Shown one piece after another: positions 1 through 64,000 of a stretch of DNA of 64,000 nucleotides (the stretch's first letter is position 1; every line of letters begins with the position of its first letter). Location: assembly GCA_964361825.1 (NCBI GenBank), contig CAYICB010000001.1, positions 30,644 through 94,643 on the forward strand, written 5' to 3'. A program made the translations under genes and the position numbers. This DNA comes from an uncultured Candidatus Saccharibacteria bacterium (lineage in GTDB: Bacteria; Patescibacteriota; Minisyncoccia; Phycocordibacterales; JACOZG01). The notes below the pieces were generated by a model that was not told the DNA's origin, did no database searches, and worked only from the letters and a program-made list of their open reading frames with translations.

Positions 1-2
1 AT

Positions 3-218
3 CCTGGTTCAATTAAGAATGTTCAGCCAAATAATCCTCTTCGTGTGAACGGCAACTCAATGGTCATCGGACAAGGACAAGAAGCGTTCAAAGCTATGCT
101 CAATACCGCTTTGGAAGAAGAGCTAAACAGTGGCTACATTGATGCTCTTGTTAAGAAATATGAGACGTCAAAGAACTCATTCTATCCAGTTGCAAAGACA
201 TTCTCGTTACCTAACTAA
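3..218 (+). CDS. amino-acid ABC transporter substrate-binding protein, C-terminal fragment (5' end outside window)
   Basis: Frame-3 translation PGSIKNVQPNNPLRVNGNSMVIGQGQEAFKAMLNTALEEELNSGYIDALVKKYE... ends at TAA 216-218. It sits immediately upstream of the permease and ATPase genes. Family assignment rests on context and general resemblance only. Confidence 0.45.
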   Translation, partial: PGSIKNVQPNNPLRVNGNSMVIGQGQEAFKAMLNTALEEELNSGYIDALVKKYETSKNSFYPVAKTFSLPN

Positions 219-223
219 CACCT

Positions 224-895
224 ATGGTAACAGCGGTTTTCACAATTATCAGCCAGTATCGTGAGGGTCTACTTCAAGGTCTTCTTGTTACACTGGCACT
301 TTGTCTAATCGTCTGGGTATGCGGTCTTACAATCGGGACACTATTAGGAAGTCTGTCGGCTCAATATCCTAATGAGGTCGGTAAACCGAGCAAAGCTCTC
401 TCATTCACGCTTTCAGGTATTCCCATTCTTGTTCTGCTCTTTTGGCTTCACTATCCACTGCAAGAAATGTTGGGTGTTGTGATAAATCCCTTTTTTACAG
501 CCGCCTTTGCCTTATCACTCGTAAACATATTTGCAGTAACTGATATTGTAAGGACTGCTCTCGTTGAGTTTCCATCACAATATATTGCTGCAGGAAAAGT
601 TTCGGGTTTGAGCAACCAAGAGATATTCAAGAAAATCCAATTCCCAATTATATTCAGACAGATTATTCCTGCCATACTGACAACTCAAGTTAATATGCTT
701 CAGCTTACACTCTTCGCAAGTCTTATTTCAGTGGAAGAGATTTTCCGAGTTACCCAGCGAATAAATGCGAGCATCTATAAACCAGTAGAAATATATACTG
801 CATTGGCTATCTTTTTCCTAATAATCTGTCTTCCACTCAATGGATTGGCATTATATTTGAAGAGAAAGTATACCCGTAATCTTTCTGAAAAGTAA
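224..895 (+). CDS. amino-acid ABC transporter permease (His/Glu/Gln/Arg/opine type)
   Basis: 223 aa polytopic membrane protein. The motif FAAFALSLVNIFAVTDIVRTALVEFPSQYIAAGKVSGLS is typical of polar amino-acid permease EAA loops. It is followed 2 bp later by an ABC ATPase. Confidence 0.8.
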   Translation: MVTAVFTIISQYREGLLQGLLVTLALCLIVWVCGLTIGTLLGSLSAQYPNEVGKPSKALSFTLSGIPILVLLFWLHYPLQEMLGVVINPFFTAAFALSLVNIFAVTDIVRTALVEFPSQYIAAGKVSGLSNQEIFKKIQFPIIFRQIIPAILTTQVNMLQLTLFASLISVEEIFRVTQRINASIYKPVEIYTALAIFFLIICLPLNGLALYLKRKYTRNLSEK

Positions 896-896
896 C

Positions 897-1622
897 ATGT
901 TACAAGCTACAAATATAACTAAGAGGTTTGGCGACAAGATTGCATTGGATAATATCAATCTTGATATTAAGCCTGGAACGATTACGTCTATCATTGGGCC
1001 TAGTGGAAGTGGCAAGACTACGCTCCTACGAACGCTTGGGATGCTAGAATTGGCTGATACAGGCACAATAGCCCTGGATAAAGAGCTATACCAGTTTCCA
1101 TTAGCTACTGTTGAGGGCCGAGCCCCTTGGCCAAAATTGACCATTGTCTTTCAGCAGTTGTTTATCTGGCCTCATCTAACACTGCGTGGAAATATCCTGC
1201 TTCCTCTTGGTGGGAATATGTCAGCGGACCAACAGAAACAATTTAATGAATTAGTGGAGTTGTTCAGCATGGAAGAATTTATTGATAGGTATCCCAACGA
1301 AGTCTCTTTAGGCCAGAGACAAAGGACAGCTATCATTCGGGCACTCATGCTTAATCCTGAATATCTTTTTCTGGATGAGGTAACATCTTCACTAGACGTT
1401 GAACAGACTTCAATTATCCTTTCTCATTTAGGGGACATTAAGAAAAGAGGGGTTGCAGTGGTTGTGGTAACTCACCTTTTAAACTTTGCGAAATCAGTGA
1501 GCGACCAAGTGATATTTCTTGAGCATGGCAAGATTGTCGTATCTGGGGATAGAACAATACTTGAAAACTCAAGTAACGAGAGATTGAGAGAATTTACAAG
1601 CCTTATTAAACAAGCAAGCTAA
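897..1622 (+). CDS. amino-acid ABC transporter ATP-binding protein
   Basis: Walker A GPSGSGKTTLLR, ABC signature LSLGQRQRTAIIRAL and Walker B LFLDEVTSSLD are all present. Confidence 0.9.
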   Translation: MLQATNITKRFGDKIALDNINLDIKPGTITSIIGPSGSGKTTLLRTLGMLELADTGTIALDKELYQFPLATVEGRAPWPKLTIVFQQLFIWPHLTLRGNILLPLGGNMSADQQKQFNELVELFSMEEFIDRYPNEVSLGQRQRTAIIRALMLNPEYLFLDEVTSSLDVEQTSIILSHLGDIKKRGVAVVVVTHLLNFAKSVSDQVIFLEHGKIVVSGDRTILENSSNERLREFTSLIKQAS

Positions 1623-1623
1623 T

Positions 1624-2430
1624 ATGACAGACAATGATTTAGAAAAGAATAGTGCATACGATGCTCGATTTTCAGAAGCTCTAGGTGGAAGCGAGTATGA
1701 AGACCTGCTCATTGCCATAGAGTACTACAATGAATTTCAGGCAGAGACAGGAAAGGCCCTACAAAAGTATATCGCTGAACACTGTCAGGACCAGGACAAC
1801 ATTAAAGTATTGGAAGCTGGACCTGGCACGGGCATAACCACTCTTGAGCTGTTAAAGGCTGACCCTCGTGTCAAAGTTACCTCGGTAGATAATGAGCCTA
1901 AGATGCTTGATGCAGTAAAAGCCAGATTCGCAAAGATGGAAAGCTTACCTGAACGAGTAGAGTTTGTTTTAGCTGATATTCTTGGATACCTTGAAGCTCA
2001 AGAGGATGGTACTTTTGATGCTTTTGCCTCTGTTTATACACTGCACAACTTTACACCCGCATTCAGAAGGCAGGTTATAGAGTTGATTGCCAAGAAGCTA
2101 AAGCAAGGAGGTGTTTTCATAAATGGCGATAAATATGCAGAAGAAGGTGAGCTACATCAGAAAGACTATGCTTCTGAAATAGCGAACTATGGAAAGTTTG
2201 ACATAGCGGCAGATAAAGCCGAAAGAGCAGGAGATACGGCACGAGCGGCACATTTGAGAAAGATAAAGGAAGAATGGATTGCTCATTGTGCTGAAGATGA
2301 GAAAAATAAGATAACCGTTGAGGAACAAAACAAGATGTTTGAAGAATTGGGTCTTGGAGATGTTGAGTGGGGTAAACGATTTGATTTGGTTACAACTGTA
2401 AAGGCGATAAAGAAAGGAAAGACGGAATAA
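1624..2430 (+). CDS. class I SAM-dependent methyltransferase
   Basis: Motif I LEAGPGTGITTLEL and an acidic post-I residue (VTSVDNEP) are present. Length 268 aa. Confidence 0.65.
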   Translation: MTDNDLEKNSAYDARFSEALGGSEYEDLLIAIEYYNEFQAETGKALQKYIAEHCQDQDNIKVLEAGPGTGITTLELLKADPRVKVTSVDNEPKMLDAVKARFAKMESLPERVEFVLADILGYLEAQEDGTFDAFASVYTLHNFTPAFRRQVIELIAKKLKQGGVFINGDKYAEEGELHQKDYASEIANYGKFDIAADKAERAGDTARAAHLRKIKEEWIAHCAEDEKNKITVEEQNKMFEELGLGDVEWGKRFDLVTTVKAIKKGKTE

Positions 2431-2514
2431 GCCCAGAAAGCTGAAGTTCCTGCTTAATTCCCTTCCAATTAACAGTTCTGAACGCATCCAACCACTCCCG
2501 TCAAACATAAAGCT

Positions 2515-3015
2515 GTGAAAAAAATATCTTTACCTCACCCCGAGCTTGTTCAAGCCCTTCTCAAACAAATAAAAATTACAGCAAGGGTCAATCACTCATT
2601 AGACAAAAACACCGGTATTTCTTATGAAATATATAGTTACAGTGGGCCGAATGATCCAGTAGCTTTTTATAACGAAAGTGGCAATATTTATGTTACAGAA
2701 ACGTTGCATCGCACTTTTCCACAGTATGCTGATTTAGTTGCCTATCACGAAACCGAGGAAATTAAATTTAAACGAGGCGGAAATGCACACGGTGAGGCAC
2801 ACGTTAAAGCTTGGCTATCAGAGTTAAGCTTGGTAAACAAAATTTATAGCACTGAAACAGAATTAAAAAATTATATTGATTGGAGAATTTCGATCTATTC
2901 TCAAGGTAAAATCCCGCACAAAGAAGTAGTGGCCAAACAACTCATGGTCTTATTATTAAAAAACCCACATCCTTCATTGGAAATATCCGAATTTATTAAA
3001 AATAACGGTTTATGA
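2515..3015 (+). CDS. hypothetical protein
   Basis: 166-aa ORF with a GTG start and no motif I can recognise. It overlaps the next ORF by 4 bp. Confidence 0.4.
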   Translation: MKKISLPHPELVQALLKQIKITARVNHSLDKNTGISYEIYSYSGPNDPVAFYNESGNIYVTETLHRTFPQYADLVAYHETEEIKFKRGGNAHGEAHVKAWLSELSLVNKIYSTETELKNYIDWRISIYSQGKIPHKEVVAKQLMVLLLKNPHPSLEISEFIKNNGL

Positions 3016-3323
3016 AACCTCAATCAAAAAAACTTTATCAATTTAAGTCAAAAGTTTGGCTCTATCCGGGGATGGATGCTTGGCACTTTCTCACTTTGCC
3101 CCAGAAGGAGTCGGCCGAGATTAAGAAAAATTTTTCTCAAGTGAAGCGTGGTTTTGGTTCACTCAAAGTGGAAGCAAAGATTGGTAAAACCGCTTGGCTT
3201 ACTTCTATTTTTCCCGACTCCCGAGCCGGGGCCTATCTTCTCCCGCTCAAAGCGAGCGTTCGCAAAAAAGAACACCTACTGGCCGATGACACAGTGAGAT
3301 TTACAATCAAAATCAAGGGTTAG
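3012..3323 (+). CDS. DUF1905 (YdeI-like) domain protein
   Basis: The region KVWLYPGMDAWHFLTLPQ...GSLKVEAKIGKTAWLTSIFPDSRAGAYLLPLKASVRK matches the DUF1905 pattern. Confidence 0.55.
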   Translation: MKPQSKKLYQFKSKVWLYPGMDAWHFLTLPQKESAEIKKNFSQVKRGFGSLKVEAKIGKTAWLTSIFPDSRAGAYLLPLKASVRKKEHLLADDTVRFTIKIKG

Positions 3324-4323
3324 GCGCAACACTTGCTGAATCCAACACCTGCTCAAGGCCCACAAAGGTGGTAGGAGAATTAATTTCTAAAGACGAATTG
3401 TAGCCAGCGAGCGACCAATCAAGCGCGTAATTGCCCTTATATTTGAAACCAGAGTTTGAATTGGTTTTATTAATCGGCCCCGAGAGCGTGAGGCGATAAA
3501 TGAGGTGATCATTGCGGCCAATCCAAATTTCCCCTTGAGGCAACTGGAGATTGTCGAGGACGGTCTCCAACTCCCCTGTTTCCAGTGGCGTATTGGCAGA
3601 AACTAATTTAAGCGCTTCAATCACCAAACCCTTAAGCGCCGCTCGACTAGGCACAAAACTATAGTGATAAGTTGGCACGCCCTCGAGAGTCTCGAGAGGC
3701 AAGCGCGCCGTGATCTCAATTAAGCCTGATTGAGTAAAAAGTTTCTTCAGGTCCACTTGATCAGAGAGTTTGATCCATTGTTCTTTCCAAGGTTCGAGGT
3801 CAAACAAGGTAATGGCTGGGACCTCACGCAAACGAAGATAGAGATCGGCATCAACCAAACGCAAATCCGCTTGCAATCTAAGACGACTGGGCACAATAGG
3901 ATTGGCGGGCAGGCCATAAGCCGAGAGTGACCAACTTTGCGCCAAGCGATGCGCCGGCGCATAAACACTGTCGCCGCCCACCTCAAGATTAAAAACCAGA
4001 GAATCAGAGGCCGAGGGCGACTTGGGCGAATCGCTGGCCCCGCCCTCGAGCAAAAGCTTTTCTCGCGAGAGCGCCAAACGCAAGTGGCCAGTAGAATGCG
4101 CCGAACTCACCGCGCCTTGAGCCGTGAGCATTTTGGCCAAGATCAACTCTGGTGGCTGCAGTCGCGGCCAAAAATAAAAGTAACCGCTCGCGCCAAGCGC
4201 CGCCAAAACGAGGAGAAAAAAACCAATGAGCAAAAGCTTGGGCGCTTGGCGCGGCTCTTGCTCGGGCAAAGCCGACATAATCTTAACCGGATCAAAATCA
4301 AACTTAGGCATTGGGTCTACCAT
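3313..4323 (-). CDS. hypothetical N-terminally membrane-anchored protein
   Basis: Start chosen at the internal Met (MVDPMPKF...) because the longer ORF overlaps the divergent gene. A TM segment PKLLLIGFFLLVLAALGASGYFYFW follows, then a Pro/Ala/Ser-rich linker. Confidence 0.45.
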   Translation of the reverse strand: MVDPMPKFDFDPVKIMSALPEQEPRQAPKLLLIGFFLLVLAALGASGYFYFWPRLQPPELILAKMLTAQGAVSSAHSTGHLRLALSREKLLLEGGASDSPKSPSASDSLVFNLEVGGDSVYAPAHRLAQSWSLSAYGLPANPIVPSRLRLQADLRLVDADLYLRLREVPAITLFDLEPWKEQWIKLSDQVDLKKLFTQSGLIEITARLPLETLEGVPTYHYSFVPSRAALKGLVIEALKLVSANTPLETGELETVLDNLQLPQGEIWIGRNDHLIYRLTLSGPINKTNSNSGFKYKGNYALDWSLAGYNSSLEINSPTTFVGLEQVLDSASVAPNP

Positions 4324-4338
4324 TATTATTATTGTATA

Positions 4339-4818
4339 ATGTTCGTCATCACCATGCCAATCAAAACCGTGATTATTGAGTGGGAAGATGTTGAGGAGCG
4401 CCCGGCGAAGCATCCCCATTTAATTTTGGGTATCGGACTCTTCGGCTTAATCCTAGTCATCGTGGCTTTAGTTTTAAAAAATTTCCTCTTTGCTCTTATT
4501 GTGGCGGTGGCCGCCGGTGTGATTATGTTTTCGGCTCGTCAAACCAAACCGCGCTCGCGTTACGCTCTCACCAAAGAGGGTATCATTTTTGATGACGAAT
4601 TTTTCCCTTATGACAATCTTCACTCCTTCTCGCTCAAAGAACACGATAGCGGTTGGCGACTCAAAGTAAGAACTGGCCGAACCTTCTTACCCTTCCTCCT
4701 CCTGCCCTTGGGTCATGAGGAGTTCGCGAGCGAAGTGCGAACGATTCTTCTTGATTTTCTCGAAGAAGGCAGGCATGATGAAACGCTAGCCGAGCTGGTT
4801 AGCGACTTGCTTGAGTAA
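4339..4818 (+). CDS. hypothetical small membrane protein
   Basis: Two TM helices (LILGIGLFGLILVIVALVL and FLFALIVAVAAGVIMF). The upstream part of the listed ORF overlaps the opposite-strand gene, so the start was placed at MFVITMPIK. Confidence 0.4.
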   Translation: MFVITMPIKTVIIEWEDVEERPAKHPHLILGIGLFGLILVIVALVLKNFLFALIVAVAAGVIMFSARQTKPRSRYALTKEGIIFDDEFFPYDNLHSFSLKEHDSGWRLKVRTGRTFLPFLLLPLGHEEFASEVRTILLDFLEEGRHDETLAELVSDLLE

Positions 4819-4825
4819 CCCCCAA

Positions 4826-4897
4826 GCTCCCGTAGTTCAACGGATAGAACGCAAGATTGCGGATCTTGTAATCGAGGTTCGATTCCTCGCGGGAGCA
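4826..4897 (+). tRNA. tRNA-Arg (anticodon GCG)
   Basis: Hand-folded cloverleaf. Acceptor GCTCCCG/CGGGAGC, D-arm GTTC..GAAC, anticodon stem CAAGA/TCTTG with loop TTGCGGA, and T-arm CGAGG-TTCGATT-CCTCG. No encoded CCA. Confidence 0.75.
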
Positions 4898-4901
4898 TCT
4901 A

Positions 4902-6137
4902 GTGAACAAAAGGCTTTTTCTTTGGGCTTTATACGACTTCGCGAATTCTCTCGTTTTGATGGCTTTTCTGTTCTACTTTTCTCAGTGGCTCGTGATCGAT
5001 CAAGGTAAGCCGGCCTGGTGGTACAATGCCGCGCTAATTATTTCTTCTCTGCTCTTTATTCTCAGCGCTCCTACTATTAGCCAAAAAATCGACGCCACAA
5101 AAGTAAAAATTACCGGTCTGCGCTTTTGGACTCTGCTTACTTTTGTTGGGTATCTAATCGTCGCCCTCCTTACCATTCTCACCAGCGATCAAGAAATTCT
5201 CGCCACCGTTCTTTATACGCTGGCGACTTATGCTTACCTAATTTGCTTTCTCTACTTCACGCCGATGCTCAATGATCTATCAAACGAGAAAGATCGGTCC
5301 TGGAAATCGGGTGTCGGTCAAGGCGCTAATTCTGTTGGCCAAGTGGTTGGCGTAATCATCACCCTCCCCTTTGTTAATGGCTTAACCTTATTGGGTCAAC
5401 CCGGACGGGCTCAAGCCTTGTTGCCAGCCACGATTCTCTTTGGCTTATTGGCTTTACCCATGCTCTTGTTTTATAAAGAAATTAAGGAAACCAACACCCG
5501 TGAGACATTGGGTCAACCTCGAGCCAATTTTTTCAGTCTGTTTAAAGAAGTTTTCCGCTACAAACCCCTAGCCCTGCTACTCCTGGCCTACTTTTTGTTT
5601 AGCGACGCCATGCTTACCTTCGCCAATAATTTTCCGCTTTACTTGGAAACGGTCCACCACGCAAGCGATACCACCAAATCCCTACTCACTGCCAGCATTC
5701 TCATTCTCGCGGCTATCGGTGCCATCCTTTTTGGTAAAATCGCCGACAAAAAAGGTAATTTAAAAATCTTAAAAATTATTCTGGTGCTTTGGTGTTTCAT
5801 TTTCTTGGCTATGGCCTTAGTCACCAGCTTTACTGTTCTCATTCCCATTTTCTTATTTGCTGGAATTTTATTCGGACCGGTTTGGGCCATCAGTCGCGCC
5901 TTGGTTGGCAATTTAGCACCGCCCCATCTCGCCGCCTCTTCCTACAGCTATTATGTCGTAGCAGAAAGGTTCGCCACTCTTATTGGACCTGCCGTGTGGA
6001 GTCTCGCTCTCATTACCGTGGGTGAGGGGGCACGCGGTTACCAAACTGGCTTAATTTCTCTGGGCGTACTTATAGTAGCCAGTTTGTTCGTTCTAAATAA
6101 AATTAAACCGACTTCTTCAGAAGCATCGCAAGTTTAG
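4902..6137 (+). CDS. MFS transporter, UMF1 family
   Basis: The N-terminal WALYDFANS motif is diagnostic of UMF1. About 12 TM helices. GTG start 4 nt after the tRNA. Confidence 0.7.
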   Translation: MNKRLFLWALYDFANSLVLMAFLFYFSQWLVIDQGKPAWWYNAALIISSLLFILSAPTISQKIDATKVKITGLRFWTLLTFVGYLIVALLTILTSDQEILATVLYTLATYAYLICFLYFTPMLNDLSNEKDRSWKSGVGQGANSVGQVVGVIITLPFVNGLTLLGQPGRAQALLPATILFGLLALPMLLFYKEIKETNTRETLGQPRANFFSLFKEVFRYKPLALLLLAYFLFSDAMLTFANNFPLYLETVHHASDTTKSLLTASILILAAIGAILFGKIADKKGNLKILKIILVLWCFIFLAMALVTSFTVLIPIFLFAGILFGPVWAISRALVGNLAPPHLAASSYSYYVVAERFATLIGPAVWSLALITVGEGARGYQTGLISLGVLIVASLFVLNKIKPTSSEASQV

Positions 6138-6345
6138 ACTTTTTGCGAGCGGCGGTGGCGGCCTTGATGACGCCGCGCTTCATGGCCTTATCGATGGCTT
6201 GGTAAGCGGTAGGTAAGAGCTTGGCCGAAGGCGCTTTCACAAATTCTTTGATCGCTTCCTTCATCGCCTTATCGCGGCGCAAGTTAAACACGCGCTTATT
6301 AGCACTAGCGCGGAGAGCCTTCTTGGCTGATTTCGTAATTGGCAT
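6103..6345 (-). CDS. rpsT: 30S ribosomal protein S20
   Basis: MPITKSAKKALRASANKRVFNLRRDKAMKEAIKEF... is a classic S20. Start set at the internal Met of the listed ORF. Confidence 0.85.
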   Translation of the reverse strand: MPITKSAKKALRASANKRVFNLRRDKAMKEAIKEFVKAPSAKLLPTAYQAIDKAMKRGVIKAATAARKKSKLAMLLKKSV

Positions 6346-6403
6346 AGGTGGCAAAAGGTTAACACCGGTGTGCCAAAAAGGCAAGGTCTGTTACACTGGC
6401 CTT

Positions 6404-6976
6404 ATGATCGGTCTCATTAAGGGCAAGGTGGTGGAGAAAACTGAGCGGGCTTTGCTTGTCGATACCGGCGGGCTGGGCTATGAAGTAAATGTTCTACCGG
6501 CGACAAGAAATGGGGCGAAAATTGGCGAGACGGCACAATTCTTTACCTATTTGGCCGTGCGCGAGGATGCGCTGGAGCTCTATGGTTTCGCCGAGAAAAA
6601 GGAGTTGGAATTTTTTAAATTACTGATCTCGATCTCCGGCATTGGGCCGAAGGGCGCGATTGCGGTCTTGGCGATCGCACCCCCAGAAACGCTCGAGAAG
6701 GCTGTGCGCTCGGGCGATACCAATTACCTCACCCGCGTCTCGGGCATAGGGAAGAAGCGCGCGGAGAAAATTGTGCTGGAACTCAAAGACAAACTCGGCT
6801 CGCTCGAAACGGGCGATGCCGATCACAGCTTGCAAGGCGAAGCTGACACGCTCGAAGCCCTGCAATCGCTCGGTTACACCCTCCCCGAGGCCCGCGAAGC
6901 GCTCAAGAAAGTCTCCCCCGACCTCACCGACACCAGTGCCAAAGTGAAAGCGGCCCTGAAAGTACTCGGCAAATAA
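6404..6976 (+). CDS. ruvA: Holliday junction branch migration protein RuvA
   Basis: MIGLIKGKVV...GGLGYEVNV...ISGIGPKGAIAVL (HhH) and C-terminal domain III. Start at the internal ATG at 6404. Confidence 0.85.
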   Translation: MIGLIKGKVVEKTERALLVDTGGLGYEVNVLPATRNGAKIGETAQFFTYLAVREDALELYGFAEKKELEFFKLLISISGIGPKGAIAVLAIAPPETLEKAVRSGDTNYLTRVSGIGKKRAEKIVLELKDKLGSLETGDADHSLQGEADTLEALQSLGYTLPEAREALKKVSPDLTDTSAKVKAALKVLGK

Positions 6977-6978
6977 TA

Positions 6979-7005
6979 ACTCACCCTCCTCTTAGGGTAA
7001 GAGGA
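6979..7005 (+). terminator. perfect 11-bp inverted repeat hairpin downstream of ruvA (CCCTCCTCTTA-GGG-TAAGAGGAGGG), no T-run
   Basis: Seen directly. A second hairpin GCTGCCC...GGGCAGC follows at about 7038-7064. Confidence 0.4.
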
Positions 7006-7361
7006 GGGCTAGGGAGGAGTTACGAAACAAAAAGAAGCTGCCCGGGCAAACAATTGGGCAGCTAAACACATTCTTCACCTCTTTCATCCTTTACCTTTCT
7101 TGCCTCTAAATATCGGCGCAACTCTGCAGACTGAAGCCGTGAATTCATTCGTAAAAAACATTGGCAACAAAGGTCGTGGGCCGGATCACTCGGACTCCTC
7201 CAACCACAAAAAGATCTCCGCCCGCGATAATACACCCTAATTACTCTTCCACACTCACAACGCTTCACCTGGATCTCCTTTCCGTTTTTAATTAAACCAT
7301 ATTTTGTTTTACGAAGCAAACCAAACTGGATTATTTGCCAATTCCAGAGTAAGCTGGTGCC

Positions 7362-8630
7362 GTGGAAAAAAAATCGTTATTGGAGAAAATTTTGGACGCG
7401 GGAAGGAGGGTGATACCAAAATCGCTCTTTCGGGCGGCGCAACCGATTTATCATTACAAACTCGCTTTGCTTGGGGCGATGATTTATGGCTGGCCAGCTC
7501 GCAAAATTAAGGTGGTCTTTGTGACCGGGACAAAGGGCAAAACCTCGGTCTGCGAGATGGTCAACGCTGTGCTAGAAGCGGGTGGCCAGCGAACCGCGCT
7601 TGCCTCCACTTTGCGTCTCAAGGTTGGCGAAGTAAGTGAGCCCAATAAATTTAAGATGACAATTCGCGGGCGCTTCTTTGTGCAACGCTTCTTGCGCCGC
7701 GCCGTGGCCGCCAAGTGCGACTGGGCGATTATTGAGATGACGAGCGAAGGCGCCAAGCAATATCGCCACGAGTTTATCTCCCCTACCGCCTTCATCTTCA
7801 CCAACTTAGCGCCCGAGCACCTTGAGTCGCATGGTTCGTATGAGAAATATGTGGCGGCCAAGTTGAGTATTGCCGAAAGTTTGCGCGATGTGATGATTAT
7901 AAATGGTGATGACAAAGAAGCTAGCAAATTTCTTGCGCTTCCGGCCAAGCGTAAATTTACTTATCGTCTCAAAGACGCGGAACCTTATACCGCCACCGAT
8001 CACGGCTTAGAATTTACTTGGCGTGGTTCGACGATGCGCTCACCCCTCGCTGGTGAATTTAATTTGAGCAACTGGCTCGCGGCGCTGACCTTCGGCGAGA
8101 GTCAGAATATTGCAGTGGAGAAAATGAAGGAGGCTGTTGCCAAGCTTGATTTAATTAAGGGCCGAGTGGAGAAAATTAAAGCGAATGGTTTTGATGTCAT
8201 TGTGGATTACGCTCACACGCCCGATTCTCTCCGCGCGGTGTATCAAACCTTCGCGGCTCGCGGCAAAGTCTGCGTCCTCGGTAATACCGGCGGCGGGCGC
8301 GATAAATGGAAGCGGCCTTTGATGGGCCAAATTGCCGCCGAGCATTGCCGCCAAATTATTCTCACCGATGAAGATCCATATGACGAAGATCCAAAAACTA
8401 TTTTGGACGAAATGATTGTAGGAATTAAAACTGATAATTATAAAATTATTCTGGATCGTCGGGTGGCAATCCGCACCGCCATGCAAGAGGCAAAGCCCGG
8501 CGAAGTGGTCATCATTACCGGCAAAGGCACCGACCCCTACATCATGGGCCCGAAAGGACAGAAAACGCCATGGTCAGACGCCGAGGTGGTGCGGGAGGAA
8601 CTAAATCATGCCCGAATTACCGGAAGTTGA
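7362..8630 (+). CDS. Mur ligase family protein (MurE-like UDP-N-acetylmuramoyl-tripeptide synthetase lacking N-terminal domain)
   Basis: P-loop VTGTKGKTSV, the DYAHTPDSL motif typical of MurE, and a C-terminal Mur ligase domain. GTG start; the true start could be further downstream. Confidence 0.7.
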   Translation: MEKKSLLEKILDAGRRVIPKSLFRAAQPIYHYKLALLGAMIYGWPARKIKVVFVTGTKGKTSVCEMVNAVLEAGGQRTALASTLRLKVGEVSEPNKFKMTIRGRFFVQRFLRRAVAAKCDWAIIEMTSEGAKQYRHEFISPTAFIFTNLAPEHLESHGSYEKYVAAKLSIAESLRDVMIINGDDKEASKFLALPAKRKFTYRLKDAEPYTATDHGLEFTWRGSTMRSPLAGEFNLSNWLAALTFGESQNIAVEKMKEAVAKLDLIKGRVEKIKANGFDVIVDYAHTPDSLRAVYQTFAARGKVCVLGNTGGGRDKWKRPLMGQIAAEHCRQIILTDEDPYDEDPKTILDEMIVGIKTDNYKIILDRRVAIRTAMQEAKPGEVVIITGKGTDPYIMGPKGQKTPWSDAEVVREELNHARITGS

Positions 8631-9465
8631 GACGCTAAAGCGCGAGTTGTCGCGCAAGCTTGTTGGAAAGACAATCGCTAAAACGGAAGTGAATTGGGCA
8701 AAGATGGTAGCCCCACTTTCCCCCGCCGAGCTTGGTCGGGAATTGAAGGGTGAGAAAATTGCGGCGATTGAACGGCGGGCCAAAATTTTAATTATTACGC
8801 TAGTTGGTAAAAAGTTAATTCTGATTCACCTCAAGATGACGGGGCAACTGATTTTTCAGGATGTCAGACATCCTCACAAATTAGTTGTTGGAGGCCACCC
8901 GCAAAAAGAGCCATTTACCCACACGCGCCTGATTCTTCATTTCCAAGACGGGAGTAAATTACTCTTCAATGACTTGCGCAAATTTGGCTGGTTCCGGCTT
9001 TCTCACTCGGAACATCTAGCCGAACTAACAAAGAAAATTGGCCCGGAGCCACTCTCAAAGAATTTTACGCTCGACTATTTTCAATCGCTATTCAAAAGAT
9101 TTCCGAAGCGCAAGGTCAAACAACTCTTGCTCGACCAACACCTGATTGCTGGCCTCGGGAATATTTATGTGGACGAAAGTTGCTTCTTGGCCAAAGTTCT
9201 GCCCACCCGTCTCGCCCACTCACTCAAGCCAAGTGAAACTAAAAAACTGCATCAAGAAATTATTTGCGTCCTCAAGTTCTCAATCGCGAGCGGCGGCACT
9301 TCAGCACGCAATTATCGACGGAGCGATGGCTCAAAGGGAAACTTTATTAAACACCTCAAAGTGTATGGCCGCGGTGGCAAACCCTGCTTGCGGTGTAAAG
9401 GAGAGATAAATAAGATAAGATTAAACTGTCGCGGCACGCACTTCTGCGAGCGGTGTCAAAAATAA
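8608..9465 (+). CDS. mutM: formamidopyrimidine-DNA glycosylase (Fpg/MutM)
   Basis: N-terminal MPELPEVE, H2TH region and C-terminal zinc finger CxxC...CxxC. Confidence 0.85.
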   Translation: MPELPEVETLKRELSRKLVGKTIAKTEVNWAKMVAPLSPAELGRELKGEKIAAIERRAKILIITLVGKKLILIHLKMTGQLIFQDVRHPHKLVVGGHPQKEPFTHTRLILHFQDGSKLLFNDLRKFGWFRLSHSEHLAELTKKIGPEPLSKNFTLDYFQSLFKRFPKRKVKQLLLDQHLIAGLGNIYVDESCFLAKVLPTRLAHSLKPSETKKLHQEIICVLKFSIASGGTSARNYRRSDGSKGNFIKHLKVYGRGGKPCLRCKGEINKIRLNCRGTHFCERCQK

Positions 9466-10050
9466 ATGACGGAATTTAAATTTAGTTACGAAACTCGCTC
9501 ACTAATTGTTGGGATAATTTTACTCGTGCTGGTGGGGCTTGCTTCTGAACCAGTAAAAAACTTCAAACCCGTAAACACCATTAAAAGAGCGGTGCTGGAA
9601 CCGGAAAAATTTTCTGGCGTAAAATTTTTCCGGTTGGGCGAAATCATCGAACCCGCAGAAGTTACCCCCACAAAAAATGAAGAAATTATTCGCTCCCCCA
9701 AATCCTCACCGCTTGGGGTTAACTTTCAAGTAAATAAATGCAGTGGCTACTTAAACCAATTTCTCACTTTCGCCCCACCGCTCGCTCCGCCAGTTGGCGG
9801 CTGCCCAAAACCAGACCTCTCGGCCCTCGACCCCACCCTACCCGCCAATCAAGTTTGCCTCGAATTTATCGCCACCATCCCCGCCTGCACCACGCCGCTA
9901 GAATTCCCTCGACGCAATGGCGAGCAGGCGTCCACCCTTTCGCCGAATTGCCAAAATTTTATTAAAGAAGAATTTAATTACAATGCCTGCTTCGACACTC
10001 ACCGCCATGACCCCGACTTTCTCCTGCCAGAGTGGCGGGTGTATGAGTAG
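9466..10050 (+). CDS. hypothetical membrane-anchored Cys-rich protein
   Basis: N-terminal TM helix (LIVGIILLVLVGLA), a Pro-rich middle and 8 Cys. Confidence 0.4.
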   Translation: MTEFKFSYETRSLIVGIILLVLVGLASEPVKNFKPVNTIKRAVLEPEKFSGVKFFRLGEIIEPAEVTPTKNEEIIRSPKSSPLGVNFQVNKCSGYLNQFLTFAPPLAPPVGGCPKPDLSALDPTLPANQVCLEFIATIPACTTPLEFPRRNGEQASTLSPNCQNFIKEEFNYNACFDTHRHDPDFLLPEWRVYE

Positions 10051-10077
10051 AGCAAAATAAATTTTTCGAACAAAACA

Positions 10078-10125
10078 AAACCCCCTGATCACCTTGTCGC
10101 GAGACAAAGTTTCAGAGGGTTTTAG
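10078..10125. terminator. bidirectional hairpin between convergent genes
   Basis: AACCCCCTGA...TCAGAGGGTT stem with an inner TTGTC-GCGA-GACAA hairpin, flanked by an A-run and a T-run. Confidence 0.5.
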
Positions 10126-10151
10126 TTTCTTAAACACAATTTGCAAAGTAT

Positions 10152-10739
10152 TTAAGAAACTTTGCGATAAACAATCACATCGCCGCTAGACCTCCCGCTC
10201 TCAACCGAGTCGAGGCCGAAGTTCCACCCGCCATCGCCCCCGCCGCTCCAGCACGCGTATATTGCCCATCCGTAAGAATAGAAAATATACGTGTGCTCAC
10301 GACTTGCCGTTTTCAGAAACTCGTAGATCGTCCTGAGCGAGACTTGCAACCTTCCCAAACGACCAAGTGTTTTAAAAATTGCTCTATCGAGCGAAGCGCC
10401 AACCAACTTCTGCTGACAAAGCCGAGTCTCGGATGCTGGCGACTCTACATACACATACACTTGATTGAGTAGGATCTTGATACCTTCCACGGAGTAGATC
10501 GGCAGTTCGGCGTCGGGCGCGGTATTGACGACGAATTTCCGGATGACATCGAAAAGTTCAGTGGCGGCGGGGATAGTGGTGGTACCAACGAAATCGAGAA
10601 GCGCAGTTTCCTCGATGGTCACTGTCACTTCTCCGGCAATCAACTTTTTGGCGTTCTTTTCGCCAATGACATTGATGAGAGCCTCAACCTGACCGCGCGT
10701 CCAATCTAAATACTTAGAAGTAATGGCCACGATAACCAA
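10152..10739 (-). CDS. hypothetical protein
   Basis: 195-aa ORF with a Gly-rich C-terminus and no recognisable motif. Confidence 0.4.
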   Translation of the reverse strand: MVIVAITSKYLDWTRGQVEALINVIGEKNAKKLIAGEVTVTIEETALLDFVGTTTIPAATELFDVIRKFVVNTAPDAELPIYSVEGIKILLNQVYVYVESPASETRLCQQKLVGASLDRAIFKTLGRLGRLQVSLRTIYEFLKTASREHTYIFYSYGWAIYACWSGGGDGGWNFGLDSVESGRSSGDVIVYRKVS

Positions 10740-10897
10740 CCTTTCCGACTAAAAGTCGAAAACTTACCTCTACCCGAGGCTGGGACACTCATTTCAATGA
10801 GCGAATTTCTGCACCAAGCTTAGCATATTTGATAGCCACTTGTCAAGTAGGATAAAAAATGGCTCAAAATAAGGGTTTTTAGCAACCACAGCTAAAC

Positions 10898-11377
10898 CTA
10901 AAGTCCCAATAATCTAAAAATCGCTATGCCGGCGGCGGTGGCCACATTGAGCGATTCTTTCTGGCCGCGCAAAGGAATTTCGATAATCGCCTCGCAGAGT
11001 TTGAGAATTTTTTGGTCGAGGCCCGTGACTTCATTACCTAGCACCAGCGCCGCGCCGCCAATTAATTTGAACTTTTTATAATCGACTGAATTTTTGGCCT
11101 GTTCGAGCGCCACAATTTTTATTCCCCCACTTTTTAGCTTTTTGATTAAACGAGGAAAACTGATTACTTTTTCATACGCCACCAACTTCTCTGCCCCCAA
11201 GGCTGTTTTCGCGATTGTGGCATTAGCGCGATCAAAACGATCACGCGGTGCCGGCGTGTAACCCGTTAAAAATATCTTTTTAACCCCCGCCGCTTCCGCC
11301 GTGCGAAAAATCGCCCCCACATTGTGCGCGCTTCTCAAATTATGAAGAATCAAACTAAGTTCTGTTTGTTGAAACAA
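10898..11377 (-). CDS. TrmH/SpoU family RNA 2'-O-methyltransferase
   Basis: HNLRSAHNVGAIFRTAEAAG and the C-terminal motif LNVATAAGIAIFRL. The listed ORF's first 20 codons overlap tRNA-Lys, so the start was moved to in-frame TTG at 11377. Confidence 0.7.
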   Translation of the reverse strand: MFQQTELSLILHNLRSAHNVGAIFRTAEAAGVKKIFLTGYTPAPRDRFDRANATIAKTALGAEKLVAYEKVISFPRLIKKLKSGGIKIVALEQAKNSVDYKKFKLIGGAALVLGNEVTGLDQKILKLCEAIIEIPLRGQKESLNVATAAGIAIFRLLGL

Positions 11378-11379
11378 AG

Positions 11380-11452
11380 TCCGCCCGGGGGGAATCGAAC
11401 CCTCGACCGTCTGCTTAAAAGGCAGCTGCTCTACCAACTGAGCTACGGGCGG
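11380..11452 (-). tRNA. tRNA-Lys (anticodon UUU)
   Basis: Reverse complement CCGCCCGTAGCTCAGTTGGTAGAGCAGCTGCCTTTTAAGCAGACGGTCGAGGGTTCGATTCCCCCCGGGCGGA folds as a cloverleaf. Acceptor CCGCCCG/CGGGCGG, anticodon loop CTTTTAA, T-loop TTCGATT. There is one G-A and one A-C mismatch in the stems. Confidence 0.7.
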
Positions 11453-11531
11453 ATAATGAGATAACTTAACATATTATTCATCAAATTGACAAAAGCTTGA
11501 CTAAAATAGCAATATGGTCTAATCTCTGACC

Positions 11532-11722
11532 TTACAGGTTGAGGAAGGACCAGACGGATGCGAGGCCGCATCAATCATTAGGCTCAAAGGGGGCAATAAA
11601 CAAAACTAAGGCCCCAACTCTTCTGGTAGCACGGTGGGGTGATTGGTGACCACCATGCGTCTATCTTCCAAAAAACCTTAGGGGTCGAGTTGGCTGATGG
11701 AGCTAGCCGACCCCGTTTTTTT
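11532..11722 (+). ncRNA. candidate small non-coding RNA (identity unresolved: 6S / SRP-like / other)
   Basis: A sigma70-like promoter (TTGACT, 17 nt, TAATCT) sits at 11497-11525. About 190 nt with no ORF follow, containing several internal hairpins (GATGCG-AGGC-CGCATC and GCACGGTGG...CCACCATGC). It ends with a GC-rich hairpin 11681-11714 plus a T8 run. Confidence 0.3.
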
Positions 11723-11726
11723 ATCC

Positions 11727-11764
11727 AAAAAAAATCCGGCCGAGCGCGTGGCTCGAGCCGGATT
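11727..11764 (-). terminator. rho-independent terminator of the P-loop kinase gene
   Basis: Hairpin ATCCGGCCGAGCG-CGTG-GCTCGAGCCGGAT, followed on the - strand by T8. Confidence 0.7.
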
Positions 11765-11780
11765 TTGGTTTACTCAAAGA

Positions 11781-12311
11781 TCAGTCGATTGCCGCCATGA
11801 TGATTTTTGCCCCTTCTGCCGGAGTAAGATTGGTGGTATTGATGATCAAATGGAACATCTCAAACTTAGGCGGGTACACGATGTCATACAACCTCTCAAA
11901 CCGCCGGCGATCATCCCTCTCGCGCCCCAAAACAAGGCCTCCGACCTTATCCACATCAGTGACCCCCTCTCTTTTTGCCAGTCGAGCAAAGCGAACAAGA
12001 TCATCGCACCACAAACAGATTTTGTAAGACTCGGGCAAGAAATGCCAACCTAAACGAGCGTCACACAAAACTGGTTTACCCACACGGCAACGACGGGGAA
12101 TGATTTCGCGGTCAACCCGATAATCGTGTTCCAAATCCGCCGACTCTCCGGCCTGCGCTTCAATAGTCACACTCCTTAAGGCGGCATGCTCTCGCTGAAT
12201 ATCGCCAGCCGAAATGAATTCTCGATTGCTTCGCGCAGAAACAATCTTTCCAATATCCCCCTTGCCCGCACCACACACCCCAAACAAAGTCACAATGTTC
12301 TTTCGGGCCAT
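11781..12311 (-). CDS. P-loop NTPase, cytidylate kinase-like family
   Basis: Walker A LFGVCGAGKGD, 176 aa. Confidence 0.5.
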   Translation of the reverse strand: MARKNIVTLFGVCGAGKGDIGKIVSARSNREFISAGDIQREHAALRSVTIEAQAGESADLEHDYRVDREIIPRRCRVGKPVLCDARLGWHFLPESYKICLWCDDLVRFARLAKREGVTDVDKVGGLVLGRERDDRRRFERLYDIVYPPKFEMFHLIINTTNLTPAEGAKIIMAAID

Positions 12312-12345
12312 TAGGCACCTTCCTTTCTCCCCTCACCCTGCCACA

Positions 12346-13008
12346 CTATAAACCCAAAATCAAGCGTTCTAAACCAACTTCTAAGTCGCGTTCGCCGCGG
12401 CGCGAAGCGTGGAAGATGCCGACCAGCTCGCGAGACAGAGTTTTCAATTCTTCAGTTTCATAATTTTTAGCAGCAAATTCGGCCTTGCTCGCCACGAAGG
12501 GGTTTAGGGTTTTCACATTTTCCGGTCCGGCTTTCACTAAGAGTAAATTCTTAATTTGCCATTGGAACTTCCAGAAAATTTCTTCCGCTGGTAAGCCACT
12601 CATCAGCGCTTTCTCGAAGGTTACCCAGAGCTTCTTGCGATCACGCGCGCCAAGCGCATCGCTTAGAGCAAAAACATTGAAAGGCGCTTTTGCTGGAGAG
12701 CTTTTGGCTTCTAGAATTTTACCACCTAATTTAATAACTTTTTTATTTAAAGCCGCGCCAAGTTCTTCTTCTATAAACACAAACTTCGTTTGCGACTCAA
12801 CTAATCGAGAAAGCAGTTCTTCAATTTCAGTTTCAAAATTGGCGAGCAAATCTTCGCCATGCACTGCGAGCTTCTCGCCAAAGAGCGACTTGCCGTCAAT
12901 TAATTCTTCTAGTTGCGCTCGCGAAAAGTTCTCCCGATTAAACTTCGCGGTATATCCGCCAGCTGGCGGATGCGCCTTAGGTCTCATTTTTACATAAACT
13001 TCTAACAT
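12346..13008 (-). CDS. DNA polymerase III delta subunit-like protein (HolA-like, short)
   Basis: The C-terminal region LWVTFEKALMSGLPAEEIFWKFQWQIKNLLLVK resembles HolA domain III. Weak call. Confidence 0.35.
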   Translation of the reverse strand: MLEVYVKMRPKAHPPAGGYTAKFNRENFSRAQLEELIDGKSLFGEKLAVHGEDLLANFETEIEELLSRLVESQTKFVFIEEELGAALNKKVIKLGGKILEAKSSPAKAPFNVFALSDALGARDRKKLWVTFEKALMSGLPAEEIFWKFQWQIKNLLLVKAGPENVKTLNPFVASKAEFAAKNYETEELKTLSRELVGIFHASRRGERDLEVGLERLILGL

Positions 13009-13803
13009 CTAGAGATCAAGGGTCACACCAACCGGCGCATGATCCGAACCCAGCACTTCACCCAAGATAAACGCTTTTTTCACCTTATTTTTCAGCTTCT
13101 CGCTGACCCAAAATTGATCTATCCGCCAGCCCACATTACGGTCGCGGGCATGCGTTTTCTGGTCCCACCAACTATATTCTACCTTCTCCGGATGGAGCAA
13201 ACGAAATGAATCGGTAAAGCCCGCCGCCACAAATTTGTCGAGCCAAGCGCGCTCTATCGGCATAAAGCCCGAGTTTTTCTCATTCTCCTTCGGTCGCGCC
13301 AAATCAATGGGGAAATGAGCGGTGTTTACATCACCGCCGAAAATAATATTCTTCCCTTTCTTAAGCAAAGATTTATTGTACTCGAGAAATTCATCATAAA
13401 ATTTGAGCTTATAGTTTAGCCGCTCCTCGCCCGAACCGCCATTGGGAAAATAAATGTTTTGGTAAATAAAGTCGCCAAAGTCGAGCTCGATCATCCGACC
13501 CTCGCGGGTGAGAATGCTGGAGTAGCCAGACCGCGGATTATCGCCAAAATCCTTGGTAAACTTCTTCGGTTTTTCTTTAGTATAAACCCCCACGCCGCTA
13601 TAACCCTTCTTCTCTTTCTCCAAGTCCCAATAAGCGATGTAACCATCGGGGTGCGTCAAAGCCGCGCTCAACTTGATTTCATCATCAATCTTCACCTCCT
13701 GCAAACCCACCGCATCAGCTTTACTCTCGGCCAACCACTTGGGAAAACCCTTCTTCTCCGCCGCCCGAATCCCATTCACATTCCACGAGATAAAAGTCTT
13801 CAT
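13009..13803 (-). CDS. xth: exodeoxyribonuclease III (AP endonuclease)
   Basis: MKTFISWNVNGIRAAEKKGF...LQEVK and the C-terminal SDHAP motif. Confidence 0.9.
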   Translation of the reverse strand: MKTFISWNVNGIRAAEKKGFPKWLAESKADAVGLQEVKIDDEIKLSAALTHPDGYIAYWDLEKEKKGYSGVGVYTKEKPKKFTKDFGDNPRSGYSSILTREGRMIELDFGDFIYQNIYFPNGGSGEERLNYKLKFYDEFLEYNKSLLKKGKNIIFGGDVNTAHFPIDLARPKENEKNSGFMPIERAWLDKFVAAGFTDSFRLLHPEKVEYSWWDQKTHARDRNVGWRIDQFWVSEKLKNKVKKAFILGEVLGSDHAPVGVTLDL

Positions 13804-13866
13804 TGGGCCGATTGTAGCATAAGATTTGATCTTGAGTTAAAAACAAAATCATGTTAGTTTGTAAAC

Positions 13867-14106
13867 ATGACCAAAGCTAAAGTCCTCAGTGAAAAAATTA
13901 ATTTAACTGCCCGAGTCTTCAAAGAAGGAAAAATGTATGTGTCTCACAACCCAGAACTAAATGTGGCGAGTTGTGGCAACACCGCCGAAGAAGCAACGCT
14001 TAATCTCCGTGATGCCGTGTCTGGTTTTCTTAAATCGGCTAATAAATTAGGAACTTTAGAAGAAATTCTTGAAGAAAAAGCCTTCACGCGAGTATTTGTT
14101 GTTTGA
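13867..14106 (+). CDS. HicB/UPF0150-family antitoxin-like small protein
   Basis: Motif YVSHNPELNVASCGNTAEEATLNLRDAV matches the UPF0150/HicB N-domain pattern (Y.A.vPdLpgc.tqG.T.EEAl.N..EA). Its 3' end overlaps the RT gene 3' end by 23 bp, convergently. Confidence 0.55.
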   Translation: MTKAKVLSEKINLTARVFKEGKMYVSHNPELNVASCGNTAEEATLNLRDAVSGFLKSANKLGTLEEILEEKAFTRVFVV

Positions 14107-15067
14107 GTTTAAAACTATTCCCCCACCCCAGCAAACCCAAATACGAATTAATCACCGCCGGTTCTGGTTTCTGGGTCAGTCTTTTCAACATTCTCTTCTT
14201 CGTCACTGTTCTTAACACCCGATGATCGGGAAAGTGAATCCAACCGAGAAAATCAACACCAGAGGCAAGAGTCTGAATGGAAATTTTCTTCGGGTGCATG
14301 GAGAGCTTGAGTTTATTCCTCAAGAAATCTTGCATGAGCGGCAAAATCTGTTCTAGATATGCACGATCAGGGGACACAACCACAAAGTCATCGGCATAAC
14401 GGACATAATATTTTATTTTAAGCTTGTGCTTCACGAACTGATCAAACTCGTTCATGTAAATATTTACAAACAGTTGCGAGGTGAGATTGCCGAGTGGAAG
14501 ACCCACACCGTTTCTGCCCGAATTGAAGCTACCGAGAACAACAGAGAGAAGCCAGATAATATCTTGATCCGGAATGTATTTGCTTATAATCACAAGCAAA
14601 GTGGTCTGATCAATGTTTGCAAAAAACTTCTTGATATCGCATTTTAGCGCCCAAGTAGCTCTTGTGTTATTTCGCGAGATGATGTCGGTAAATTGTTGGA
14701 AACGCTTAAGCGCCCGGTGCACCCCCTTGCCGATTTGGCAGGAATGAGAATCTGAAATAAATGTCTTAGTGAAAAACGGAGAAAGCATCCGGTGCAAAGC
14801 ATGGTGAAGCAACCTGTCGCGCACACTTGCCTTGTGAATATCGCGTGGTTTGGGATCGGAAATTTTAAATGCCTGATATTTTGAGTGTGAATATGCCTTA
14901 GCAACAAGCTCGTGATGAAGCGAGACTATGTTTGTCATCAAGTTTCGCTCGAACATCTGCACATCTTGGCGGGCTCGCTTGCCACGCACGAATTCTTTCC
15001 ACGCCTTGAGAAGATTCTCGAGCGAGATGATATCATCATGTGTATGTTGAAAAATAATTTTGGGCAT
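14084..15067 (-). CDS. DGR reverse transcriptase
   Basis: RT motifs present: CDIKKFFANIDQ (motif 3), GLPLGNLTSQLFVNIYMNEFD (motif 4, with the DGR-specific [ILV]GxxxSQ), YVRYADDFVVV (YxDD), and a C-terminal GLLGWGNSFKLKQ. 327 aa. Confidence 0.9.
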   Translation of the reverse strand: MPKIIFQHTHDDIISLENLLKAWKEFVRGKRARQDVQMFERNLMTNIVSLHHELVAKAYSHSKYQAFKISDPKPRDIHKASVRDRLLHHALHRMLSPFFTKTFISDSHSCQIGKGVHRALKRFQQFTDIISRNNTRATWALKCDIKKFFANIDQTTLLVIISKYIPDQDIIWLLSVVLGSFNSGRNGVGLPLGNLTSQLFVNIYMNEFDQFVKHKLKIKYYVRYADDFVVVSPDRAYLEQILPLMQDFLRNKLKLSMHPKKISIQTLASGVDFLGWIHFPDHRVLRTVTKKRMLKRLTQKPEPAVINSYLGLLGWGNSFKLKQQILA

Positions 15068-15074
15068 AAAGATG

Positions 15075-15105
15075 GTCAGTCAGTCAGTCAGTCAGTCAGT
15101 CAGTA
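15075..15105. repeat. tetranucleotide microsatellite (GTCA)x7.5
   Basis: gtcagtcagtcagtcagtcagtcagtcagt(a) lies 8-38 bp upstream of the RT ATG (15065-15067) and 16-46 bp upstream of the avd TTG start (15121). Confidence 0.95.
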
Positions 15106-15120
15106 AAGATTTTACCCGTT

Positions 15121-15474
15121 TTGAGTAAGGTCAAGAGTGGATATCTAACATGGTACAAATTTTATCAAGAGATCCCTAAAACACACCGATACTCACTCGG
15201 CCAGCGCACAGACAACCTGTTTGTCGAAGTGATTGAAGCAATTTCGGCGGCGAGTTTTCTCTCGAGAGAGGAAAAGCAACCATATGTGAGACTTGCAATA
15301 AAGAAACTCGATACTCTACGAGTACTTCTCATGATTCTCTGGGAGACAAGATCTTTTGACGACAAGAAATACATTGCCCTATCGGTCATTCTTGGTGAGG
15401 CCGGGAAAATGCTCGGTGGTTGGAATGGCCAGCTTACAAAACAAAACTCTCCTACAAAAGCAGGAGAGAAATGA
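15121..15474 (+). CDS. avd: Avd-like accessory variability determinant (four-helix-bundle protein)
   Basis: 117 aa. IPKTHRYSLGQRTDNLFVEVIEAI and the C-terminal LGEAGKMLGGWNGQ...KAGEK resemble Bordetella phage BPP-1 Avd (IPRKHGVAREMFLK ... IAEVGRILGSW...GQAGK). TTG start; the frame stays open upstream through the microsatellite to a GTG at 15079. Confidence 0.6.
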   Translation: MSKVKSGYLTWYKFYQEIPKTHRYSLGQRTDNLFVEVIEAISAASFLSREEKQPYVRLAIKKLDTLRVLLMILWETRSFDDKKYIALSVILGEAGKMLGGWNGQLTKQNSPTKAGEK

Positions 15475-15480
15475 AGAGAG

Positions 15481-15607
15481 TTGCGGGACAACAAACGCGA
15501 ACCCGCCGTTGTCGTTCCACTCGTCGTCTGGCCTGTCGTAGTTGGCGTTCAGCCAACCACCATCGTCGTTGCGGTTCGCGTTGAGCAAGTTCGGATCGCC
15601 GTCGGAA
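15481..15607 (-). repeat. DGR template repeat (TR)
   Basis: 127 bp, near-identical to 15980-16112. At every one of the 14 mismatches this copy has T on the + strand (A on the - strand). It encodes an Asn-rich reading (NANRNDDGGWLNANYDRPDDEWNDNGGFAFVV). Confidence 0.85.
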
Positions 15608-15934
15608 ACACACAGGAAACCATCAGTGTCACTGCCCCTCGAATACTCTTAGGGCTGTATCGAATCCGGCATCGTAATGCCTTAGTCTCCCGTGCCAAGT
15701 ATCTTCGTTTTTTAACAGTTACATGCATCACTCTATCTGAAGCCATGACCGCAGATAATCTCGATGCACGGATACTGGGTTCGGTAGCGGGAAGCCGTAA
15801 CCGCCCGCATATTCACCTACTACCATTTAAATTTTAGCATAATAAAACCCCATGCCAGATTGCATGAGGTTGGAGTTTGATACGCTGTGTCTCCCGAGCG
15901 TTTGGCAATTGCTTGCCGTAGGACTAAGGTCCAA

Positions 15935-15961
15935 GGAACCAAGCGCTAGGGCTTAGGTTCC
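15935..15961 (-). promoter_or_regulatory. GC-rich stem-loop immediately 3' of the VR (candidate DGR homing hairpin)
   Basis: GGAACCAAGC-GCTAGG-GCTTAGGTTCC, about 19 nt beyond the VR end on the - strand. Confidence 0.5.
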
Positions 15962-15973
15962 AAGGTATCAGTA

Positions 15974-16693
15974 CTACTTTTGCGGGACAGGGACAACAAA
16001 CGCGAACCCGCCGCTGCCGTTCCACTCGCCGTCCGGCCTGTCGTAGTGGGCGCCCAGCCAACCACCACCGTCGAGGCGGTACGCGTGGAGCAAGCGCGGA
16101 TCGCCGTCGGAATCCTTGATGGGTTCGTGCATCGTGACGATGTACCACAGACCCATCTGTTCCAACTGCTCGTCCGTGAATGTGTCGCGGATCAGGCAGG
16201 CGACCTCCCAATGAGGCTTGACCCAGCCCTTCTTGTCGGCGGCCGCACGAATCTTCTTCGTGATACGGTCACTGATCTTCTGGCCCGGGCGCACCACGAT
16301 GTTGTAGGTGACGCCATTGGTCGGCGCTTCGCTTGCGCGACGCAGCACTTGACGTGCATAGTCGCCGATTCTCCAACCGCGACGCTCGAGGTACTGTTCC
16401 CACTGTTCGCGGGTAAAGCCATTCGAGGTGAGCGTGAAGTGGATGTTGCCCTCATCATCGACGGTCCATGCGGTCGGTGTCGGCGCGGTCGTCGGAATGG
16501 CAGCTCCTTCGCTTTCGGGAACTTCACCGGGTTGTTCATCAACTATGCCCTGCAAAATGTCAACAACCTGTTCTGGGTCTCGTTTTCCATCAAGAACCAG
16601 TTTGCCAACATTTGCCTGAAGCTTCCATAGTCTCTCGTACACGTTGTTGCTCACAACCATCTCCTTTTTGAAGAACTTACACCCGCTACTCAC
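15974..16693 (-). CDS. DGR target (variable) protein with C-terminal C-type-lectin/FGE-like VR
   Basis: 239 aa. The C-terminal 44 codons (LLHAYRLDGGGWLGAHYDRPDGEWNGSGGFAFVVP) are the VR. There is no obvious signal peptide. The gene is markedly more GC-rich than the neighbouring RT and avd genes. Confidence 0.8.
   Translation of the reverse strand: MSSGCKFFKKEMVVSNNVYERLWKLQANVGKLVLDGKRDPEQVVDILQGIVDEQPGEVPESEGAAIPTTAPTPTAWTVDDEGNIHFTLTSNGFTREQWEQYLERRGWRIGDYARQVLRRASEAPTNGVTYNIVVRPGQKISDRITKKIRAAADKKGWVKPHWEVACLIRDTFTDEQLEQMGLWYIVTMHEPIKDSDGDPRLLHAYRLDGGGWLGAHYDRPDGEWNGSGGFAFVVPVPQK
15980..16112 (-). repeat. DGR variable repeat (VR)
   Basis: Matches the TR except for 14 substitutions, all at TR-adenine positions on the - strand. 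A 6-bp GGGACA duplication lies at the 3' (IMH) end. The VR ends 4 nt before the target stop codon. Confidence 0.85.
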
Positions 16694-16855
16694 AGGTGCT
16701 TCCGGAATCTGCCGGATCAGTTAGCAAGGAAATCTCGCTAAATCTGGCCCAAGGTTAGCATATGCCCTGACAAAAGTCAAGCAAAAGTGGGAAATATGGC
16801 TTAAAATAAGGTTATTTTAACCGTAACTTACCTTCTGGTTTCTTGAGGAAATTTC

Positions 16856-16886
16856 AGTTATCGACAAACTGTCGATAACTTGTCGA
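16856..16886. promoter_or_regulatory. palindromic operator-like site GTTATCGACA-AAC-TGTCGATAAC plus an extra TTGTCGAT half-site
   Basis: Perfect 10-bp inverted repeat, about 165 bp upstream of the DGR target start and about 45 bp upstream of a small + ORF (16924-17133). Confidence 0.4.
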
Positions 16887-17212
16887 TGGTTCAAATCACA
16901 ACTCCACTTCTTGCACAAATTTTATGAAATGGCATAATCGTTCTATGTCTAATTCAATAGAAAAGCCAGTCATCTTGGCTCGAAAGGAAATTGAGTCTGT
17001 TCTTCGGCGTTACCAACTCAATTGGGAGGAAGTCCTGCCCGATCAAGATAATTCGATTTGGAAAAAATTCAAACCGGAAGCTAAAAAAGTCCGTCAAGAA
17101 CTGCTCCGCAAATTTTATCCGTCGCTTCAATAAATGCCGCGGTGCTACCGGTAAAAATCGTAACGCCACAAAATTTTTTTCAACAATATTGGATTTGATA
17201 CTGGGTTTTACT

Positions 17213-17653
17213 TTATCTCACTTTTTCTTCCAAAAACCAGAGCGCAATAAAAACAAACAGGGAAAGCAAAGAAGTAATGAGGGCGAGAATATAGAGCTTG
17301 AAGCCACAAGCGAGGCCAATGCCAGCCGCCACCCAGAGTCCAGCCGCGGTGGTGAGACCGCTGATTTTTTTATCTTTAAAAACAATTAAACCGGCGCCGA
17401 GGAAGCCAATCCCCACCACCACTTGGCTAGCCACCCGTAGCGGGTCAAACTGGAAACCCGATAAACCAACCGACATATTAGAAACCAAGTCACTCACGGT
17501 CACAAAGAGCGCCGCCCCCAAACTTACCAAAGCATAAGTGCGGATGCCGGCTGTTTTGCCTGCCACACTTCGCTCCAAACCAAGTAAACCGCCAAAAAAA
17601 ATCGCGGCCACCAATCTAAGTACTAAGTCACTATAAAAGGCGAGCACTTCCAT
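17213..17653 (-). CDS. MgtC/SapB family membrane protein
   Basis: The N-terminal region LRLVAAIFFGGLLGLERSVAGKTAGIRTYALVSLGAALF is characteristic of MgtC. Confidence 0.75.
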   Translation of the reverse strand: MEVLAFYSDLVLRLVAAIFFGGLLGLERSVAGKTAGIRTYALVSLGAALFVTVSDLVSNMSVGLSGFQFDPLRVASQVVVGIGFLGAGLIVFKDKKISGLTTAAGLWVAAGIGLACGFKLYILALITSLLSLFVFIALWFLEEKVR

Positions 17654-17680
17654 CCACTTTATTATATCAAAAGAGAAAAA

Positions 17681-18142
17681 TTAAAACTCAATTTCTCCAC
17701 AAGCCACCAGATTTGCTTCCGACTCATCTCCTGTTTCTAAGGCAATCGCCATGGGCCCTTCTTCAGCTAAGGCAGTTAAACTAATTGGTAAAGTGGTAAC
17801 CGCTTGATTATTTTTCACCTCACTTAAAACATAAGCCACCTTACCAAAGAAGGCGCAAGAACCACGATAAATCGTGGCGCGGTAAACAACCATAATTGGC
17901 GTACTAGAAGCGGCGGTTAAAGTGCTTAAACTCATGGTGGCCAAAGTTTCTTCGCCTTCTGTGGCCAATAATAAGGTTCCGGTAATCCCTGAACGGCGCT
18001 CACTGTGGAGACTCACGCTCACCGCTTGAGGCGTTTCGCTCAAAACCAAGTTGGGCACCCCCGCACTACTGGGCTGGAACCACCGGAAAAGACCAAAGCC
18101 GATAATTAATAAAGAAATGATAACGATAATTGCCCCCTTCAT
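17681..18142 (-). CDS. hypothetical membrane-anchored/secreted protein
   Basis: N-terminal TM/signal segment (IIVIISLLIIGFGLF). 4-bp gap to the downstream gene. Confidence 0.4.
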   Translation of the reverse strand: MKGAIIVIISLLIIGFGLFRWFQPSSAGVPNLVLSETPQAVSVSLHSERRSGITGTLLLATEGEETLATMSLSTLTAASSTPIMVVYRATIYRGSCAFFGKVAYVLSEVKNNQAVTTLPISLTALAEEGPMAIALETGDESEANLVACGEIEF

Positions 18143-18148
18143 AAACTT

Positions 18149-18925
18149 TTAAAACAAACTTGATTGCGCCGGCATTTTAACTTCAGCCAGCACGGCCTCA
18201 CGATAAGTACAATAATCGCAATCCCCGCTCGCCTTCGGGCAATTGTCGTCCACTAAACATTTTTTAATTTCTGTGAGCTTGGGCTCGATCCATTTATCGT
18301 CACCAGTGTAGGGAATGAGCTTCACCTCAAACTCGAGCCGAGCATCGAAGGCCTTGGCGTCGCGCTTGCCGTTGACATACACAAAGTAGCCGGTGGAAGA
18401 AACTTTGAAACCATTTTGCCGCAAAAGCCATTGGTAAATCTCCATCTGATTCTTATAGCCCTGTTGCCACTCGGCATCTAAGTTTACCTCGCTGTCTTTG
18501 CTCGTTGCCTTATAATCCACCACATGGAGCTCACCGGCTTTATTGACCCACACATCGTCCACCGCGCCGGTGATAATAAAATTGGTTGGCGCGTGCAAAT
18601 ATTGCACACCCACAAAGTTCTCGCGCCACTTATCGAGATCGCGATGCTCATAAGGAATTGCGTCGAGGCCATAAGCTTTCATGAGAGGGTGCGGTTCTTG
18701 CTTGGCCCGATGAGTATCAAATTCTTTTTTCAACAATAAGTCCACCGCGGCGTTGAGGCTAAAAGGGAAACCGGGCGGCCGCCCAACGCCGAGCCGCCGA
18801 TCGAGATAAAAACATAGCGGGCACTCGAGAAAGAGCTCAATCTTCGACCGACTCAACTTAAACGGCTCCACACTCGCCGGATCAAAAATCCCCCTTGTCC
18901 GCTTGCCCTTATAATATTCCGACAT
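18149..18925 (-). CDS. PD-(D/E)XK nuclease family protein, Cas4-like with 4-Cys cluster
   Basis: One N-terminal Cys (CPLCFYLD), D...DYK in the middle, and a C-terminal CPKASGDCDYCTYREA. This is the RecB/Cas4 Fe-S nuclease arrangement. Confidence 0.55.
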   Translation of the reverse strand: MSEYYKGKRTRGIFDPASVEPFKLSRSKIELFLECPLCFYLDRRLGVGRPPGFPFSLNAAVDLLLKKEFDTHRAKQEPHPLMKAYGLDAIPYEHRDLDKWRENFVGVQYLHAPTNFIITGAVDDVWVNKAGELHVVDYKATSKDSEVNLDAEWQQGYKNQMEIYQWLLRQNGFKVSSTGYFVYVNGKRDAKAFDARLEFEVKLIPYTGDDKWIEPKLTEIKKCLVDDNCPKASGDCDYCTYREAVLAEVKMPAQSSLF

Positions 18926-18986
18926 TAATCGGATTGTAGCATACCTCGATTGTGGTAAAATAAAACCAAGTTAATTTATAAAAATT

Positions 18987-19391
18987 ATGAATAAAAAAAA
19001 TGTTTTAATTGCTCTCGCTTTTTTTATCGCCGGTAGCCTTATTACGGCCGCTTGGTATAAGCAAAACCCAACAGACTACCCCAAAACCACGGCCACCCCA
19101 ACCTATTTAATTAAAAATTTAGAGTTTACCGCGGCTCCTGCCAATTCCCAAAGCGCCATGGCCCTCTCTCCCGGCTTACCAGACTTCTTGGGTAAACTTA
19201 AAGGGATCGTGGATGAGGCAGAAAAACGCGAGGGTCAAGCCAGAATTGATTTTTGTTGCGAAGCGTTTGGGGGGAAAGTGTTTACTCGTGACGGTGGCAG
19301 TGGATGCTCTTTTGACCCGGGACTTGGTGGCGGTGGTATGGATCTCTTAGATATTTGTATCAATGAAGTCCCACCAGAAGCCACGGTTTAA
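18987..19391 (+). CDS. hypothetical secreted protein
   Basis: N-terminal TM/signal segment (VLIALAFFIAGSLITAAW) and a Gly-rich C-terminus. Confidence 0.35.
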   Translation: MNKKNVLIALAFFIAGSLITAAWYKQNPTDYPKTTATPTYLIKNLEFTAAPANSQSAMALSPGLPDFLGKLKGIVDEAEKREGQARIDFCCEAFGGKVFTRDGGSGCSFDPGLGGGGMDLLDICINEVPPEATV

Positions 19392-19480
19392 AACTCACTG
19401 GCAAAGTCGAATTCCATACCCGCATTCTAGTGTTTTTAGAGACAAAATCCAGCCGAAAAATCCCCCATGTTCTTTTCCCC

Positions 19481-20500
19481 TTATAATATTCCGACATGAG
19501 CCTGTACGTTCTCAAAATAATCTCGAAGGAACTTATGGAATCTTTCTGCTGACTCTTTCTTGGTCGGATCAGTCTTTTGAAGCATATAAAGATAAGACAC
19601 CATGATCGCTGAAACATAAATCACAAAAGGAATGTCTAATTTCCTGTCAACCTTCAGACCTGCTTCAGATTCATAACCTTCCACGAATGATTTAAACAAA
19701 CTCTTGTCTCCGGTTAAAACCCAGACATCTACTCCAATTCGATAAAGAGGTAAAAATTGGTGGCCCACACCCCACTCTTCTTTAGGTACGAAAGTGTCCA
19801 TAAGATAAAGAGTGTTACCAAAGAAACTAGCATTGTGACTATGAAAATCACCGTCCACAACAATACCCTGAGTGAGTTCTCCCAAAAACCATTCTCGATT
19901 TTTATTTCTATAATCTTCCAAAAAATCACAATACTTTCCTGATTCTTCTTCACTAATATAATCTGCAGCGGATTTGATCCAAGCACGAAGATCTCTGATT
20001 CTCGAACCAAACACTTCGTAGAAATTGAATTTCTCAGAAAGAGATTTTTGAACCTTCTTCAAGCTAGTAGCTAGTTGTTTACCAATAGTAAAACTTTCCG
20101 ACTTCTCAATTTCTCCCCGTACAATTTTCTCAAAAAGAACGTCATTTGCTTCAACCCGATTCATTACCATTACCAATTCCTCTGCTTGATCTTCCTCCAC
20201 AAAAGAGATCTCTCCTTCTTCTGTCACCTCCACGCCTCGAAGCTCTAGATAAATCGAAGGACTAAGGGTCTGGTTCCAAGTGAAATCCCGCCGGGTAAAG
20301 TCAAATCGTGCTGATGTGGTAGAAATATCACGAAAACCTTGGTTGAAAAAATCATTGTCGTTTTTATAAACTTTATAGACCAAATTTTCGAAAACAAAAA
20401 CATTGGAGATAACAGTTTCAATGTGCTTTGGTATCGTAGTCTCACCAGGAGTTTTGCCAGCCTTCACTAACTCAATCAGTGGCTTTTGGGAGTAAGTCAT
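19481..20500 (-). CDS. phosphotransferase (APH/choline-kinase-like kinase fold) family protein
   Basis: The catalytic-loop-like VDGDFHSHNASF resembles the APH family HGDxHxxN. Start moved to the internal Met (MTYSQKPLIEL) because the longer ORF runs through the IMPase terminator hairpin. Confidence 0.4.
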   Translation of the reverse strand: MTYSQKPLIELVKAGKTPGETTIPKHIETVISNVFVFENLVYKVYKNDNDFFNQGFRDISTTSARFDFTRRDFTWNQTLSPSIYLELRGVEVTEEGEISFVEEDQAEELVMVMNRVEANDVLFEKIVRGEIEKSESFTIGKQLATSLKKVQKSLSEKFNFYEVFGSRIRDLRAWIKSAADYISEEESGKYCDFLEDYRNKNREWFLGELTQGIVVDGDFHSHNASFFGNTLYLMDTFVPKEEWGVGHQFLPLYRIGVDVWVLTGDKSLFKSFVEGYESEAGLKVDRKLDIPFVIYVSAIMVSYLYMLQKTDPTKKESAERFHKFLRDYFENVQAHVGIL

Positions 20501-20510
20501 AAGGAAACAA

Positions 20511-20549
20511 TATAATAAAAGGGGCCTGGTAGCAATTGCCACCAGGCCC
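20511..20549 (-). terminator. rho-independent terminator after the IMPase gene
   Basis: GGGCCTGGT-AGCAATTGCC-ACCAGGCCC stem followed by a T-rich run on the - strand. Confidence 0.6.
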
Positions 20550-20574
20550 ACAGTAGTTCCTTTTACACAACCCG

Positions 20575-21423
20575 TCACCCAGGCAACAAAGTGCCGCGAA
20601 TGATTTCAGTGACTTGTTCCCACCCCTTCATCTCGGCGGCGCGAGTCGTCATCTCGACCAGTTGATCGTGGATCAAACCATTTGAGATAATGTGACCCTT
20701 GATCTCGCCATTTGGGCCGTACTGTAATGGTTTGCCGTAGATGTCAGTGGCTTTGCCACCAGCCTCCGTAGCCAATAACTGCATCGCGGCTGTCTCCCAA
20801 CCTTTACGGCCGGGGAAAATGATCGCATCTTGCTCACCAGAAGCAAGTAAACCACCATAGTAAGCGACAGTCAGAGGATTACCCCATGTGACACCCGCCT
20901 CCATTAACATATGGCAAACGGCATAGAGGTTAAACTCCGAACCGTGCCAAAAGAGCAAACAGGCATTGGTGCCTTTGAGTTCCGCATGAGTTGAAACCCG
21001 CACTGGCTTTCCGTTGAGGAAAGTTCCCTGACCCCGCGTCGCTGACCACATCCGACTCATAAACGGATCGTAAATGACAGCGACAAGTGGCCAATTTTCC
21101 TTGATCACAGAGATAACAAAGGTTGCGATTGGGATACCACGGCAAAACGGAATAGTTCCATCAACCGGATCGCAGAGTACCGTGTATTCCGCGTCCGCCA
21201 CATCGTAGTTACCTTCCTCACCGATCACACGGACATGCGGAAAATCACGACGAATTGAGTCAATGACAAGCTGATTGATCCTTGTGTCGCTCGCGGTTAC
21301 CGGAGTATTATCATCTTTAGATGTTCGCTCCATCCCAAGACAAAAGTTTTTCCGCATGATTTCTCCGGCCTGCGCCGCAAGAACAGCAAAATAAGTTTCA
21401 TTGGGACAATGTTCACTTTTCAA
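20575..21423 (-). CDS. inositol monophosphatase family protein
   Basis: Motifs VIGEEGNY, DPVDGT and WGNPLT...GG match IMPase/SuhB. Confidence 0.8.
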   Translation of the reverse strand: MKSEHCPNETYFAVLAAQAGEIMRKNFCLGMERTSKDDNTPVTASDTRINQLVIDSIRRDFPHVRVIGEEGNYDVADAEYTVLCDPVDGTIPFCRGIPIATFVISVIKENWPLVAVIYDPFMSRMWSATRGQGTFLNGKPVRVSTHAELKGTNACLLFWHGSEFNLYAVCHMLMEAGVTWGNPLTVAYYGGLLASGEQDAIIFPGRKGWETAAMQLLATEAGGKATDIYGKPLQYGPNGEIKGHIISNGLIHDQLVEMTTRAAEMKGWEQVTEIIRGTLLPG

Positions 21424-21544
21424 AGTTCACCGTTCCTTTCGTTAAGGTCGATTTTTGGTCAATCTAAAATTGCAACATTTCTGCCACTAGCATATCATTT
21501 CTGTGGCTATTTTGTCAATAGCTGATGGATGGCTCTGTTGAGGT

Positions 21545-23884
21545 TTATTTCACCTCCCCTAAGTTTTGACCTGTAGAAAGATTGGTCACCAAAGGCACGC
21601 CGATGTCGGCGGCCGTCTCCATGGTTTGCTTCACAATTTGGCCGGTTTCGGGAACTTTGGCGAGTTCCACTTCGTAAACAAGTTCATCGTGGACTTGGAG
21701 GAGGAAGTGAGCGTGGTTCTGAAGATCCGCGGCGCGGAGTTTGGTCTCAATTTTAATCATCGCGAGCTTCACGAGATCAGCCGCCGTACCTTGGAGCGGC
21801 GCATTCATGGCGGCGCGCTCGGCCCCGGCTTTAATCAGCGGCACGGGCGAATTGATGCCAGGGAAGTAACGCCGACGACCAAAAAAGGTTTCGGTGTATC
21901 CCCGCTCGCGCGCTTCGCGCTTCACTTTCTCAAAATATTCGCGGATGGAGCCAAAGGTGGTGAAATAATTTTCATAAAAAGCCGCGGCTTCAGCGCGCGT
22001 CACGCCGAGCGTCGCCTGCAAGCGCGTCACGCCCATACCGTAAATAATGCCGAAGTTAATCACCTTGGCCCGCCGCCGCATCTCTTTAGTTACCTCGCTC
22101 CCCGGCACCCCAAACACGAGTGAGGCCACGCCGGTGTGCACATCTTCACCTTTCTTAAAAATTTCTAAGAGCGCTGGGTCGCCCGAGAGCGCCGCGAGAA
22201 CCCGCATTTCAATTTGTGAATAATCGGCAGAGAGGAAGGTGTGCCCGGGCCGCGCAATAAAGCCCCGGCGCACGGCGAGCCCCAGCTCACCGGAGGCCGG
22301 AATATTTTGCATATTCGGATTCTCGGATGACATCCGGCCGGTCGCCGCGCCCGTTTGGCGCAAGTGGCTATGGAGCACATGGTTTTCGTCAGCCAATTTT
22401 GGAATGGCATCAATATAGGTGGAAAGTAATTTTTGTAATTCGCGTTGCTGGAGAATCTCGGCGATGATTGGGTGAGCCTCTTTGAGCTTCTCGAGTTCGC
22501 TCTCCCTAGTAGAACGAGCGCCGCCGGCGGTTTTTTTCAAACCCTTGGCCGAGAGTGCAAGCTTGTCGAAAATAATTTCACCGAGTTGCTTCGGTGAATT
22601 GATATTAAATTCTTGACCCGCTAATTTATAAATTTCTTTCTCAATTTGCGCGAGCTTCTGGTGATAATCTTTGGATAGACTTTTGAAATAATTAAGATCG
22701 GCCACAATCCCCCGCCCGCGCGCCGCTTCAATAATTGGAATCAGGGGCAATTCAATTTCGCGATACACTTTTTCTAAACCGCGCTTTGCCAGCTCGGTAA
22801 ATAAAAACTTTTTTGCTTCTTCCAAATTTTCTGTGCCAGCCAAACGCGTTAAATCTTCAAAGTTAGGGTCGCTATTTTCTGAATCTAAGAGCCACGCGGC
22901 GATCTTGGTTTCTTGATCGAGCGCTATTTCTGATTTTTTTTCTTGTTCCGAGCTTGTCGAAGAATCTTCAGCAAAAACTTGATCCGCTCGCGCGAGCAAA
23001 CTCTTAAAGCCGAGCTCGCTGAAAAATTCTTTCACTGCGGGTAAAGTTGAACCGTCGCGAAATCGGCAATCGTCTAAAACAAAGTCCACCGGCGCATCGC
23101 GGCGAATTGTGGCCAAGGTTTTCGAAAACTCGGCTTCTTCTTCGCCTTCTTTAAGTAGGCCAATAATGCGCGGCGATATTTTTAACTTTTTAAATTCTCC
23201 CTCATCTTTTTTCAAAGCGCGATACATCTTCTCGAGTGTACCGAAGTGACCGATCAAAGTTCCGGCCGTTTTCTCGCCAATCCCTTTGATGCCAATAATA
23301 TTATCGCTCGGATCACCACGCAAACCTTTGTAATCCGGCAAACTCTCGGGAGAGAAACTAAATCTATTTTTTACCGCAGCCTCGTCGTACAAAATAGTAT
23401 CGTTAATACCCTTTTTTAAAGTGTAAACCTTCACCCGTTTGCCAGCCACCAGTTGCAAAGTATCCATATCGCCGGAGGCAATTACCACTTCCAAACTTTT
23501 TTCTCCCTTCGTTTTCTCCACAATAGTGCCGAGCAAATCATCCGCTTCGAAGCCCGGCGCTTCGAAAATGGGGATATTGAAGGCGGTAAATAAATCGCGC
23601 GACCGAATAATTTGCTTCACCAAAGACTCATCAGTTTTTGGCCTTCCGGCTTTATAATCATCATAAATCGCTTTACGGAAAGTGGGCTCGGGCAAATCGT
23701 AACAAGCGGCAATAAAATCTGGCTTAAGTTCCTTAATAATCCGCATCAGCATTGTCGCCAGACCATAAATCCCGCCGGTTGGTTCACCAGCTTTCGAGGT
23801 AAAATCCGGCATCGCGTGATAAGCGCGATGCAAGATCGCGTGGACATCAAGTAAAATTAATTTCTCGGTGGTCGCCTTCGCCAT
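21545..23884 (-). CDS. polA: DNA polymerase I (5'-3' exonuclease + polymerase domains)
   Basis: N-terminal 5'-nuclease domain, polymerase motif A region, motif B RRRAKVINFGIIYGMG and motif C LLQVHDELVYEV. 779 aa, so probably lacking an active 3'-5' exonuclease domain. Confidence 0.9.
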   Translation of the reverse strand: MAKATTEKLILLDVHAILHRAYHAMPDFTSKAGEPTGGIYGLATMLMRIIKELKPDFIAACYDLPEPTFRKAIYDDYKAGRPKTDESLVKQIIRSRDLFTAFNIPIFEAPGFEADDLLGTIVEKTKGEKSLEVVIASGDMDTLQLVAGKRVKVYTLKKGINDTILYDEAAVKNRFSFSPESLPDYKGLRGDPSDNIIGIKGIGEKTAGTLIGHFGTLEKMYRALKKDEGEFKKLKISPRIIGLLKEGEEEAEFSKTLATIRRDAPVDFVLDDCRFRDGSTLPAVKEFFSELGFKSLLARADQVFAEDSSTSSEQEKKSEIALDQETKIAAWLLDSENSDPNFEDLTRLAGTENLEEAKKFLFTELAKRGLEKVYREIELPLIPIIEAARGRGIVADLNYFKSLSKDYHQKLAQIEKEIYKLAGQEFNINSPKQLGEIIFDKLALSAKGLKKTAGGARSTRESELEKLKEAHPIIAEILQQRELQKLLSTYIDAIPKLADENHVLHSHLRQTGAATGRMSSENPNMQNIPASGELGLAVRRGFIARPGHTFLSADYSQIEMRVLAALSGDPALLEIFKKGEDVHTGVASLVFGVPGSEVTKEMRRRAKVINFGIIYGMGVTRLQATLGVTRAEAAAFYENYFTTFGSIREYFEKVKREARERGYTETFFGRRRYFPGINSPVPLIKAGAERAAMNAPLQGTAADLVKLAMIKIETKLRAADLQNHAHFLLQVHDELVYEVELAKVPETGQIVKQTMETAADIGVPLVTNLSTGQNLGEVK

Positions 23885-24284
23885 GATTAAAATAAATTTT
23901 TTCTGCGTGAGTAAATAATTCCGGAAACTTATCCGCCCATTCGACCAAAATCAGATTTTCCGGTTCGCTACTGATCTCTTGCCAGCCCAAATGTAATAAT
24001 TCTTCTGGTTTATCTAAGCGATAGCAATCGATGTGAATGAGATTCTGCCACTTCTGTCCCTTCAACTTATAAATTTTCTCCAGCACAAAAGTTGGGCTGG
24101 TAATATTTTCCTTCACCCCAAGCGCTTCCGCCACCGCCTGCGTAAAGGTCGTCTTCCCCGCACCTAAATTGCCAATTAAGGCCACCACCGTCGCCTTGCC
24201 CGATCCGCTTCCGGCGAATTTAGGGTTAAGCCATGCCTTGGCTGCCTCTTTCGTCTCCTTTGCACTCTTCGTTACCACTTTCAC
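23847..24284 (-). CDS. tsaE: tRNA threonylcarbamoyladenosine biosynthesis ATPase TsaE
   Basis: P-loop LIGNLGAGKTTFTQ. Start set at GTG 24284 because the longer ORF overlaps the upstream gene. Confidence 0.7.
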   Translation of the reverse strand: MKVVTKSAKETKEAAKAWLNPKFAGSGSGKATVVALIGNLGAGKTTFTQAVAEALGVKENITSPTFVLEKIYKLKGQKWQNLIHIDCYRLDKPEELLHLGWQEISSEPENLILVEWADKFPELFTHAEKIYFNHGEGDHREINFT

Positions 24285-24337
24285 CCTTACAAAGTAACAA
24301 AAACAGGGCTCGCCGTATAGACAGCGAGCCCTAAACA

Positions 24338-24994
24338 CTACCGTTCTCCGTAAAGCGCCTTCAAACAACTCCACGACCGCTTCACTGTCGCAGGAATTTC
24401 CACCGGAGCAATATCTCCTTTTAAGGCGTAAGTCCCCAACCGAGTGACCTCTCCAACCAAACGCCCAATCCAACGGGCCGGCTCGTTCACAAAAAGCGAA
24501 AGATCGAGTGGCTCCCAAGTGCTTCCTACCACTTCAATTTCCGGAAACTGTTGCCGAAATGTGGCGCAAACACGCCTGAGGTGCGGTGGGAACGAAACCA
24601 AAATCAAACTCTCTGGATTAATTCCTGCCTCACGTAACACTCGCACCCCAAGTTGCACATTCTCTTTGGTGTTTGACGATTGCTTTTCATGAAACAAGAC
24701 CTCACTTGGCACCCCCTCGCGACGCGCGAGATCAAAACAAAACTCTGCTTCAGTATCGAAATCAGGTTGCTCGCTCCCCAATTTCCACGGACCACCGGTG
24801 AAAATAATCCCCGGCGCTTTCTGCTCTCGCCATAATTGCGCGGCGAACCGGGCCCGGAGATCAGCATTACTACTGCTTCCAAAAACAAAAATTGCGTCGG
24901 CTGATCCGATTTCTGAAATTGGGGTCGCTTCAGTGAGAAAATTGATCAGGGTTTTGACATGCCGATCAATGATCGGAGAAATAACTTCTGCCAT
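24338..24994 (-). CDS. YdcF/DUF218 (ElyC/SanA-like) family protein
   Basis: DAIFVFGS...GIIFTGG and the DUF218 pattern. Confidence 0.6.
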   Translation of the reverse strand: MAEVISPIIDRHVKTLINFLTEATPISEIGSADAIFVFGSSSNADLRARFAAQLWREQKAPGIIFTGGPWKLGSEQPDFDTEAEFCFDLARREGVPSEVLFHEKQSSNTKENVQLGVRVLREAGINPESLILVSFPPHLRRVCATFRQQFPEIEVVGSTWEPLDLSLFVNEPARWIGRLVGEVTRLGTYALKGDIAPVEIPATVKRSWSCLKALYGER

Positions 24995-25036
24995 TGTGTT
25001 ACCTCCTCTCTGACAAATAACAATCCCACTTCCACC

Positions 25037-25067
25037 CTACCACTTTCCCACAGGTGGCGCTAGCTAC
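25037..25067. repeat. 31-bp direct repeat, copy 1 (CCACTTTCCCACAGGTGGCGCTAGCTACTTC)
   Basis: Copy 2 lies at 25346-25376 and matches 28 of 31 positions. Confidence 0.8.
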
Positions 25068-25099
25068 TTCTCAAAATCTTTTTCTTCGACGAATAACGC

Positions 25100-25342
25100 T
25101 TAGGCATACACCGGAGCCAGTGTCACCACTTCAGCGCGATTCACTTCCATAATCTCTGGCGATTTTTCATCTTCAAAATAAAGCGTTATCGCCTCGTTTA
25201 AGTTAGCTAGGGCTTCTTTTTTAGACACACCAAAACTCGAAACCTCAACATTAAGACATTGAGCCACATAATGCTTACCTTCGCGCCAAACCACACTTTT
25301 TAAATTAAGCTTTTTCACCCAACGACTATAACAAAAAAACAT
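25100..25342 (-). CDS. HicB/UPF0150-family antitoxin-like small protein (paralog of 13867-14106)
   Basis: KHYVAQCLNVEVSSFGVSKKEALANLNEAITLYFE matches the same pattern as the other HicB-like ORF. Start placed at the internal Met, 4 bp after repeat copy 2. Confidence 0.5.
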   Translation of the reverse strand: MFFCYSRWVKKLNLKSVVWREGKHYVAQCLNVEVSSFGVSKKEALANLNEAITLYFEDEKSPEIMEVNRAEVVTLAPVYA

Positions 25343-25345
25343 CAC

Positions 25346-25376
25346 GACGGCCACTTTCCCACAGGTGACGCTAGCT
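25346..25376. repeat. 31-bp direct repeat, copy 2 (CCACTTTCCCACAGGTGACGCTAGCTATTTG)
   Basis: See copy 1. Confidence 0.8.
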
Positions 25377-25412
25377 ATTTGAAAGAGTTGTGCTAGAACT
25401 AACCATAAGATC

Positions 25413-27113
25413 ATGGTTGAGTTCCAAGAAGATAAACAAAATCAAAAAATTTCCGAGCTGCACCGGAAAGAAGCTGAAGAACTCGCTCAAATTCTTGCCA
25501 AAAAACACGGCCTCCCCTATCTCGATCTCTCCAATTTACCCATCAATACCGATGCGCTACGTTTAATTTCTGAAAGTGAGGCTCGGCTCGCCCAAGTGGC
25601 CGCCTTCAAGATTTCTGGCAAGCAAGTTTATGTGCTCACTGTGGCTCCCGAGAGCTTAGCGACCAAAAAACTGCTTGAAGAATTGCAGGGCAAAAACTAC
25701 AAACTTGAGGTTTATCTTGGTTCACCCACTAGTCTAGAGCGCGCCTGGAGTCGCTACGGAGAAATTTCGGTTTCGACCAAAACCGAAGCCGGTGTAATCG
25801 ACATTTCTAATGAGGACATCAAACGCTTTGTGACTGAACTCAAAGATTTGCCTTCAATTAAGGCTCTCCTCGACCAAGAGGGAAGCCTCGCGCTCAAAGA
25901 GGGCGGGATTTCGTCTTTATTAGAAATTGTTTTGGCCGGAGGTTTGGTTACCAAAGCTTCCGATATCCACTTTGAGCCAGAAGAGCAAGGAGTGCGCTTG
26001 CGTTATCGTCTTGATGGGGTGCTAAATGATCTCGTTAATTTACCCGAGAAGCTTTACCGTCAAGTTCTTTCGCGCGTGAAGCTGGTTTCCGGCCTAAAAC
26101 TTAATGTGAAGCAAAATGCTCAAGACGGTCGCTTTAGCCTCCGATTGGATCAAGGTGATATTGAAATTAGAACTTCGGTTTTACCGGGGGCTTATGGTGA
26201 ATCAATTGTTTTGCGCTTACTTAATCCAGAAACCCTCACCGTGGGTTTAAATAATTTGGGCATGGAACCTGATCTCTTGGCCCGAGTTGGCGAAGAGATC
26301 AAAAAACCTAATGGTCTCATTTTACTCACCGGACCCACCGGTTCAGGAAAAACCACCACTCTCTACGCTTTCCTCAAAGAAATCAATACCCCCGACAGCA
26401 AAATTATTACCATCGAGGATCCGATTGAATATCATTTGAAAGGGGTTAATCAAACGCAGGTGAATCCAGAGAAAGATTATACTTTCCTGTCTGGTTTGCG
26501 CAGCGCCTTGCGCCAAGATCCCGATATTATTATGGTGGGAGAAATTCGCGATTCAGAAACCGCCGAAATTGCGGTAAATGCCTCGCTCACCGGCCACCTC
26601 GTTTTCTCCACCCTCCACACCAACAATGCCGCCGGCACCATCCCCCGCTTAGTTGATCTGGGAGTAAATCCGAAGGTGCTCGACTCGGCACTTAATATCG
26701 CTCTGGCTCAACGCTTAGTCCGCAAACTTTGCCCTGATTGTCGAAAGCCCGCTTCTCCTAATGCTGAAGAAAAATCTTTAATAGAAAAGGTTTTAGCGGC
26801 CGTAAAACAAAAGCGTCCAGAATTTATCGCTCCCGACCCGACGATTTTTTCCTCAAACAATTGTGCGGCCTGCCATGGCACTGGTTATCGTGGTCGAATT
26901 GGGATCTTTGAGGCAATTATCGTTAATCAAAAAATCGCCGACCTGCTGCTTTCGGGTAATCCTAATGAACGAGAACTGCGCCTCGCGGCTCTGGATCAAA
27001 AACTGTTGGACATGCGCGAAGACGGGGTGATCAAAGTTCTTTCCGGCATCACCTCCTTTGCCGAACTAGCACGAGTAATTGACCTAAATGAAGAAATTCT
27101 TATGGCCACTTGA
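25413..27113 (+). CDS. pilB: type IV pilus assembly ATPase PilB / GspE family
   Basis: N-terminal GspE_N-like domain, Walker A LLTGPTGSGKTTTLYA, Asp box, His box and tetracysteine CPDC...CAACHGTG. Confidence 0.85.
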   Translation: MVEFQEDKQNQKISELHRKEAEELAQILAKKHGLPYLDLSNLPINTDALRLISESEARLAQVAAFKISGKQVYVLTVAPESLATKKLLEELQGKNYKLEVYLGSPTSLERAWSRYGEISVSTKTEAGVIDISNEDIKRFVTELKDLPSIKALLDQEGSLALKEGGISSLLEIVLAGGLVTKASDIHFEPEEQGVRLRYRLDGVLNDLVNLPEKLYRQVLSRVKLVSGLKLNVKQNAQDGRFSLRLDQGDIEIRTSVLPGAYGESIVLRLLNPETLTVGLNNLGMEPDLLARVGEEIKKPNGLILLTGPTGSGKTTTLYAFLKEINTPDSKIITIEDPIEYHLKGVNQTQVNPEKDYTFLSGLRSALRQDPDIIMVGEIRDSETAEIAVNASLTGHLVFSTLHTNNAAGTIPRLVDLGVNPKVLDSALNIALAQRLVRKLCPDCRKPASPNAEEKSLIEKVLAAVKQKRPEFIAPDPTIFSSNNCAACHGTGYRGRIGIFEAIIVNQKIADLLLSGNPNERELRLAALDQKLLDMREDGVIKVLSGITSFAELARVIDLNEEILMAT

Positions 27114-27123
27114 AATATAAAAA

Positions 27124-27297
27124 AATCGAACCTTTTAATCTCCAAGCAATCCTTTCGCTAGTGATATTGAAAGTTAGGTTGGTTATTAAGGATAGTTCCA
27201 GCGGTCTACCGCCGAAGCGGAGAACCAGAACGTCCTTCTAACTAACCCGTTTAAGTCCTAAAAGGACTTAGTTGCTTGGAGATTAAAAGGTTCGATT
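27124..27297. repeat. MITE-like element / long structured hairpin with 26-bp perfect terminal inverted repeats
   Basis: AATCGAACCTTTTAATCTCCAAGCAA at 27124-27149 is the exact reverse complement of 27272-27297. The 122-bp interior has nested hairpins, including CCGC-CGAA-GCGG. Confidence 0.5.
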
Positions 27298-27331
27298 ACC
27301 TACCGCCACACCTTAGCATAAAACAAAACCA

Positions 27332-28333
27332 ATGTCAAGTAATACCAATCCAGACCGCTTTCTCGACAGCGCCCTGCGCCCTTCAGTTTGGGCTGATTAT
27401 GTCGGCCAAGAGAATATCAAAGATAACCTCAAAATACTACTAGGTGCAGCCAAAGAGCGCAACCAACCGCCTGAACACCTCCTGTTTTATGGCCCGCCGG
27501 GCCTAGGCAAGACCACCCTCGCCCACCTCATTGCCAAGGAGCTGGGGGCGCAGATTAAGGTTACCGCTGGCCCCACCATTGAGAAGGTTGGCGACCTAGC
27601 TTCGATCCTAACCAACCTCACTGCCGGTGATATTCTCTTTATTGATGAAATTCATCGGCTCAATAAGACCATTGAAGAGGTGCTTTACCCCGCTATGGAA
27701 TCAGGCACCCTCAATATTATTATTGGCAAGGGCCCGGGGGCGCGAGTGATTCAGCTTGATCTCCCCCCTTTTACCCTCATTGCCGCTACTACCCGCATTG
27801 CCCTCCTTTCTGCCCCGCTCCGTTCCCGCTTTTCTGGTGGCACTTTTCGCCTTGAGTTTTACACTCTCCAAGAAATTGAAGAAATTATTTCTCGTTCGGC
27901 CAGAATTCTAGAGATCCCCATTAGCCAAGAAGCGGCGGCCGAAGTGGCCAAACGCAGCCGTTTTACCCCCAGAATTGCCAACCACCTCCTTAAACGCTCG
28001 CGCGACTTTGCCCAAATTAATAAAACTGATATTGACGCCCGGGTCGTTGCCGAAACTTTAAATTTACTGGGAATTGACGCTCTGGGCTTAACGGCCGCCG
28101 ATCGCCGCATTTTAGAAGCGGTAATCCACAAATTTAATGGCGGACCAGTGGGGCTCGGCACCATTGCCGCCGCCACCTTCGAAGAAGAGGCGACGATTGA
28201 AGAGGTGCACGAGCCTTACTTACTCCAGCTCGGTTTTCTCGAGCGCACTCCCCGTGGCCGCCTCATTACCCGTAAGGCCTATGACCATCTCAAGCTCTCA
28301 TTCCCTAAGAATCGACAAGAAGGGATGTTTTAA
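27332..28333 (+). CDS. ruvB: Holliday junction DNA helicase RuvB
   Basis: LLFYGPPGLGKTTLAHLIA and the AAA+ RuvB layout. Confidence 0.9.
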   Translation: MSSNTNPDRFLDSALRPSVWADYVGQENIKDNLKILLGAAKERNQPPEHLLFYGPPGLGKTTLAHLIAKELGAQIKVTAGPTIEKVGDLASILTNLTAGDILFIDEIHRLNKTIEEVLYPAMESGTLNIIIGKGPGARVIQLDLPPFTLIAATTRIALLSAPLRSRFSGGTFRLEFYTLQEIEEIISRSARILEIPISQEAAAEVAKRSRFTPRIANHLLKRSRDFAQINKTDIDARVVAETLNLLGIDALGLTAADRRILEAVIHKFNGGPVGLGTIAAATFEEEATIEEVHEPYLLQLGFLERTPRGRLITRKAYDHLKLSFPKNRQEGMF

Positions 28334-28346
28334 TTAAGCTAAAGCC

Positions 28347-28901
28347 ATGGCTGGGCATAATAAATGGACGCAAATTAAGCGGCAGAAGGAGGTGGTTGAT
28401 AAAAAAAAGAGCAAGATTTTCTCGATTCTCGCTCGCATCTTAACCCTTGAAGCCAAGCAAGCTAAGGGCGACCGCAATGCTCTGGGTTTAAAAAAGGCGA
28501 TCGAAAAAGCGCGGCTGGCCAATGTGCCAAACGATAATATCGAGCGGGCGATTGCCCGCGGCCTCGGTGGTGAGGGTGGCGAACTAGAAACCGTAGTGTA
28601 TGAGGCTTATGGTCCCGGTGGTACCGCCCTGCTCATTACCGGTATTACCGATAACAAAAACCGTACTTCTCAAGAAATTAAACACCTGCTTACCGAGCAC
28701 GGCGCTAGCCTCGCCCCGCAAGGCTCGGTCACTTGGGCTTTTACAAAAACAAATGAAGGTCTGTCTAATCAACCGGCGGGTTGGCAAGCTAATAATTTGC
28801 TCGATTTATCTGAGGCCGATCAAAGCAAAATTAATTTGCTTCATTTGGCCCTCGAGAATCACGAAGACATCGAACACATTTATGATAATTGCCGGCATTG
28901 A
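28347..28901 (+). CDS. yebC: YebC/PmpR family DNA-binding regulator
   Basis: MAGHNKWTQIKRQK N-terminus. Short at 184 aa. Confidence 0.8.
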   Translation: MAGHNKWTQIKRQKEVVDKKKSKIFSILARILTLEAKQAKGDRNALGLKKAIEKARLANVPNDNIERAIARGLGGEGGELETVVYEAYGPGGTALLITGITDNKNRTSQEIKHLLTEHGASLAPQGSVTWAFTKTNEGLSNQPAGWQANNLLDLSEADQSKINLLHLALENHEDIEHIYDNCRH

Positions 28902-29364
28902 TCCCGGGTACGGCAAAATGGGGGTGGCCATAATTGAGGGCGAAAAACTTTTGTTTTCTGATTGCCTAATTACTTCGAGTAAAGAAAGTTTGGCTGATCG
29001 TTTGCTCCAACTTGGTCAAGATTTTGAAAAAATTCTCAAAAAATTTTCCCCCGAGCGTTTGGCGCTAGAAAAACTTTTTTTTACCACCAATCAAAAAACG
29101 GCGATGGCCGTGGCAGAAGCCAGAGGCATGATTACTTATCTTGGTCGCGCTCATGGGCTCAAGATTGCTGATTACACCCCGCTCGAAATTAAGCAAACCA
29201 TTACCGGTTATGGTCACGCCAGCAAAAAGCAGGTGGCAGATTTTCTCCCCAAACTGATTAAAATCGACAAAAAAATTAAGGAGGATGATGAGCTCGACGC
29301 CATTGCCGTGGCCCTCACCGATCTCTTTATCCACAAGTCTCGGGCAATTGGGTTGCAAAAATAA
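28882..29364 (+). CDS. ruvC: crossover junction endodeoxyribonuclease RuvC
   Basis: MIIAGIDPGYGKMGVAI...DAIAVAL. Overlaps yebC by 20 bp. Confidence 0.85.
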   Translation: MIIAGIDPGYGKMGVAIIEGEKLLFSDCLITSSKESLADRLLQLGQDFEKILKKFSPERLALEKLFFTTNQKTAMAVAEARGMITYLGRAHGLKIADYTPLEIKQTITGYGHASKKQVADFLPKLIKIDKKIKEDDELDAIAVALTDLFIHKSRAIGLQK

Positions 29365-29568
29365 AAGCGGGGTGCTAAAACTTAGCGGTGTTTTCGAAAG
29401 TTAAAGGTCGGAAACAATTTATTGGTAAAATTTTAAGCAAAAATATGGAAGAAGCAGAGAACTTAGACGAAGTAGCGGGTACGGAAGAAGAGGATGACGA
29501 TTTAGAAAAGCTTTCTGGCGCTGATGACGACGACGATGACGCCGAGGAAGAGGCCACTGACGAATAAA

Positions 29569-30720
29569 TTAAACCCGCAACTTTAGAAAACGTTTTTTTC
29601 CGATCTGAAGATCAAGGTCACCGCTTAGGCAATAATCCGAGGCGGTGATTTTGTTACCAGTCAGTTCTTTGATTGCGCCGGCATCGAGCAAACGCCGGAA
29701 GTCGCTTTTTGATTCTACGATTTTTTCGCGGAGCAAAATGTCGACGAGTAATTCTCCCACTGCTACCTGCGTCGCCGGTAATTCTGCCGGCATCGCACCA
29801 TCACTAAACTTGGTTTGGAAGTCGCGCGCGGCGCGCTTAGCCTTCGCTTCACCATAAACTAATTTTACAATTTCGCTCGCCAAACACATCTTCGCTTCTT
29901 TCGGATGACCGACCAGAATCTTTTTTACCTCCTCGTCAGGCAATCTGGTTAAAAGCTCGAAACTCGAAGGAATTAATTCATCTCCCCAACTCATAATCTG
30001 GCCATACATATTTTCTGGCGAGTCAGAAAAGGCGGCCAAATTACCTTCGGTCTTACCCATTTTCTTGCCATTATTATCGACTAATAATTTAGTCGTCAAA
30101 ACAAATTTTTCTTTCCCCGCCCGCTTAAGCAAAGTTCGGCCTGCAAGCATATTAAAGGTTTGGTCATTGCCACCAATTTCTAAATCCACCCCCAAAGCCA
30201 CCGAATCATAACCTTGCATCAGAGGGTAAAAAAATTCATGTAAGTGAATTGGTTCACCCGCCTTAAAACGCTTCTCGAACATGTCGCGTTCAAGCATCTG
30301 CGCCACCGTAAACTCGCTCGCCAGCTCAAGCACTTCGGCAAATTTAAGTTTAGCGAGCCATTTACTATTGAAGACAATCTTCACTTTGGCGAGATCGATA
30401 ATCCGCGCGAGCTGTTTTTTATAACCTCTCAAGTTTTCTTTCACTTCTCCCACAGTAAGTTGCTGTCTGGTTGCCTTTTTATCTGTGGGGTCACCAACCA
30501 TAGCGGTAAAATCACCCACCACAATCAAGGTTTCGTGCCCCGCTTCGGCCAAATCGCGCAATTTAAGCAAGGGCACCAAGTGTCCAAGGTGCAAATCGGG
30601 GCCAGTGGGATCAATGCCCCAGTAAACTTTTAGTGGCTGGCCCAAGCGTAAACGCTCGGTTAAAGCCTCGGTGGAAGGATAAATTTTTTCTACCCCACGA
30701 GTCAAAATTTCTTCTCTCAT
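29569..30720 (-). CDS. tyrS: tyrosine--tRNA ligase
   Basis: HIGH-type HLGHLVPL, KMSKS-type KMGKTEG and a C-terminal S4-like region. Confidence 0.8.
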   Translation of the reverse strand: MREEILTRGVEKIYPSTEALTERLRLGQPLKVYWGIDPTGPDLHLGHLVPLLKLRDLAEAGHETLIVVGDFTAMVGDPTDKKATRQQLTVGEVKENLRGYKKQLARIIDLAKVKIVFNSKWLAKLKFAEVLELASEFTVAQMLERDMFEKRFKAGEPIHLHEFFYPLMQGYDSVALGVDLEIGGNDQTFNMLAGRTLLKRAGKEKFVLTTKLLVDNNGKKMGKTEGNLAAFSDSPENMYGQIMSWGDELIPSSFELLTRLPDEEVKKILVGHPKEAKMCLASEIVKLVYGEAKAKRAARDFQTKFSDGAMPAELPATQVAVGELLVDILLREKIVESKSDFRRLLDAGAIKELTGNKITASDYCLSGDLDLQIGKKRFLKLRV

Positions 30721-30755
30721 TCGACTAAATTTAACATAATGTTAGGATTAGACCA

Positions 30756-33215
30756 ATGATAAAAAAGGTGTTTTTATTTGCCGTGGCCTTGGGTCTAGTA
30801 ATTGGTGGCTCCGGCCTCTTGTGGCTCGCCACGCTCGACATCCCCGATTTCGGCTCTTTCGACGAGCGCCTCATTGCTCAATCAACCAAAATCTATGACC
30901 GCACGGGCAAAATTCTCCTCTACAATGTTCAAGACGAAGTGAGGCGCCACATTGTTAGTTCGGAAAACATTTCTCGGCATATCAAAAATGCCACCGTCGC
31001 CATTGAAGATGATCAGTTTTATGAACACCGCGGAATTAAACCGATGGCTATTCTCCGCGCCGTTTTTGTAAATTTGGGGGCTGGCACCTTAAAACAAGGC
31101 GGCTCCACCATTACCCAACAATTAATTAAAAATACTTTACTAACTCAAGAAAAAAAGTTTTCCCGCAAAATCAAAGAGGCGGTGCTCGCCGTCAAACTAG
31201 AGAAAGTGATGAACAAAGAGCAAATTCTCAATCTCTATCTCAATGAAACACCCTATGGCGGCAATATCTACGGCGTGGAAGAAGCGGCTCAAGCCTTTTT
31301 TGGCAAAAGCGCCAAAGAAGTAAGTCTGGCCGAAGCGGCTTATATTGCCTCGGTGCCTAAGGCCCCCACTTTCTACTCGCCTTATGGTCAAAATAAAGAA
31401 AAATTAAAGGAGCGACAAAGTTTGGTCCTCACTAGAATGCGCGAACTTGGTTTTATCACTAAAGAAGAGGAGCAAGCGGCACAAACAGAAATCGTCACCT
31501 TTTTGCCCCCACAAAATCGAGGCATTAAAGCACCCCACTTCTCTCTCTGGGTGAGAGATTATCTAGAAGAAAAATACGGTTCAGAGGTGGTGCGGAGCCG
31601 TGGCTTAAAAGTGACCACCACTCTCAATTGGGAGTGGCAAAAGCAAGCGGAGGAGGTGGTGGATAAAATTGCCCCGGGAAATGAAGCTAATTTCAGAGCT
31701 AAAAACACTGGCCTCGTGGCCATCGATCCAAAAACCGGCGAAATTTTGGTAATGGTGGGCTCTCGTGACTACTTTGAAGTCTCCAATGACGGCAACTTCA
31801 ACACCACTCTCGCTCATCGTCAGCCCGGATCAGCCTTCAAACCTTTCGTTTATGCCACCGCCTTTAATAAAGGTTATACACCAGAAACGGTTCTTTTTGA
31901 TCTAGAGACCCAGTTTGATGTTAATTGTGGTGACGGAGGTAATTGTTATAAACCGCAAAATTACGACAGCCTTTTCCGCGGGCCCATTAATCTCCGCAAT
32001 GCTCTGGCTCAATCGATCAACATTCCAGCGATTAAAGTCCTCTATCTCGCCGGTATCAATGATTCACTCAAAACGGCTCGGGAAATGGGCATAAAAAGCC
32101 TCGGAAATGATCCAAATCTCTATGGCCTAACCTTGGTACTAGGTGGTGGTGAAGTTTCTCTCCTTGAGCTTACTAGCGCTTATGGCGTGTTTGCTAATGA
32201 TGGACTAAGGTCGCCTTATTTTAATATTCTAAAAGTCGAAGATGCTGAAGGCAAAATTTTGGAAGAAGCTAGTCCAAGAACCACGCGCGTTTTACCAGAA
32301 AATACCGCCAGATTAATTTCTGACATTCTCTCTGATAACCAAGCCAGAACTCCATTGTTTGGGGAAAATAATTTACTTACTTTTGGCGATCGCGAAGTAG
32401 CGGCCAAAACTGGTACCACCAATGATTATCGCGATGCCTGGATCGTAGGTTACACCCCCAATGTGGTAATCGGCGCCTGGGCGGGCAATAACGATAATAC
32501 CCCGATGGAAAAAAGGGTGGCCGGGATGATTATCGCCCCTCTCTGGCATGAAGTAATGGCCAAAATTCTCCCCGATCTCAATGCCGAAAGTTTTACTGAT
32601 CCCCTACCCACCTTTACCGATCTCAAGCCCGCGCTCCGTGGCTATTGGCAAGGTGGCGAAAGTTATTTTATCGATAAAATTTCGGGCAAATTAGCCACGG
32701 CATACACCCCCACCGAATTACGGGAAGAAAAAGTTTTAACCTCGGTGCACTCAATCTTGTATTGGTTAGACAAAAATGACCCTTTAGGGTCAAAGCCGTC
32801 ACGACCCGAGCGCGATCAACAATTTGCCCTTTGGGAAGAGCCGGTTCGCGCTTGGGCGAGAACGAAAAACATTATCGAACAAAATTTATCTGATTTGCCC
32901 AAAGAAGAGGATGATGTCCACTTACCAGAATTTGCTCCGCGCGTCGAAATCACCTCACCCAATAGCAATCAAACTTATGAAGCGAGCACTAATCTCACTA
33001 TTGAGATTGAGACCGATGGCGAGTACTCCATTGAAGAGGCCACCTTCTTTCTCAACAATAATTACCTCGGCGCCAGCAATCGCGCGCCGTTTAGTTTCCG
33101 CTTCCGACCAGCAGAATTAGAGAATCTCCAAGAACGCAATGAGCTCAAAGTGATTGTTTACGATAAAATGCGAAACCGCGGAGAAACTAGCATTACCCTA
33201 AAGTTAGATTACTAA
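30756..33215 (+). CDS. class A penicillin-binding protein (glycosyltransferase + transpeptidase)
   Basis: GT51 motifs (EDDQFYEHRGI, GGSTITQQL) and the transpeptidase SAFKPF(SxxK), SxN and KTGT motifs. Confidence 0.85.
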   Translation: MIKKVFLFAVALGLVIGGSGLLWLATLDIPDFGSFDERLIAQSTKIYDRTGKILLYNVQDEVRRHIVSSENISRHIKNATVAIEDDQFYEHRGIKPMAILRAVFVNLGAGTLKQGGSTITQQLIKNTLLTQEKKFSRKIKEAVLAVKLEKVMNKEQILNLYLNETPYGGNIYGVEEAAQAFFGKSAKEVSLAEAAYIASVPKAPTFYSPYGQNKEKLKERQSLVLTRMRELGFITKEEEQAAQTEIVTFLPPQNRGIKAPHFSLWVRDYLEEKYGSEVVRSRGLKVTTTLNWEWQKQAEEVVDKIAPGNEANFRAKNTGLVAIDPKTGEILVMVGSRDYFEVSNDGNFNTTLAHRQPGSAFKPFVYATAFNKGYTPETVLFDLETQFDVNCGDGGNCYKPQNYDSLFRGPINLRNALAQSINIPAIKVLYLAGINDSLKTAREMGIKSLGNDPNLYGLTLVLGGGEVSLLELTSAYGVFANDGLRSPYFNILKVEDAEGKILEEASPRTTRVLPENTARLISDILSDNQARTPLFGENNLLTFGDREVAAKTGTTNDYRDAWIVGYTPNVVIGAWAGNNDNTPMEKRVAGMIIAPLWHEVMAKILPDLNAESFTDPLPTFTDLKPALRGYWQGGESYFIDKISGKLATAYTPTELREEKVLTSVHSILYWLDKNDPLGSKPSRPERDQQFALWEEPVRAWARTKNIIEQNLSDLPKEEDDVHLPEFAPRVEITSPNSNQTYEASTNLTIEIETDGEYSIEEATFFLNNNYLGASNRAPFSFRFRPAELENLQERNELKVIVYDKMRNRGETSITLKLDY

Positions 33216-33469
33216 AAAAGATCAGTGGGCGCTTGGCGATCCAGTAAATCTCGCAGTAAAGTTAGAATTTTTTCCTTCTTGATAAACACCGCGGAGCGTT
33301 CAATGGGCGTTAGGGTCAAAAAAACCTTGCGACCGGTAAATTTAATTTGCTTTGGTGTCAATTCTATTCCAGCCAAACGAAAAATAGCTTCGGCCACAGC
33401 CTCTTTTTGCTGCCGATCAGCTGGTTCCAACACCTTAAACTTAGCCAAATACTTCTCGAGATTATTCAC
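33212..33469 (-). CDS. DUF721/DciA-like small protein
   Basis: 85 aa with a loose DUF721-like pattern. Located near dnaN/dnaA. Weak call. Confidence 0.3.
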   Translation of the reverse strand: MNNLEKYLAKFKVLEPADRQQKEAVAEAIFRLAGIELTPKQIKFTGRKVFLTLTPIERSAVFIKKEKILTLLRDLLDRQAPTDLF

Positions 33470-33576
33470 CCTTTAAGCATAGCCTTACTTGACTAATTAA
33501 ACTACTTATGTTAAGTTAGCAAAACTCTCGGGTGTCTGAGAGACAGGGTGGAAGTTCTTTCACAGGAGAAGACAGT

Positions 33577-34170
33577 ATGAAGTATGTGATTATGGCTCTG
33601 TTGAGCGGTTGTTTGGCGATTTGGTTGGTGGGGTGTGGGGCGATGGAAAGCGCCACCTTGGCCAACCAGATACCGGCCGAAGAAGCTGGTCAGGAACAAT
33701 CTTTTTCAACGAGGTATGGAGGTGGTTACGAGATTGAGAACGGCGACGAAAATTTCGCCGAGATCGATGACGTAACACAAGGCAACGGCAACAGCGACGG
33801 TGGTGGCAATGGCGGGAACACAGAAGATCGCCCATGGCTTCCACTCACCCTCGGCGGATTTGTTGGGACTTACCAAATGTGTGGTAGTCCGTGGCAATAT
33901 CTTCCTTCGGAAGGCTACGAAACCATCACCGTGGTGGCAATCGGCGGAAAAAATCCAGAAAAGTCTTACGAGTATCTGGTTCGCTGGTTTTTTCCTGACG
34001 AGTCGTACCGAGAAGGAACTCTTGCCGAAGTCGGCACGGTTCGAATTTCTCTCGACACCATCGGCGACCTTGTCGCTTACATAAGCGACGATGACGGTGA
34101 GACTTGGGAGGAGTTTAACCTGATCAGTATTGTTCCTTACTTCCCCTACGAAAAGGGTGGCAAGGGCTAA
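33577..34170 (+). CDS. hypothetical lipoprotein
   Basis: Signal peptide with lipobox (MKYVIMALLSGCLAIWLVGC) and a Gly/Asn/Asp-rich region. Confidence 0.45.
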   Translation: MKYVIMALLSGCLAIWLVGCGAMESATLANQIPAEEAGQEQSFSTRYGGGYEIENGDENFAEIDDVTQGNGNSDGGGNGGNTEDRPWLPLTLGGFVGTYQMCGSPWQYLPSEGYETITVVAIGGKNPEKSYEYLVRWFFPDESYREGTLAEVGTVRISLDTIGDLVAYISDDDGETWEEFNLISIVPYFPYEKGGKG

Positions 34171-34250
34171 CGACAGAATGAGCCTTCCGGGGACCTTGGG
34201 GAAGAAGTTGGCCCGCACGAGCACAATGCTCGGGCGGGTCTTTTTTGTTT

Positions 34251-35348
34251 CTAACGATTCATGGGCATTACCAAGTAGGAGAAGGAGGGGTCGGCTGCGC
34301 CACGGAAGAGCACGGGTTTGGTTTTGCCATTAAATTTAATTACCACTTCCTGATCGCTCAAAGATTGAAACATTTCGAGCAAATAGCGAACATTGAAGCT
34401 CATTTCTATCGGTTCACCAGTAATCTCGGCACCAAGCCTTGCCGCGCTTTCCCCCACCTCACTATTTTGAGACACAATTTCGACATTTTTATTATTAGGC
34501 TGAACCTTGCAATCAATTTGGTTGAGTTTATTAGCAAAAACATTAACCAGCTTCAGATTAGCGAGCAAATCATCGCGGGTCAAAATTACTTCGGTTTTTG
34601 CCTCTTTAGGCATAATTTGTCGGTAATCAGGATAAACCCCGTCAATTAAACGCGAAATGAAGTAAAAATTATTACTCGTAATCGCTAATTGATTTTTATT
34701 AAAGTTAAGCACTACCTTATCCCCCACATTTTCAAACAAACGAATAATTTCTGACACGTTTTTTGCTGGAATAATCATTTCCAAATTGGATTTTAAACTA
34801 GGCATGATGATTTTTCGTTCAGATAGCCTAAAAGAGTCCGTGGCCACGAAAAAAAGTTGATTTTCTTCACTATACAGATAAACGCTATTAATCTCTGGCT
34901 TAATACTCGAGGTAGCCGAAGAGAAAAAAACCGACTTCAACCCCCCAACCAAGGTTTCGGCCGATATTTCCACATCCTCTGATTCGGGTTGAATTGGTAG
35001 GGAAGGAAAATCACCCACTGGTAAAGCTTTAACTAAAATTGTGTGGTAAACAGAGGAAACCAAAATATTCTCGTTCACCAACTCCAGTTTTATTTTGTCT
35101 TCTTTTAGATTATTGAGGAGTGATATCAGGGTTCCAGCTTTTATTACAACCTGGCCCTCTTTTTCGACCTTAGCGGGGATCTTAATCTCCACTCCAACAT
35201 CAAGATTAGTGGCTCTAATCACTAAAATTTCTCCCATCACTTCAAGTAGTACCCCAGAAAGCACTGGCAAAGAGAGATTTCTACCGGTTAATCTTTCAGC
35301 TAAAGTTAAAGCGTCCCGCAAAATATCTTTCTTACACTCTAATTTCAT
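34251..35348 (-). CDS. dnaN: DNA polymerase III beta sliding clamp
   Basis: Three-domain clamp, 365 aa, directly downstream of dnaA. Confidence 0.9.
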   Translation of the reverse strand: MKLECKKDILRDALTLAERLTGRNLSLPVLSGVLLEVMGEILVIRATNLDVGVEIKIPAKVEKEGQVVIKAGTLISLLNNLKEDKIKLELVNENILVSSVYHTILVKALPVGDFPSLPIQPESEDVEISAETLVGGLKSVFFSSATSSIKPEINSVYLYSEENQLFFVATDSFRLSERKIIMPSLKSNLEMIIPAKNVSEIIRLFENVGDKVVLNFNKNQLAITSNNFYFISRLIDGVYPDYRQIMPKEAKTEVILTRDDLLANLKLVNVFANKLNQIDCKVQPNNKNVEIVSQNSEVGESAARLGAEITGEPIEMSFNVRYLLEMFQSLSDQEVVIKFNGKTKPVLFRGAADPSFSYLVMPMNR

Positions 35349-35553
35349 AATATCTTTAGTTTAATTAAATAAATGATAGTAATGTGGCTGGGGATAAGTG
35401 GATTGTCTGATTAAAGTTAAGACGAAAGTTGGTCGTAATAGGTCTAAAAGCCTGATTAACCAAAAGGAAACTGGTTGTTTGTCTTAAAACACCTTTAGAA
35501 ACATCCGATTTCTCCAGAGGTCTTCCACAGGTTTTCATAAACTTATCCACAGT
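35349..35553. other. candidate oriC (dnaA-dnaN spacer)
   Basis: DnaA boxes TTATCCACA (35543-35551) and TCTTCCACA (35521-35529), plus AT-rich stretches (tttaattaaataaatgatagtaatg). Confidence 0.5.
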
Positions 35554-36933
35554 TTATTCACTATATAACCGCCCCCTGATCTGTTCAATTTCTTGTACGA
35601 GATTGGCGTCATTTTTTAAGTCATTTCGAATCTTGTCGTAAGCGTGAATAACTGTGGTATGGTCTCTGCCGCCTAGTTTTTGGCCAATATAAGGGTAAGA
35701 ACTGCTAAAATCTTCTCTTAATAAGTACATTACCACTTGCCGTGGCTTAACCACTTCCTTTTTTCGGGTTTTTTCATACAAAACCTGCTCCTCGATATTG
35801 TAAAATTCAGCCACCACACTGGTTAAACTTTTGACAGAGATAGATTTTTTAGGCTTAATGCTATTTTTTAGCAATACCTTAGCTTCATTAAGGGTAATCC
35901 CCCGCTTTTTTACATAGGCTTGGCAGACCACTGAGTTTAGAGCCCCCTCTAACTCCCTAATATTGTCTTGAACCGAGGAAGCGATGTATTCAAGGATTTC
36001 TTGGTCTAATTCGAACTTAATTGATTGTAGTTTGGCCGTTAAAATTGCCAATCTAGTCTCAAACTCTGGTTTATTGACCCCAATCATCATCCCCCCTTCC
36101 AAGCGGGAACGAACCCGTTCTTCTAGATTAGGGATATGTTTTGGGGCTTTGTCTGAAGAAAAGATCAATTGTTTATTGTTATCTTGAAAATTGTTAAAGA
36201 TATGGAACAGTTCTTCTTGGGTCTTGTCTTTATTGGACAAAAACTGAACATCATCAAGAATCAGAATGTCGTATTTGCGATATTTTTCTTTAAAGGACGG
36301 AATTCTGTTGTTAAGGACAGAATTAACATAATCCAAAGAAAATCTTTCTGAAGTAATGTAGTATCCTTTTTTGTTTGGATGTGTCTTTTTAAAATGATTT
36401 CCTACCGCTTGAATTAAATGGGTTTTTCCTAAGCCGGTTGGTCCATAAATAAATAAGGGGTTATAGGTCGAACCTGGTTGTTTAATTACCGCTTGGGCGG
36501 CCGCATAGGCTAATTCATTAAAGGACCCTACGATAAAGGTGTCAAAGACATATTTGGGATTTAAATTGTCTTCTTTGTTGACGTAAAGGTCATTAAGATT
36601 AAGTTGATTGGTAAAGGGCGGCTTGTCATAGTAGTCTGTCTGATTAGTTTTGTCCTTTTCTTCTGGTTTTTGAATCAAATACTCAATCCCTCTAACCTCT
36701 GGCGATAAGTCGCGGAGAGTTTTGACGATTAGTTTGTGAAATTTGTTGGCTAACCAGTCTTTAGCAAAGGCATTTGGTACGCCCAAGCACACCACGCCAC
36801 CATCTTGTTTAAGAATACAGGTGTTTCGAAACCAAGTGCCAAAATTAGCTTTAGAAATATTGACCTCAATTAACCCTAGAGCGTCAACCCAAAGTTTTTT
36901 GGTATCGATCATCGCGTAAAGTATAGTCTTCAT
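35554..36933 (-). CDS. dnaA: chromosomal replication initiator DnaA
   Basis: AAA+ GPTGLGKTHL and a C-terminal DNA-binding domain. Start set at an internal Met (alternative 36912) because the longest ORF overlaps the rpmH start. Confidence 0.9.
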   Translation of the reverse strand: MKTILYAMIDTKKLWVDALGLIEVNISKANFGTWFRNTCILKQDGGVVCLGVPNAFAKDWLANKFHKLIVKTLRDLSPEVRGIEYLIQKPEEKDKTNQTDYYDKPPFTNQLNLNDLYVNKEDNLNPKYVFDTFIVGSFNELAYAAAQAVIKQPGSTYNPLFIYGPTGLGKTHLIQAVGNHFKKTHPNKKGYYITSERFSLDYVNSVLNNRIPSFKEKYRKYDILILDDVQFLSNKDKTQEELFHIFNNFQDNNKQLIFSSDKAPKHIPNLEERVRSRLEGGMMIGVNKPEFETRLAILTAKLQSIKFELDQEILEYIASSVQDNIRELEGALNSVVCQAYVKKRGITLNEAKVLLKNSIKPKKSISVKSLTSVVAEFYNIEEQVLYEKTRKKEVVKPRQVVMYLLREDFSSSYPYIGQKLGGRDHTTVIHAYDKIRNDLKNDANLVQEIEQIRGRLYSE

Positions 36934-36989
36934 TTTGATAAGAGCAACTTGGTTGCCAACCAAACTTTTTTGAGTTAGGATGTAAGACC

Positions 36990-37124
36990 ATGTCATTCAC
37001 TTATAAACCAAAGAAACGCAAACGCCGAACCACTCACGGTTTTTTGGTCAGACAAAAAAGCGCTACTGGTAGGAAAGTTCTTCGTGCCAGACGCCGCAAA
37101 GGACGCCACAAGCTTTCGGTTTAA
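36990..37124 (+). CDS. rpmH: 50S ribosomal protein L34
   Basis: Translated by hand: [44 protein letters not shown]. Not in the ORF track because it is under 60 aa. Confidence 0.85.
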
Positions 37125-37127
37125 GCA

Positions 37128-37472
37128 ATGTTGCCAGCTAAAAATCGGCTTAACCGCGGCCAAATTAAGGAAATTATGGTTCGGGGGCGGTCTTTTTTTT
37201 CTGATCACCTTACTTTTCGTTATGCTCCATTAGGAACAGGTCAGTTGAGTGGTTTTGCCGTGGTGGTGGCCGCTAAGTGGGCCAAAAAAGCCAACGAACG
37301 AAACAAAATCAAGCGATTGATCAAGGTGGTTTTAAGAAATCTCTTGCCCCAAGTAAAAGCCGGTTGGGGTGGGGTCATTTTTTTGAAAAAAAGCGTAACC
37401 CCGGTAACATTAAGGGGTTTAGAAACTGAAGTGAAGCAATTAATTTATCAAACTCCTTTATTTTATAAATGA
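37128..37472 (+). CDS. rnpA: ribonuclease P protein component
   Basis: MLPAKNRLNRGQIKEIMVRG... Confidence 0.85.
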   Translation: MLPAKNRLNRGQIKEIMVRGRSFFSDHLTFRYAPLGTGQLSGFAVVVAAKWAKKANERNKIKRLIKVVLRNLLPQVKAGWGGVIFLKKSVTPVTLRGLETEVKQLIYQTPLFYK

Positions 37473-38221
37473 AATTTATTTATCAGCAGATTTTTTATCT
37501 CCCCCTCTACAACCTTTTGGCTTTTTTGGCCGAAATGGTGCCAACCCACAATCTTGGTCTCGCGATTATCATCTTAACTTTATTGGTTAAACTGGTCTTG
37601 TTTCCGTTTTATCATAAGACACGGAAAATTCAGCTTAAAATTAAGGCGATTGAACCAGAATTGAAGAAGATCAAACAAGAAAATGCTGGTAATAAGCAGG
37701 CCGAAGCCTTAAAAACGATGGCTTTGTACCGTGAGCACGGGATTAGCCCATTATCTGGGTTCGGTATTATGCTAATTCAGCTACCGATTTTGTTTGCTTT
37801 ATATGGTGTTTTTCGCGAAAGCTTGGCTTTTGATCCCAACCTCCTCTATTCATTTGTGTCTGCCCCAGAAACAGTTAATCATGTTTTGTTTTTCATTGAT
37901 TTAACTAAAGCCAGCTATATTTTGGCAATTTTGGCGGGAATTACCCAGTTTGTGCAAGTAAAATTAGCTTTGCCCGGTACTCCCCCCGCCGACCGCAACG
38001 GTGATGGCAAAACCACTTTTAGTGAGGATTTGGCCCGAAGCATGAATGTCCAAGCCAAATATTTTTTACCAGTAATGATCACCTTGTTTTCTCTTGGTTT
38101 ACCCGGAGCAATTTCTCTTTACTGGGTGGTTGGCAATTTATTTATGATTGCTCACGAACTCTTGGTGAAACACCGAGCTAAGGTGGCGTTTACTGCTCCC
38201 AACTTAAGCTCCACAGTGTAG
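37469..38221 (+). CDS. yidC: membrane protein insertase YidC (short form)
   Basis: Conserved TM1 with K (LLVKLVLFPF) and a 60KD_IMP core. Confidence 0.85.
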   Translation: MKFIYQQIFYLPLYNLLAFLAEMVPTHNLGLAIIILTLLVKLVLFPFYHKTRKIQLKIKAIEPELKKIKQENAGNKQAEALKTMALYREHGISPLSGFGIMLIQLPILFALYGVFRESLAFDPNLLYSFVSAPETVNHVLFFIDLTKASYILAILAGITQFVQVKLALPGTPPADRNGDGKTTFSEDLARSMNVQAKYFLPVMITLFSLGLPGAISLYWVVGNLFMIAHELLVKHRAKVAFTAPNLSSTV

Positions 38222-39392
38222 CGTCTGGCCGATTTTGGAAGATTAAACGATTTTCGGCTGGATTTAGGCTCAAACGCGAAGCATCGAGGTTGTTTTGTAA
38301 ACCAAAAACGGTAGAAGTTTCAAAAATGAGGTAGCTCTCGCCGGTGTCGGTATTGATTTGCCAAAAATTGTCTTGCCAAGCAATTTCGCCGCGGTAATAA
38401 GCATCTGGTAGCGGGAGGGGGCTTAATTTTGTTGGAACCGCACAGTAAATTAATTTAGAATCGTTCGTCCAAACACACTTTTCGGCCAAAGTTTGAATGC
38501 CCAATAAAGTGATTTCATTGGTATTTAAGTTAAGCAAACTTAGATTTAAGCCAGCCCCGTTATTGTGGCTATATACTAGCTTGGTGCCGTCTGGACTTAA
38601 GTGGCCAGTTAAGCCAAATGAACCGCCGATTAAGCGAGTGAGTTTGCCGGTGTTTGGATCTAGGTTATAGATTAAACCGGCATAATTGGCCGCCGGCTTA
38701 GTATTTAAAAGGATTGAGCTATTGGTGGGCCAAGACACTAGCCATTCGCTTACCCCAGCGCGAAAGATAACCTTTTTGTTTTCAGGTTTTTGCCAATCTA
38801 AAACTGAACCAATTGCCCCGTCCCCCACTTTCTCTAGGAGGAAAACCTTTTTTTGATCTGGAGACGAAGCGAGAGCAATTAAATTGGGTGAAATTATATT
38901 GCCCGTGCTACTAAGTAAAACTTGACCTCCCGTCTCGGGTTTAATGGCCCAAAAATCAATCGTACTGGTGGCGCCGAGGAAAAATTTAGCCTCGGTTAAG
39001 CCGGGCGCGGTGTAATTGCTTAGGCGGGTGGCCGCATTATTGAGCAAATCTTTCTCATACAAATGGCCGGTAGCTTTATCAAGATAATAAATTTTACTCG
39101 TGGTGGAGCCTTGGTTTAGCTGAAAATCACTAATAGGAGTATCGAGGAGACGATTTAAGCCTTGGCCAAAACTCTGATTGACTAAACTTTCACCAAAACC
39201 GGGCGCTAAAGACTCTTCTGCGGAAGAGTTATTTTCCCCAGTGTCGACCGGAAAGAATTCATCGATGGTGGGTAGATTTGGCGCCGGTGTGGGAGCAATT
39301 TCTCGGTTTTGATAAAGCCAGAAGCCAATTAAGCCAGCGCTTAAAGCGACAAGGATAATGATAATCGTGAGAATTTTTTTAACCGTGCTCAT
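38190..39392 (-). CDS. membrane-anchored periplasmic protein with TolB/PD40-like beta-propeller repeats
   Basis: N-terminal TM and repeats such as LSPDGTKLVYSHNNG. It is the last gene of the T4SS-like operon. Confidence 0.4.
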   Translation of the reverse strand: MSTVKKILTIIIILVALSAGLIGFWLYQNREIAPTPAPNLPTIDEFFPVDTGENNSSAEESLAPGFGESLVNQSFGQGLNRLLDTPISDFQLNQGSTTSKIYYLDKATGHLYEKDLLNNAATRLSNYTAPGLTEAKFFLGATSTIDFWAIKPETGGQVLLSSTGNIISPNLIALASSPDQKKVFLLEKVGDGAIGSVLDWQKPENKKVIFRAGVSEWLVSWPTNSSILLNTKPAANYAGLIYNLDPNTGKLTRLIGGSFGLTGHLSPDGTKLVYSHNNGAGLNLSLLNLNTNEITLLGIQTLAEKCVWTNDSKLIYCAVPTKLSPLPLPDAYYRGEIAWQDNFWQINTDTGESYLIFETSTVFGLQNNLDASRLSLNPAENRLIFQNRPDATLWSLSWEQ

Positions 39393-40462
39393 TTGGGTAA
39401 AATAAAGTTTAGATTGACCAAATTAGGATTAATTTGCTGGAGAATAAGGTAAGCCGCTAGAGCGAGGATAATCCCCTTTAAGATTTCCCATAAACGATCT
39501 TTGGCATCGGTTTTTACCCCCGGAAGAGGGTTAATGGTGTATTGCACCCCCTTCCATACAATAGTGATGATGGCAAAGAGTCCAAGGAGTCCAACGGCTT
39601 GTTTGAAAAGCGCTTTTAAATAGTCTGGTAAATTAGCGATGGGAGTGGAGCCCGTGGCGCCAATCACACCCGGTTCCAACACATTTACCCCACCCACCTC
39701 TTGGGCTAAGGCCACTGGGAGAAGTTTTGGCCAGAAAGAGAAACCATCATTACCAAATTCAATTTGGAGATCACGGGCCGCTTCTTGATTGCTAATCGCT
39801 TTGTTTTTTATCCGCAAGTTTACTGGCGCCACGCCTTCTTTGCCAGAACGATTTTGCAGGATAACCGTGCGGCCGTCTTCGGAGCTGGGGGTAGCTAATT
39901 GGTTATTGATTAGCCAAGAGAAAGCCACTTGGCCACTAGCTAAATTGGCGAGAGAAAAAAAGTATGGTTCGGCGATTAGGGAAAAGGTGTTTTCTGGCAA
40001 ATGCCAAGTGTCGGGTATGGCTAAAGCATAATTTGGTCCAAGCAAGGGTTCGGTTGGGTAAATTAGCGCTTTGGGGCTAACGAGCGATAGATTGAGAGTT
40101 TGTTTGAGCCTAGTTTCTCCGGTGGGCGTTTTGACCTCTACCGTAATAGCATTGCTACCAGTATTGCCGGCGCGGTAAATTAAACTATTTTTGCCTGTTC
40201 CGGAATTGGCGGGTAAATTGTAACCGTCTTTTTGCCAAGTGTAGATTAGGTTTTCTGGTGCCAAATTGGCAATTTGAGCTAGGGCCACCACCTTAACCTC
40301 GCTTTGGCTCGAAGGTAGGGCTTTGCCTCGATAACCTGTGGGGGTGTAAGTTCGCGCTTCCCAGAGCAGGTCGACAAAATTATTGTTTGGCGCTGACTGG
40401 GCTTGAGCGCTGGGAATGAGGGTGATGAGGCTAAACCCCAGGCTTAGAAGAAATTTTTTCAT
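39389..40462 (-). CDS. secreted protein with C-terminal double-TM hairpin (possible T4SS pilin/TrbC-like domain)
   Basis: Signal peptide MKKFLLSLGFSLITLIPSAQA and two C-terminal hydrophobic helices (GLLGLFAIITIVW, GIILALAAYLIL). Confidence 0.35.
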   Translation of the reverse strand: MKKFLLSLGFSLITLIPSAQAQSAPNNNFVDLLWEARTYTPTGYRGKALPSSQSEVKVVALAQIANLAPENLIYTWQKDGYNLPANSGTGKNSLIYRAGNTGSNAITVEVKTPTGETRLKQTLNLSLVSPKALIYPTEPLLGPNYALAIPDTWHLPENTFSLIAEPYFFSLANLASGQVAFSWLINNQLATPSSEDGRTVILQNRSGKEGVAPVNLRIKNKAISNQEAARDLQIEFGNDGFSFWPKLLPVALAQEVGGVNVLEPGVIGATGSTPIANLPDYLKALFKQAVGLLGLFAIITIVWKGVQYTINPLPGVKTDAKDRLWEILKGIILALAAYLILQQINPNLVNLNFILPK

Positions 40463-40787
40463 TTAATTTTTTTAAGGCTGGCATTCGATCTTCTAATTTT
40501 ACCATAACTATTAGACCAATAACGCCAGCCGTGATGGTGGGTAACCAGCTGACAAAGGGAATAAATTCTAAAACGGCACTGGTGGCGGCGGTGGCCAAAC
40601 GCCCGGGATGCATAAAACTGGCGCCCCGGAGGTAAAACCATAAGGAAAAAGTTAACCAAGCAAATAAACTGGAGACAAAATTGACTATTGGCACAAAACT
40701 AAGTAAATCAAAAAATAAAGCGACACTAATGAGAAAAAATCCCTGAAGCCAGTCGATGCGGGTTTTCTTTTTGGCGTTTTCGTCCAT
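40431..40787 (-). CDS. small polytopic membrane protein
   Basis: Three TM helices. Overlaps neighbouring genes. Confidence 0.4.
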   Translation of the reverse strand: MDENAKKKTRIDWLQGFFLISVALFFDLLSFVPIVNFVSSLFAWLTFSLWFYLRGASFMHPGRLATAATSAVLEFIPFVSWLPTITAGVIGLIVMVKLEDRMPALKKLNEKISSKPGV

Positions 40788-40790
40788 AAC

Positions 40791-42623
40791 TTAGGGCGTT
40801 TTGGGCTTATCTTCGGTACTAAGTTCGAGCTCTTGTTTGGCCTTTTTGATGGCGAGGAGTTGCGAGGGATCCGAGGTAATAATTTGGTCTTCGGTATAGG
40901 AGGCAATAATTTTGATCGCCACATGTTTGAGGCCGGCGAAAAAGATTCCCTCCCCCACATTACTCTCGAGAAGTAAGAATTTTTCTTCATCAGTGAGTTG
41001 GAAGGTTTGCTGAACCAGATCGATGGAGGCCGGCGACTGCTTGAGCAAGAGTTGGATGGAAGAGTTGGTGATGATTGGTAGGCCATATTCTGAACGCAAG
41101 AAATCCCCCACATCTTGTGTGATAGTGGCCACGCCGAGATAATATTTACGCCCGCGCTTAACGAGCGAGAAGAGGAAGGAGGCGGTATCGGGCGCCTTCA
41201 TCATCCACCACGCCTCATCAATCACTAGCAAGCGCTTTTTTAGATTTCGTCTGATGGAGTTCCAGATATTATGCATCACAATATACATCGCCACCGGCTT
41301 GAGCTCATCCTCCATGTCGCGCACTGAGAACACCACAAACTTTTTATTAATATCCACATTGGTGGGTTGATTGATGAAACCGGCCCAAGTGCCTTGAGTA
41401 TATTTGAGCAAGCGTTGCGCCAGCGGCGCCCCACCCTCCATGCCAGCGAGCACCAACTCCAGATCCGAGAGGAGGGGCGCTGGTTTATTACCAAAATTAG
41501 AATCGGGGGTAATATCTTTGAGGGCATAGGTTTCGGTAATCGCGGCGTCTAAAATAGCGTCCTCCTCGCTCGTGAGACCGCCGAGCATAATTCTAAAAAG
41601 GCCCACCAAATTGATGATATTAGAACGCAAAACATCGGCCGGCGACTCATCTTCTCTGGGGTAAGGCAAGTCGAAAGGGTTAATGTGGTGCTCGGAAGTG
41701 AGCGAGATATTGAAATAGCGCCCGCCAACCGCCTCGGCCAAAAATTCGTATTCTCGCTCGGGGTCAATGACGATAATGTCGGTATCAAACATCAGCGAGC
41801 GCAAAATCTCTAACTTGGTGGCATAAGATTTGCCCGAGCCCGATTTGGCAAAAATCACCGAATTGTAGTTCTCGAGGGAAAAGCGGTCGAAGAGTACGAG
41901 CGAAGAATTGTGGCGGTTAATGCCGTATAAAATACCCTTGTTGGAAGTAAGATCGAAGGAAACGAAAGGGAATAAGCTCGAGAGGGGCGAAGAGTTAAGC
42001 TTATAATTAATCTCTAACAGATCTTGAGAGACAGGCAAAACACTTTTGAAGCCCTCCGCTTGTTGAAATAGGGCGGGTTTGAGGTAAACCAGCTTGGCGT
42101 CGAGAATTGACTTGACCTCGGTCTCGGTTTTGTCGAGCTCATCCTCGGTTTCGCCATAAATGGTGATATATAGCCCGACGTCAAAGATCTTTTCCCGCGC
42201 TTGCTGGAGGGAGTCGCGTAGACTCTCGATATCTTCGTAAGCGGTATCAAGAATGGGGTCGCGCACCATCCCCTTACCCTCCTTGATACTGATTTGGCTT
42301 TGGACTTCGGCCACCTTTTTCTCTAATTGCTTGAGGGCGATTGAAGTATCAATGGGGTGGATGAGAATAGAAACATCAAAGATTTTGTCCAGATTGATAA
42401 CGGGCGAGAACCAATCACCGGCCAAAAATCGGGGGTAAGAAATTACGAAAAAGGTGCGCGCCAGCTTATCGCCCAAATTGAGGACTCGGGGCGTAATCTT
42501 AAGCGCCGAAGGCGCAATAATATCGCGGAGCTCCAGCACGCCCAATTCATAAATATCTTTGGGTAAAACGGGTGATAAACCCACTTTTTCCTCGGTTTTT
42601 TTGCCAAAATTAAATAAAGCCAT
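40791..42623 (-). CDS. VirB4/TrbE/PrgJ-family T4SS ATPase, C-terminal (ATPase) part
   Basis: Walker A FAKSGSGKSY and Walker B LLVIDEAWWMM. Confidence 0.8.
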   Translation of the reverse strand: MALFNFGKKTEEKVGLSPVLPKDIYELGVLELRDIIAPSALKITPRVLNLGDKLARTFFVISYPRFLAGDWFSPVINLDKIFDVSILIHPIDTSIALKQLEKKVAEVQSQISIKEGKGMVRDPILDTAYEDIESLRDSLQQAREKIFDVGLYITIYGETEDELDKTETEVKSILDAKLVYLKPALFQQAEGFKSVLPVSQDLLEINYKLNSSPLSSLFPFVSFDLTSNKGILYGINRHNSSLVLFDRFSLENYNSVIFAKSGSGKSYATKLEILRSLMFDTDIIVIDPEREYEFLAEAVGGRYFNISLTSEHHINPFDLPYPREDESPADVLRSNIINLVGLFRIMLGGLTSEEDAILDAAITETYALKDITPDSNFGNKPAPLLSDLELVLAGMEGGAPLAQRLLKYTQGTWAGFINQPTNVDINKKFVVFSVRDMEDELKPVAMYIVMHNIWNSIRRNLKKRLLVIDEAWWMMKAPDTASFLFSLVKRGRKYYLGVATITQDVGDFLRSEYGLPIITNSSIQLLLKQSPASIDLVQQTFQLTDEEKFLLLESNVGEGIFFAGLKHVAIKIIASYTEDQIITSDPSQLLAIKKAKQELELSTEDKPKTP

Positions 42624-42625
42624 AA

Positions 42626-43261
42626 TTAATTGCCACTGGGCATTGAGGCCTCACCCGGATTAAAAATTTTGAAATAAAGCTCCACTAACTCCTCGGTGCC
42701 GAGAGGGATAGCGCGGATGCCAAAACGCCCTAAACCTTGTACTACCACCCCAGCGCGTTGCTCTAGCTGGGTGCGTCGCTCGAGGAAGAGGTCTTGCTCG
42801 GCGGTGGCAGTTTTGGGCTGGCGACCGGGCAAGAAGGAAGCCAGAAAGCCTTTTTTGGTGACATCCACAATAGGTGGATCATAAGGCACCACTACAAAAA
42901 AGGTTTTGGTCATCACATCGGTGGTGAGGGTAAAGTTTTTGATAAAATCGATGTATTCTCTGGTTTGGATTTGGAGTAATTCATTGGTTTGCTCTTTAGC
43001 CCGATCTTGAAGGGTCATTAAATAGGGCTTAATATCGAGCTTGCGCGATTGGATAAAGAGCTGAATTTGGAAGTCGAGCGAATTTAAGAAGTTTTGATAT
43101 TGGAGAATGGTCGCCTCCTTCTCGTCCTCACTTTTTAAGGCAAAGTTGAGAGCCGAAGCGATAAGAACGAGGCGGAGAGAATTATTTTTGAGCACCACTA
43201 CCCCGTCGCGGATCTCGCGAATGGGGACAAAATCTTGCGTGGGCTCGGCAACTTTGGCCAT
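42626..43261 (-). CDS. VirB4-family N-terminal domain encoded as a separate ORF
   Basis: VPIREIRDGVVVLKNNSLRLVLIASALNFALKSEDEKEATILQYQNFLNSLDFQIQ resembles the VirB4/TraC N-terminus. It ends TAA-TT-ATG, 2 nt before the ATPase ORF. Confidence 0.5.
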   Translation of the reverse strand: MAKVAEPTQDFVPIREIRDGVVVLKNNSLRLVLIASALNFALKSEDEKEATILQYQNFLNSLDFQIQLFIQSRKLDIKPYLMTLQDRAKEQTNELLQIQTREYIDFIKNFTLTTDVMTKTFFVVVPYDPPIVDVTKKGFLASFLPGRQPKTATAEQDLFLERRTQLEQRAGVVVQGLGRFGIRAIPLGTEELVELYFKIFNPGEASMPSGN

Positions 43262-43280
43262 GCCAATTATTATACCGCGT

Positions 43281-43688
43281 TTATTGGATTTTTTCTCTCA
43301 CATCGAGACTCCAAGAGAGGTCGCGCAACCGACTTTGGGATAATTTGGGAATCTTGAAGCCGGTCGCTCCCTCGCTCCCGAGGACAATCTTTTTCCCCAC
43401 GGCCGTTTTCTCCTTGCGCTTCCAGATATACAGCTTTTTGGTAAACAGGTAACGGAAAGCGGCTTCGGTAACCTTAATAAACGGCTGATTATTAACTTTA
43501 TAAAAAGCGAGGAGGAGGCCGAAGGCCACGATAGCGAGAATCAGGGGCCAAGCGATGAGGCGAGGCAAATAGGTGTAGAAGATAAAGGCGCCACCGAGTG
43601 AGCCAGCAATATACACAAATTGCTTGAAGGTCAGCGGACCGAAAATCTTGTCTTCAATCTCAATAAATTGTGGGACTTGGAAGTTCAT
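43281..43688 (-). CDS. PrgI/VirB3-like small membrane protein
   Basis: VPQFIEIEDKIFGPLTFKQFVYIAG followed by two TM helices, directly upstream of VirB4. Confidence 0.5.
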   Translation of the reverse strand: MNFQVPQFIEIEDKIFGPLTFKQFVYIAGSLGGAFIFYTYLPRLIAWPLILAIVAFGLLLAFYKVNNQPFIKVTEAAFRYLFTKKLYIWKRKEKTAVGKKIVLGSEGATGFKIPKLSQSRLRDLSWSLDVREKIQ

Positions 43689-43738
43689 GTTAGAAGGTTA
43701 AAAGGCAAAAATCAAAAGGCAAAAATTTAAGTTAAAAT

Positions 43739-43978
43739 TCAAAATTTTTGACCCTTCAATTTTAACACACCAGCCGCTAACATGTTGGCCAACTCGCGCA
43801 CCTCGACGATTAAGGGGTTCACTTTTTCGCCCAAAACTAATCCCGCATCTCTTAGTAAATTTAACCAGTAAACAGTTTCATTGGCGCTTTTTAGCGAAAT
43901 TTCGTAAAATTTTTTGAATTCTAACCGGGAGCATCTTTCTTTGAGATCACTTTTGGCTTTTGAATTGTAATTTTGCAT
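43739..43978 (-). CDS. four-helix-bundle protein (TIGR02436 / Avd superfamily), 5'-truncated
   Basis: 79 aa matching only the C-terminal half of the family (ETVYWLNLLRDAGL...). Confidence 0.45.
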   Translation of the reverse strand: MQNYNSKAKSDLKERCSRLEFKKFYEISLKSANETVYWLNLLRDAGLVLGEKVNPLIVEVRELANMLAAGVLKLKGQKF

Positions 43979-44024
43979 TTTGACCTTTGACTTTTGAGTT
44001 GGTCAAAGCGCCACTGACAAAAGC

Positions 44025-44540
44025 CTACTTGGCCGGCTCTCGATACGGGTCCGTGGTCGCGGGGCTCGCTTGGGGTGGAATTGGCGCTTGGGTGGCGAGA
44101 TGATCAAGATCGACCTCCTCGCGCGGCACGCGGAAGAGTTTGCTCATTTTCTCATTGAAGATGGTGGCCGAAGCCGGCGCCTTGAGCGGTTGACTAACCG
44201 AGCTCGGCTCGCTGGGCGTAGTGCTGTGGACCTTCTGCAGGGATTCCCGAATCTTGAGAAAAATCTCTTGATTAACTTCAGTCACTATCGCTTTTATCTC
44301 TTCACCACTAATCCCCGGTAAGGCCTTGATTAATCCCTGTTCGTAACTCGCTACAGGGTTAATTCCGATTAAAACGAGGGCCGTTTGATCGGCCAGCTCG
44401 CCAATTTGGTCTAAGTGGAGTTTGTGGTTCAAACCAATTTCCCCTATTGCGCCATCGAGATCAAGATCCCAAATCGCCGCCTTAATATCCTCGGGTAAAC
44501 CCATAAACTTTTTTGCTAATTGTTCGCTATTGTGTTCCAT
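44025..44540 (-). CDS. hypothetical protein
   Basis: 171 aa with a Pro/Ser-rich C-terminus. Confidence 0.4.
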   Translation of the reverse strand: MEHNSEQLAKKFMGLPEDIKAAIWDLDLDGAIGEIGLNHKLHLDQIGELADQTALVLIGINPVASYEQGLIKALPGISGEEIKAIVTEVNQEIFLKIRESLQKVHSTTPSEPSSVSQPLKAPASATIFNEKMSKLFRVPREEVDLDHLATQAPIPPQASPATTDPYREPAK

Positions 44541-44543
44541 AAA

Positions 44544-46820
44544 TTATTTTTTGTCCTCTTTTTTCTCCCCCTCATCTTTTTTGTCTTCTTTCTTGTCCTC
44601 ATCTTTGTCGAGATTGAGTTCTCGGGCCATGCGATTTACTACTGTGAATGCACTATCCAATTCTTTTTCTTCATCAGGTGAGAGAGTGCCCGCTTTTTCT
44701 TTTGATTCAAGACGGCGAACAGTTTCCATTGCCTTGTCGAATTTCTTTTCGTTGCTCTTTTTTCTGGCGTCTTTATCAACCGATTTTTGTCGGTTTTTTT
44801 CAATCTCTTCCTGTTGGCTGGCCGATAATCTAGATTTGAATTCTTCCACAACCTTGCTAAGATGCCGATATTCTTTTTCGGCTACGCCTTTTGTTTTCTC
44901 GTCTTTTGGTGCCTTGGTTCGCGCCTCTTCTAGCTTCATCATTTCAAATACTGCTTTACGATACTTTCTCATGCTTGATTCGTTTTCTGTTTTTAGACGA
45001 TCGGTTTCAGGTGTATTGGCATACCAATTAAGAATGTCAGTATGTTTGCGGGTAGCGTCTTGAATTTCTTGCCACAACTGATCTTGAGTTTTAATCCCTG
45101 TTTGGGCCTTGTTGAGTGCGGCCTCCATTTTTGCTTGATTTACAGCTCCAAGTTGGCGATATGCTTGTTGTTGAATATAGTTACCTAATAATGGTTTTAC
45201 TCCCAAGAAGCCTTTGCCAGCAGCTTCGATGTATTTTGCTTTAGATTCCTCGGTCTTCAGTTCTTTGGGTGGTTTGGACATTTTTTCTGTTACTTCCTTA
45301 AAACTTTCTTTGCCACCAAACATGGCCTTTGTTCCCTTTTCGGCCAAGGGTTTAAACAAGTTGGCTAAACGAGGACTGGTAGTCATCATGCGGGTAATCC
45401 AGCCACCTTTATCATCCTTGTTTCGTGTTTCTTCTGCGCGAATTGCTTCTGCGCTCCAGCGACCAATGGTGGCACGGCCAATTGCAGATGGAACATAAAT
45501 TCCAGCCCCTTTTGCTGCTCCGATTCCCCAATCCTTCATTTTTTTCCCATACCCCACTACGGTGTTGGCGCCGAAGGCGCTAAGTTTAACCGCTGCAATT
45601 AGCGAGCCGATCATTAGGCCAACCACAATGGCAAAATTGAAGATGAGACCGAGCCAGTTGCTCTCTTTGTTTTCTGATAATCGCTTAATGATTCCCGTGT
45701 CGAGGATGGTGATTGAGGAATAGATGAACAATATATATATTGGAGCAAAGAATGATTGGTTCAGGAGTTTGTCCCACCAATCTTTAAAGTATTTTTCCAT
45801 GTTAGGCATAGCCCGTGCGAGGAAAGCCAGAGGAGAGATTACAATCAAAAAGACTAAGTAAACCGAACGAATAAGCAAGAGAACTGCCCCGGCTAAAAGC
45901 GTAAAACTAATAACTAAGCCAAGAACCACATTGCCGAAAATCCTAATCAAGACTTCTATTGGACTACCGTCCTTAAGGGTAAACATCTCTGTAGTAAAAT
46001 CAGAGTTTCGGAGAAAAGTTCCGGCTACCCCCTTTTGGGCTATGGGTTCATAAAGCTGGGCCGCGGCGATATTGGCCACATCAATTACGGCACGGGCCAA
46101 AAAGGCACTAAAATTGATAAACAGAGCACTAATAATTACAGTGATAATAATCCTTTCTTTATTATTGACCTTAAGATCAAGAATGAAGGCGGCGGCCACA
46201 TAGAGAAGAATAAAAATAAAGAACAGGTTGGCAAAATCTCGCAAAGTAGACCACGCTAGAGTTACTCCCGGGTCATTTACAAAGGTTCCAATTTTTTTAA
46301 CCCCAAAATCCAAAGAATAACCAAAAACCCCACCGGCAACTTTTACAATCCCGGCGGTAATTAGTGTCAACACTTCTCCAATAATGCCGAGGATTAAGTG
46401 AAAACCTCGTGTCACACAGGCCGTAAGATTTGTTAGACCACAGTTGTCTTCGTCTTCTGACGCACTTTTGATATCCTCATCTAGGGTTTTACCGTCATTT
46501 TTTGTTTTACTTGTTAGACTAGCAAGTTCGGCTTCTAGTTCCGACCGTCTTTCGTTAGAAAGGGTTGATGGCAACGCGTTGAGCTGTCTTTCAATGTCTT
46601 CTTTGCGATGTATGTCTCGCCAAATAGCCTTTTCCCTTTTATATAAAACGTTATATTCATCCTCAGTAATTTCTCCCTGGTTAAATTTTTCTGTCAGTAT
46701 GTTCAAGGCCTCACTTTCGGTTGATTGAGAAAAGGTTTGTTTAATATCAAATACTGGAAAAATCGAAATTATTATAACCAAAAGTATTCCTAGGGTTATT
46801 TTTTTCCAGTTTTTCATCAT
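44544..46820 (-). CDS. polytopic membrane protein, VirB6/TrbL/PrgH-like, with charged coiled-coil C-terminal tail
   Basis: About 8 TM helices in the central region and a Lys/Glu-rich C-terminus. Confidence 0.45.
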   Translation of the reverse strand: MMKNWKKITLGILLVIIISIFPVFDIKQTFSQSTESEALNILTEKFNQGEITEDEYNVLYKREKAIWRDIHRKEDIERQLNALPSTLSNERRSELEAELASLTSKTKNDGKTLDEDIKSASEDEDNCGLTNLTACVTRGFHLILGIIGEVLTLITAGIVKVAGGVFGYSLDFGVKKIGTFVNDPGVTLAWSTLRDFANLFFIFILLYVAAAFILDLKVNNKERIIITVIISALFINFSAFLARAVIDVANIAAAQLYEPIAQKGVAGTFLRNSDFTTEMFTLKDGSPIEVLIRIFGNVVLGLVISFTLLAGAVLLLIRSVYLVFLIVISPLAFLARAMPNMEKYFKDWWDKLLNQSFFAPIYILFIYSSITILDTGIIKRLSENKESNWLGLIFNFAIVVGLMIGSLIAAVKLSAFGANTVVGYGKKMKDWGIGAAKGAGIYVPSAIGRATIGRWSAEAIRAEETRNKDDKGGWITRMMTTSPRLANLFKPLAEKGTKAMFGGKESFKEVTEKMSKPPKELKTEESKAKYIEAAGKGFLGVKPLLGNYIQQQAYRQLGAVNQAKMEAALNKAQTGIKTQDQLWQEIQDATRKHTDILNWYANTPETDRLKTENESSMRKYRKAVFEMMKLEEARTKAPKDEKTKGVAEKEYRHLSKVVEEFKSRLSASQQEEIEKNRQKSVDKDARKKSNEKKFDKAMETVRRLESKEKAGTLSPDEEKELDSAFTVVNRMARELNLDKDEDKKEDKKDEGEKKEDKK

Positions 46821-49800
46821 CGTGTGATTGTGATTTCTCGGGTGATTTCTTGATTATTGCCCGCTAAGCACTTGATGCCATAAGCGAGTTTAGGAGTCAC
46901 GGAGATAAAGGCGGAGGTATTGGTGGTGCCGTAGATAAAGTCATACCGCCGCAGGGCTCGACCCAGTTCCGAGTCGGCGGTTTTGGTGGCCTCAATTTTA
47001 TCACGCAAGAGCTCGACAATTTTAGCCTTGGTGCGCTCGGGGTTAGTATTTTCGCCACCGGCGAGCAAAGTGGTATCACCTCCTAGGCCACCAAAGGTAA
47101 TTTGATAACTAGCATCCTCGCTAAGACTGCCGCTTGGGGTATAGGTCCAGCGCTCGGCCAAGAGATTGGGTAGCGCGGTTTTAAGCGAGAAGAGGAGGTC
47201 GGTATCCTCATTTACTAAGCGCTCAATCTTTAGGCTGGCGGTGAGGGGGTGAGCAATGGTGTGACTTCCATTTAGTTCTACCTCATCACCCTTGGCCACT
47301 AGCACCTCATTTACCGAGAGCCAATCATTATTAGCCTGGCAATAATTCGCATTGGCGGAGTTCCAAGCCAGATTAGAGAGATTTGGTGTTCCCCCACTTA
47401 CTGCCGCGAGGTTGGGAGTATTGAAGCCAAATTCGAGGCCAATTCTTGCCAAGACTGGGCCCGTAATTGGATTGTCGATCAAATCATCTAAACCAACAGT
47501 ATTTAAGGTGTTGAAGCTCGTATTATCGTAGTAATTATAGGTTCCCGAGCTCAAATTTGGTGGAGTGCGGGGTGTTGTGGGATCATCGCTAGTAATTGGG
47601 ATCGCGCCGCCAAGCGAGGGCGGTAAATTATTTCTCGACACAGGTAAATTACTGTCAAAAGCTTGCCGGGGTTGCGGGTCAGAGAGGCGGGGGCAAGGTC
47701 CAGTGCCCGGGCAAGGATTCGGAGTCTGGAAAACACTTTTATAATCACCGGGGCTGGCAATCGCGGCGCCTAGATTAGCGGTTTTCTGGATAGAATTATT
47801 GAGATCAAATTTGGCGGCATCCTCTTTTAGCCCCTTAGCATTAAGGGTTTGATCTACGGGCAAGGTGGCCAATTTGCTAGCTTGGTCGCGGATCACTGAG
47901 GGCGGAGTGGTAATGGTCCAACCATCGCAAGTCCAAGTGCCATTGGGGAGCTGAATTTTATTTGCCTCCGGGCAGGTTCTGGTGCCCAAATTACCATCAC
48001 CCCAAGCGGCTTGTTGCATAATGCTTCCGGCGGCGGCACTTCTTTCTTCGGCCACAATTCGATCTAATTCCACCGCCGCGAGTAGGGGGTTAAGCCCTTT
48101 GTGAGCCATAAAGTTATAATTTGCTTCCGGGTCGAAGGCGCTTTTGCCATCCAGACTCCCGGTTTCTTTAAAGTTTTTTATTTGTTCTGGGGTATAAGGT
48201 GAGGCGAAGATATTTTGATTTTGTTCTGCATCTCTGGCGGCTAAGGCTTGGCTCAAAGCGGGGTAAAGCGCCGGATTCTCGGCCACCGAGTTTCTAAATT
48301 TTTGGACCACGGCCGCCTCTCGTTCGTCTGCTGCCTCGGCCGCCAGCTTTTCGGGGTCAGAAACAATCAAGGGTTGAGTGTTTTCTTCTCCAAGGGTCGG
48401 TACGCTGGTGGTAAAAGAGGAGGTTTCGAGACCGGTTTGCAGGAGATCGGCCATTTGATCTTGCCAAATTGCTAAAGCGCGACCCGATTCCATAATCGCA
48501 TTGGGATCATTAACGAAGGTTTTTTCTTCCATCACAAAGAGCATTCTTCTTACCGCCTTCACATGGGTACAGGCTTGGAGCTCAAGTAAGACCAGTTTTT
48601 CCATCATCGCTTTAATTTCGGCCGTGTTTTTAACAATTTCTCCGGTATTTTTTTGCGTTCCTTGACTAACAGAAAGGAGAGATCCAGCCTCATTAACTGG
48701 CACGGTTAAGGCACCAGCGCCGCCAAGGCCAAAGCGATTCATCACTTCTTCCATGGCGCGTTTGGTGAGGTCGGTAACAATAGCTTGAGCCATGGGATTG
48801 CCCTCAAACATTGAGCCGGCCAAACCACCAATGACCCCCACGGCACTACCAGCCAAACCTTTAGCCAAATTACTAGAAAAATTGGTTAAACCAGCGGCGG
48901 CGCCATTCTTAGCAACATTATTGGTAATCACATTTTCGGTCACAGCTGGTGCGGCCGCAGTTACCTCTTGACCAGTGGTTTCGGCAAAGAAGGCCGATTC
49001 GTCTAAGGCTGGCGTGGGAGTATTGGGGTCAATATTATTAACATAGGCATCGTAATGGATTTCTCCCGGTCCGCGGATGGCATCATTGGGAATAATACGG
49101 ATATCATTGGCTTCGGAAACCTTCACTTGATTTGGCAGGAGTGGGCCATAGGTATCATCCGCCACCACCTCTACTCTAGGTGGAGGGAAAACGGCATCGT
49201 GTAAAGAGAAGCCAACTTTGTTGATTCCATCAGCGATAAAATTACCGGCGGCGAAAGCATTATTGGTAACACCCGCGGCAAAGGGGTAAAGAGTGGCGCC
49301 CACGGTGTCATCAATACTTTTGGCGATGCTATCTCCCACATGGTCAATAATAATGGTGGTGGGAGTAGTGATGGCGGCGATGGCCACATTTAGCTGGAGA
49401 TCAACGGCATTTACAATCGGGTTAAGAAATTGCTCATCCATGGTATTGATGGCCTTCTCCACCGCTCCGAGTGGTCCCACTAGATGGTCCATCGCCTTAT
49501 CGATTGAGTTTTCTAGAGAATTATTGATTGGTTTTTCGATGGCATTCGCAATGGCGTCGGCCAGCTTAGAGATATTTTTGGGATCAGTCATTGACTGCTC
49601 CAGTTGGAAAGCAAAACCATTAACCAACTCATCGGTGATTGCCTCTCTATTGGTTGTTAAGTAGGCGGCCCATTTGAAAAACTCAATTGTTTCTTCGGCT
49701 TGCGCTTTTAAATTCTCAATCATCCCTAAGATTTCCTCGCCAGTTTCTGGGAGAGAGGCTAGACCGAGAACCGTGCCGATGATCTGATTTAGAAAATCAG

Positions 49801-50713
49801 GTACGAAGGGAATATTGGCCGAAGAGAAAGATAGCCCCACATTTTGAATTGAGGCCTTAATCCCATCAATCGTGGCCCTGAAGGTAGCCACCAAGGTTTC
49901 CACCTGATCCACTGCCATTTGGGGGATTTCTAGTAAAACGGTGTTTATCTCGGCTCTATAGTAGGTTTCGATGGTAGGTTTAGCGATTTCGTGGAAGTTT
50001 AACTTTAGATTCTCTTGGAGATTATCTCGCAAGCCATGATTAACTGATTCGGAAACCTTCTTTTTGATAAATTCTTCATTTAAAACGCGGGGCCATGACT
50101 CTCTGACGGAATCGGTTACTAATTGACGAAATTGACCACGATCCCTAAGCATTTCTTCGGTCACTCCTTGCTCGCGGAAGGCTTGGAGCTTTTCGGCCAA
50201 GGTTTTTGGTACTTCTTCTTTAAGCCTTTCGGTCATACCAGTCTGGATTCCCTGACGCAAATGCCCCTCGATTGCCGGGGCCGCGCTAGTGGTTACAGCA
50301 TTAACCGTTTTTGGCATCACTTCCATTCCCACCGCTTCATTAATAAGGTTTTTAATCGGTTTTTTGAAGGCGGTTTCTGCCACTGCTTGACCATAGGTGG
50401 CTGGTTTTTTGCCCTTCACCTCTATTTCGCACTGTTTTTGATCCTCTTCGCGCCAAGCGCCCAAAATTTCTTGAGCGCTTGAGGAGTCACCGGCTTTTTG
50501 GGGTGGACGAAGCAAGTTTTTGGTGTCCAGTTCGCCGATATTTGGGGTGGGGGTAGTTTGTCCCAAAACTGAAGCCCGAGTGCGTAGTCCACCTGAATTA
50601 GGTAAACCAGCAAATTGGGCTGAAGCGCTAAGCGGAGAGAGCAAGTTGGCGGTAAGCAGGCTTAAAATTAAGCCTCGAACCAAGTAGTTTTTTGTTTGAG
50701 GATTTAATTTCAT
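46817..50713 (-). CDS. giant secreted protein (1298 aa) of the T4SS-like operon
   Basis: Signal peptide MKLNPQTKNYLVRGLILSLLTANLLSPLSASA and no recognisable catalytic motifs. Confidence 0.55.
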   Translation of the reverse strand: MKLNPQTKNYLVRGLILSLLTANLLSPLSASAQFAGLPNSGGLRTRASVLGQTTPTPNIGELDTKNLLRPPQKAGDSSSAQEILGAWREEDQKQCEIEVKGKKPATYGQAVAETAFKKPIKNLINEAVGMEVMPKTVNAVTTSAAPAIEGHLRQGIQTGMTERLKEEVPKTLAEKLQAFREQGVTEEMLRDRGQFRQLVTDSVRESWPRVLNEEFIKKKVSESVNHGLRDNLQENLKLNFHEIAKPTIETYYRAEINTVLLEIPQMAVDQVETLVATFRATIDGIKASIQNVGLSFSSANIPFVPDFLNQIIGTVLGLASLPETGEEILGMIENLKAQAEETIEFFKWAAYLTTNREAITDELVNGFAFQLEQSMTDPKNISKLADAIANAIEKPINNSLENSIDKAMDHLVGPLGAVEKAINTMDEQFLNPIVNAVDLQLNVAIAAITTPTTIIIDHVGDSIAKSIDDTVGATLYPFAAGVTNNAFAAGNFIADGINKVGFSLHDAVFPPPRVEVVADDTYGPLLPNQVKVSEANDIRIIPNDAIRGPGEIHYDAYVNNIDPNTPTPALDESAFFAETTGQEVTAAAPAVTENVITNNVAKNGAAAGLTNFSSNLAKGLAGSAVGVIGGLAGSMFEGNPMAQAIVTDLTKRAMEEVMNRFGLGGAGALTVPVNEAGSLLSVSQGTQKNTGEIVKNTAEIKAMMEKLVLLELQACTHVKAVRRMLFVMEEKTFVNDPNAIMESGRALAIWQDQMADLLQTGLETSSFTTSVPTLGEENTQPLIVSDPEKLAAEAADEREAAVVQKFRNSVAENPALYPALSQALAARDAEQNQNIFASPYTPEQIKNFKETGSLDGKSAFDPEANYNFMAHKGLNPLLAAVELDRIVAEERSAAAGSIMQQAAWGDGNLGTRTCPEANKIQLPNGTWTCDGWTITTPPSVIRDQASKLATLPVDQTLNAKGLKEDAAKFDLNNSIQKTANLGAAIASPGDYKSVFQTPNPCPGTGPCPRLSDPQPRQAFDSNLPVSRNNLPPSLGGAIPITSDDPTTPRTPPNLSSGTYNYYDNTSFNTLNTVGLDDLIDNPITGPVLARIGLEFGFNTPNLAAVSGGTPNLSNLAWNSANANYCQANNDWLSVNEVLVAKGDEVELNGSHTIAHPLTASLKIERLVNEDTDLLFSLKTALPNLLAERWTYTPSGSLSEDASYQITFGGLGGDTTLLAGGENTNPERTKAKIVELLRDKIEATKTADSELGRALRRYDFIYGTTNTSAFISVTPKLAYGIKCLAGNNQEITREITITR

Positions 50714-51573
50714 AAGCCTAAAGAGAGATTGGCCCCTTCGTTTTCATTAAACACCAGACCATTGGCCATCAAAAAGAAGTTTAAATTATTGATGGCCGTA
50801 AAAAATCCTTCTAATTTTGTGGGGTGGAGTTCGGCGGCGGCCAAGGCAATGGCAGGTTCACTTTCTATTTGGGCCATAAGCAGAGAGTTTTGCGTTAGGT
50901 TGGTGATGGCATTTACCAAATTAAGATGATTTTGGGCGGCGGTTTGAGGAATGGCGAGGTTGAGTAGAGTCTGTGAGGTGTTTTTGTAAGCCGTAACGCG
51001 CTCTTCTAGTTTAGTTAAAGTTTGATTTTCGCCGTTTTCAATGAAGTTTAGAGCCAGAACAAGCTCATTTTCTTCGCCGGTTGGCCAAGATTGACGCATA
51101 ATCTCGGCTACTTCTAAGCCGTAAGCTCTAATTTGTGGTTGGGTGGCGGAAGAAAGGAGGTGTAAATCACTAATTTGGTAGGTAGTTTGTTTGGGCCAAA
51201 AAACCTCGGAGTTGATTAATGGGGCTTCTCTGTTTTGCGAAGCCTCATGAACTTGGGCTAAAAGCTTGGCATTAACTTCTAGCGGCTGATTGGTTGATTG
51301 GCTCGGATCTCGTCCTAAGCTCACTTCGGCCCCATCTGCCACCCCGTCACCATCGGAATCTGGTTTATTAGGATTAGTGCCCCAGAGGGTTTCTTCCCAG
51401 TCTGCCAATTTGTCTTGATCTTGATCGGTGGGTTTAAATTTAGCGAGGGGCGGAACTTTTTTGGTCATCAGGAAATTGTTTTCTAGTTTTGGCGCGGAGC
51501 GGCCACCAATAAACCACAGCGACCAAACACTGATCACTACCATTAGCCCTAGCCCCACCACGAGCTTCTTCAT
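50710..51573 (-). CDS. hypothetical membrane-anchored protein
   Basis: N-terminal TM helix. It is the first gene of the operon and overlaps the next by 4 bp. Confidence 0.45.
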   Translation of the reverse strand: MKKLVVGLGLMVVISVWSLWFIGGRSAPKLENNFLMTKKVPPLAKFKPTDQDQDKLADWEETLWGTNPNKPDSDGDGVADGAEVSLGRDPSQSTNQPLEVNAKLLAQVHEASQNREAPLINSEVFWPKQTTYQISDLHLLSSATQPQIRAYGLEVAEIMRQSWPTGEENELVLALNFIENGENQTLTKLEERVTAYKNTSQTLLNLAIPQTAAQNHLNLVNAITNLTQNSLLMAQIESEPAIALAAAELHPTKLEGFFTAINNLNFFLMANGLVFNENEGANLSLGL

Positions 51574-51605
51574 TTGGCTTAAATTATATTACATTTCTTG
51601 TTAAG

Positions 51606-52073
51606 ATGGGAGCAATGTTATCAACCTTACTGTTGATTAGTCAGTTGCTCGAGCAAATTAAGGCTAAAGAGACCATTTATCCCTCGATTTTTGATCGAGT
51701 AAAAGCCGATCGCGAGATCAGGGAGAAGCTTGTGGTTCAAGAATCAGTCCTTACGCCACCTGTAATTATTGAAGTGACGCCCAAAAAAGGGGGGGCTGGC
51801 ACCGGAATTACCTTGCGGGGGCAAAATTTTGCTAAAGATAACCTTGTTTATACTGGTTTTGGCACAGTGAAGGCCAAATCTGTTGACGGGAAAACCCTTA
51901 AATTCAAATTGCCAAAACCACCCTTTTGGTCTTCTGCCCAAAATCAAGCGGCGGTAACAGAGTATTGGCGAAAGACTTACCCCAATGGCAAGGTGAGTAT
52001 CCCTTTGGGTTTTTACCTTAAAAATGACCTTGGCCAAAGCGTGGCTCCCGGAACCTTTACCTTTGAATTTTAA
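51606..52073 (+). CDS. hypothetical protein (IPT/TIG-like segment)
   Basis: PVIIEVTPKKGGAGTGITLRGQNF. Confidence 0.35.
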   Translation: MGAMLSTLLLISQLLEQIKAKETIYPSIFDRVKADREIREKLVVQESVLTPPVIIEVTPKKGGAGTGITLRGQNFAKDNLVYTGFGTVKAKSVDGKTLKFKLPKPPFWSSAQNQAAVTEYWRKTYPNGKVSIPLGFYLKNDLGQSVAPGTFTFEF

Positions 52074-52076
52074 ATC

Positions 52077-52433
52077 ATGAATAAAATCACCATTTTTTCT
52101 TTATTTCTGGCGGCGGGATTAATTTGGGCCGCTTGGCTTTACCGTCCACCGGCAGTAGAAGCGATCGGTTTTTTGCCGATTGGGGGGAAAATTGTGAATG
52201 TGACCCCGTGTTGCAACGGTTTAATGTTGACCTTAGCTGGTCCGCGCCCCGGTAATTATATGTATTATTATCAAACCTCCATTCTTTTGCCTTATTTCAA
52301 CATTTTTGTTCCCGGACCATCAGTGCTGGGTCGGGGTTTGCCCGGTGGAGTGTGTCAACCAATAGCCACTGCCTGTATTACTTCGATCCCCACGGTGGGG
52401 TCTTTTGTTAGCGTGGGGACTTCTAGTTTTTAA
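52077..52433 (+). CDS. hypothetical secreted protein
   Basis: Signal/TM segment IFSLFLAAGLIWAAW, and Cys-containing. Confidence 0.35.
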   Translation: MNKITIFSLFLAAGLIWAAWLYRPPAVEAIGFLPIGGKIVNVTPCCNGLMLTLAGPRPGNYMYYYQTSILLPYFNIFVPGPSVLGRGLPGGVCQPIATACITSIPTVGSFVSVGTSSF

Positions 52434-52839
52434 CCTGATCGCCGATTTTTAGATTGTTTTTTTCCGAGAAACCGGCATTTACTTCTAAGACATATTTCAC
52501 CGGCGAGGGTGGAAAGAAAAGTTGCGGATAAGTTTCGGGGGCGAGATTTTTTTCGATGCCGATAATTTTCCAATTTTCGTCGAGCCAAATAATGTCGATT
52601 GGGAAGAACATATCTTTCATCCAAAAATTTGGGGTAGTGACGGTGGGGAAAATAAAAAGTAAGCCAGTGTCTTGGGCGAGGTTTGTTCTGTCAGACAAAC
52701 CTTGAGTTCTTTCTATTTCAGTATCGGCGATTTCGATTTGAATAATTTTTCCGCCAATTTCTAATTGTGGTAGTGAAACCTTGGGTGCGGGGTTAATAAA
52801 ACCAAGAGCGATTAAGATCGTGAGAAAAAATTGTTTCAT
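52423..52839 (-). CDS. DUF192 domain protein
   Basis: Signal peptide plus a GLSDR...GLLFIFP...FWMKDMFFPIDIIWLD pattern. Confidence 0.6.
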   Translation of the reverse strand: MKQFFLTILIALGFINPAPKVSLPQLEIGGKIIQIEIADTEIERTQGLSDRTNLAQDTGLLFIFPTVTTPNFWMKDMFFPIDIIWLDENWKIIGIEKNLAPETYPQLFFPPSPVKYVLEVNAGFSEKNNLKIGDQVKN

Positions 52840-53612
52840 AAACTTTTAGCGAGTTTAAGCCAATCTGCTAATTTCAAATCTTCGGCGCGGGCTTTCCGCC
52901 AGTCGGATGGGATTAGAGCGGCGACATCCTTGCCCAAATTATTTTGTAATAGTTTGCGTTTGTGAGCAAAACCTTTTTTCAGTAAGGCAAAAAATTTCCC
53001 TTCGTCAATTCCTGTGAGTTTTTCTCGATCAATATTTTCGATCAAGAGAATTGCCGAATCAACGGCCGGTGCGGGTGAGAAACTCCCCGCTTTGACCGTG
53101 CCGAGCATTTTCGGCTCGCCAAAAAGTTTTACACTTAGTGATAATAAACTTTCTTTTCCATCTCTGGCAACGATGCGTTCCACCACTTCTTTTTGTAAAA
53201 GTAAGACCATCAAACTTGGTTGAGGAACTCGTCCCAACCAGAGGCGCAAAAATTCGCCGGTGAGGTAGTAGGGCAAGTTTGCGATCACTTTGTAGGGCTG
53301 ATTTGCTAAGCCGAGCGCGGTGGGTGAAACAGTGAGAATGTCAGCAGAAAAAATTTCTAGTTTTTTTCCGCCAGCTGGCGGATTTATTTCTCCCGCAAAT
53401 TTTTCTTGCAAAATTTTTACCAAGTTTTCGTCTTTCTCGACGGCGATTACTTTACCCGCTCGAGCGAGCAAGAGCGCGGTAAGGTTCCCGGTGCCCGGGC
53501 CCACCTCGAGCACGGTGTCGCTCGCCGAAAGGTTGCCAGCTGCGGCAATTTTCTCGAGCACACCCTTGTTGGTGAGCCAGTGTTGACCTAAAGATTTTTT
53601 TGCACGGATCAT
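52836..53612 (-). CDS. rsmA: 16S rRNA (adenine1518/1519-N6)-dimethyltransferase
   Basis: SLGQHWL and VLEVGPGTGNLT. Confidence 0.85.
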   Translation of the reverse strand: MIRAKKSLGQHWLTNKGVLEKIAAAGNLSASDTVLEVGPGTGNLTALLLARAGKVIAVEKDENLVKILQEKFAGEINPPAGGKKLEIFSADILTVSPTALGLANQPYKVIANLPYYLTGEFLRLWLGRVPQPSLMVLLLQKEVVERIVARDGKESLLSLSVKLFGEPKMLGTVKAGSFSPAPAVDSAILLIENIDREKLTGIDEGKFFALLKKGFAHKRKLLQNNLGKDVAALIPSDWRKARAEDLKLADWLKLAKSL

Positions 53613-53652
53613 GTGTGAAACATTGTAAAATAAGGCTAAAATGTGAAACAAA

Positions 53653-55563
53653 TCAAAACATAATTACGCTGTCGCGCAATGGCGTGGGCAGAGAATTAGC
53701 AAAAAGTTCTGGCTCAATATCGAAAATAAATTCTGATGGCAAGTTAACTTGTCGCCCGCCAAAGATGGTTCGTGTTTCGGCGTAAGATAAATATAATTTT
53801 TCTTTCGCGCGGGTGATGGCTACATAAAACAGGCGCCGCTCTTCTTCCTCATCGCGTGCCTCATCGCTTACGCCCATGAAGACATGCGGAAAAAGATTTT
53901 GTTCGAGACCAGTGACAAAAACATGAGCAAACTCCAAACCTTTAGCGGCGTGAACGGTCATCATTTTTACTCCCGCCTTTTTTTCGTTGAGCGTGTCTTG
54001 ATCAGTAACGAGCGCCGCCTCGTCGAGCAGGGCTTGGGTAGAATTGGTGCCAGTTAAACCATCATATTTCTTGGCCAGCGTGACCAATTCGCGCAAATTT
54101 TCTAAGCGTTCTTTGTCGTCATCGCCACCAGCTTGCAATAATTTTTGCCAGCCACTTTTTTCTAAAACAAATTTTATGACCTCGTTCGCCCCCATGATTT
54201 CTGTCATTTGTTTAATTTCGTTTAGGAGGGTTTGGAAACTTTGCCATTTGGCTTGAGTGCTTGCGGGCAATTGGTTTGTATTACCAGAAAATATTTTGGC
54301 GAGCGTCACTTTGCCAATGCCCCGCGGCGGAATATTGATGACCCTTTTTAAACTAAATAAATCTTCGCGATTGAGCGTGGCGCGGAGGAAGGCAATCATG
54401 TCTTTAATTTCTTCGCGCTCGAAGAAGCGCGTGCCCAGCACTTGGTAGGCAATGCCAGCGCGGAGCAAACCTTCTTCTAGGGCGCGTGATTGGAAGTTGG
54501 CGCGGTAGAGAATCGCGATCTCCTCGGGCTTTGCTCGGTGGGCTAGAAGCTGGGCAATTTTGCCGGCAACTTGGCCCGCTTCATCCGCTTCGTCGAAGCC
54601 AGCAAGGAGATCAATTTTCTCCCCGGCTCCATTTTTGGTAAAGAGATTTTTTTCTTTGCGCTTAGTGTTTTTCTTAATAATGGCATTGGCGGCGGCGAGA
54701 ATGTTTTGGGTCGAGCGATAATTTTCTTCGAGGGTGACGACTCGCGCTTCGGGATAATCTTCTTCAAAGCGCAAAAGATTTTCGAAGTCCGCCCCGCGCC
54801 AGCTGTAAATTGATTGATCCACATCGCCCACCACACAGACATTACGATGAGCTGCGGCCAAGAGTCTCGCGAGGTCATATTGAATCGTATTGGTGTCTTG
54901 ATACTCATCAATGTGTAAATAACGAAAGCGCTTTTGATATTCTCCCAGAATCTCTGGTCGTTCGCGGAAAAGACGCACCGTTTCGGCGAGTAAGTCGTCA
55001 AAGTCGAGTGCCCCGGCCTCATGCAAGCCCTCATTGTATTTTTGCCACACTTGGCCCACCGTCTTCTGGAAGAAGGAGTTGCTGGTGGCGCTCTCGAGGA
55101 AGCTGGAGCGATTGTGGCCGGCACTTTTGGCCCGCGAAATGGCGTTTAAGACCTTACGGGGCTCTAGGGTTTTGGGATCTAAACCGAGGCTTTTGATTGC
55201 CTCTTTAATCGTTTTGAGTGATTCATCGCGATCGAAAATCGAAAAATTTTTCTTGAGACCAAGGCGCTCGGCTTCATTCCGGAGCACAAAGACGCCAAAA
55301 GAGTGGAAGGTGCTGGCAAAAGGCAAATCGTCTGAAGCGAGGAGTTTTTGCAAACGCTCACGCAACTCCCCCGCCGCCTTATTGGTAAAGGTGATGGCAA
55401 GGATGGAGCGAGGCTCTACCCCCTGACGGACTAGGTGGAGAATGCGGTGAGTGAGGGTTTTGGTTTTGCCAGCCCCAGCCCCAGCCACAATTAACAGAGG
55501 CCCCTCTTTGTGGAGTACCGCTTCCCGTTGTGCCTGATTTAATTCGGCCAAATAATCAGTCAT
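53653..55563 (-). CDS. pcrA: ATP-dependent DNA helicase PcrA/UvrD
   Basis: Motif I AGAGAGKTKTLTHR, motif II DEYQDTN and SF1 helicase motifs III-VI. Confidence 0.9.
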   Translation of the reverse strand: MTDYLAELNQAQREAVLHKEGPLLIVAGAGAGKTKTLTHRILHLVRQGVEPRSILAITFTNKAAGELRERLQKLLASDDLPFASTFHSFGVFVLRNEAERLGLKKNFSIFDRDESLKTIKEAIKSLGLDPKTLEPRKVLNAISRAKSAGHNRSSFLESATSNSFFQKTVGQVWQKYNEGLHEAGALDFDDLLAETVRLFRERPEILGEYQKRFRYLHIDEYQDTNTIQYDLARLLAAAHRNVCVVGDVDQSIYSWRGADFENLLRFEEDYPEARVVTLEENYRSTQNILAAANAIIKKNTKRKEKNLFTKNGAGEKIDLLAGFDEADEAGQVAGKIAQLLAHRAKPEEIAILYRANFQSRALEEGLLRAGIAYQVLGTRFFEREEIKDMIAFLRATLNREDLFSLKRVINIPPRGIGKVTLAKIFSGNTNQLPASTQAKWQSFQTLLNEIKQMTEIMGANEVIKFVLEKSGWQKLLQAGGDDDKERLENLRELVTLAKKYDGLTGTNSTQALLDEAALVTDQDTLNEKKAGVKMMTVHAAKGLEFAHVFVTGLEQNLFPHVFMGVSDEARDEEEERRLFYVAITRAKEKLYLSYAETRTIFGGRQVNLPSEFIFDIEPELFANSLPTPLRDSVIMF

Positions 55564-55574
55564 TAACGAATTAT

Positions 55575-55612
55575 ACGTTTTTTACTCAATAAAAAAAGCG
55601 AGCGTCGTTCCT
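55575..55612 (-). terminator. rho-independent terminator
   Basis: GCGAG...CTCGC hairpin followed on the - strand by T7. Confidence 0.55.
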
Positions 55613-55633
55613 CCGACTCTCGCTTGGGTAAAC

Positions 55634-56341
55634 CTAGTTTTCAATCAGAAGTTCGTATTGAGGCCTCCTGTTGCCCAAGCAACCATTGCTTCTCGTGGCC
55701 ACACAGGTGGCCAGGCAAGCACGGACCATCTTTCCTAGTCTCTCAATGTTCTTTGGAAGAAAGTCTGACGGAAAGACTGGAAAATTGGCTTTACCACCGG
55801 ACATTTTTCTCAAGCTGGTAGTGAGATCCAAAGTGGCGCTGGCATAGGAGTTGCCAAACTGATCTTCCAGTCTAAACAAGGCGTCGACTCCGAAATTGTG
55901 GTCTAGGTTGCTATCGACCGTGCTATAGAACTTGAGAGTAAAAAGTTCAAGTAGTTTGGGGTGATTTTTTTCGATCTCTCCCTTGACTACATTGAATAAT
56001 TTTTGAGAGAGATTGGTTGGTGGGCTAGTTGGATCCCATTCCTTCGGCTGATTATTGATTGCTTCCCTTTCCTCTCTCTCATACTGTGTGGGTGTTCTCG
56101 GTTCTTTGAAGTCGTCTTTCCTTGGTTGTTCCTCCGGTACGCCCAGAACCCTCATTTCAAAGGCCCGCCCGGGTCGTACATGTTTTCTTGGTTCGGGTAT
56201 AAATGTGATCGGGCTATTGGTGGTTTCAGGCGAAAGATTGTTGGTGGGGCGGGATTTTTGCCTAGCTCCATTTCTACCTTTTTCTGTTCCCAGCATGGGA
56301 TCCTCCTTTTTGGTTAAAGACAACAAACAAACTGATTTCAA
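55634..56341 (-). CDS. hypothetical protein
   Basis: Charged, low-complexity N-terminal half. Followed by a terminator. Confidence 0.35.
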   Translation of the reverse strand: MKSVCLLSLTKKEDPMLGTEKGRNGARQKSRPTNNLSPETTNSPITFIPEPRKHVRPGRAFEMRVLGVPEEQPRKDDFKEPRTPTQYEREEREAINNQPKEWDPTSPPTNLSQKLFNVVKGEIEKNHPKLLELFTLKFYSTVDSNLDHNFGVDALFRLEDQFGNSYASATLDLTTSLRKMSGGKANFPVFPSDFLPKNIERLGKMVRACLATCVATRSNGCLGNRRPQYELLIEN

Positions 56342-56575
56342 GTGTTCAAAAATCTATTCATGATTCTGCATTTTTTGGTAAAAAAAGTCAAATTTCTTAT
56401 CCCCAATTTCAATTTTGAACTCTTGGGGGTATTGGTTCATAATGCTCCCCAGTCTGATTGACTGCCTGATCGATTACGCTTACCGCCGACCAGAAACCCT
56501 AGAAACCGGCTTATTTTATCTAAAAAACACAAAACAGTTAGCCGCAAGGCTTTCTACTTATTACCCCTTATTTTA

Positions 56576-57508
56576 ATGAGCTTAGCCTTTACGGCTAAGG
56601 CTGGTTTTTTTTCTTTATTTAGTGGCGTTTTTGCTTCAAGTGATGAGTATTTGGCGGCCACAAACAGCGAGAATTCTCAAACCGTTGAGATTTTAGAAGC
56701 TTCTGGTTCACTGATCAGCCGAGCTCGTGGTGGTGGCGAGATTTCTTTGGTCGAAGGAGAAGCTCTTTTAGCAGAAAATGTCTCCTTTTTGCCCGAACGC
56801 CAAGGCGAATTGGGTTCAGAACAAATTACCACCTATACAGTACGAGAGGGTGATACGCTGTCTCAAATTTCTGAAATGTTTGGTGTTTCTATTAACACTA
56901 TTCGTTGGGCTAATGATTTAAAACGAGTTGATTCTATTAGGGTTGGTCAGTCTTTAGTTATTTTGCCAGTTTCGGGAGTAAAACATATAGTAAAAAAGAA
57001 TGATACTTTAGCCAATATTGCTAAGCAGTATAAGGGTGATTTGGCTGAAATCATTGAATTTAATGATTTGCTTACTGGTGAAGCTTTGGTGGTAGGAGAA
57101 ACGGTGATTATTCCTGACGGGGAAATTGTGCAACCCCCTAAGAATGATTCTGGCGCTAGCTATGCTGGTTACTACGAGAGGCCAATTAAGGGTGGTAAAA
57201 AAACCCAAGGTTTGCATGGTTATAACGGCGTTGACTTGGCCACTTATGCTGGTGCTCCGGTTTACGCAGCGGCTGAAGGGCAGGTGGTGGTAAGTAAATC
57301 AAGTGGTTGGAATGGCGGCTACGGCAACTATGTTGTGATTAAGCATCCAAATAAAACTCAAACGCTTTATGCTCACTTGAGCAAAAATTTGGTTAAAGTG
57401 GGCACTAAGGTTGCTCAAGGTCAAGTGATCGGTGAAAACGGCTCTACCGGCAAATCTACTGGCCCCCATCTCCATTTTGAAGTCCGGGGGGCTAAAAACC
57501 CCTTTTAA
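56576..57508 (+). CDS. LysM-domain M23 family metallopeptidase
   Basis: Two LysM repeats (YTVREGDTLSQISEMFGVS, HIVKKNDTLANIAKQYK) and M23 motifs including GSTGKSTGPHLHFEV. Confidence 0.85.
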   Translation: MSLAFTAKAGFFSLFSGVFASSDEYLAATNSENSQTVEILEASGSLISRARGGGEISLVEGEALLAENVSFLPERQGELGSEQITTYTVREGDTLSQISEMFGVSINTIRWANDLKRVDSIRVGQSLVILPVSGVKHIVKKNDTLANIAKQYKGDLAEIIEFNDLLTGEALVVGETVIIPDGEIVQPPKNDSGASYAGYYERPIKGGKKTQGLHGYNGVDLATYAGAPVYAAAEGQVVVSKSSGWNGGYGNYVVIKHPNKTQTLYAHLSKNLVKVGTKVAQGQVIGENGSTGKSTGPHLHFEVRGAKNPF

Positions 57509-59067
57509 ATCACACTTTTTGGTCGATATTGGATCGCTTCGAAAAGGTGGCTATCTTTAATTTCATCTTCATCGGCAAGGTCGGCAATAGTGCGAGCGAT
57601 TTTGATTAAGCGATGGTAAACGCGCGCTGAGAGGCCGAGACGGATGGCGGCGTCATTGAGTATTTTGGTTTCTTTGTCCCCTAGCGGGGCATATTTTTTA
57701 AGATCTTTAGCCGACATTTCATTATTTGTCTTAATTTTCGTTTCACTGTCGGCAAAGCGCTTCAATTGCCGTTCGCGGGCTTGGGTGATGCGCTCGCGGA
57801 GTTTTGGTGATTCGGCCTGATTATCAGTATGAGTTGAGAGTTTACTGGGATCGACTGGTGCGGCGGTAAGCCACAGGTCAATCCGATCAACGATTGGCCC
57901 GGAGAGTTTGCGTTCATAACGAGCTAAAGACCCCGGATTACAAACGCACTCCTTACCTTTTGTGCCCTTATTGCCGCATGGGCAAGGATTCATGGCAGCG
58001 ACGAGAATAAAGTTGGCGGGGAAGGTGGCGGTACCCTTAGCTCGCGCCACGCGAATAATTCGATCTTCGAGCGGTTGACGCAAAGCTTCGATAACGCGTT
58101 TATCAAACTCCGGAAACTCATCAAGGAAGAGAACCCCGCGATGGGCCAAAGTAATTTCTCCCGGTTTTGGTTGATTACCGCCACCAACTAGCGAAACATA
58201 AGACGCCGTGTGGTGGGGAGAGCGAAATGGGGGTGTGGTCATTAGGTCATTCCCGAGTTCACCGGCCGCCGAGTGAATGCCGGTGATTTCTAGAATTTCG
58301 TCAAAGTCGAGGCGGGGCAAAATGCTGGCGAAGGCCTTAGCGAGCATGGTTTTTCCGGTGCCTGGTGGTCCCGAGAGCGCGATATTGTGGCGTCCAGCGG
58401 CGGCAATTTCGAGGCCGCGTTTAGCCGTTTCTTGCCCTTTTACATCGGCAAAATCGAGGAAAAAAGGTGATTCTTCATACTCAATGGGTGTGGGTGGCGT
58501 TGCTGGGATTTTTATCATCACCGATTCCCCTTCTTCGCCCTCCATTAGTCGTTTCGGACTCAAGTGATTGGCAATTTCTCGTAAATTTTTGGCGCCATAT
58601 ACCGCAATGCCCTCAATCAGCGCCGCTTCTTTGGCATTCCCGAGTGGTAAATAGATTTCTTCAAAACCGGCCAGTTTGAGTTTGCGGGTTAATAATAAGG
58701 CGCCGCGAATTGGTCGTAAGTCACCATTGAGAGCCAGTTCTCCGAGAAAGGCCTTTTTTTCTGGTTTAAAATTAACATCTTTAGTGGCCGCCAAATGAGC
58801 CAAAGCAATAGCTAGATCGAAAACCGGCCCCTCTTTCTTGAGGTCGGCCGGCGCGAGCGAAACAATCACTTTCCGGTTCCCTTTCTGGGGTGAGGGAAAA
58901 CCCGAATTTTTGATGGCCGCGCTAATCCGTTCCTTCGCTTCTTCCACGGCCTTATCGGGCAGACCCACAATCACAAAGGAGTGTAAGCCTTTGGCCACAT
59001 CCACTTCGACCTCAATGATTTCTGGTTTTAGGCCTGAAAGTTGTGCCGAGTAGACTTTGGCGAGCAT
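57505..59067 (-). CDS. comM: YifB/ComM family Mg-chelatase-like AAA+ ATPase
   Basis: ChlI-like N-terminus, Walker A GPPGTGKTML and a C-terminal domain. Confidence 0.85.
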   Translation of the reverse strand: MLAKVYSAQLSGLKPEIIEVEVDVAKGLHSFVIVGLPDKAVEEAKERISAAIKNSGFPSPQKGNRKVIVSLAPADLKKEGPVFDLAIALAHLAATKDVNFKPEKKAFLGELALNGDLRPIRGALLLTRKLKLAGFEEIYLPLGNAKEAALIEGIAVYGAKNLREIANHLSPKRLMEGEEGESVMIKIPATPPTPIEYEESPFFLDFADVKGQETAKRGLEIAAAGRHNIALSGPPGTGKTMLAKAFASILPRLDFDEILEITGIHSAAGELGNDLMTTPPFRSPHHTASYVSLVGGGNQPKPGEITLAHRGVLFLDEFPEFDKRVIEALRQPLEDRIIRVARAKGTATFPANFILVAAMNPCPCGNKGTKGKECVCNPGSLARYERKLSGPIVDRIDLWLTAAPVDPSKLSTHTDNQAESPKLRERITQARERQLKRFADSETKIKTNNEMSAKDLKKYAPLGDKETKILNDAAIRLGLSARVYHRLIKIARTIADLADEDEIKDSHLFEAIQYRPKSVI

Positions 59068-59421
59068 TTATTCGAGATGTTGCTTGCAGGTGGCGGCGGC
59101 GGGATTGGCCAATAAACGATCTTCCTCGATCGGTTTTGGGCATTTAATACACTGTCCGTAAGTTCCAGAGTTAATTTTTTCTAAGGCTAGCTTCACTTCT
59201 TGGAGACGGTCACCGAGGGCATTGGCTGAGGCTTCACGATCTTCCCATTCCTCTAAACGATTGGCGGTTTCATCGCGAGAATCACTTTCTTTTTCGGCTG
59301 ACATGGTGGCTTGCCAATCTTTAGGATTTTCGGGGTTTAGCATGGCAAACTCTTTGAGCTCTTGTTCTAAGCGCTCGCGCTCTGTTTCGAGCCTAATTTT
59401 GAATTGGCCAAAATCTAACAT
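59068..59421 (-). CDS. DksA/TraR-family C4 zinc-finger protein
   Basis: C-terminal CIKC...C motif. Confidence 0.55.
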   Translation of the reverse strand: MLDFGQFKIRLETERERLEQELKEFAMLNPENPKDWQATMSAEKESDSRDETANRLEEWEDREASANALGDRLQEVKLALEKINSGTYGQCIKCPKPIEEDRLLANPAAATCKQHLE

Positions 59422-59445
59422 GGGTCTATTTTAAGTTATTTATGG

Positions 59446-60606
59446 TTATTGTCCAGCCTGACGAGAACGGTCAATGACTTCACCAAAAACCGTGTTATTT
59501 TTCGCGATAATTAAAAGGTTACGGTTTAAGAAGCCATAAACCACGAAACCGCCCAGCTCTCTGGTGTCAATGTTTTTCAAAACCTGATCGGTAAACTTTG
59601 CCTCTCGCGGCGGGTTAACTGTTTGGCCGGCTAAAATCTCTCCCAAATCTATGGCCAGGGTTTTTTCCCAAGCTAACATGCCAGCAAAAGCTCGGTCGTA
59701 ATCAGTTATGGTCAGGGCCAAAAAAGAGCCACTGCCTTTGCCGTAAATCCCAAGCATAAACTTGGTACCTAGCGCCGAAAGAAAGTTTTCTGTTCGGCCT
59801 AAAGCCAAGAGATTTTGCCAAAATCTGAAATTGACTACCTGATTATTGTTGGTAAAAAATAATTCTAGAACTTCATCAGCGTCTCCGGTGGCCATGATTT
59901 CTTCGTTAATCTGGCGTTTTAACTCGCGGGCGCTTGATTTTTCCAAAGCCAAAACCTTGTGTTTTTCGGCAAAAATCAGAGATTCTGGTTTGAGAACGGT
60001 TGAGATTGGAGGATTTACTTCTTTGGGAAGATTAATTTTTGAAAAAGCAAAAAAGTATGCTCCGCCGCCAACCAAGAGCAAGAAAATAATTAAAACAATG
60101 ATGACTCCACCAAAACGGCGGGATTTGGTGGTGGCGAGATTATCAACTCGTTTTTTTTCTTCGGTGCTGAGGGCGATTCTGGTGAGGGAAATTTTTTCGC
60201 TATCGGCGGCTTCGGTTAGATCGGTTTTTAAGGTACGGATACCCGAGAGGCTGGCGGGGGCCTTTTTGATTTCTTGGATGGTTTTTTCAGCTTGGTTAAT
60301 ATTTGTGCGACGATTTTGGTTGGCTTGTTCGGTGGCGGCGCGACTAGCGGCGGCGGCTTGTGCCGCCGCCCGCTCTTTTTCTGCCGCCGCTTCCGCTGTT
60401 TGTTTAACCGCGAGTTCGGCCAATTTGATTACTTGCTCCGCCTTTTCCTTGGCTAAGTGACGCTCACTTCCCTCTAGGGCGCGAACGGCTTCGCGGCGCC
60501 TAGATTCTGTTTCTTCTTTATCACTCTCGCGTTTTTTTTGCCTCGCTTCCCCTTCTAGGGCTAAGCGGGCTTCCTGCCGACGATTGGCTAAGTCTTGGTT
60601 TTCCAT
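59446..60606 (-). CDS. hypothetical coiled-coil membrane protein
   Basis: Ala/Glu/Arg-rich coiled coil, then a TM helix (VIIVLIIFLLLVGGGAYFFAF). Confidence 0.4.
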   Translation of the reverse strand: MENQDLANRRQEARLALEGEARQKKRESDKEETESRRREAVRALEGSERHLAKEKAEQVIKLAELAVKQTAEAAAEKERAAAQAAAASRAATEQANQNRRTNINQAEKTIQEIKKAPASLSGIRTLKTDLTEAADSEKISLTRIALSTEEKKRVDNLATTKSRRFGGVIIVLIIFLLLVGGGAYFFAFSKINLPKEVNPPISTVLKPESLIFAEKHKVLALEKSSARELKRQINEEIMATGDADEVLELFFTNNNQVVNFRFWQNLLALGRTENFLSALGTKFMLGIYGKGSGSFLALTITDYDRAFAGMLAWEKTLAIDLGEILAGQTVNPPREAKFTDQVLKNIDTRELGGFVVYGFLNRNLLIIAKNNTVFGEVIDRSRQAGQ

Positions 60607-61166
60607 TAACCTAAAATGTTTTTTAAGGCGTCGAGGCGAGTTTTTATCCCATCCTCTTCATCCAATAGGGTGCGATATTTTTGCGTACTTACTTCGATTT
60701 TACCTTCTACCTGCGTTAGTTCGGTTTGGAAACCCCACTTTTTTTCTTCAATGGCGCGCCGTTTGGTTTGGGTCGCCCAACGCTTGTTTTCCGCCAATTG
60801 TTTATCGGCCGGCGCGGCGGCGCGGGCTTCTTCCAATTCGTTTTTTGCTTCTTCTTCCTCTAGCGCTTTTTCGTCGGTTAAAAGCGGCGTTAGTTTGGTG
60901 TTTAATTCTTTGCGTTTATCATCGAGCGTAATCCACTCTAGTTCCAGAGCGGATTTTTGTTGATCGAGGAGGGATATCTTTTTTTCTAACTCGCTTTGCT
61001 CTTTTCTCGCCCCGTCTTTTTTGTTTGCTTCTTCTTGTTTGGCTAAGCGTTCGGGGCCAGCCATAGCCGCTTGGGCGGCGGCTAATTTATCATTAATATC
61101 TGCGCCACTTACCGTGGCAGTGGGGGGGTTAAATTCCACCCCCGCGACTTCAGTTTGTTTCTCCAT
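60606..61166 (-). CDS. hypothetical coiled-coil protein
   Basis: Charged heptad-like sequence. Confidence 0.4.
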   Translation of the reverse strand: MEKQTEVAGVEFNPPTATVSGADINDKLAAAQAAMAGPERLAKQEEANKKDGARKEQSELEKKISLLDQQKSALELEWITLDDKRKELNTKLTPLLTDEKALEEEEAKNELEEARAAAPADKQLAENKRWATQTKRRAIEEKKWGFQTELTQVEGKIEVSTQKYRTLLDEEDGIKTRLDALKNILG

Positions 61167-61184
61167 TCCCCTATTATAGCGGAA

Positions 61185-61751
61185 CTAATTTTTATTTTCT
61201 TCTGGTGGTTTGGGATTATTTTCTACTCGGCGACCGCGGCGATTAGGTAAAAGTAAATATTTTCTTGGATTTTCTCCTAAATCAATAAAACTATCCGCCA
61301 CTTCTTTAAGTTTGCCGGAAGTGCTTTTGCCAAAAGAGATTACTTCCACTTGAGTGCCGGTGTGATTTTTCACGTACTCGACTAAGGGGACAAAATCACC
61401 ATCACCAGAGGCGAGCACAATGGCGTCGAGTTTGGGGGCTAGACGCACGGCATCCATGGCGAGCCCCACATCCCAGTCGGCTTTTTTGGCGCCACCAACA
61501 AAAATTTGCAAATCTTTGGTTTTGATTTCAATACCCATCCTCTCCATTGCTTCAAAAAAATTTTTTTCTTCGCCAGACTCGGTAGTAACCACATAGGCCA
61601 TAGCGCGAACCAAGTTGCGGTCACCCACCGCTTCTTTCAAAACGGCGCCGAAATTTACCCTTGCTTGGTAAAGGTTTTTGGCGCAATGGTAAAGATTTTG
61701 CGTATCAATAAAAACACCAACCCGCTGACTAGAATGTTTAATAACTGACAT
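61185..61751 (-). CDS. NYN-domain (LabA-like) protein
   Basis: VGVFIDTQNLYHCAKN...IVLASGDGDFVPLV. Confidence 0.7.
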   Translation of the reverse strand: MSVIKHSSQRVGVFIDTQNLYHCAKNLYQARVNFGAVLKEAVGDRNLVRAMAYVVTTESGEEKNFFEAMERMGIEIKTKDLQIFVGGAKKADWDVGLAMDAVRLAPKLDAIVLASGDGDFVPLVEYVKNHTGTQVEVISFGKSTSGKLKEVADSFIDLGENPRKYLLLPNRRGRRVENNPKPPEENKN

Positions 61752-61988
61752 TTAAGTGGTCTTTTTAGCCTTCACTCGCGCGGTATACTTTAAGTGGGCT
61801 CGGCGTTTGGCGACTAATTTCAAAAGTCCCCGTCGAGAATGCTTGTCTTTGGGGTATTTTTTGAGGTGTTTGGTTAAGGCTTCAATTTGCTCACCGATTA
61901 GCGCAGCTTGGACTGAAGACGAACCGGTATCTTTGCTGTGGATCCGGCTCGACTCAATAACTCCTTTCTTTTTCTTGGTTGAAAGCAT
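61752..61988 (-). CDS. rpsO: 30S ribosomal protein S15
   Basis: The HSRRGLLKLVAKRRAHLKY motif. Start at an internal Met. Confidence 0.85.
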   Translation of the reverse strand: MLSTKKKKGVIESSRIHSKDTGSSSVQAALIGEQIEALTKHLKKYPKDKHSRRGLLKLVAKRRAHLKYTARVKAKKTT

Positions 61989-62019
61989 ATTGATGGTATC
62001 ATAACAAAACAAGTGATAT

Positions 62020-62880
62020 ATGGCAAATTCTGACTTAGTTGAGCTTAAAAAGCAGTTTTTAGAATATTTAGAAATCGAGCGTGGACGAAGTGCTAAAACC
62101 GTGGCTAATTATGACCACTACCTTAAGCGTTTTCTTCAATTTTCTCAAGCTAAAACCTCAGAGCAAATTACCGCCGAAAGTCTAAGAAAGTATCGATTAT
62201 GGTTAAATCGAGAAACCCTCAAGAAAAACACCCAAAATTATCATCTCATCGCTCTTCGGTCTTTCTTTAAATATCTTGATAAAAGAGGGAAAAAGATTCT
62301 GTCTCCCACCGAGATTGATTTGGCCAAGGTGCCTAGCCGAGATTTGGACTTAATTAGTTCGGAAGATTTAGAACGCCTCCTAAAAAGCCCCAAATTGTTA
62401 CGCGATCGGGCCATTTTAGAGCTTTTTTTCTCTACTGGCCTTCGGGTGTCCGAACTTTGTGCTCTTGATCGAGACAGTTTCAGTCTCAAGCAAGATGAAT
62501 TCTCGGTTCGGGGCAAAGGTGAGAAGGTACGAGTGGTTTTCCTCTCTAATGCGGCCAAACAAGCCGTAGGAAACTATTTACGAGAAAGAACCGACACCGA
62601 AGAATGTCTGTTTGTTAGCGAAAAATTGACCCGTCTTACACCCAGAAGCGTTGAGCGGATTATCAAGCGTTGCGCGATTGAGGCTGGGATTACCAAAAAG
62701 GTTACTCCTCACACTCTGCGTCACAGTTTTGCCACGGACTTGCTCCGTAATGGGGCCGATCTTCGCTCGGTCCAGATGATGCTCGGCCACGCCAATATTT
62801 CCACTACCCAAATCTATACCCACCTCACTGATCGCCAACTAAAAGAGGTCCATAAGGCTTTCCACCGAAAGACTGAGTAA
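62020..62880 (+). CDS. tyrosine recombinase XerC/XerD
   Basis: Catalytic R...HxxR...Y (TPHTLRHSFATDLL...IYTHL). Confidence 0.85.
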   Translation: MANSDLVELKKQFLEYLEIERGRSAKTVANYDHYLKRFLQFSQAKTSEQITAESLRKYRLWLNRETLKKNTQNYHLIALRSFFKYLDKRGKKILSPTEIDLAKVPSRDLDLISSEDLERLLKSPKLLRDRAILELFFSTGLRVSELCALDRDSFSLKQDEFSVRGKGEKVRVVFLSNAAKQAVGNYLRERTDTEECLFVSEKLTRLTPRSVERIIKRCAIEAGITKKVTPHTLRHSFATDLLRNGADLRSVQMMLGHANISTTQIYTHLTDRQLKEVHKAFHRKTE

Positions 62881-63004
62881 GTTATCCCCAACTTTATCTT
62901 GTCCTTTAAATTGTCCTATAGTAAACTCTTGTCTAGGTATGATTTGTTCCTAAAAACACGATCGGGTTTGTTTAATTTCTCCACCTAACAAATAACAAAC
63001 CTTT

Positions 63005-63040
63005 TCAAAGTCAAAACCACCCAAGCAAAAGGGTGTGTTT
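63005..63040. terminator. bidirectional terminator between xer and cca
   Basis: CACCC...GGGTG hairpin followed by T9 on the + strand. Confidence 0.5.
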
Positions 63041-63042
63041 TT

Positions 63043-63999
63043 TTATTTTACGGCGTATTTTTGGCGGATTTTTTTCAGCTCCCCTTCTTCTACGGCTTCT
63101 TTTTTTTCTTTGCCCGCTTCCCCAAGTTTTTGTAATTCCTGATCTGGCAGATTCGCTAGTTCTTTGGCACGCATTTCTAATGTTTCAACTGTATTTAACT
63201 CTGGTTTATCAAGAACTTCTTCAAGTAAAGCGTGGAGAATTTGACCAATTTTTGGTCCCGGGGGCGTTTTAGTCACTTCGATGATCCGCGCACCATTGAT
63301 TTTTAACATCGCAACAGAAGTGGGGCTACGCAAGGCTTCTTCGATCATCGATTCATATTTTCTTAGACGGTAGGGACTCTCTTTTGGTCTACCCATGCCA
63401 ATTCGATCGCAGTTTCGTACTTTCATTAGATCCCAAACCAGTTCCTGACCCACATTACGGATAATTCGCCTTACGGCCGAGAGAGTGATTTTTTCGATAT
63501 CGGTAAAAAACATGTGATTTCTGACCAGTTTCTCCACTGTTTCTACTATTTTGCTAGAAAACTTAAGACGCCCCATGGCCTTTCGGGCCATTTTAGCCCC
63601 AACCACATCGTGTCCATAGAAGGTCCAATCCCCTTTCTCCTCCCCCCACTTTCTGGTTTTAGGCTTCCCGATATCGTGGAATAGGGCAGCCAGTCTCACG
63701 TGAAACTCAAAATTCTTATCTGCTGAATGTTGGAGCACTCGTAGGGTGTGTTCCCAAACATCATATTTATGATCGCCGTTCTGTTTCATCCCTATCCCCT
63801 CCGCTAGTTCTGGTAAAAATTGGCCTAAAATACCCAGTTTATGGCTTAAAATAAGACCAACCATGGGTTGTTTAGACATAATAATTTTGCCAAATTCATC
63901 TCTAATCCTTTCGGCCGAAATTTTTTGTAATAAAACAGATTGTTCGGTGATGGCATTAGCAGTCTCGGTGTTTATCGTGAAACCTAATTCCGTGGCCAA
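63043..63999 (-). CDS. cca: tRNA nucleotidyltransferase (CCA-adding)/poly(A) polymerase family, C-terminal part with HD domain (5' end outside window)
   Basis: LAALFHDIGKP HD motif. The ORF is open to the window edge. Confidence 0.65.
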   Translation of the reverse strand: MATELGFTINTETANAITEQSVLLQKISAERIRDEFGKIIMSKQPMVGLILSHKLGILGQFLPELAEGIGMKQNGDHKYDVWEHTLRVLQHSADKNFEFHVRLAALFHDIGKPKTRKWGEEKGDWTFYGHDVVGAKMARKAMGRLKFSSKIVETVEKLVRNHMFFTDIEKITLSAVRRIIRNVGQELVWDLMKVRNCDRIGMGRPKESPYRLRKYESMIEEALRSPTSVAMLKINGARIIEVTKTPPGPKIGQILHALLEEVLDKPELNTVETLEMRAKELANLPDQELQKLGEAGKEKKEAVEEGELKKIRQKYAVK

Positions 64000-64000
64000 A

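Follow-up and report, generated by a model that had tools for sequence, protein, structure and literature searches.

Within the window, the 64-kb stretch of DNA that we analyzed, we resolve three genes and a pair of repeats:

15974–16693, minus strand: target gene, a 239-aa ORF with a GTG start and the variable repeat at its C-terminus
15980–16112, minus strand: variable repeat (VR) of 133 nt, which makes up the final 44 target codons
15481–15607, minus strand: template repeat (TR) of 127 nt, with many Asn codons (AAC) when read in the target frame
15121–15474, plus strand: avd (accessory variability determinant), 117 aa with a TTG start, opposite to the RT, TR and target
14084–15067, minus strand: reverse transcriptase (RT) of a diversity-generating retroelement (DGR), whose 327 aa include LGNLTSQ (motif 4) and YADD

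The elements follow one another as target with C-terminal VR, noncoding leader, TR, reversed avd and RT, with the RT, TR and target on the minus strand and avd on the plus strand. This cassette order is common to ~24 related genome loci, and the homologues carry the names Parcubacteria, Paceibacterota, Nomurabacteria, Vogelbacteria and similar. The neighbors are of the housekeeping type (exonuclease III family, DNA polymerase III delta-like, MgtC and cytidylate-kinase-like genes), and a tRNA-Lys lies ~2.6 kb past the end of the RT. The first-pass annotation had described a complete DGR consisting of RT, TR, VR-bearing target and Avd; every one of these components was found and independently supported, including both RT motifs within the 327-aa ORF and the VR as the last 44 codons of the ORF at 15974–16693.

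The RT matches RVT_1 in Pfam (4.9e-22). Its best match among solved structures is 8ub7_A (1.4e-43, 152 bits), a 328-aa chain named "Reverse transcriptase" that carries the motif IGSLTSQLF and that we take to be the Bordetella phage bRT, whereas group II intron RT structures score ~70 bits (~1e-18). Identity to phage RTs is 34–39%, and the best phage matches come from DGR-bearing phages, among them Vibrio phage VP585 and ANMV-1 virus. Judged by these sequence matches, the RT belongs with the DGR RTs, and the test set at first pass, whether it lies nearer to group II or retron RTs, comes out on the DGR side.

The ungapped minus-strand alignment of TR 15607..15485 with VR 16112..15990 spans 123 nt and contains 14 mismatches, and the TR has A at all 14 of them; with 28 A per 123 nt, the chance probability is 4.2e-11, which bears out the earlier claim of 127-bp and 133-bp repeats with 14 differences, all A in the copy at 15481–15607. 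A 6-nt gap extends the homology through GCAA to the full 127 and 133 nt. In the target frame, 13/14 mismatches fall at codon position 1 or 2, as do 26 of the 28 TR adenines in the 123-nt alignment, while the frame-extended TR segment has 30 A (9, 19 and 2 at codon positions 1, 2 and 3, respectively). The TR translates in this frame as VSDGDPNLLNANRNDDGGWLNANYDRPDDEWNDNGGFAFVVPQL, in agreement with the Asn(AAC)-rich template copy described previously, and the variable columns of the target family coincide with TR Asn (AAC) codons. Adenine-specific TR/VR pairs are also observed in 24 homologous loci; the proportion of mismatches at adenines is 76–100% per locus and reaches 100% in 13 of 25 loci (window included). 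No further VR-like copy was found in the 64-kb window.

If the RT were instead that of a group II intron or a retron, the 127/133-nt repeat would be an ordinary partial gene duplication. This reading agrees with the top NCBIfam match of the RT, the group II intron RT/maturase model TIGR04416 (133 bits), and with the source annotations of relatives as "group II intron" or "retron-type" RTs. The TIGR04416 score is, however, far under the 300 that this model requires, the 51.6 bits obtained with the retron model fall short of its threshold (235), and the match to 8ub7_A is much stronger than any group II match. Furthermore, Rfam gave no RNA family of group II introns or retrons in 13500–17500 (E ≤ 1 for intron RNA), and the adenine-only mismatch pattern (P = 4e-11) recurs in 24 loci. 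The model scores, the absent RNA families and the adenine pattern together refute such an identity, to which we assign a negligible probability.

Avd is matched by the NCBIfam model DivGenRetAVD (NF033474; 1.1e-15, 57.9 bits, curated cut-off 80) and by Pfam bAvd (PF22296; 8e-10, 39.6 bits, curated cut-off 40), with both scores slightly below the curated cut-offs. The first-pass annotation correctly recognized a homologue; we add the correction that it is coded on the opposite strand, as in B3 CPR DGRs. The reversed avd and the synteny are kept in 93/93 related loci. The target consists of a variable N-terminus, a conserved core and the C-terminal VR, with no Pfam domain detected. A database gene call places its start at ATG 16660 (228 aa), which is the probable start codon. 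Changes in the VR would reach up to ~14 residues on a putative binding surface resembling that of a C-type lectin.

Architecture B3, in which a reverse-strand avd sits within the core order TR-(avd)-RT, is typical of CPR DGRs and accounts for 90% of them (Wu et al. 2018, NAR, PMC5758913); DGR clade 2 is that of cellular CPR (Roux et al. 2021, PMC8144416). The order TR-(avd)-RT, the reversed avd and a CPR host are all found here. As the layout of target/VR, TR, reversed avd and RT is that of B3, the locus therefore falls in an already-known DGR type. We are highly confident that it represents a complete, chromosomal DGR of a Patescibacteria (CPR, Parcubacteria-type) genome with the layout typical of the group.

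Two further features lie downstream of the VR:

15935–15961, minus strand: imperfect inverted repeat, ~20 nt downstream of the VR (DNA fold −13.1 kcal/mol, z −2.5)
15846–15871, minus strand: terminator-like hairpin and T-run after the target gene, from the terminator-like scan

At its 3' end, the VR reads GTCCC-TGTCCC-GCAA against GTCCC-GCAA in the TR, which is a 6-nt tandem TGTCCC duplication in the VR that is private to the window. In relatives, TR and VR are the same up to GCAA and diverge only beyond it. The 6-bp indel reported at first pass is thus real, but its interpretation as the IMH/IMH* difference of the family was rejected since relatives are without it. The VR 3' flank in the window is also unlike that of relatives, and together with a private duplication in the region corresponding to the IMH, this could impair homing. 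A hairpin of differing sequence is found ~20 nt after the VR in 8/8 loci folded, and RNAalifold gave no consensus structure for this inverted repeat on the MAFFT alignment; we consider it a candidate cruciform or hairpin aiding retrohoming. Hairpins are likewise observed in relatives at the position equivalent to that of the terminator-like hairpin.

The sequences flanking the TR contain a series of putative RNA elements, listed here in the direction of the minus strand:

15831–15839, minus strand: extended −10-like box TGCTAAAAT, from the promoter scan, 6 nt before the leader begins
15608–15824, minus strand: structured RNA leader, ~217 nt, directly 5' of the TR
15808–15787, minus strand: leader helix P2
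about 15770–15722, minus strand: leader helix P3
15713–15695, minus strand: leader A-rich stretch and GAAGAUACUUGG
15695–15684 (5' strand) and 15621–15610 (3' strand), minus strand: leader P4
15681–15668, minus strand: leader P5, with a UACG loop
15655–15634, minus strand: leader P6
15469–15480, minus strand: conserved linker CUCUCUUCAUUU, just 3' of the TR
15437–15468, minus strand: stem-loop (15468–15447) with a 9-bp stem and a UUUU tetraloop, followed by UUUUGUUUUG (15446–15437), from the terminator-like scan

In the first locus set, the leader fold obtained with RNAalifold comprises 54 pairs, 37 of them compensatory, and 97.5% of leader cells are paired versus 36–48% in slid controls. A further 37 metagenome loci, gathered with a sequence profile of the first leader set, reproduce this fold (57 pairs, 46 compensatory). 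By nhmmer, the leader is present in a single copy in the window. Upstream of it, a TAnnnT box, often after TGn, appears at an equivalent distance in most of 22 loci, and on this sequence evidence, the box at 15831–15839 may serve as promoter for the TR RNA.

On the other side of the TR, the stem-loop starts 12 nt after the TR and overlaps the last avd codons in antisense. Its cells are paired at 90.5% versus 36–65% when slid, with compensatory changes in 6/7 pairs. The intervening linker is conserved even outside the avd coding sequence, and part of it, UCUUCAUUU (15477–15469), could form a duplex with AAA(C/U)GAAGA in the leader; cells of this candidate duplex are paired at 92.3% versus 45–57% when slid, and double-change cells number 14 versus 0–2. 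An Avd-binding stem-loop just downstream of the TR, commonly of 9 bp with a tetraloop, has been described by Handa et al. (bioRxiv 10.1101/2023.10.23.563531). Both a stem-loop 3' of the TR and a duplex at the TR 5' end are found here, with roles assigned by analogy with that study, and the stem-loop could bind Avd, terminate the TR RNA or do both. With a covarying leader 5' of the TR, a stem-loop and U-tract 3' of it and no farther constraint on avd, the RNA scaffold therefore seems to lie 5' of the TR, permuted relative to that of the Bordetella phage.

The second feature exposed by comparison with relatives lies between the divergent avd and RT genes:

15075–15104, unstranded: (GTCA)7.5 microsatellite, which reads (CTGA)n along the RT strand (TRF: period 4, 7.5 copies, 100% match)

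This repeat occupies most of the 53-nt gap between the avd and RT starts, and no other microsatellite of notable size occurs in the window. A simple repeat is found at the avd/RT junction in 83/93 related loci, with poly-G (at least 7 G) in 71, and the units vary among G(n), CTGA, CTGG, GT, GA and three different heptamers. Phase variation by promoter repeats is known from poly-G in the −35/−10 spacer of Neisseria meningitidis porA/opc and from Haemophilus influenzae, where (TA)n separates the divergent promoters of hifA and hifB. By its sequence pattern, the junction repeat suggests phase-variable control of RT/avd.

Both of these proposals have to be weighed against other readings. The leader may act outside the RT RNP, as a regulatory 5' UTR or riboswitch-like element for TR RNA levels or as a separate small RNA, in which case the equivalent of Sp would lie elsewhere, for example antisense to avd. 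The leader has no Rfam family match, RT-10 included, and the proposed primer duplex is short, with the window's version having 4–5 bp, a C·A mismatch and a competing local hairpin. We nevertheless find this reading quite improbable: in the 87/131 related loci that have the leader, it always abuts the TR on the TR strand, although TR 5' ends differ, and the covarying 12-bp P4 duplex stops 2 nt short of the TR. Moreover, synonymous constraint in avd is seen only at the post-TR elements, with none extra beyond ~45 nt from the TR, where an Sp-like RNA would lie, and the order of leader elements parallels that of the Bordetella phage Sp. For the junction repeat, a role without switching (promoter spacer, RBS-like G-run or UTR filler, with lengths that are neutral or assembly errors) has a substantial chance of being correct, if somewhat short of even. 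Near-identical locus pairs number two, each differing by a single G-run change; a TAnnnT box is within 1 nt of poly-G in just 25/69 loci; and in-frame upstream starts for avd are inconsistent across loci. Set against this are the retention of a repeat at one position although its unit changes, and the fact that 820 kb of sequence holds poly-G/C tracts of at least 8 in 75 loci, with a single tract in each, 69/75 being the scored avd/RT-junction tracts. In addition, copy number differs within pairs that share flanks: 3 and 11 heptamer copies in L002 and L005, which have the left flank GACTGGTAGAATCTTT in common, and 11 and 9 CTGG units in L052 and L053, which have both flanks in common.

It is also conceivable that the cassette is a DGR by descent that is now switched off or decaying, with a VR that was diversified in the past. 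The private VR duplication at the boundary of TR/VR homology and the unusual 3' flank point in this direction, as do the C·A mismatch in the leader/linker duplex, an ATG at 15072 that is upstream of the window repeat and out of frame with avd, and a second, independent assembly of the same target (P0241) with an identical VR. The RT, avd and target ORFs are, however, intact with catalytic and family motifs, the TR retains its adenines at the first two codon positions, every leader helix is intact in the window, and all 14 TR/VR differences are of the adenine type with no other drift. A defunct cassette is therefore unlikely in our view, though less so than a leader unconnected with the RNP.

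For a functional DGR, we propose the following mechanism, in which we infer the promoter, RNA ends, priming site and protein–RNA contacts. An RNA of ~385 nt would be made from its own promoter (−10 at 15839–15831) and would consist of the 217-nt leader, the TR, the 12-nt linker, the 9-bp stem-loop and the U-tract, where it probably ends. RT and pentameric Avd would associate with this transcript, Avd on the stem-loop 3' of the TR and RT on the leader elements if the Bordetella phage RNP is taken as a guide. The cDNA would be primed in cis near the TR 3' end, possibly from the leader strand ...GAAGA paired to UCUUC(AUUU) just after the TR, and its synthesis would misincorporate opposite adenines before halting at the 12-bp P4, 2 nt before the TR. 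The VR of the target would then be exchanged for the cDNA, a step that the downstream inverted repeat may assist. RT and avd would be transcribed divergently from the 53-nt, mostly (CTGA)n junction, with the repeat perhaps tuning or switching their expression.

More broadly, a sub-clade of B3-type CPR DGRs to which the present locus belongs may depart from the Bordetella-phage paradigm in having both a circularly permuted RNA and stochastic control of RT/Avd, a combination that we regard as possible but on balance doubtful. The permuted RNA would hold the priming strand, stop duplex, short stem-loop, single strand and RT-binding stem-loop within the ~217-nt leader, leaving only the Avd-binding stem-loop 3' of the TR, where the RNA would end. 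Under stochastic control, the hypermutable avd/RT repeat would set the production of RT and/or Avd and thereby mutagenesis, such that the hypermutator itself would be phase-variable. We found no description of a leader 5' of the TR or of the avd/RT-junction repeat in the accessible CPR DGR literature. Thousands of DGRs have already been catalogued in CPR genomes and account for a sizeable part of all natural DGRs, and as a DGR the present locus is one more example; its value lies in the leader and the repeat that comparison with relatives exposed. To our knowledge, the only mechanistic DGR model is that of one phage, and a scaffold on the other side of the TR, if true, would show which RNP parts are essential and which can be rearranged, while the defined ~385-nt RNA could be used for reconstituting a CPR DGR. 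We likewise know of no earlier hint that cells gate DGR mutagenesis stochastically, and a conserved hypermutable avd/RT repeat, if it does so, bears on how DGR activity is regulated.

When compared to known systems, the locus is closest to the CPR DGRs (B3; clade 2), with which it shares the gene order with reversed avd, the Patescibacteria host, the cellular (non-phage) context, a small target without recognizable domains or transmembrane segments, and a C-terminal VR with an AAC-rich TR; we observe no essential difference. The prototype is the DGR of Bordetella phage BPP-1 (mtd-avd-TR-Sp-brt). Common to both are the homologous RT (1.4e-43), the (I/L)GxLTSQ motif, Avd and the adenine-only TR/VR differences. 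The phage has an Avd-binding stem-loop 3' of its TR, where a similarly placed stem-loop is found here, and a cPRT Stop, where a duplex likewise adjoins the TR 5' end here. After the duplex strand, the phage Sp has a UNCG-type short stem-loop, a single strand and a longer stem-loop, and the order is equal here. In contrast to this phage element, the present locus is cellular, has avd inverted between TR and RT, and encodes a 228–239-aa target rather than a tail fiber. BPP-1 has a 140-nt spacer 3' of the TR, which is missing here, whereas the present locus has a conserved structured RNA 5' of the TR, so both strands of the TR-adjacent duplex derive from upstream sequence. Neither by sequence nor by Rfam (RT-10) did the leader RNA show similarity to the Bordetella phage RNA. 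Among DGR variable proteins, Mtd (1yu0) and Treponema TvpA (2y3c), which adopt C-type-lectin folds, are among the closest known systems, alongside FGE-like domains. Group II intron RT/maturases are the nearest non-DGR relatives of the RT by their structure and TIGR04416 scores, yet the RT is well under the cut-off of that model and no intron RNA accompanies it. Finally, the junction resembles the porA/opc and hifA/hifB systems in having a hypermutable repeat between two closely spaced divergent genes and in the difference in repeat length between near-identical loci. It differs in that the position of the repeat relative to −35, −10, the transcription start and the start codons seems to vary between sub-clades, and, whereas those systems control surface antigens, the putative control here would act on a mutagenesis machine.

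The template repeat (TR) and variable repeat (VR) of the proposed diversity-generating retroelement (DGR) align without gaps over 123 nt on the - strand (15607..15485 versus 16112..15990), with 14 mismatches. The 15485-15607 copy has A at all 14, and because it holds 28 A in its 123 nt, the probability of this by chance is 4.2e-11. In the ORF ending at 15974, all but one of these sites (13/14) are first or second codon positions, and the 15485-15607 copy encodes an Asn-rich peptide in the target frame. Homology reaches GCAA across a 6-nt gap, giving repeats of 127 and 133 nt. The first-pass annotation had proposed repeats of these lengths differing at TR adenines, within a complete DGR (RT, TR, VR-bearing target and Avd), and both the particulars and the overall interpretation are supported. 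We find no second VR-like copy within the 64-kb window.

The RT ORF (14084-15067, -, 327 aa) contains LGNLTSQ and YADD, as had been noted, and matches Pfam RVT_1. Its best match among solved structures is 8ub7_A, a 328-aa chain named 'Reverse transcriptase' (1.4e-43, 152 bits) that occurs in nine entries and has the motif IGSLTSQLF; we equate it with the bRT of Bordetella phage in the preprint of Handa et al., where the code is not printed. Group II intron RTs of solved structure score only about 70 bits, which bears out the assignment to the DGR type, and a group II intron or retron RT was rejected, the NCBIfam models for both scoring far under their cut-offs. Among phage genomes, the best matches have 34-39% identity over 97% of the protein, such as those in Vibrio phage VP585 and ANMV-1 virus, which we presume to be DGR-bearing, and five Bordetella phage records are also matched. 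The avd ORF (15121-15474, +) matches DivGenRetAVD (1e-15) as well as bAvd, both slightly under cut-offs, which upholds the Avd call. Avd searched alone against the PDB gives no match. The flanking genes are cellular (exonuclease III family, DNA pol III delta-like, MgtC, PD-(D/E)XK nuclease and tRNA-Lys). Converging on the 3' end of the RT gene with a 23-nt overlap is a 79-aa ORF (13867-14106, +), which is HicB-antitoxin-like by eye and has no Pfam or NCBIfam match.

Where homologues of the RT and target have named hosts, these are CPR bacteria of the Parcubacteria type; one scan showed 589 RT relatives. About 24 of the 51 genome loci encoding a relative of the target share the order target/VR, a spacer of ~330-420 nt, TR, reversed avd and RT, with 76-100% of their TR/VR mismatches at TR adenines, and avd lies opposite in strand in all 93 loci having both avd and RT. 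The architecture B3, TR-(avd)-RT, makes up 90% of Wu et al.'s CPR set (PMC5758913), and in Roux et al. (PMC8144416) DGR clade 2 is cellular, confined to CPR, and has targets in which no domains are recognisable. Given this shared order and cellular CPR clade, the locus is an ordinary B3-type CPR DGR, of a kind already known; it may or may not be active at present. About half of the genome loci with a target relative (L004, L009, L016, L017, L022, L027, L032-L034, L040, L043, L048 and L049) have no avd or RT in the fetched flank; several of these have a 6-kb flank, and two are from the same Yonathbacteria genome. They may act as remote targets that are served in trans, or be paralogues left orphaned.

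The target itself gives chance-level matches only in sequence or profile searches of the PDB. The target gene and TR have a GC content of 0.58-0.61, compared to 0.43 for RT/avd and 0.46 for the window (15974-16693 versus 14084-15474), and the target core reaches 86-88% amino acid identity across loci, above the values for RT and Avd in the corresponding cassettes (in related locus L003, 86% for the target, 59% for RT and 62% for Avd). Together, these contrasts suggest that the target/TR module is strongly constrained or is swapped among cassettes. A second assembly of the same target, P0241 on a 2178-nt ENA contig, is identical through the VR up to GGF, after which an unrelated GC-rich tail of 64 aa follows. 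It probably arose by chimeric assembly at the VR/TR repeat; its reading as a population variant of the VR was dropped, as the VR is the same and an unrelated tail is joined on.

What lifts the locus above a routine DGR are an RNA leader 5' of the TR and a simple repeat at the avd/RT junction; both are family-wide, appear undescribed so far and are directly testable. The RNA features, 5' to 3', are as follows.

15871-15846, -, terminator-like hairpin before the -10-like box
15839-15831, -, extended -10-like box TGCTAAAAT, predicted promoter candidate
Between the -10 box and TR (15824-15608), -, leader of ~217 nt (RNAalifold, covariation)
15480-15437, -, linker CUCUCUUCAUUU, then a 9-bp stem with a tetraloop, then UUUUGUUUU (conservation, covariation)

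A box similar to TGCTAAAAT lies at equal distance in most of 22 loci. The predicted product is a discrete RNA of about 385 nt (about 15824 to about 15437), with RT and avd on separate divergent transcripts that start at their junction. In 21 loci, RNAalifold folds the leader into 54 pairs, 37 of which show compensatory double changes; 97.5% of cells are paired in the named structure versus 36-48% with slid partners, and none of the observed measures is reached by any shuffle. A second set, 37 metagenome loci fetched via the RT and then selected by the sequence profile of the first set, gives the same fold (57 pairs, 46 compensatory) and keeps it though the first TR bases vary among its loci. 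By sequence profile, the leader is found in 87 of 131 loci, with a single copy in the window. An Rfam search of 13500-17500 (E<=1) returned a chance LPR10 match only, with no RT-motif family and no match to the leader.

In order, the leader carries an A-rich strand ending in GAAGA, then UACUUGG, then the 5' strand of a 12-bp duplex, P4. A short stem-loop (its loop is UACG in the window) comes next, and ~12 unpaired nt separate it from a longer stem-loop; the 3' strand of P4 closes the series 2 nt short of the TR. The VR-TR spacer is not filler, and the leader very probably belongs to the DGR RNA. Lineage-specific inserts, namely ~50 nt in the P2 hairpin of related locus L001 (about 2060-2140) and an extra GC-rich hairpin ahead of the A-rich strand in L039 (about 6740-6760), show which parts of the leader tolerate expansion.

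Downstream of the TR, the stem is compensatory at 6 of 7 pairs, with 90.5% of cells paired versus 36-65% when slid. This stretch lies antisense to avd's final codons, where synonymous-codon conservation is 0.81-0.93 compared to 0.5-0.65 along the gene, and the linker is kept even in loci whose avd stops earlier. Because the rise is confined to the last ~10 codons, an RNA antisense to avd resembling Sp, the spacer RNA 3' of the TR in the Bordetella phage BPP-1 DGR, was rejected. The leader's AAA(U/C)GAAGA can form a long-range duplex with UCUUCAUUU of the linker (15710-15702 with 15477-15469), picked out on the consensus by eye; across 45 loci, paired cells amount to 92.3% versus 45-57% when slid, with 14 double-change cells versus 0-2. 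This duplex is just 4-5 bp long in the window and five relatives, and a local hairpin competes with it. cDNA priming would be expected at or beside the A of GAAGA, about 15703. For the TR-proximal CUCUCU, a pairing with the post-TR stem-loop's 3' strand was rejected because the changed stems of L012 and L003 do not compensate, and pairings of the leader 5' end with the U-tract and of leader GAGAG with the linker are unsupported, having too few informative changes or conflicting with covarying helices.

At the 3' ends of the repeats, a GGGACA indel had been taken to distinguish IMH-like sequences. That indel exists but does not represent the IMH/IMH* difference of the family: in relatives, no difference separates TR from VR as far as ...GTCCCGCAA, and divergence sets in straight after it, the TR continuing with CTCTCTTCATTT and the VR with GTTAGT..., whereas GTCCC-TGTCCC-GCAA occurs in the VR of the window alone, as a private, in-frame tandem duplication of TGTCCC. 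The target C-terminus in the window is VPVPQK rather than VPQVGSQT. About 20 nt past the VR lies an imperfect inverted repeat (15961-15935), with counterparts of different sequence in all eight loci folded as single sequences, while RNAalifold finds no structure in the region downstream of the VR. Separate from this repeat, the ~70 nt past the VR (15900-15980, -, in the window, and equivalents in L002-L041) contain YTNRG-like words (CTTAG, CTAAG, CTCAG, CTTTG) spaced roughly 10-11 nt apart, possibly an array for protein binding, or bent DNA, where homing takes place.

Most of the 53-nt gap that separates the divergent avd and RT starts is (GTCA)7.5 (15075-15104), the only sizeable microsatellite in the window. 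A simple repeat lies at or beside this junction in 83 of 93 related loci, constant in place and variable in unit: poly-G of 7-15 (mode 10) in 71 of 93, and otherwise (CTGG)n, (GT)n, (GA)n or a heptamer, of which there are three kinds. Poly-G/C tracts of at least 8 occur once per locus in 75 loci (820 kb). Copy number varies between relatives, with 3 versus 11 heptamers in L002 and L005, which share the left flank GACTGGTAGAATCTTT, and 11 versus 9 CTGG units in L052 and L053, which share both flanks; just two locus pairs have 250-nt flanks at least 99.6% identical, and each differs only at the G-run. This pattern is that of a contingency locus and suggests stochastic control of RT and/or Avd expression, a reading from sequence to which we give roughly even chances. 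In the literature searched, which left out Paul et al. 2017, we found no published link between DGRs and such repeats.

The repeat could be part of a promoter spacer, of both 5' UTRs or of an N-terminal extension of avd. A repeat inside the avd coding region, with translational phase variation, is a candidate reading; an in-frame upstream avd start is present in only 35 of 83 loci, mostly far off, and an out-of-frame ATG just upstream of the repeat occurs in the window and L020. That poly-G always forms the -35/-10 spacer of a leaderless RT promoter was rejected as applying to a subset only, a TAnnnT box lying at most 1 nt from poly-G in 25 of 69 loci, and the distance from box to start codon being exactly 7 nt in 12. 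The RT start codon, which lies downstream of the repeat, is conserved. In the window, an ATG at 15072 (+), 4 nt from the RT start codon of the other strand, starts a reading frame that crosses the GTCA repeat, is +1 to that of avd and ends at TAA (15072-15125); with one GTCA unit removed, it would be joined to avd (M-VSQS...-VKILPVLSKVK). Read towards RT, (CTGA)n places TGA stops in each of the three frames.

The locus can be compared with the Bordetella phage DGR. The inverted repeat past the VR resembles that phage's homing-aiding hairpin as summarised from PMC3240598. For the RNA, Handa et al. (bioRxiv 10.1101/2023.10.23.563531) place 3' of the TR, in order, an Avd-binding stem-loop, a primer strand (priming nucleotide A56), an RT-stopping strand paired with the sequence just 5' of the TR, a short UNCG stem-loop and then adenosines, a single-stranded 'thumb ring' and a long RT-binding stem-loop; their survey of other DGRs spans 40 nt upstream and 100 nt downstream of the TR only. 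In our CPR loci, the stem-loop just 3' of the TR fits the Avd-binding element, and we observe no constraint beyond it, whereas a primer-like strand, a TR-abutting duplex and stem-loops sit in the leader 5' of the TR. By analogy, the RNA scaffold of these CPR DGRs may be a circular permutation of the phage scaffold, a tentative reading that we place at or slightly below an even chance.

Follow-up and report, generated by a model that had tools for sequence, protein, structure and literature searches.

In Haemophilus influenzae, tetranucleotide repeats mark a set of contingency genes, namely lic1A (CAAT), lgtC (GACA), and modA (AGTC or AGCC), and the AGTC unit of modA is a cyclic permutation of GTCA. 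In Salmonella, slippage within the 6-bp repeats of mutL toggles global mismatch repair. For diversity-generating retroelements (DGRs), little is known, to our knowledge, about how mutagenesis is regulated, and diversifying a working protein without control carries a cost. The initial annotation of the locus described here knew of no description of the combination of a tetranucleotide tract and a DGR, and none was found in the full-text literature library searched: it yielded no work that connects DGRs to homopolymers or other simple repeats, to slipped-strand mispairing, to phase variation of the element itself, or to a frameshifted avd. A large DGR survey likewise mentions no comparable hypermutable tract (PMC5758913).

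This study employed a 64-kb stretch of DNA from an uncultured groundwater Patescibacterium (hereafter, the window), in which a (GTCA)7.5 tract lies between the divergently oriented genes for the DGR reverse transcriptase (RT) and its accessory protein Avd. Judged from this sequence and from related loci, the tract is probably a slipped-strand frame switch located in the 5' coding region of avd.

The DGR cassette and its GTCA tract

The RT is encoded on the minus strand and avd on the plus strand. The features of the cassette are as follows:

14084-15067, minus strand: DGR reverse transcriptase, 327 aa (RVT_1, E=4.9e-22; LGNLTSQ at 192-198, YADD at 224-227)
15075-15104, plus strand: (GTCA)7.5 simple sequence repeat (TRF, shuffles, and window scan)
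15106-15474, plus strand: conserved Avd body (K-I-L-P-V-L-S-K-V-K...), bAvd four-helix bundle
15485-15607, minus strand: template repeat (TR), 123 nt (TR/VR comparison)
15974-16693, minus strand: DGR target gene, 239 aa, no Pfam match, contains the VR
15990-16112, minus strand: variable repeat (VR), 123 nt, at the 3' end of the target gene

The window DGR is genuine: it combines a DGR-type RT, an adenine-specific TR/VR pair, and an Avd gene adjoining the RT. TR and VR differ at 14 positions, and 14/14 of these fall at TR adenines. The RT begins with MPKIIFQH, and since this N-terminus is conserved in relatives as M[PS]KIIFQH, the RT start is placed at ATG 15067. The match of the avd ORF to PF22296 (bAvd) is marginal (E=8.2e-10; 39.6 bits, the cut-off being 40) and starts at residue 11 of the ORF as read from TTG 15121; for 1506 Avd homologs, a PF22296 assignment is precomputed and the protein is named as a four-helix-bundle protein.

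Several other elements were observed around the cassette. On the minus strand, 17 nt separate the TR end from a downstream hairpin with a 9-bp stem followed by TTTTGTTTTG (15447-15468), which also overlaps the stop codon of avd, and a promoter-like TTGGCA-16-TACGAT (15671-15698) is found upstream of the TR. Taken together, the two elements suggest that the TR is not co-transcribed with the RT but gives a separate RNA of approximately 200 nt, whose end would fall within the 3' end of avd, opposite to the avd strand. A further terminator-like hairpin (10-bp stem, 15846-15871, minus strand), which follows the VR and the stop codon of the target gene at a distance of about 100 nt, could be the terminator of the target gene or a GC-rich inverted repeat as found downstream of the VR in other DGRs. 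At the far end of the RT gene, a 79-aa ORF without a Pfam match (13867-14106, plus strand), which is also called in the second assembly of this locus described below, overlaps the RT 3' end convergently by 23 nt. Neither tRNA-Arg(GCG) (4826-4897, plus strand) nor tRNA-Lys(TTT) (11379-11452, minus strand) adjoins the DGR, and no Rfam family was detected in 13800-17000, where the one match (E=0.5) was a chance one.

The tract at 15075-15104 is a perfect tetranucleotide array of 30 nt (TRF score 60, 100% matches), as the initial annotation had stated. A 16-nt GTCA match occurred in 0 of 100 dinucleotide-preserving shuffles of the window, and a search of the 64 kb for 2- to 8-nt units repeated 4 or more times over 12 nt or more gave just one other repeat, (ATT)4 at 4322; C runs of 7 or more are absent from the window. 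The array is perfect, it is long enough to be hypermutable, and its unit length is not divisible by 3; the units found in relatives are only 1, 2, 4, or 7 nt long. Read on the avd strand, the tract is free of stops in all frames (VSQS/SVSQ/QSVS), and on the RT strand, as (TGAC)n, it contains TGA in every frame. The distances claimed for it were right as well: 7 nt separate the tract from the RT ATG (the complement of 15065-15067) and 16 nt separate its end from TTG 15121. The GTG that had been placed at 15079 does not exist, since 15079-15081 reads GTC. The avd frame does stay open upstream through the repeat, from 15070, where TAA 15067-15069 closes it, but it offers no ATG, GTG, or TTG before 15121.

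An ENA contig from the Hainich aquifer with an identical RT (L001) matches the window at 100% over 4485 bp, tract and VR included. It and the window represent one population and not independent alleles, and the VR is identical in both assemblies. Because this contig carries the identical sequence, the GTCA allele is not an accident of assembly. In an exact-product look-up, the Avd product had no database record, and the RT was found on just one further contig, identical to the window.

Tract position and avd start in related loci

The RT belongs to a very large clade of Patescibacteria (8000 matches at E<=1e-30), in which the nearest non-identical RT is 77% identical. The related loci were the best 160 of more than 1100 matches in genomes and metagenomes, and more were added via look-ups of identical RTs. 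In all but one of the 160 fetched loci, avd and RT are divergent and 20-100 bp apart. The comparison with homologous DGRs that had been proposed for the locus was carried out, and it found a long simple repeat at the identical position in 127 of the 143 non-redundant loci (89%), in relatives whose RTs are just 55-77% identical to that of the window. These long tracts comprise 110 poly-C runs of 8-14 (mode 9-10, avd strand) and 17 tracts with 2-, 4-, or 7-nt units in at least 4 units; 12 of the remaining loci have a short tract and 4 have none. The motifs are C, CA, CT, GCCA/AGCC/CAGC, GTCA, AACC, ACGA, and the heptamer AGCAATC, none of which has a unit length divisible by 3 or a stop on the avd strand, and within the clade of the window the tracts measure 12-78 nt. 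In the rest of the 143 loci, amounting to 671,852 nt, there are only 4 poly-C/G runs of at least 8, and a single repeat of another kind reaches 16 nt or more. On comparative grounds, the tract position bears the signature of selection for repetitiveness itself, because the position is fixed, the motif turns over, and the unit length is never a multiple of three. That the tract is an assembly or sequencing artefact can practically be dismissed: repeats can be mis-assembled, but the 30-nt tract is shorter than one read, it is the same in two assemblies, and homologous tracts occur in about 140 loci from many independent studies.

Directly 3' of the tract, the motif [RK][IL]LP[VL]L is conserved as protein, with Leu and Arg/Lys codons that vary synonymously; one relative (L003) differs from the window by five synonymous changes within eight codons downstream of the tract. 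Since the Leu codons vary and coding sequence reaches the tract, avd is expected to start upstream of it. Start candidates on the downstream side were considered and set aside. At the position homologous to TTG 15121, the closest relatives have TTA, CTA, or CTG, i.e., an ordinary Leu codon. ATT 15109 corresponds to the start that NCBI assigned in a relative, but other loci have ACT or CTT at this site, and the K/R codon that precedes it is conserved. Lastly, the TTG in the TTTTGCC motif just 3' of poly-C is one of six Leu codons seen at that site (TTA, TTG, CTG, CTA, CTT, and CTC).

Upstream of the tract, the frame whose codons coincide with those of the RT read in antisense (frame X) always begins with ATG-TTG-AAA-AAT-AAT-TTT-GGG-CAT or a variant thereof. 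The features predicted for the window from this comparison are as follows:

15028-15036, plus strand: predicted avd extended -10 (TG-a-TATCAT), antisense in RT codons 11-14, ending 7 nt before ATG 15044
15044-15046, plus strand: predicted native avd start ATG (frame X), the reverse complement of the RT His8 codon CAT
15044-15106, plus strand: predicted frame-X product of the present allele, MLKNNFGHKDGQSVSQSVSQ followed by TAA 15104-15106, out of frame (OFF)
15060-15074, plus strand: candidate frame-Y alternative starts TTG 15060-15062 and ATG 15072-15074, which an allele of 6.5 or 9.5 units would bring into the avd frame

An ATG is present at the site equivalent to 15044 in 119 of 143 relatives, and it leaves a trace in the codon usage of the opposite gene. 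The RT His8 codon is CAT in 116 and CAC in 4 cases, compared with 827:615 at other conserved His codons (57% CAT, p=5e-22); the bias is also strong relative to RT positions 2-30 with an NNY codon, i.e., one with T or C as its third base (923:435, 68% T, p=2e-14). Further synonymous sites are skewed nearby: the third base is T in 94% of cases at RT codon 12 and C in 83% at codon 13, whereas T makes up 68% in the local baseline. Together, the skewed sites spell TGnTAnnnT-N7-ATG on the avd strand. The window contains each part of this motif (TG at 15028-29, TATCAT at 15031-36, and ATG at 15044-46), and over 143 relatives the -10 logo counts are T-16 137, G-15 106, T-13 136, A-12 118, T-11 130, and T-8 139. 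We infer from this pattern that 15028-15036 is the avd promoter, of the extended -10 type, in a motif that also encodes conserved RT residues. By the same motif, with the same overlap with conserved RT residues, the avd mRNA would be leaderless from ATG 15044, as the distance of 7 nt between -10 and ATG fits the expectation for such an mRNA.

The comparison places the GTCA tract inside the 5' coding region of avd, between the start and the conserved ORF body, with a coding strand free of stops. The 53 bp that had been annotated as the divergent region between the two genes are probably not intergenic, since the comparison puts the avd start within the RT gene, at ATG 15044-15046 of the opposite strand. 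Database Avd proteins of the clade begin with MLxNNFGH and are often called with a frame-X N-terminus, e.g., MLENNFGHKDSASQPASQPGKILPVL... and MLELNSSHNYKVTPPPRILPVL...; Y-frame N-termini (MGIKIAPASQ...) are also present among database Avd proteins that are mutually at least 90% identical.

Annotation pipelines treat this gene unevenly. No avd was called in L001 (2095-3000) or in seven contigs with the RT protein P0018 (L172-L178), many of the Avd proteins in databases have been shortened to 103-108 aa, and the NCBI start of P0241 (MCC6290782.1) is an ATT codon ('MLPVL...'). Because avd is often missed, truncated, or given a non-canonical start, DGR catalogues under-call Avd in this clade.

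Tract length, reading frame and alternative readings

Over all loci, approximately 35% have an upstream ATG in frame with the Avd body, which is not distinguishable from 1/3, and a signal emerges only after the loci are split by tract length. With tracts sought no further than 33 nt from the Avd anchor, 13 of 16 short- or no-tract loci (81%) have an upstream ATG in frame, as compared to 43 of 127 long-tract loci (34%; Fisher p=3.7e-4). The loci are phylogenetically related and these statistics are not fully independent, but the result is kept when the loci are collapsed to 142 RT clusters at 90% identity (12/15 vs 41/127, p=4.9e-4).

The tract-free relatives (L087/L088/L090, L188-L193, L085, and L156) have non-repetitive Pro codons (CCG CCA) in place of poly-C, and in L069 an ATG directly precedes the LPV motif. 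All of these loci are in frame, with a length that is invariant across six identical-RT contigs. By their sequence they look like 'locked-ON' versions, and short or absent tracts are mutationally stable.

These observations bear on a reading in which there is no switch, with Avd starting 3' of the tract (at TTG 15121 or ATT 15109) and the repeat being a neutral, drifting microsatellite or spacer. It is in line with the ORF listing, which gives TTG 15121 as the first start, with the late beginning of the bAvd match, at residue 11 of the ORF so read, and with the intact DGRs of the roughly two thirds of long-tract loci that are out of frame with any upstream ATG. However, neither codon is conserved as a start, residues upstream of both are conserved as protein, and a neutral repeat is not expected at one position in 89% of loci, where it is about a thousand-fold enriched over the flanks. 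Nor would it yield the CAT bias at His8 or the rule that short tracts are in frame, and this reading is quite unlikely.

Length variation is seen directly among relatives with identical RTs. In the GROS21 contigs (ENA, L179-L181), which share an identical RT protein and flanks, the tract is C10, C11, and C9, respectively, with one allele per sample within one study; the set covers each reading frame, and C10 alone gives MNKLNSSHRPNITPPPRILPVLGKV.... In a second identical-RT group, 8 contigs have the in-frame C10 and 2 have the out-of-frame C11, and a further group contains (CA)n alleles one unit apart. In another case, a C9 and a C10 allele have 250-nt flanks that are 100% identical. When two assemblies differ by one base in a homopolymer, a sequencing error may be the cause; this is less likely for the 2-nt (CA) difference and the SNP-linked C10/C11 difference, which speak against such errors as the general account. 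Within the identical-RT groups, no tract-length variation was found in six no-tract contigs or in seven (CCAG)3 contigs. Likewise, in an Avd cluster of at least 90% identity, the N-termini differ by 4-aa steps (SQP vs SQPASQP) and by frame (X vs Y). The core idea of the initial annotation, a slipped-strand contingency switch on a DGR, is supported by these data, as the tract is near-universal and its length differs between otherwise identical contigs of relatives.

In the window itself, the consequences of tract length were derived in silico. At the observed 7.5 units, the frame of ATG 15044 ends at TAA 15104-15106 and the frame of the Avd body has no Met; the window allele would hence be OFF, and the gain of one unit would restore full-length Avd. 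At 8.5 or 5.5 units, the predicted product is a full-length Avd, M(C)MLKNNFGHKDGQSVSQ...KILPVLSKVK..., and at 6.5 or 9.5 units, just TTG 15060 and ATG 15072 are in frame. The frame-shifting of an N-terminally extended Avd, as it had been claimed, thereby stands as to the behaviour of the frame, and the start shifts from GTG 15079 to ATG 15044-15046.

The proposed frame switch would operate as follows. Transcription of avd would begin from the extended -10 (15028-15036), antisense in RT codons 11-14, and translation from ATG 15044-15046, antisense of RT codon 8, probably on a leaderless mRNA. The ribosome would read the first 8 codons of the RT antisense, then the tract, and then the Avd body (KILPVL..., from 15106). 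Since the unit is 4 nt long, every gain or loss of a unit would shift the Avd body to another frame: alleles of 8.5 or 5.5 units would be ON, the allele of 7.5 units OFF, and alleles of 6.5 or 9.5 units would depend on internal starts only (TTG 15060, ATG 15072). About one third of the slippage states would be ON and two thirds OFF. RT without Avd should not support mutagenic retrohoming, and for this reason the tract would make hypermutation heritably and reversibly ON or OFF. Switching at the window locus itself is deduced from its sequence and from the behaviour of its relatives, and the dependence of DGR activity on the ATG-15044 form of Avd is likewise deduced.

Leaky initiation at TTG 15121, or re-initiation after TAA 15104-15106, is possible. 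In-frame loci make up just 34% of those with a long tract. Alternatively, Avd may be produced independently of the frame, initiating at TTG 15121 in the window or at a TTG after the tract (present in about half of the poly-C loci). If Avd were made in this manner, the tract would be a modulator and not a strict switch.

Slippage could also act at the level of expression rather than DNA, with RNA polymerase or the ribosome restoring the frame in some transcripts and the tract serving as a dosage tuner that keeps Avd low and constant. Transcriptional slippage occurs in other bacteria at homopolymer lengths of 9-11, most relatives have homopolymers of 9-11 C, and the frame distribution is uniform (X 15, Y 22, Z 14). 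We consider this reading very improbable, since slippage of this type is not expected on 4- or 7-nt units such as GTCA, length differences between identical strains are seen at the DNA level, and short tracts are held in frame.

The remaining question is whether the tract acts on the RT. In a transcriptional switch, it would set the spacing in the promoter or 5'-UTR of the RT (and perhaps of avd), and not the avd frame; this is the mode of action of the poly-G/C tracts of Neisseria porA and opc and of the (TA)n tract that separates the divergent promoters of hifA and hifB. The tract ends just 7 nt from the RT ATG, intergenic lengths are fairly narrow in poly-C loci, and 22 poly-C relatives read polyG-T(100%)A(77%)nnnT(91%)-N7-ATG on the RT strand, which is -10-like and has the tract in the spacer. 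In the window, however, no -35/-10 pair flanks the tract, and positions -13 to -8 from the RT ATG read ACTGAC; a scan of the window found no promoter-like pair spanning 15068-15120 on either strand, and the tract, 30 nt by itself, is longer than the total of about 17 bp between the hexamers of such a promoter. The candidate -10 TAAAAT (15114 to 15109, RT strand) with TTGACC 14 nt upstream was rejected, as its spacing is too short. Moreover, the 12-78-nt tracts in the clade of the window far exceed any promoter spacer, and a transcriptional switch leaves the short-tract in-frame rule, the absence of units divisible by 3, and the 97% CAT at RT His8 unexplained. Taken as an account of the tract in place of the frame switch, it is unlikely.

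The suggestion that the tract alters promoter spacing for the RT accordingly finds no support in the window, where no hexamers flank the tract, and it may apply to the poly-C relatives alone, on account of their TAnnnT. In these relatives (e.g., L018, L033, and L077), the RT-proximal 13 nt read tract, then TAnnnT-TA-nnn-GT-ATG, with 7 nt between hexamer and ATG. This arrangement suggests a leaderless RT whose putative promoter spacer contains the tract that sets the avd frame, and a spacing effect may come in addition to the frame switch there.

Implications and comparison with described systems

For the clade of Patescibacteria as a whole, the chances are about even that DGR hypermutation is a contingency trait, in which a hypermutable tract in the avd/RT overlap toggles Avd and retrohoming at random and heritably, so that the DGR is silent in most cells and a minority diversify their target protein, and that in poly-C relatives the tract may also set RT promoter spacing and couple both genes. 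If the frame switch is true, it would amount to two-tier bet-hedging, in which a random, heritable ON/OFF layer is placed over a targeted hypermutator. It would explain why many metagenome DGRs appear intact yet inactive, and with it the reach of phase variation by repeats would go beyond host-adapted pathogens and take in ultra-small bacteria that are free-living or episymbiotic. The locus would also be a compact dual-coding design, as the first 14 codons of the RT gene would carry, on their antisense strand, the predicted promoter and start of avd. Counts of tract alleles in reads, with the ON fraction set against VR diversity, would test the switch directly, and the GROS21 alleles (L179-L181) are a ready-made set for relating the two.

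Among described systems, the tetranucleotide genes of H. influenzae (lic1A, lgtC, and modA) resemble the proposed switch in having a perfect 4-nt repeat a few codons past the ATG, where slippage shifts the frame ON or OFF, and in having a repeat that is open in all frames of the coding strand. They differ in that the host here is an uncultured groundwater Patescibacterium and no host-adapted pathogen, that the affected gene is Avd, an accessory of targeted hypermutation, and not a surface or restriction-modification gene, and that the start codon and predicted promoter are antisense in the partner RT gene. Since the tract is the only one of its kind in the 64 kb, a genome-wide set of phase-variable genes is absent here; and, unlike in H. 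influenzae, switching at the window locus is predicted from sequence.

The coding poly-G/C tracts of Campylobacter jejuni and Neisseria meningitidis are matched by most relatives, which have C8-C14 in the avd 5' coding region, with ON and OFF lengths coexisting among otherwise identical strains. In contrast, the window has a tetranucleotide unit, the gene class differs, and the position is conserved across RTs that are 55-77% identical. The (TA)n repeat of H. influenzae hifA/hifB and the tracts of N. meningitidis porA/opc offer a different likeness, i.e., a divergent pair in the manner of hifA/hifB with a repeat between the starts and, in poly-C relatives, TAnnnT beside the tract on the RT strand. 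The window, however, lacks flanking hexamers, its tract exceeds spacer length, and the frame evidence points to a translational effect.

As regards the element itself, the Bordetella phage BPP-1 cassette (mtd-avd-TR-brt) shares an RT with I/LGxxxSQ, an Avd four-helix bundle, and an adenine-specific TR/VR pair at the 3' end of the target. Here, avd is inverted, with a predicted head-to-head overlap of 24 nt with the RT, the TR lies beyond avd on the RT strand, and a hypermutable tract interrupts avd. Salmonella mutL is alike in concept, being a slippage-prone repeat that toggles mutation-generating capacity, whereas the object of the toggling here would be an RT-driven diversifier that is site-specific and acts on one target gene. 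The proposed mechanism would be of the classical slipped-strand contingency type, and it would differ in its Avd target, its Patescibacterium host, the conservation of the tract position across lineages, and the antisense placement of the start and promoter.

Follow-up and report, generated by a model that had tools for sequence, protein, structure and literature searches.

DGRs carry an RT whose hallmarks are the RVT_1 fold, the motif-4 signature [ILV]GxxxSQ and a YxDD catalytic motif, together with a VR within a protein-coding target, as a rule at the 3' end of the gene. Avd is a pentameric barrel that binds the RT and the DGR RNA, and RNA of the BPP-1 type is cis-primed from an adenosine 2'-OH. 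The BPP-1 DGR and its DGR RNA are reportedly the subject of Handa et al. of 2018, and the set of CPR/DPANN DGRs used by Wu et al. in 2018 is said to have its source in Paul et al. of 2017. Of CPR DGRs, 90% have architecture B3, TR-(avd)-RT (Wu et al. 2018, NAR 46:11, PMC5758913). In BPP-1, for which we take the element order from Handa et al. 2024 (bioRxiv 10.1101/2023.10.23.563531), avd lies upstream on the same strand and a 140-nt spacer 3' of TR holds the primer, stop, thumb-ring and RT-binding elements. Retron msr-msd RNA, as given in the summary in PMC8867640 and in general knowledge, has structured RNA 5' of the template and an a1/a2 helix formed from the template-flanking ends, the upstream strand being followed directly on its 3' side by the priming nucleotide.

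Here we compare with these systems a DGR in a 64-kb stretch of DNA, which in its whole length of 64,000 nucleotides is called the window. We consider it fairly likely that this is a B3-type DGR whose TR sits in a conserved RNA with a large 5' part, and that this RNA is a separate, terminated molecule of ~390 nt in which the BPP-1 order is circularly permuted.

Layout of the locus and identity of the avd product

The window holds a complete DGR, comprising a target with its VR, a TR, an Avd-like ORF and an RT (Table 1), with one RT and one VR in the 64 kb. Differences between TR and VR are adenine-specific: read on the - strand, 14 of 14 mismatches fall at TR adenines, which implies past mutagenic retrohoming. 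VR lies within the last 46 codons of the target ORF, whose protein matched no Pfam family, and the T-run that follows the target gene is conserved at the 5' edge of a multi-locus alignment (A3). The preliminary description had placed TR, RT and target on the - strand with an Avd-like + strand ORF antisense between TR and RT, and the ORF and repeat coordinates bear this out. It had also described avd as filling a gap of 410 bp; avd does take up 354 nt of this interval, but the gap measures 417 nt (15068-15484). The gene converges on TR, with 10 nt from the avd stop to the end of the TR/VR homology, and diverges from RT, the two start codons being 53 nt apart.

Table 1. Features of the DGR locus, in window coordinates
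Feature	Position	Strand	Evidence and remarks
RT	14084-15067	-	327 aa; RVT_1 E 5e-22; LGNLTSQ and YADD motifs in translation
Simple-sequence repeat (GTCA)7GT	15075-15104		Takes up most of the 53 nt between the divergent avd and RT start codons
avd	15121-15474	+	TTG start; 117 aa; stop codon 15472-15474
U-tract UUUUGUUUUG	15437-15446	-	Directly after hairpin 15447-15468
9-bp hairpin	15447-15468	-	-14.4 kcal/mol; with the U-tract, antisense to avd codons 106-116
H5 3' strand UCUUCAUUU	15469-15477	-	Partner strand 15702-15710, beyond the far end of TR; overlaps the avd stop codon
TR	15485-15607	-	Direct repeat partner of VR
Structured non-coding 5' domain of TR RNA	15608-15824	-	Conservation profile, covariation
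H6 3' strand	15610-15621	-	Ends 2 nt before TR
H6 5' strand	15684-15695	-	Hairpins H7 and H8 follow, before the H6 3' strand
Near-invariant UACUUG	15696-15701	-	Between the H5 and H6 5' strands
H5 5' strand	15702-15710	-	Within the 5' domain
Long hairpin H2-H4	~15723-15768	-	Within the 5' domain; an A-run follows
Hairpin H1	15787-15808	-	Within the 5' domain
Extended -10 promoter element (predicted) TGCTAAAAT	15831-15839	-	Promoter scan match with TG; family consensus TGnTAnAAT
Terminator-like hairpin and T-run, 3' of target gene	15846-15871	-	Terminator scan
Target gene	15974-16693	-	ORF list; 239 aa; VR at C-terminal end
VR	15990-16112	-	Direct repeat; 123 nt, 89% identical to TR

The order TR, avd, RT, the orientation of avd opposite to TR and RT, and the absence of any other accessory gene are those of B3. 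Like the CPR/DPANN B3 DGRs, the locus also has a single upstream target and a Patescibacteria host, and in architecture it differs from them in no respect. Its RT has 575 relatives, of which the best 80 were fetched, almost all of them from Patescibacteria/CPR MAGs; the relatives are 55-77% identical and have the layout in common. Among these best 80 of 575, 68 have TR on the same strand as RT and 400-550 nt upstream of it, and in 73 an opposite-strand avd stands immediately upstream of RT. The window DGR is an ordinary CPR (Patescibacteria) member, and its antisense avd, which had been presented as a departure from canonical DGRs, was already published as B3 (Wu et al. 2018) and needs no new explanation.

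The earlier likening of the 117-aa ORF to Avd was examined in profile searches, which gave significant E-values but bit scores under the curated cut-offs. Pfam bAvd (PF22296) was matched at E 8e-10 (39.6 bits, below the gathering score of 40) and NCBIfam DivGenRetAVD (DGR-Avd, NF033474) at E 1e-15 (57.9 bits, below the cut-off of 80), while bAvd was matched by all 24 Avd family members scanned (best E 3e-16). When the PDB was searched by sequence with an Avd profile built from 24 sequences, 4DWL, the structure of BPP-1 Avd, was reached at E 0.64 only; this match was too weak to bear on the suggested likeness to the IPxxH region of BPP-1 Avd, and a fold comparison was therefore needed. The AF2 model of the ORF (single-sequence, pLDDT 76) is a four-helix bundle with helices at residues 2-17, 20-45, 49-75 and 81-108, and its top PDB match in Foldseek was again 4DWL (TM 0.75-0.83, rmsd ~2 Å), with Avd chains of the DGR RNP structures 8UB7, 8UBB and 8UBE as further top matches (TM 0.72-0.83 overall). 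By the Pfam and NCBIfam profiles together with the modelled fold, ORF 15121-15474 is Avd-like. As had been claimed, it is the sole such ORF, and a family HMM run over the 64-kb window gave no second one.

A structured RNA domain 5' of TR

The ~215 nt that precede TR are conserved without 3-nt periodicity. RNAalifold found compensatory changes in 40 of 46 pairs of this domain, 93.8% of cells were paired compared with 39-53% in slid controls, and double-change cells numbered 774 compared with 121-200. Covariance model R1 had one match in the window (15605-15713, 106 bits, E 2e-19) and matched once per locus in 16 loci outside its training set. An all-against-all column screen for further long-range pairs, for example a pseudoknot with the invariant CUUGG, was dominated by purine/pyrimidine co-drift, and an outer extension of H1 was the only convincing addition. 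In the predicted promoter upstream of the domain, the T, A and T of the -10 hexamer are at least 90% conserved across 69 loci, and transcription of the TR RNA would start near 15824.

Two helices bring the domain to the edges of TR. H6, of 12 bp, stands next to the 5' edge, and H5, of 9 bp, starts ~8 nt past the end of the TR/VR homology and has its partner strand ~95 nt upstream of TR. On the upstream RNA, 6 nt separate the partner strands of the two. H5 was paired in 84.8% of cases compared with 73.5% in shuffles, a level attained by none of 500 shuffles; its double-change cells numbered 60, compared with 16 in shuffled and 6-21 in slid controls, and 7 of its 9 pairs were compensatory. The window copy has one mismatch, C15707 opposite A15472.

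These helices bear on the reading that the 5' domain is an independent regulatory RNA, a riboswitch-like leader or target 3' UTR that controls expression of TR or the target from outside the RNP. Such a role would suit a domain with its own promoter, a complex fold and a putative link to RT and Avd, but we regard it as highly improbable: H5 joins the domain to the nucleotides just past the TR 3' end, H6 comes within 2 nt of the TR 5' edge, and over 216 kb R1 matches lie at DGR loci, one each, and nowhere else. An Rfam scan of 13800-17000 (E up to 1) likewise gave no family for the domain, and returned a chance LPR10 match inside the RT gene. In the CPR DGR literature that we examined there is no mention of a 5' structured RNA domain, a TR-clamping helix or an intergenic repeat; Paul et al. 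2017 (Nat Microbiol) lay outside its scope and may contain an earlier description.

The 3' side of TR and its overlap with avd

An intrinsic (Rho-independent) terminator consists of a G+C-containing stem-loop followed directly by a U-tract, and a terminator scan found this form in hairpin 15447-15468 and UUUUGUUUUG. The hairpin has 5 G-C pairs and a 4-nt loop and starts 17 nt past the end of the TR/VR homology. A hairpin and U-tract follow TR in 67 of 69 loci, a count that is weak alone because the loose detector of a hairpin and T-run also fired in 62% of shuffled tails. This detector was replaced with a covariance-model alignment test, in which the post-TR hairpin was 96.2% paired with 7 of 9 pairs compensatory, and model R2 found a hairpin directly after TR in 45 further loci. 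For CPR DGRs, Table S3 of Handa et al. 2024 includes the same hairpin among its putative Avd-binding stem-loops, and it is probably both such a stem-loop and an intrinsic terminator. Alternatively, it could be a terminator only, shaped by convergent avd transcription and without a role in Avd binding or reverse transcription, for which the 5' domain would suffice. The canonical form of its 9-bp stem and following U-tract agrees with this alternative, as does a loop that ranges from 3 to 32 nt across loci and varies in sequence, unlike a specific protein-binding loop. We nevertheless think it unlikely, since the hairpin, 13-34 nt after TR, stands where BPP-1 and 207 of the 278 Avd-containing DGRs examined have their Avd-binding stem-loop (Handa et al. 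2024), and since the CUC/GAG base of the stem is nearly invariant, a conservation that exceeds the needs of a terminator.

The preliminary description had proposed that a TR transcript, if it continued as far as RT, would be antisense to the avd mRNA, and that a spacer RNA required for priming would then be constrained by the coding sequence opposite. Over avd codons 1-105 the entropy of synonymous sites is at background level; it collapses only at codons 106-110, with 0.0-0.3 bits at 106-109 compared with a background of 0.9-2.0. The synonymous sites thus show extra nucleotide-level constraint in the avd tail only, that is, in its last ~12 codons. Overlap between RNA element and coding sequence is real but only ~38 nt long (12 codons and the stop); the large conserved RNA lies upstream of TR and therefore only the last ~12 codons are overlapped. 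What survives of the proposed constraint is this tail with its covarying hairpin, and the remainder is mostly unsupported, given the freedom of codons 1-105, the position of the structured RNA 5' of TR and the behaviour of a published candidate duplex.

That candidate is the 'cPRT Stop' duplex of CPR DGRs, whose two strands would lie 30-21 nt before TR and 48-57 nt after it (Handa et al. 2024, Table S3). We rejected it as the main structure because its covariation equals that of shuffles (77.6% compared with 77.0% paired) and its upstream strand is already part of the well-supported hairpin H8. The strands are, however, complementary in the consensus at 77.6%, above the ~50% of slid controls, and for this reason a conserved, non-covarying contact of the upstream flank with antisense avd codons 103-105 may exist. 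A separate 9-nt complementarity was observed between GGUGGUUGG of TR and CCAACCACC of antisense avd, where both encode Gly-Gly-Trp; the synonymous sites of the avd codons within it are near background.

These results also bear on a single - strand transcript of the form target-TR-antisense avd-RT, in which a ~140-nt BPP-1-like spacer 3' of TR supplies the primer and RT-binding elements. We judge this quite improbable, even though TR, RT and target share a strand, the 53-nt avd-RT intergenic region leaves little room for an RT promoter, and the downstream duplex strands predicted by Handa et al. fall within the proposed spacer region with a complementarity above slid controls. The unconstrained synonymous sites of codons 1-105 and the lack of covariation in the predicted duplex argue against such a transcript, as does the fact that the strongly covarying helices flanking TR have their partners upstream. 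The hairpin and U-tract after TR in 67 of 69 loci leave the proposed transcription through avd to RT mostly unsupported. Intrinsic terminators leak, so some read-through from TR to RT could occur.

We favour a TR made as a separate RNA, which would run for ~390 nt from ~15824 to 15437, end at the hairpin and U-tract, and overlap the avd mRNA in antisense by ~38 nt, not 350. RT and avd would each be transcribed outward from the ~50 nt between them. Promoter, transcription start, termination and a separate RT promoter are predictions, and for the last of these the candidate in the window (TTGACC-14 nt-TAAAAT) is weak or unclear. The separate RNA would be a circular permutation of the BPP-1 DGR RNA. 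Its upstream strand would present, in BPP-1 order, a primer-like H5 5' strand that pairs beside the TR 3' end and is followed by the near-invariant A of UACUUGG, then a stop-like H6 5' strand paired to the segment just 5' of TR, and then two hairpins, the first of them short, with a conserved single-stranded stretch in between, like BPP-1 Sp71-139. From this permuted order it would follow that reverse transcription starts at the TR 3' edge and stops at H6; the RT-Avd RNP would work as in BPP-1, except that the equivalent of the spacer lies upstream. The primer and stop strands are tentatively assigned from topology alone, and A15700, the near-invariant A, is our guess from the same topology for the priming nucleotide.

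The likeness to BPP-1 extends to RT, Avd and TR/VR adenine mutagenesis, a stem-loop a few nt 3' of TR (with putative Avd binding), a duplex adjoining the TR 5' edge, and the succession of a strand pairing by the TR 3' edge, a stop strand, a hairpin, a single-stranded stretch and a hairpin. The duplexes at the two edges of TR also share one contiguous partner strand, but this strand is 5' of TR, as are the candidate equivalents of the elements that BPP-1 holds in its spacer. BPP-1-type primer, stop, thumb-ring and RT-binding elements were not found within ~140 nt 3' of TR by avd synonymous sites or covariation. In contrast to BPP-1, avd is antisense and downstream of TR in the window, and the TR RNA apparently ends at the post-TR stem-loop. 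With retron msr-msd RNA the locus has in common a 5' structured RNA, an end-to-end helix (a1/a2 being comparable to H5) and an RNA functionally separate from the RT mRNA. Retrons, however, copy msd faithfully into msDNA and, unlike the window DGR, are without Avd, VR and adenine mutagenesis; they use branch priming, where the window offers a candidate priming nucleotide only.

The BPP-1 recipe of taking 20-40 nt upstream and 100-140 nt downstream of TR fails to find the functional RNA in the CPR class, in which covarying elements extend as far as 215 nt 5' of TR while the part on its 3' side is ~50 nt long. The predicted RNA boundaries, with helices H5 and H6, provide a concrete basis for reconstitution or engineering of CPR DGRs, and the topology suggests that DGR RNAs and retron RNAs are linked in evolution.

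The repeat between avd and RT

Of 77 relatives, 70 have a repeat in the interval from the avd start codon to that of RT, compared with 6.4% of control windows. The tracts at these 70 loci are poly-G of 8-14 nt (56 loci), tetranucleotide (8), dinucleotide (4) or heptanucleotide (2), and in most relatives the avd start follows the tract by 7-9 nt and, in the other direction, the RT start by ~13-25 nt. A flank search of metagenome contigs detected a close strain variant with (GTCA)5 where the window has (GTCA)7 and with an identical avd-side flank; another pair of relatives (L009 and L010) carries 8 and 6 repeat units, whereas a search with the exact RT protein gave one contig, again with 7 units. 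Contigs identical to this DNA come from groundwater of the Hainich well H43. The position is kept while unit type changes and copy number differs between close relatives, as in a hypermutable tract, and this suggests phase-variable expression.

Known contingency loci in promoters include the (TA)n of the Haemophilus influenzae hifA/hifB divergent promoter and the poly-G/poly-C promoter tracts of Neisseria. As in loci of the hifA/hifB type, the tract stands between divergent genes, its unit differs between relatives, its position is kept and its copy number varies between strains; the likeness differs in being known here from sequence alone, with a tract that no pair of -35 and -10 elements demonstrably brackets. 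Two specific forms of switching were considered and rejected. Translational phase variation of avd, with an upstream ATG and the repeat in frame, fits one relative (L006), and the window at 6 or 9 units, but is not general since the tract is mostly 7-9 nt upstream of the TTG. As for poly-G serving as the spacer of an RT promoter, TAnnnT follows the tract directly in 21 of 56 poly-G loci compared with 4.6% of controls, an enrichment that is far from universal.

Taken with the RNA model, the repeat leads to a broader proposition, to which we give slightly less than an even chance. The B3 CPR DGR RNA would be a self-contained, terminated ncRNA of ~390 nt, permuted relative to BPP-1 and retron-like, with primer-like, stop-like and RT-binding elements 5' of TR and only the Avd stem-loop/terminator 3' of it, over the tail of the convergent avd. 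RT and/or avd, and hence hypermutation, would be switched stochastically by the intergenic repeat. If the repeat does act as a switch, organisms with tiny genomes keep hypermutation under stochastic on/off control.

The usual start codon of the avd family, a TTG three codons upstream, is TTA in the window copy, and avd is absent from the gene calls on an identical contig (L081); for these two reasons the window copy might be poorly expressed.

An antisense avd between template and reverse transcriptase

A scan of the window recovered one complete DGR with a single RT and a single VR (see table). TR and VR are 89% identical, and all 14 differences fall at TR adenines when read on the - strand. 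The RT matches RVT_1 (E 5e-22) and its translation contains LGNLTSQ and YADD, the forms expected in DGR RTs for the motif-4 signature and the catalytic motif. The VR 3' end carries a tandem TGTCCC TGTCCC (15984-15995, - strand) where the TR has a single TGTCCC; this in-frame 6-nt duplication, encoding an extra Val-Pro, falls precisely on the 3' limit of TR/VR homology, which picks up again with GCAA. A 79-aa ORF (13867-14106, +), convergent with RT and overlapping its 3' end by 23 nt, matched no Pfam family (E cut-off 0.1) and is likewise annotated as a gene on L081, a contig with an identical RT.

Features of the DGR locus
Feature	Position	Strand	Basis or remark
Target ORF, 239 aa	15974-16693	-	ORF list
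VR, 123 nt, at 3' end of target ORF	15990-16112	-	direct repeat
Terminator-like hairpin of target gene	15846-15871	-	
Extended -10 element TGCTAAAAT	15831-15839	-	consensus TGnTAnAAT; precedes 5' RNA domain
H5, 9 bp	15702-15710 with 15469-15477	-	covariation
H6, 12 bp	15684-15695 with 15610-15621	-	ends 2 nt before TR/VR homology
TR	15485-15607	-	direct repeat
9-bp hairpin, -14.4 kcal/mol, then UUUUGUUUUG	15447-15468	-	terminator scan, folding energy
Avd-like ORF, 117 aa, TTG start, between TR and RT	15121-15474	+	ORF list
(GTCA)7GT in 53-nt avd-RT intergenic region	15075-15104		
RT, 327 aa	14084-15067	-	ORF list, RVT_1

The preliminary description had flagged an Avd-like ORF on the + strand within a 410-bp gap between TR and RT. 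The ORF does lie there, in a gap of 417 nt, and it is Avd. The profile search suggested at that stage gave matches to Pfam bAvd (E 8e-10) and NCBIfam DivGenRetAVD (E 1e-15), each scoring just below the curated cut-off, and a family HMM found no second Avd-like ORF in the 64-kb window. Homologues beside 73 related RTs form a single family, in which bAvd matched 24 of the 24 members scanned. AlphaFold, run on the single sequence, predicted a four-helix bundle (pLDDT 76) whose top PDB matches are to Avd of BPP-1, the Bordetella phage paradigm (4DWL, TM 0.75-0.83), with Avd chains of DGR ribonucleoprotein structures also among the best; sequence-only comparison with 4DWL was not significant (E 0.64). 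The usual start of the avd family is TTG CCA GTn TTG (M-P-V-L), and the window reads TTA CCC GTT TTG at 15109-15123. Only TTG 15121 or the non-standard ATT 15109 then remains as a start. The gene caller left avd uncalled on L081.

The antisense orientation, presented earlier as a departure from the canonical order, is real but not unusual for the lineage. It has been published as Architecture B3, TR-(avd)-RT, with parentheses denoting the reverse strand (Wu et al. 2018, PMC5758913). A genome scan with the window RT yielded 575 relatives, and the best 80 of these (55-77% identity), nearly all from Patescibacteria/CPR MAGs, were analysed. In 73 of these 80, the gene immediately upstream of RT is an avd homologue in the opposite orientation; five of the remaining seven have no upstream DNA. 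For 68 of the 80, a TR with adenine-biased mismatches was located 400-550 nt upstream of RT and on its strand, with a VR ~450 nt further upstream. Contigs with an identical RT or identical avd flank came from Hainich groundwater well H43. The literature shows an antisense avd to be the norm in CPR DGRs, and this locus is of that known kind. Any real interest lies in two by-products of the analysis, an apparently permuted structured RNA 5' of TR and a near-universal repeat tract.

A structured RNA around the template repeat

The BPP-1 RT-Avd complex requires TR to be flanked by 20 nt on its upstream side and by a 140-nt downstream spacer, Sp. In order, Sp comprises an Avd-binding stem-loop, a primer strand ending at A56, a stop strand paired with the nucleotides immediately preceding TR, a short hairpin, a single-stranded thumb ring and an RT-binding stem-loop (Handa et al. 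2024, bioRxiv 10.1101/2023.10.23.563531). With this layout, Sp in the window would run antisense to the final ~45 avd codons, and the spacer RNA had been proposed to be constrained by avd. A test of synonymous-site entropy across 74 codon-aligned avd genes bears this out for the last dozen codons but not for codons 1-105, which are at background. The collapse is confined to codons 106-110 (0.0-0.3 bits versus a background of 0.9-2.0 for codons 106-109; 0.88 versus 2.53 for codon 110), and these low-entropy codons are antisense to the 9-bp hairpin 3' of TR and the UUUUGUUUUG that follows it.

This hairpin was seen in 67 of 69 loci with highly diverse stem sequences. A covariance model of hairpin and U-tract (R2), built on 10 loci, matches immediately 3' of TR in 45 additional loci; in an alignment fitted to the model, 96.2% of cells are paired and seven of nine pairs show compensatory changes. 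The avd stop codon shifts relative to the hairpin among loci, which argues that an RNA or DNA element, not a protein tail, is conserved. In a published list for CPR DGRs, this hairpin (CUCUCCC...GGGAGAG, 13-34 nt past the TR) figures as a putative Avd-binding stem-loop and is marked with 'gene overlap ... with Avd' (Handa et al. 2024). The same work predicted, for CPR DGRs, a stop duplex between a strand 30-21 nt upstream of TR and one 48-57 nt downstream of it; in our alignment this duplex showed no covariation (77.6% paired versus 77.0% in shuffles). A weak R2 match at 37844-37893 (+; 22 bits, E 0.31) probably marks an unrelated terminator.

The ~215 nt between the target-gene terminator-like hairpin and TR are non-coding and highly conserved across 69 loci, in which the T, A and T of the -10 element are at least 90% conserved. 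RNAalifold predicted seven helices in this 5' domain, with compensatory changes in 40 of 46 pairs. In the MAFFT alignment, 93.8% of cells are paired (39-53% in slid controls) and 774 are double-change cells (121-200 in slid controls), values reached by none of 500 shuffles. The TR is framed by two helices, H5 and H6. H5 joins a strand located 95 nt 5' of TR to 9 nt starting 8 nt past TR/VR homology, the avd stop codon falling inside this 3' strand; H5 alone is 84.8% paired, equalled by 0 of 500 shuffles, with 60 double-change cells versus 6-21 in slid controls. A covariance model of the 110-nt core, tested on the window and 16 held-out loci, gave a single window match (15605-15713, 106 bits, E 2e-19) and one match per locus in all 16, on the RT strand and upstream of TR, with no further matches in 216 kb. 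No Rfam family was found for this RNA.

The upstream strand carries, in order, the H5 5' strand, UACUUG(G), the H6 5' strand, a short hairpin (H7), a conserved single-stranded stretch and a hairpin (H8). UACUUG(G) comprises six nearly invariant nucleotides, including a near-invariant A. The H5 5' strand pairs beside the 3' edge of TR and the H6 5' strand with a segment just 5' of TR. This order is that of Sp47-139 of BPP-1, namely primer strand, two nucleotides, stop strand, short hairpin, thumb ring and RT-binding stem-loop (Handa et al. 2024), and the putative counterpart of the BPP-1 Avd stem-loop occupies the same place just 3' of TR. By this analogy the TR RNA resembles a circularly permuted BPP-1 DGR RNA whose ends have shifted, such that it would start before the primer-like strand and end right after the Avd stem-loop, at the U-tract. 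The predicted topology is shared with retron msr-msd RNA. In retrons, flanking inverted repeats place a priming nucleotide 5' of the template beside the template 3' end. The TR would most likely be made as its own RNA of ~390 nt (predicted ends at about 15824 and 15437), the avd mRNA would be convergent with it, with a predicted overlap of ~38 nt, and RT would be transcribed separately, divergent from avd. Transcript ends, priming site and protein binding are predictions.

A perfect 9-nt complementarity between GGUGGUUGG in TR (15536-15544, - strand) and CCAACCACC in antisense avd (15415-15423, - strand) probably arose by chance from two stretches encoding Gly-Gly-Trp; CCAACCACC is the antisense of avd Gly-Gly-Trp codons, whose synonymous sites are near background.

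A repeat tract between avd and RT

Of 77 relatives, 70 have a simple-sequence repeat, 8 nt or longer, in the same place between avd and RT as the (GTCA)7GT of the window, versus 6.4% of control windows. The tract is poly-G of 8-14 nt in 56 of the 70, a tetranucleotide with varied units in eight, a dinucleotide in four and a heptanucleotide in two, and unit type varies even among close relatives. The close Hainich H43 strain variant L082 has (GTCA)5 (L082:84-113) versus (GTCA)7 in the window, its avd-side flank being identical over at least 80 nt and its RT side carrying several substitutions; the repeats of two RT relatives, L009 and L010, differ by two units. A constant position with changing unit type is the signature of a contingency locus, and suggests that the tract may act as a phase-variable switch for RT and/or avd. 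We found no literature linking DGRs to repeat-mediated phase variation. As far as we searched, in literature that did not include Paul et al. 2017, neither this near-universal tract nor the putatively permuted, 5'-located structured RNA was found described.

More specific models of the switch were set aside. An RT promoter-spacer model fits only 21 of the 56 poly-G loci, and an avd frame-switch model is not general across the family. On the avd strand of the window, an ATG at 15072 precedes the repeat; with seven units its reading frame differs from that of avd and stops at 15126, and six or nine units would bring the two into frame. The equivalent upstream ATG of another RT relative, L006, is in frame with avd through (CAAT)7.
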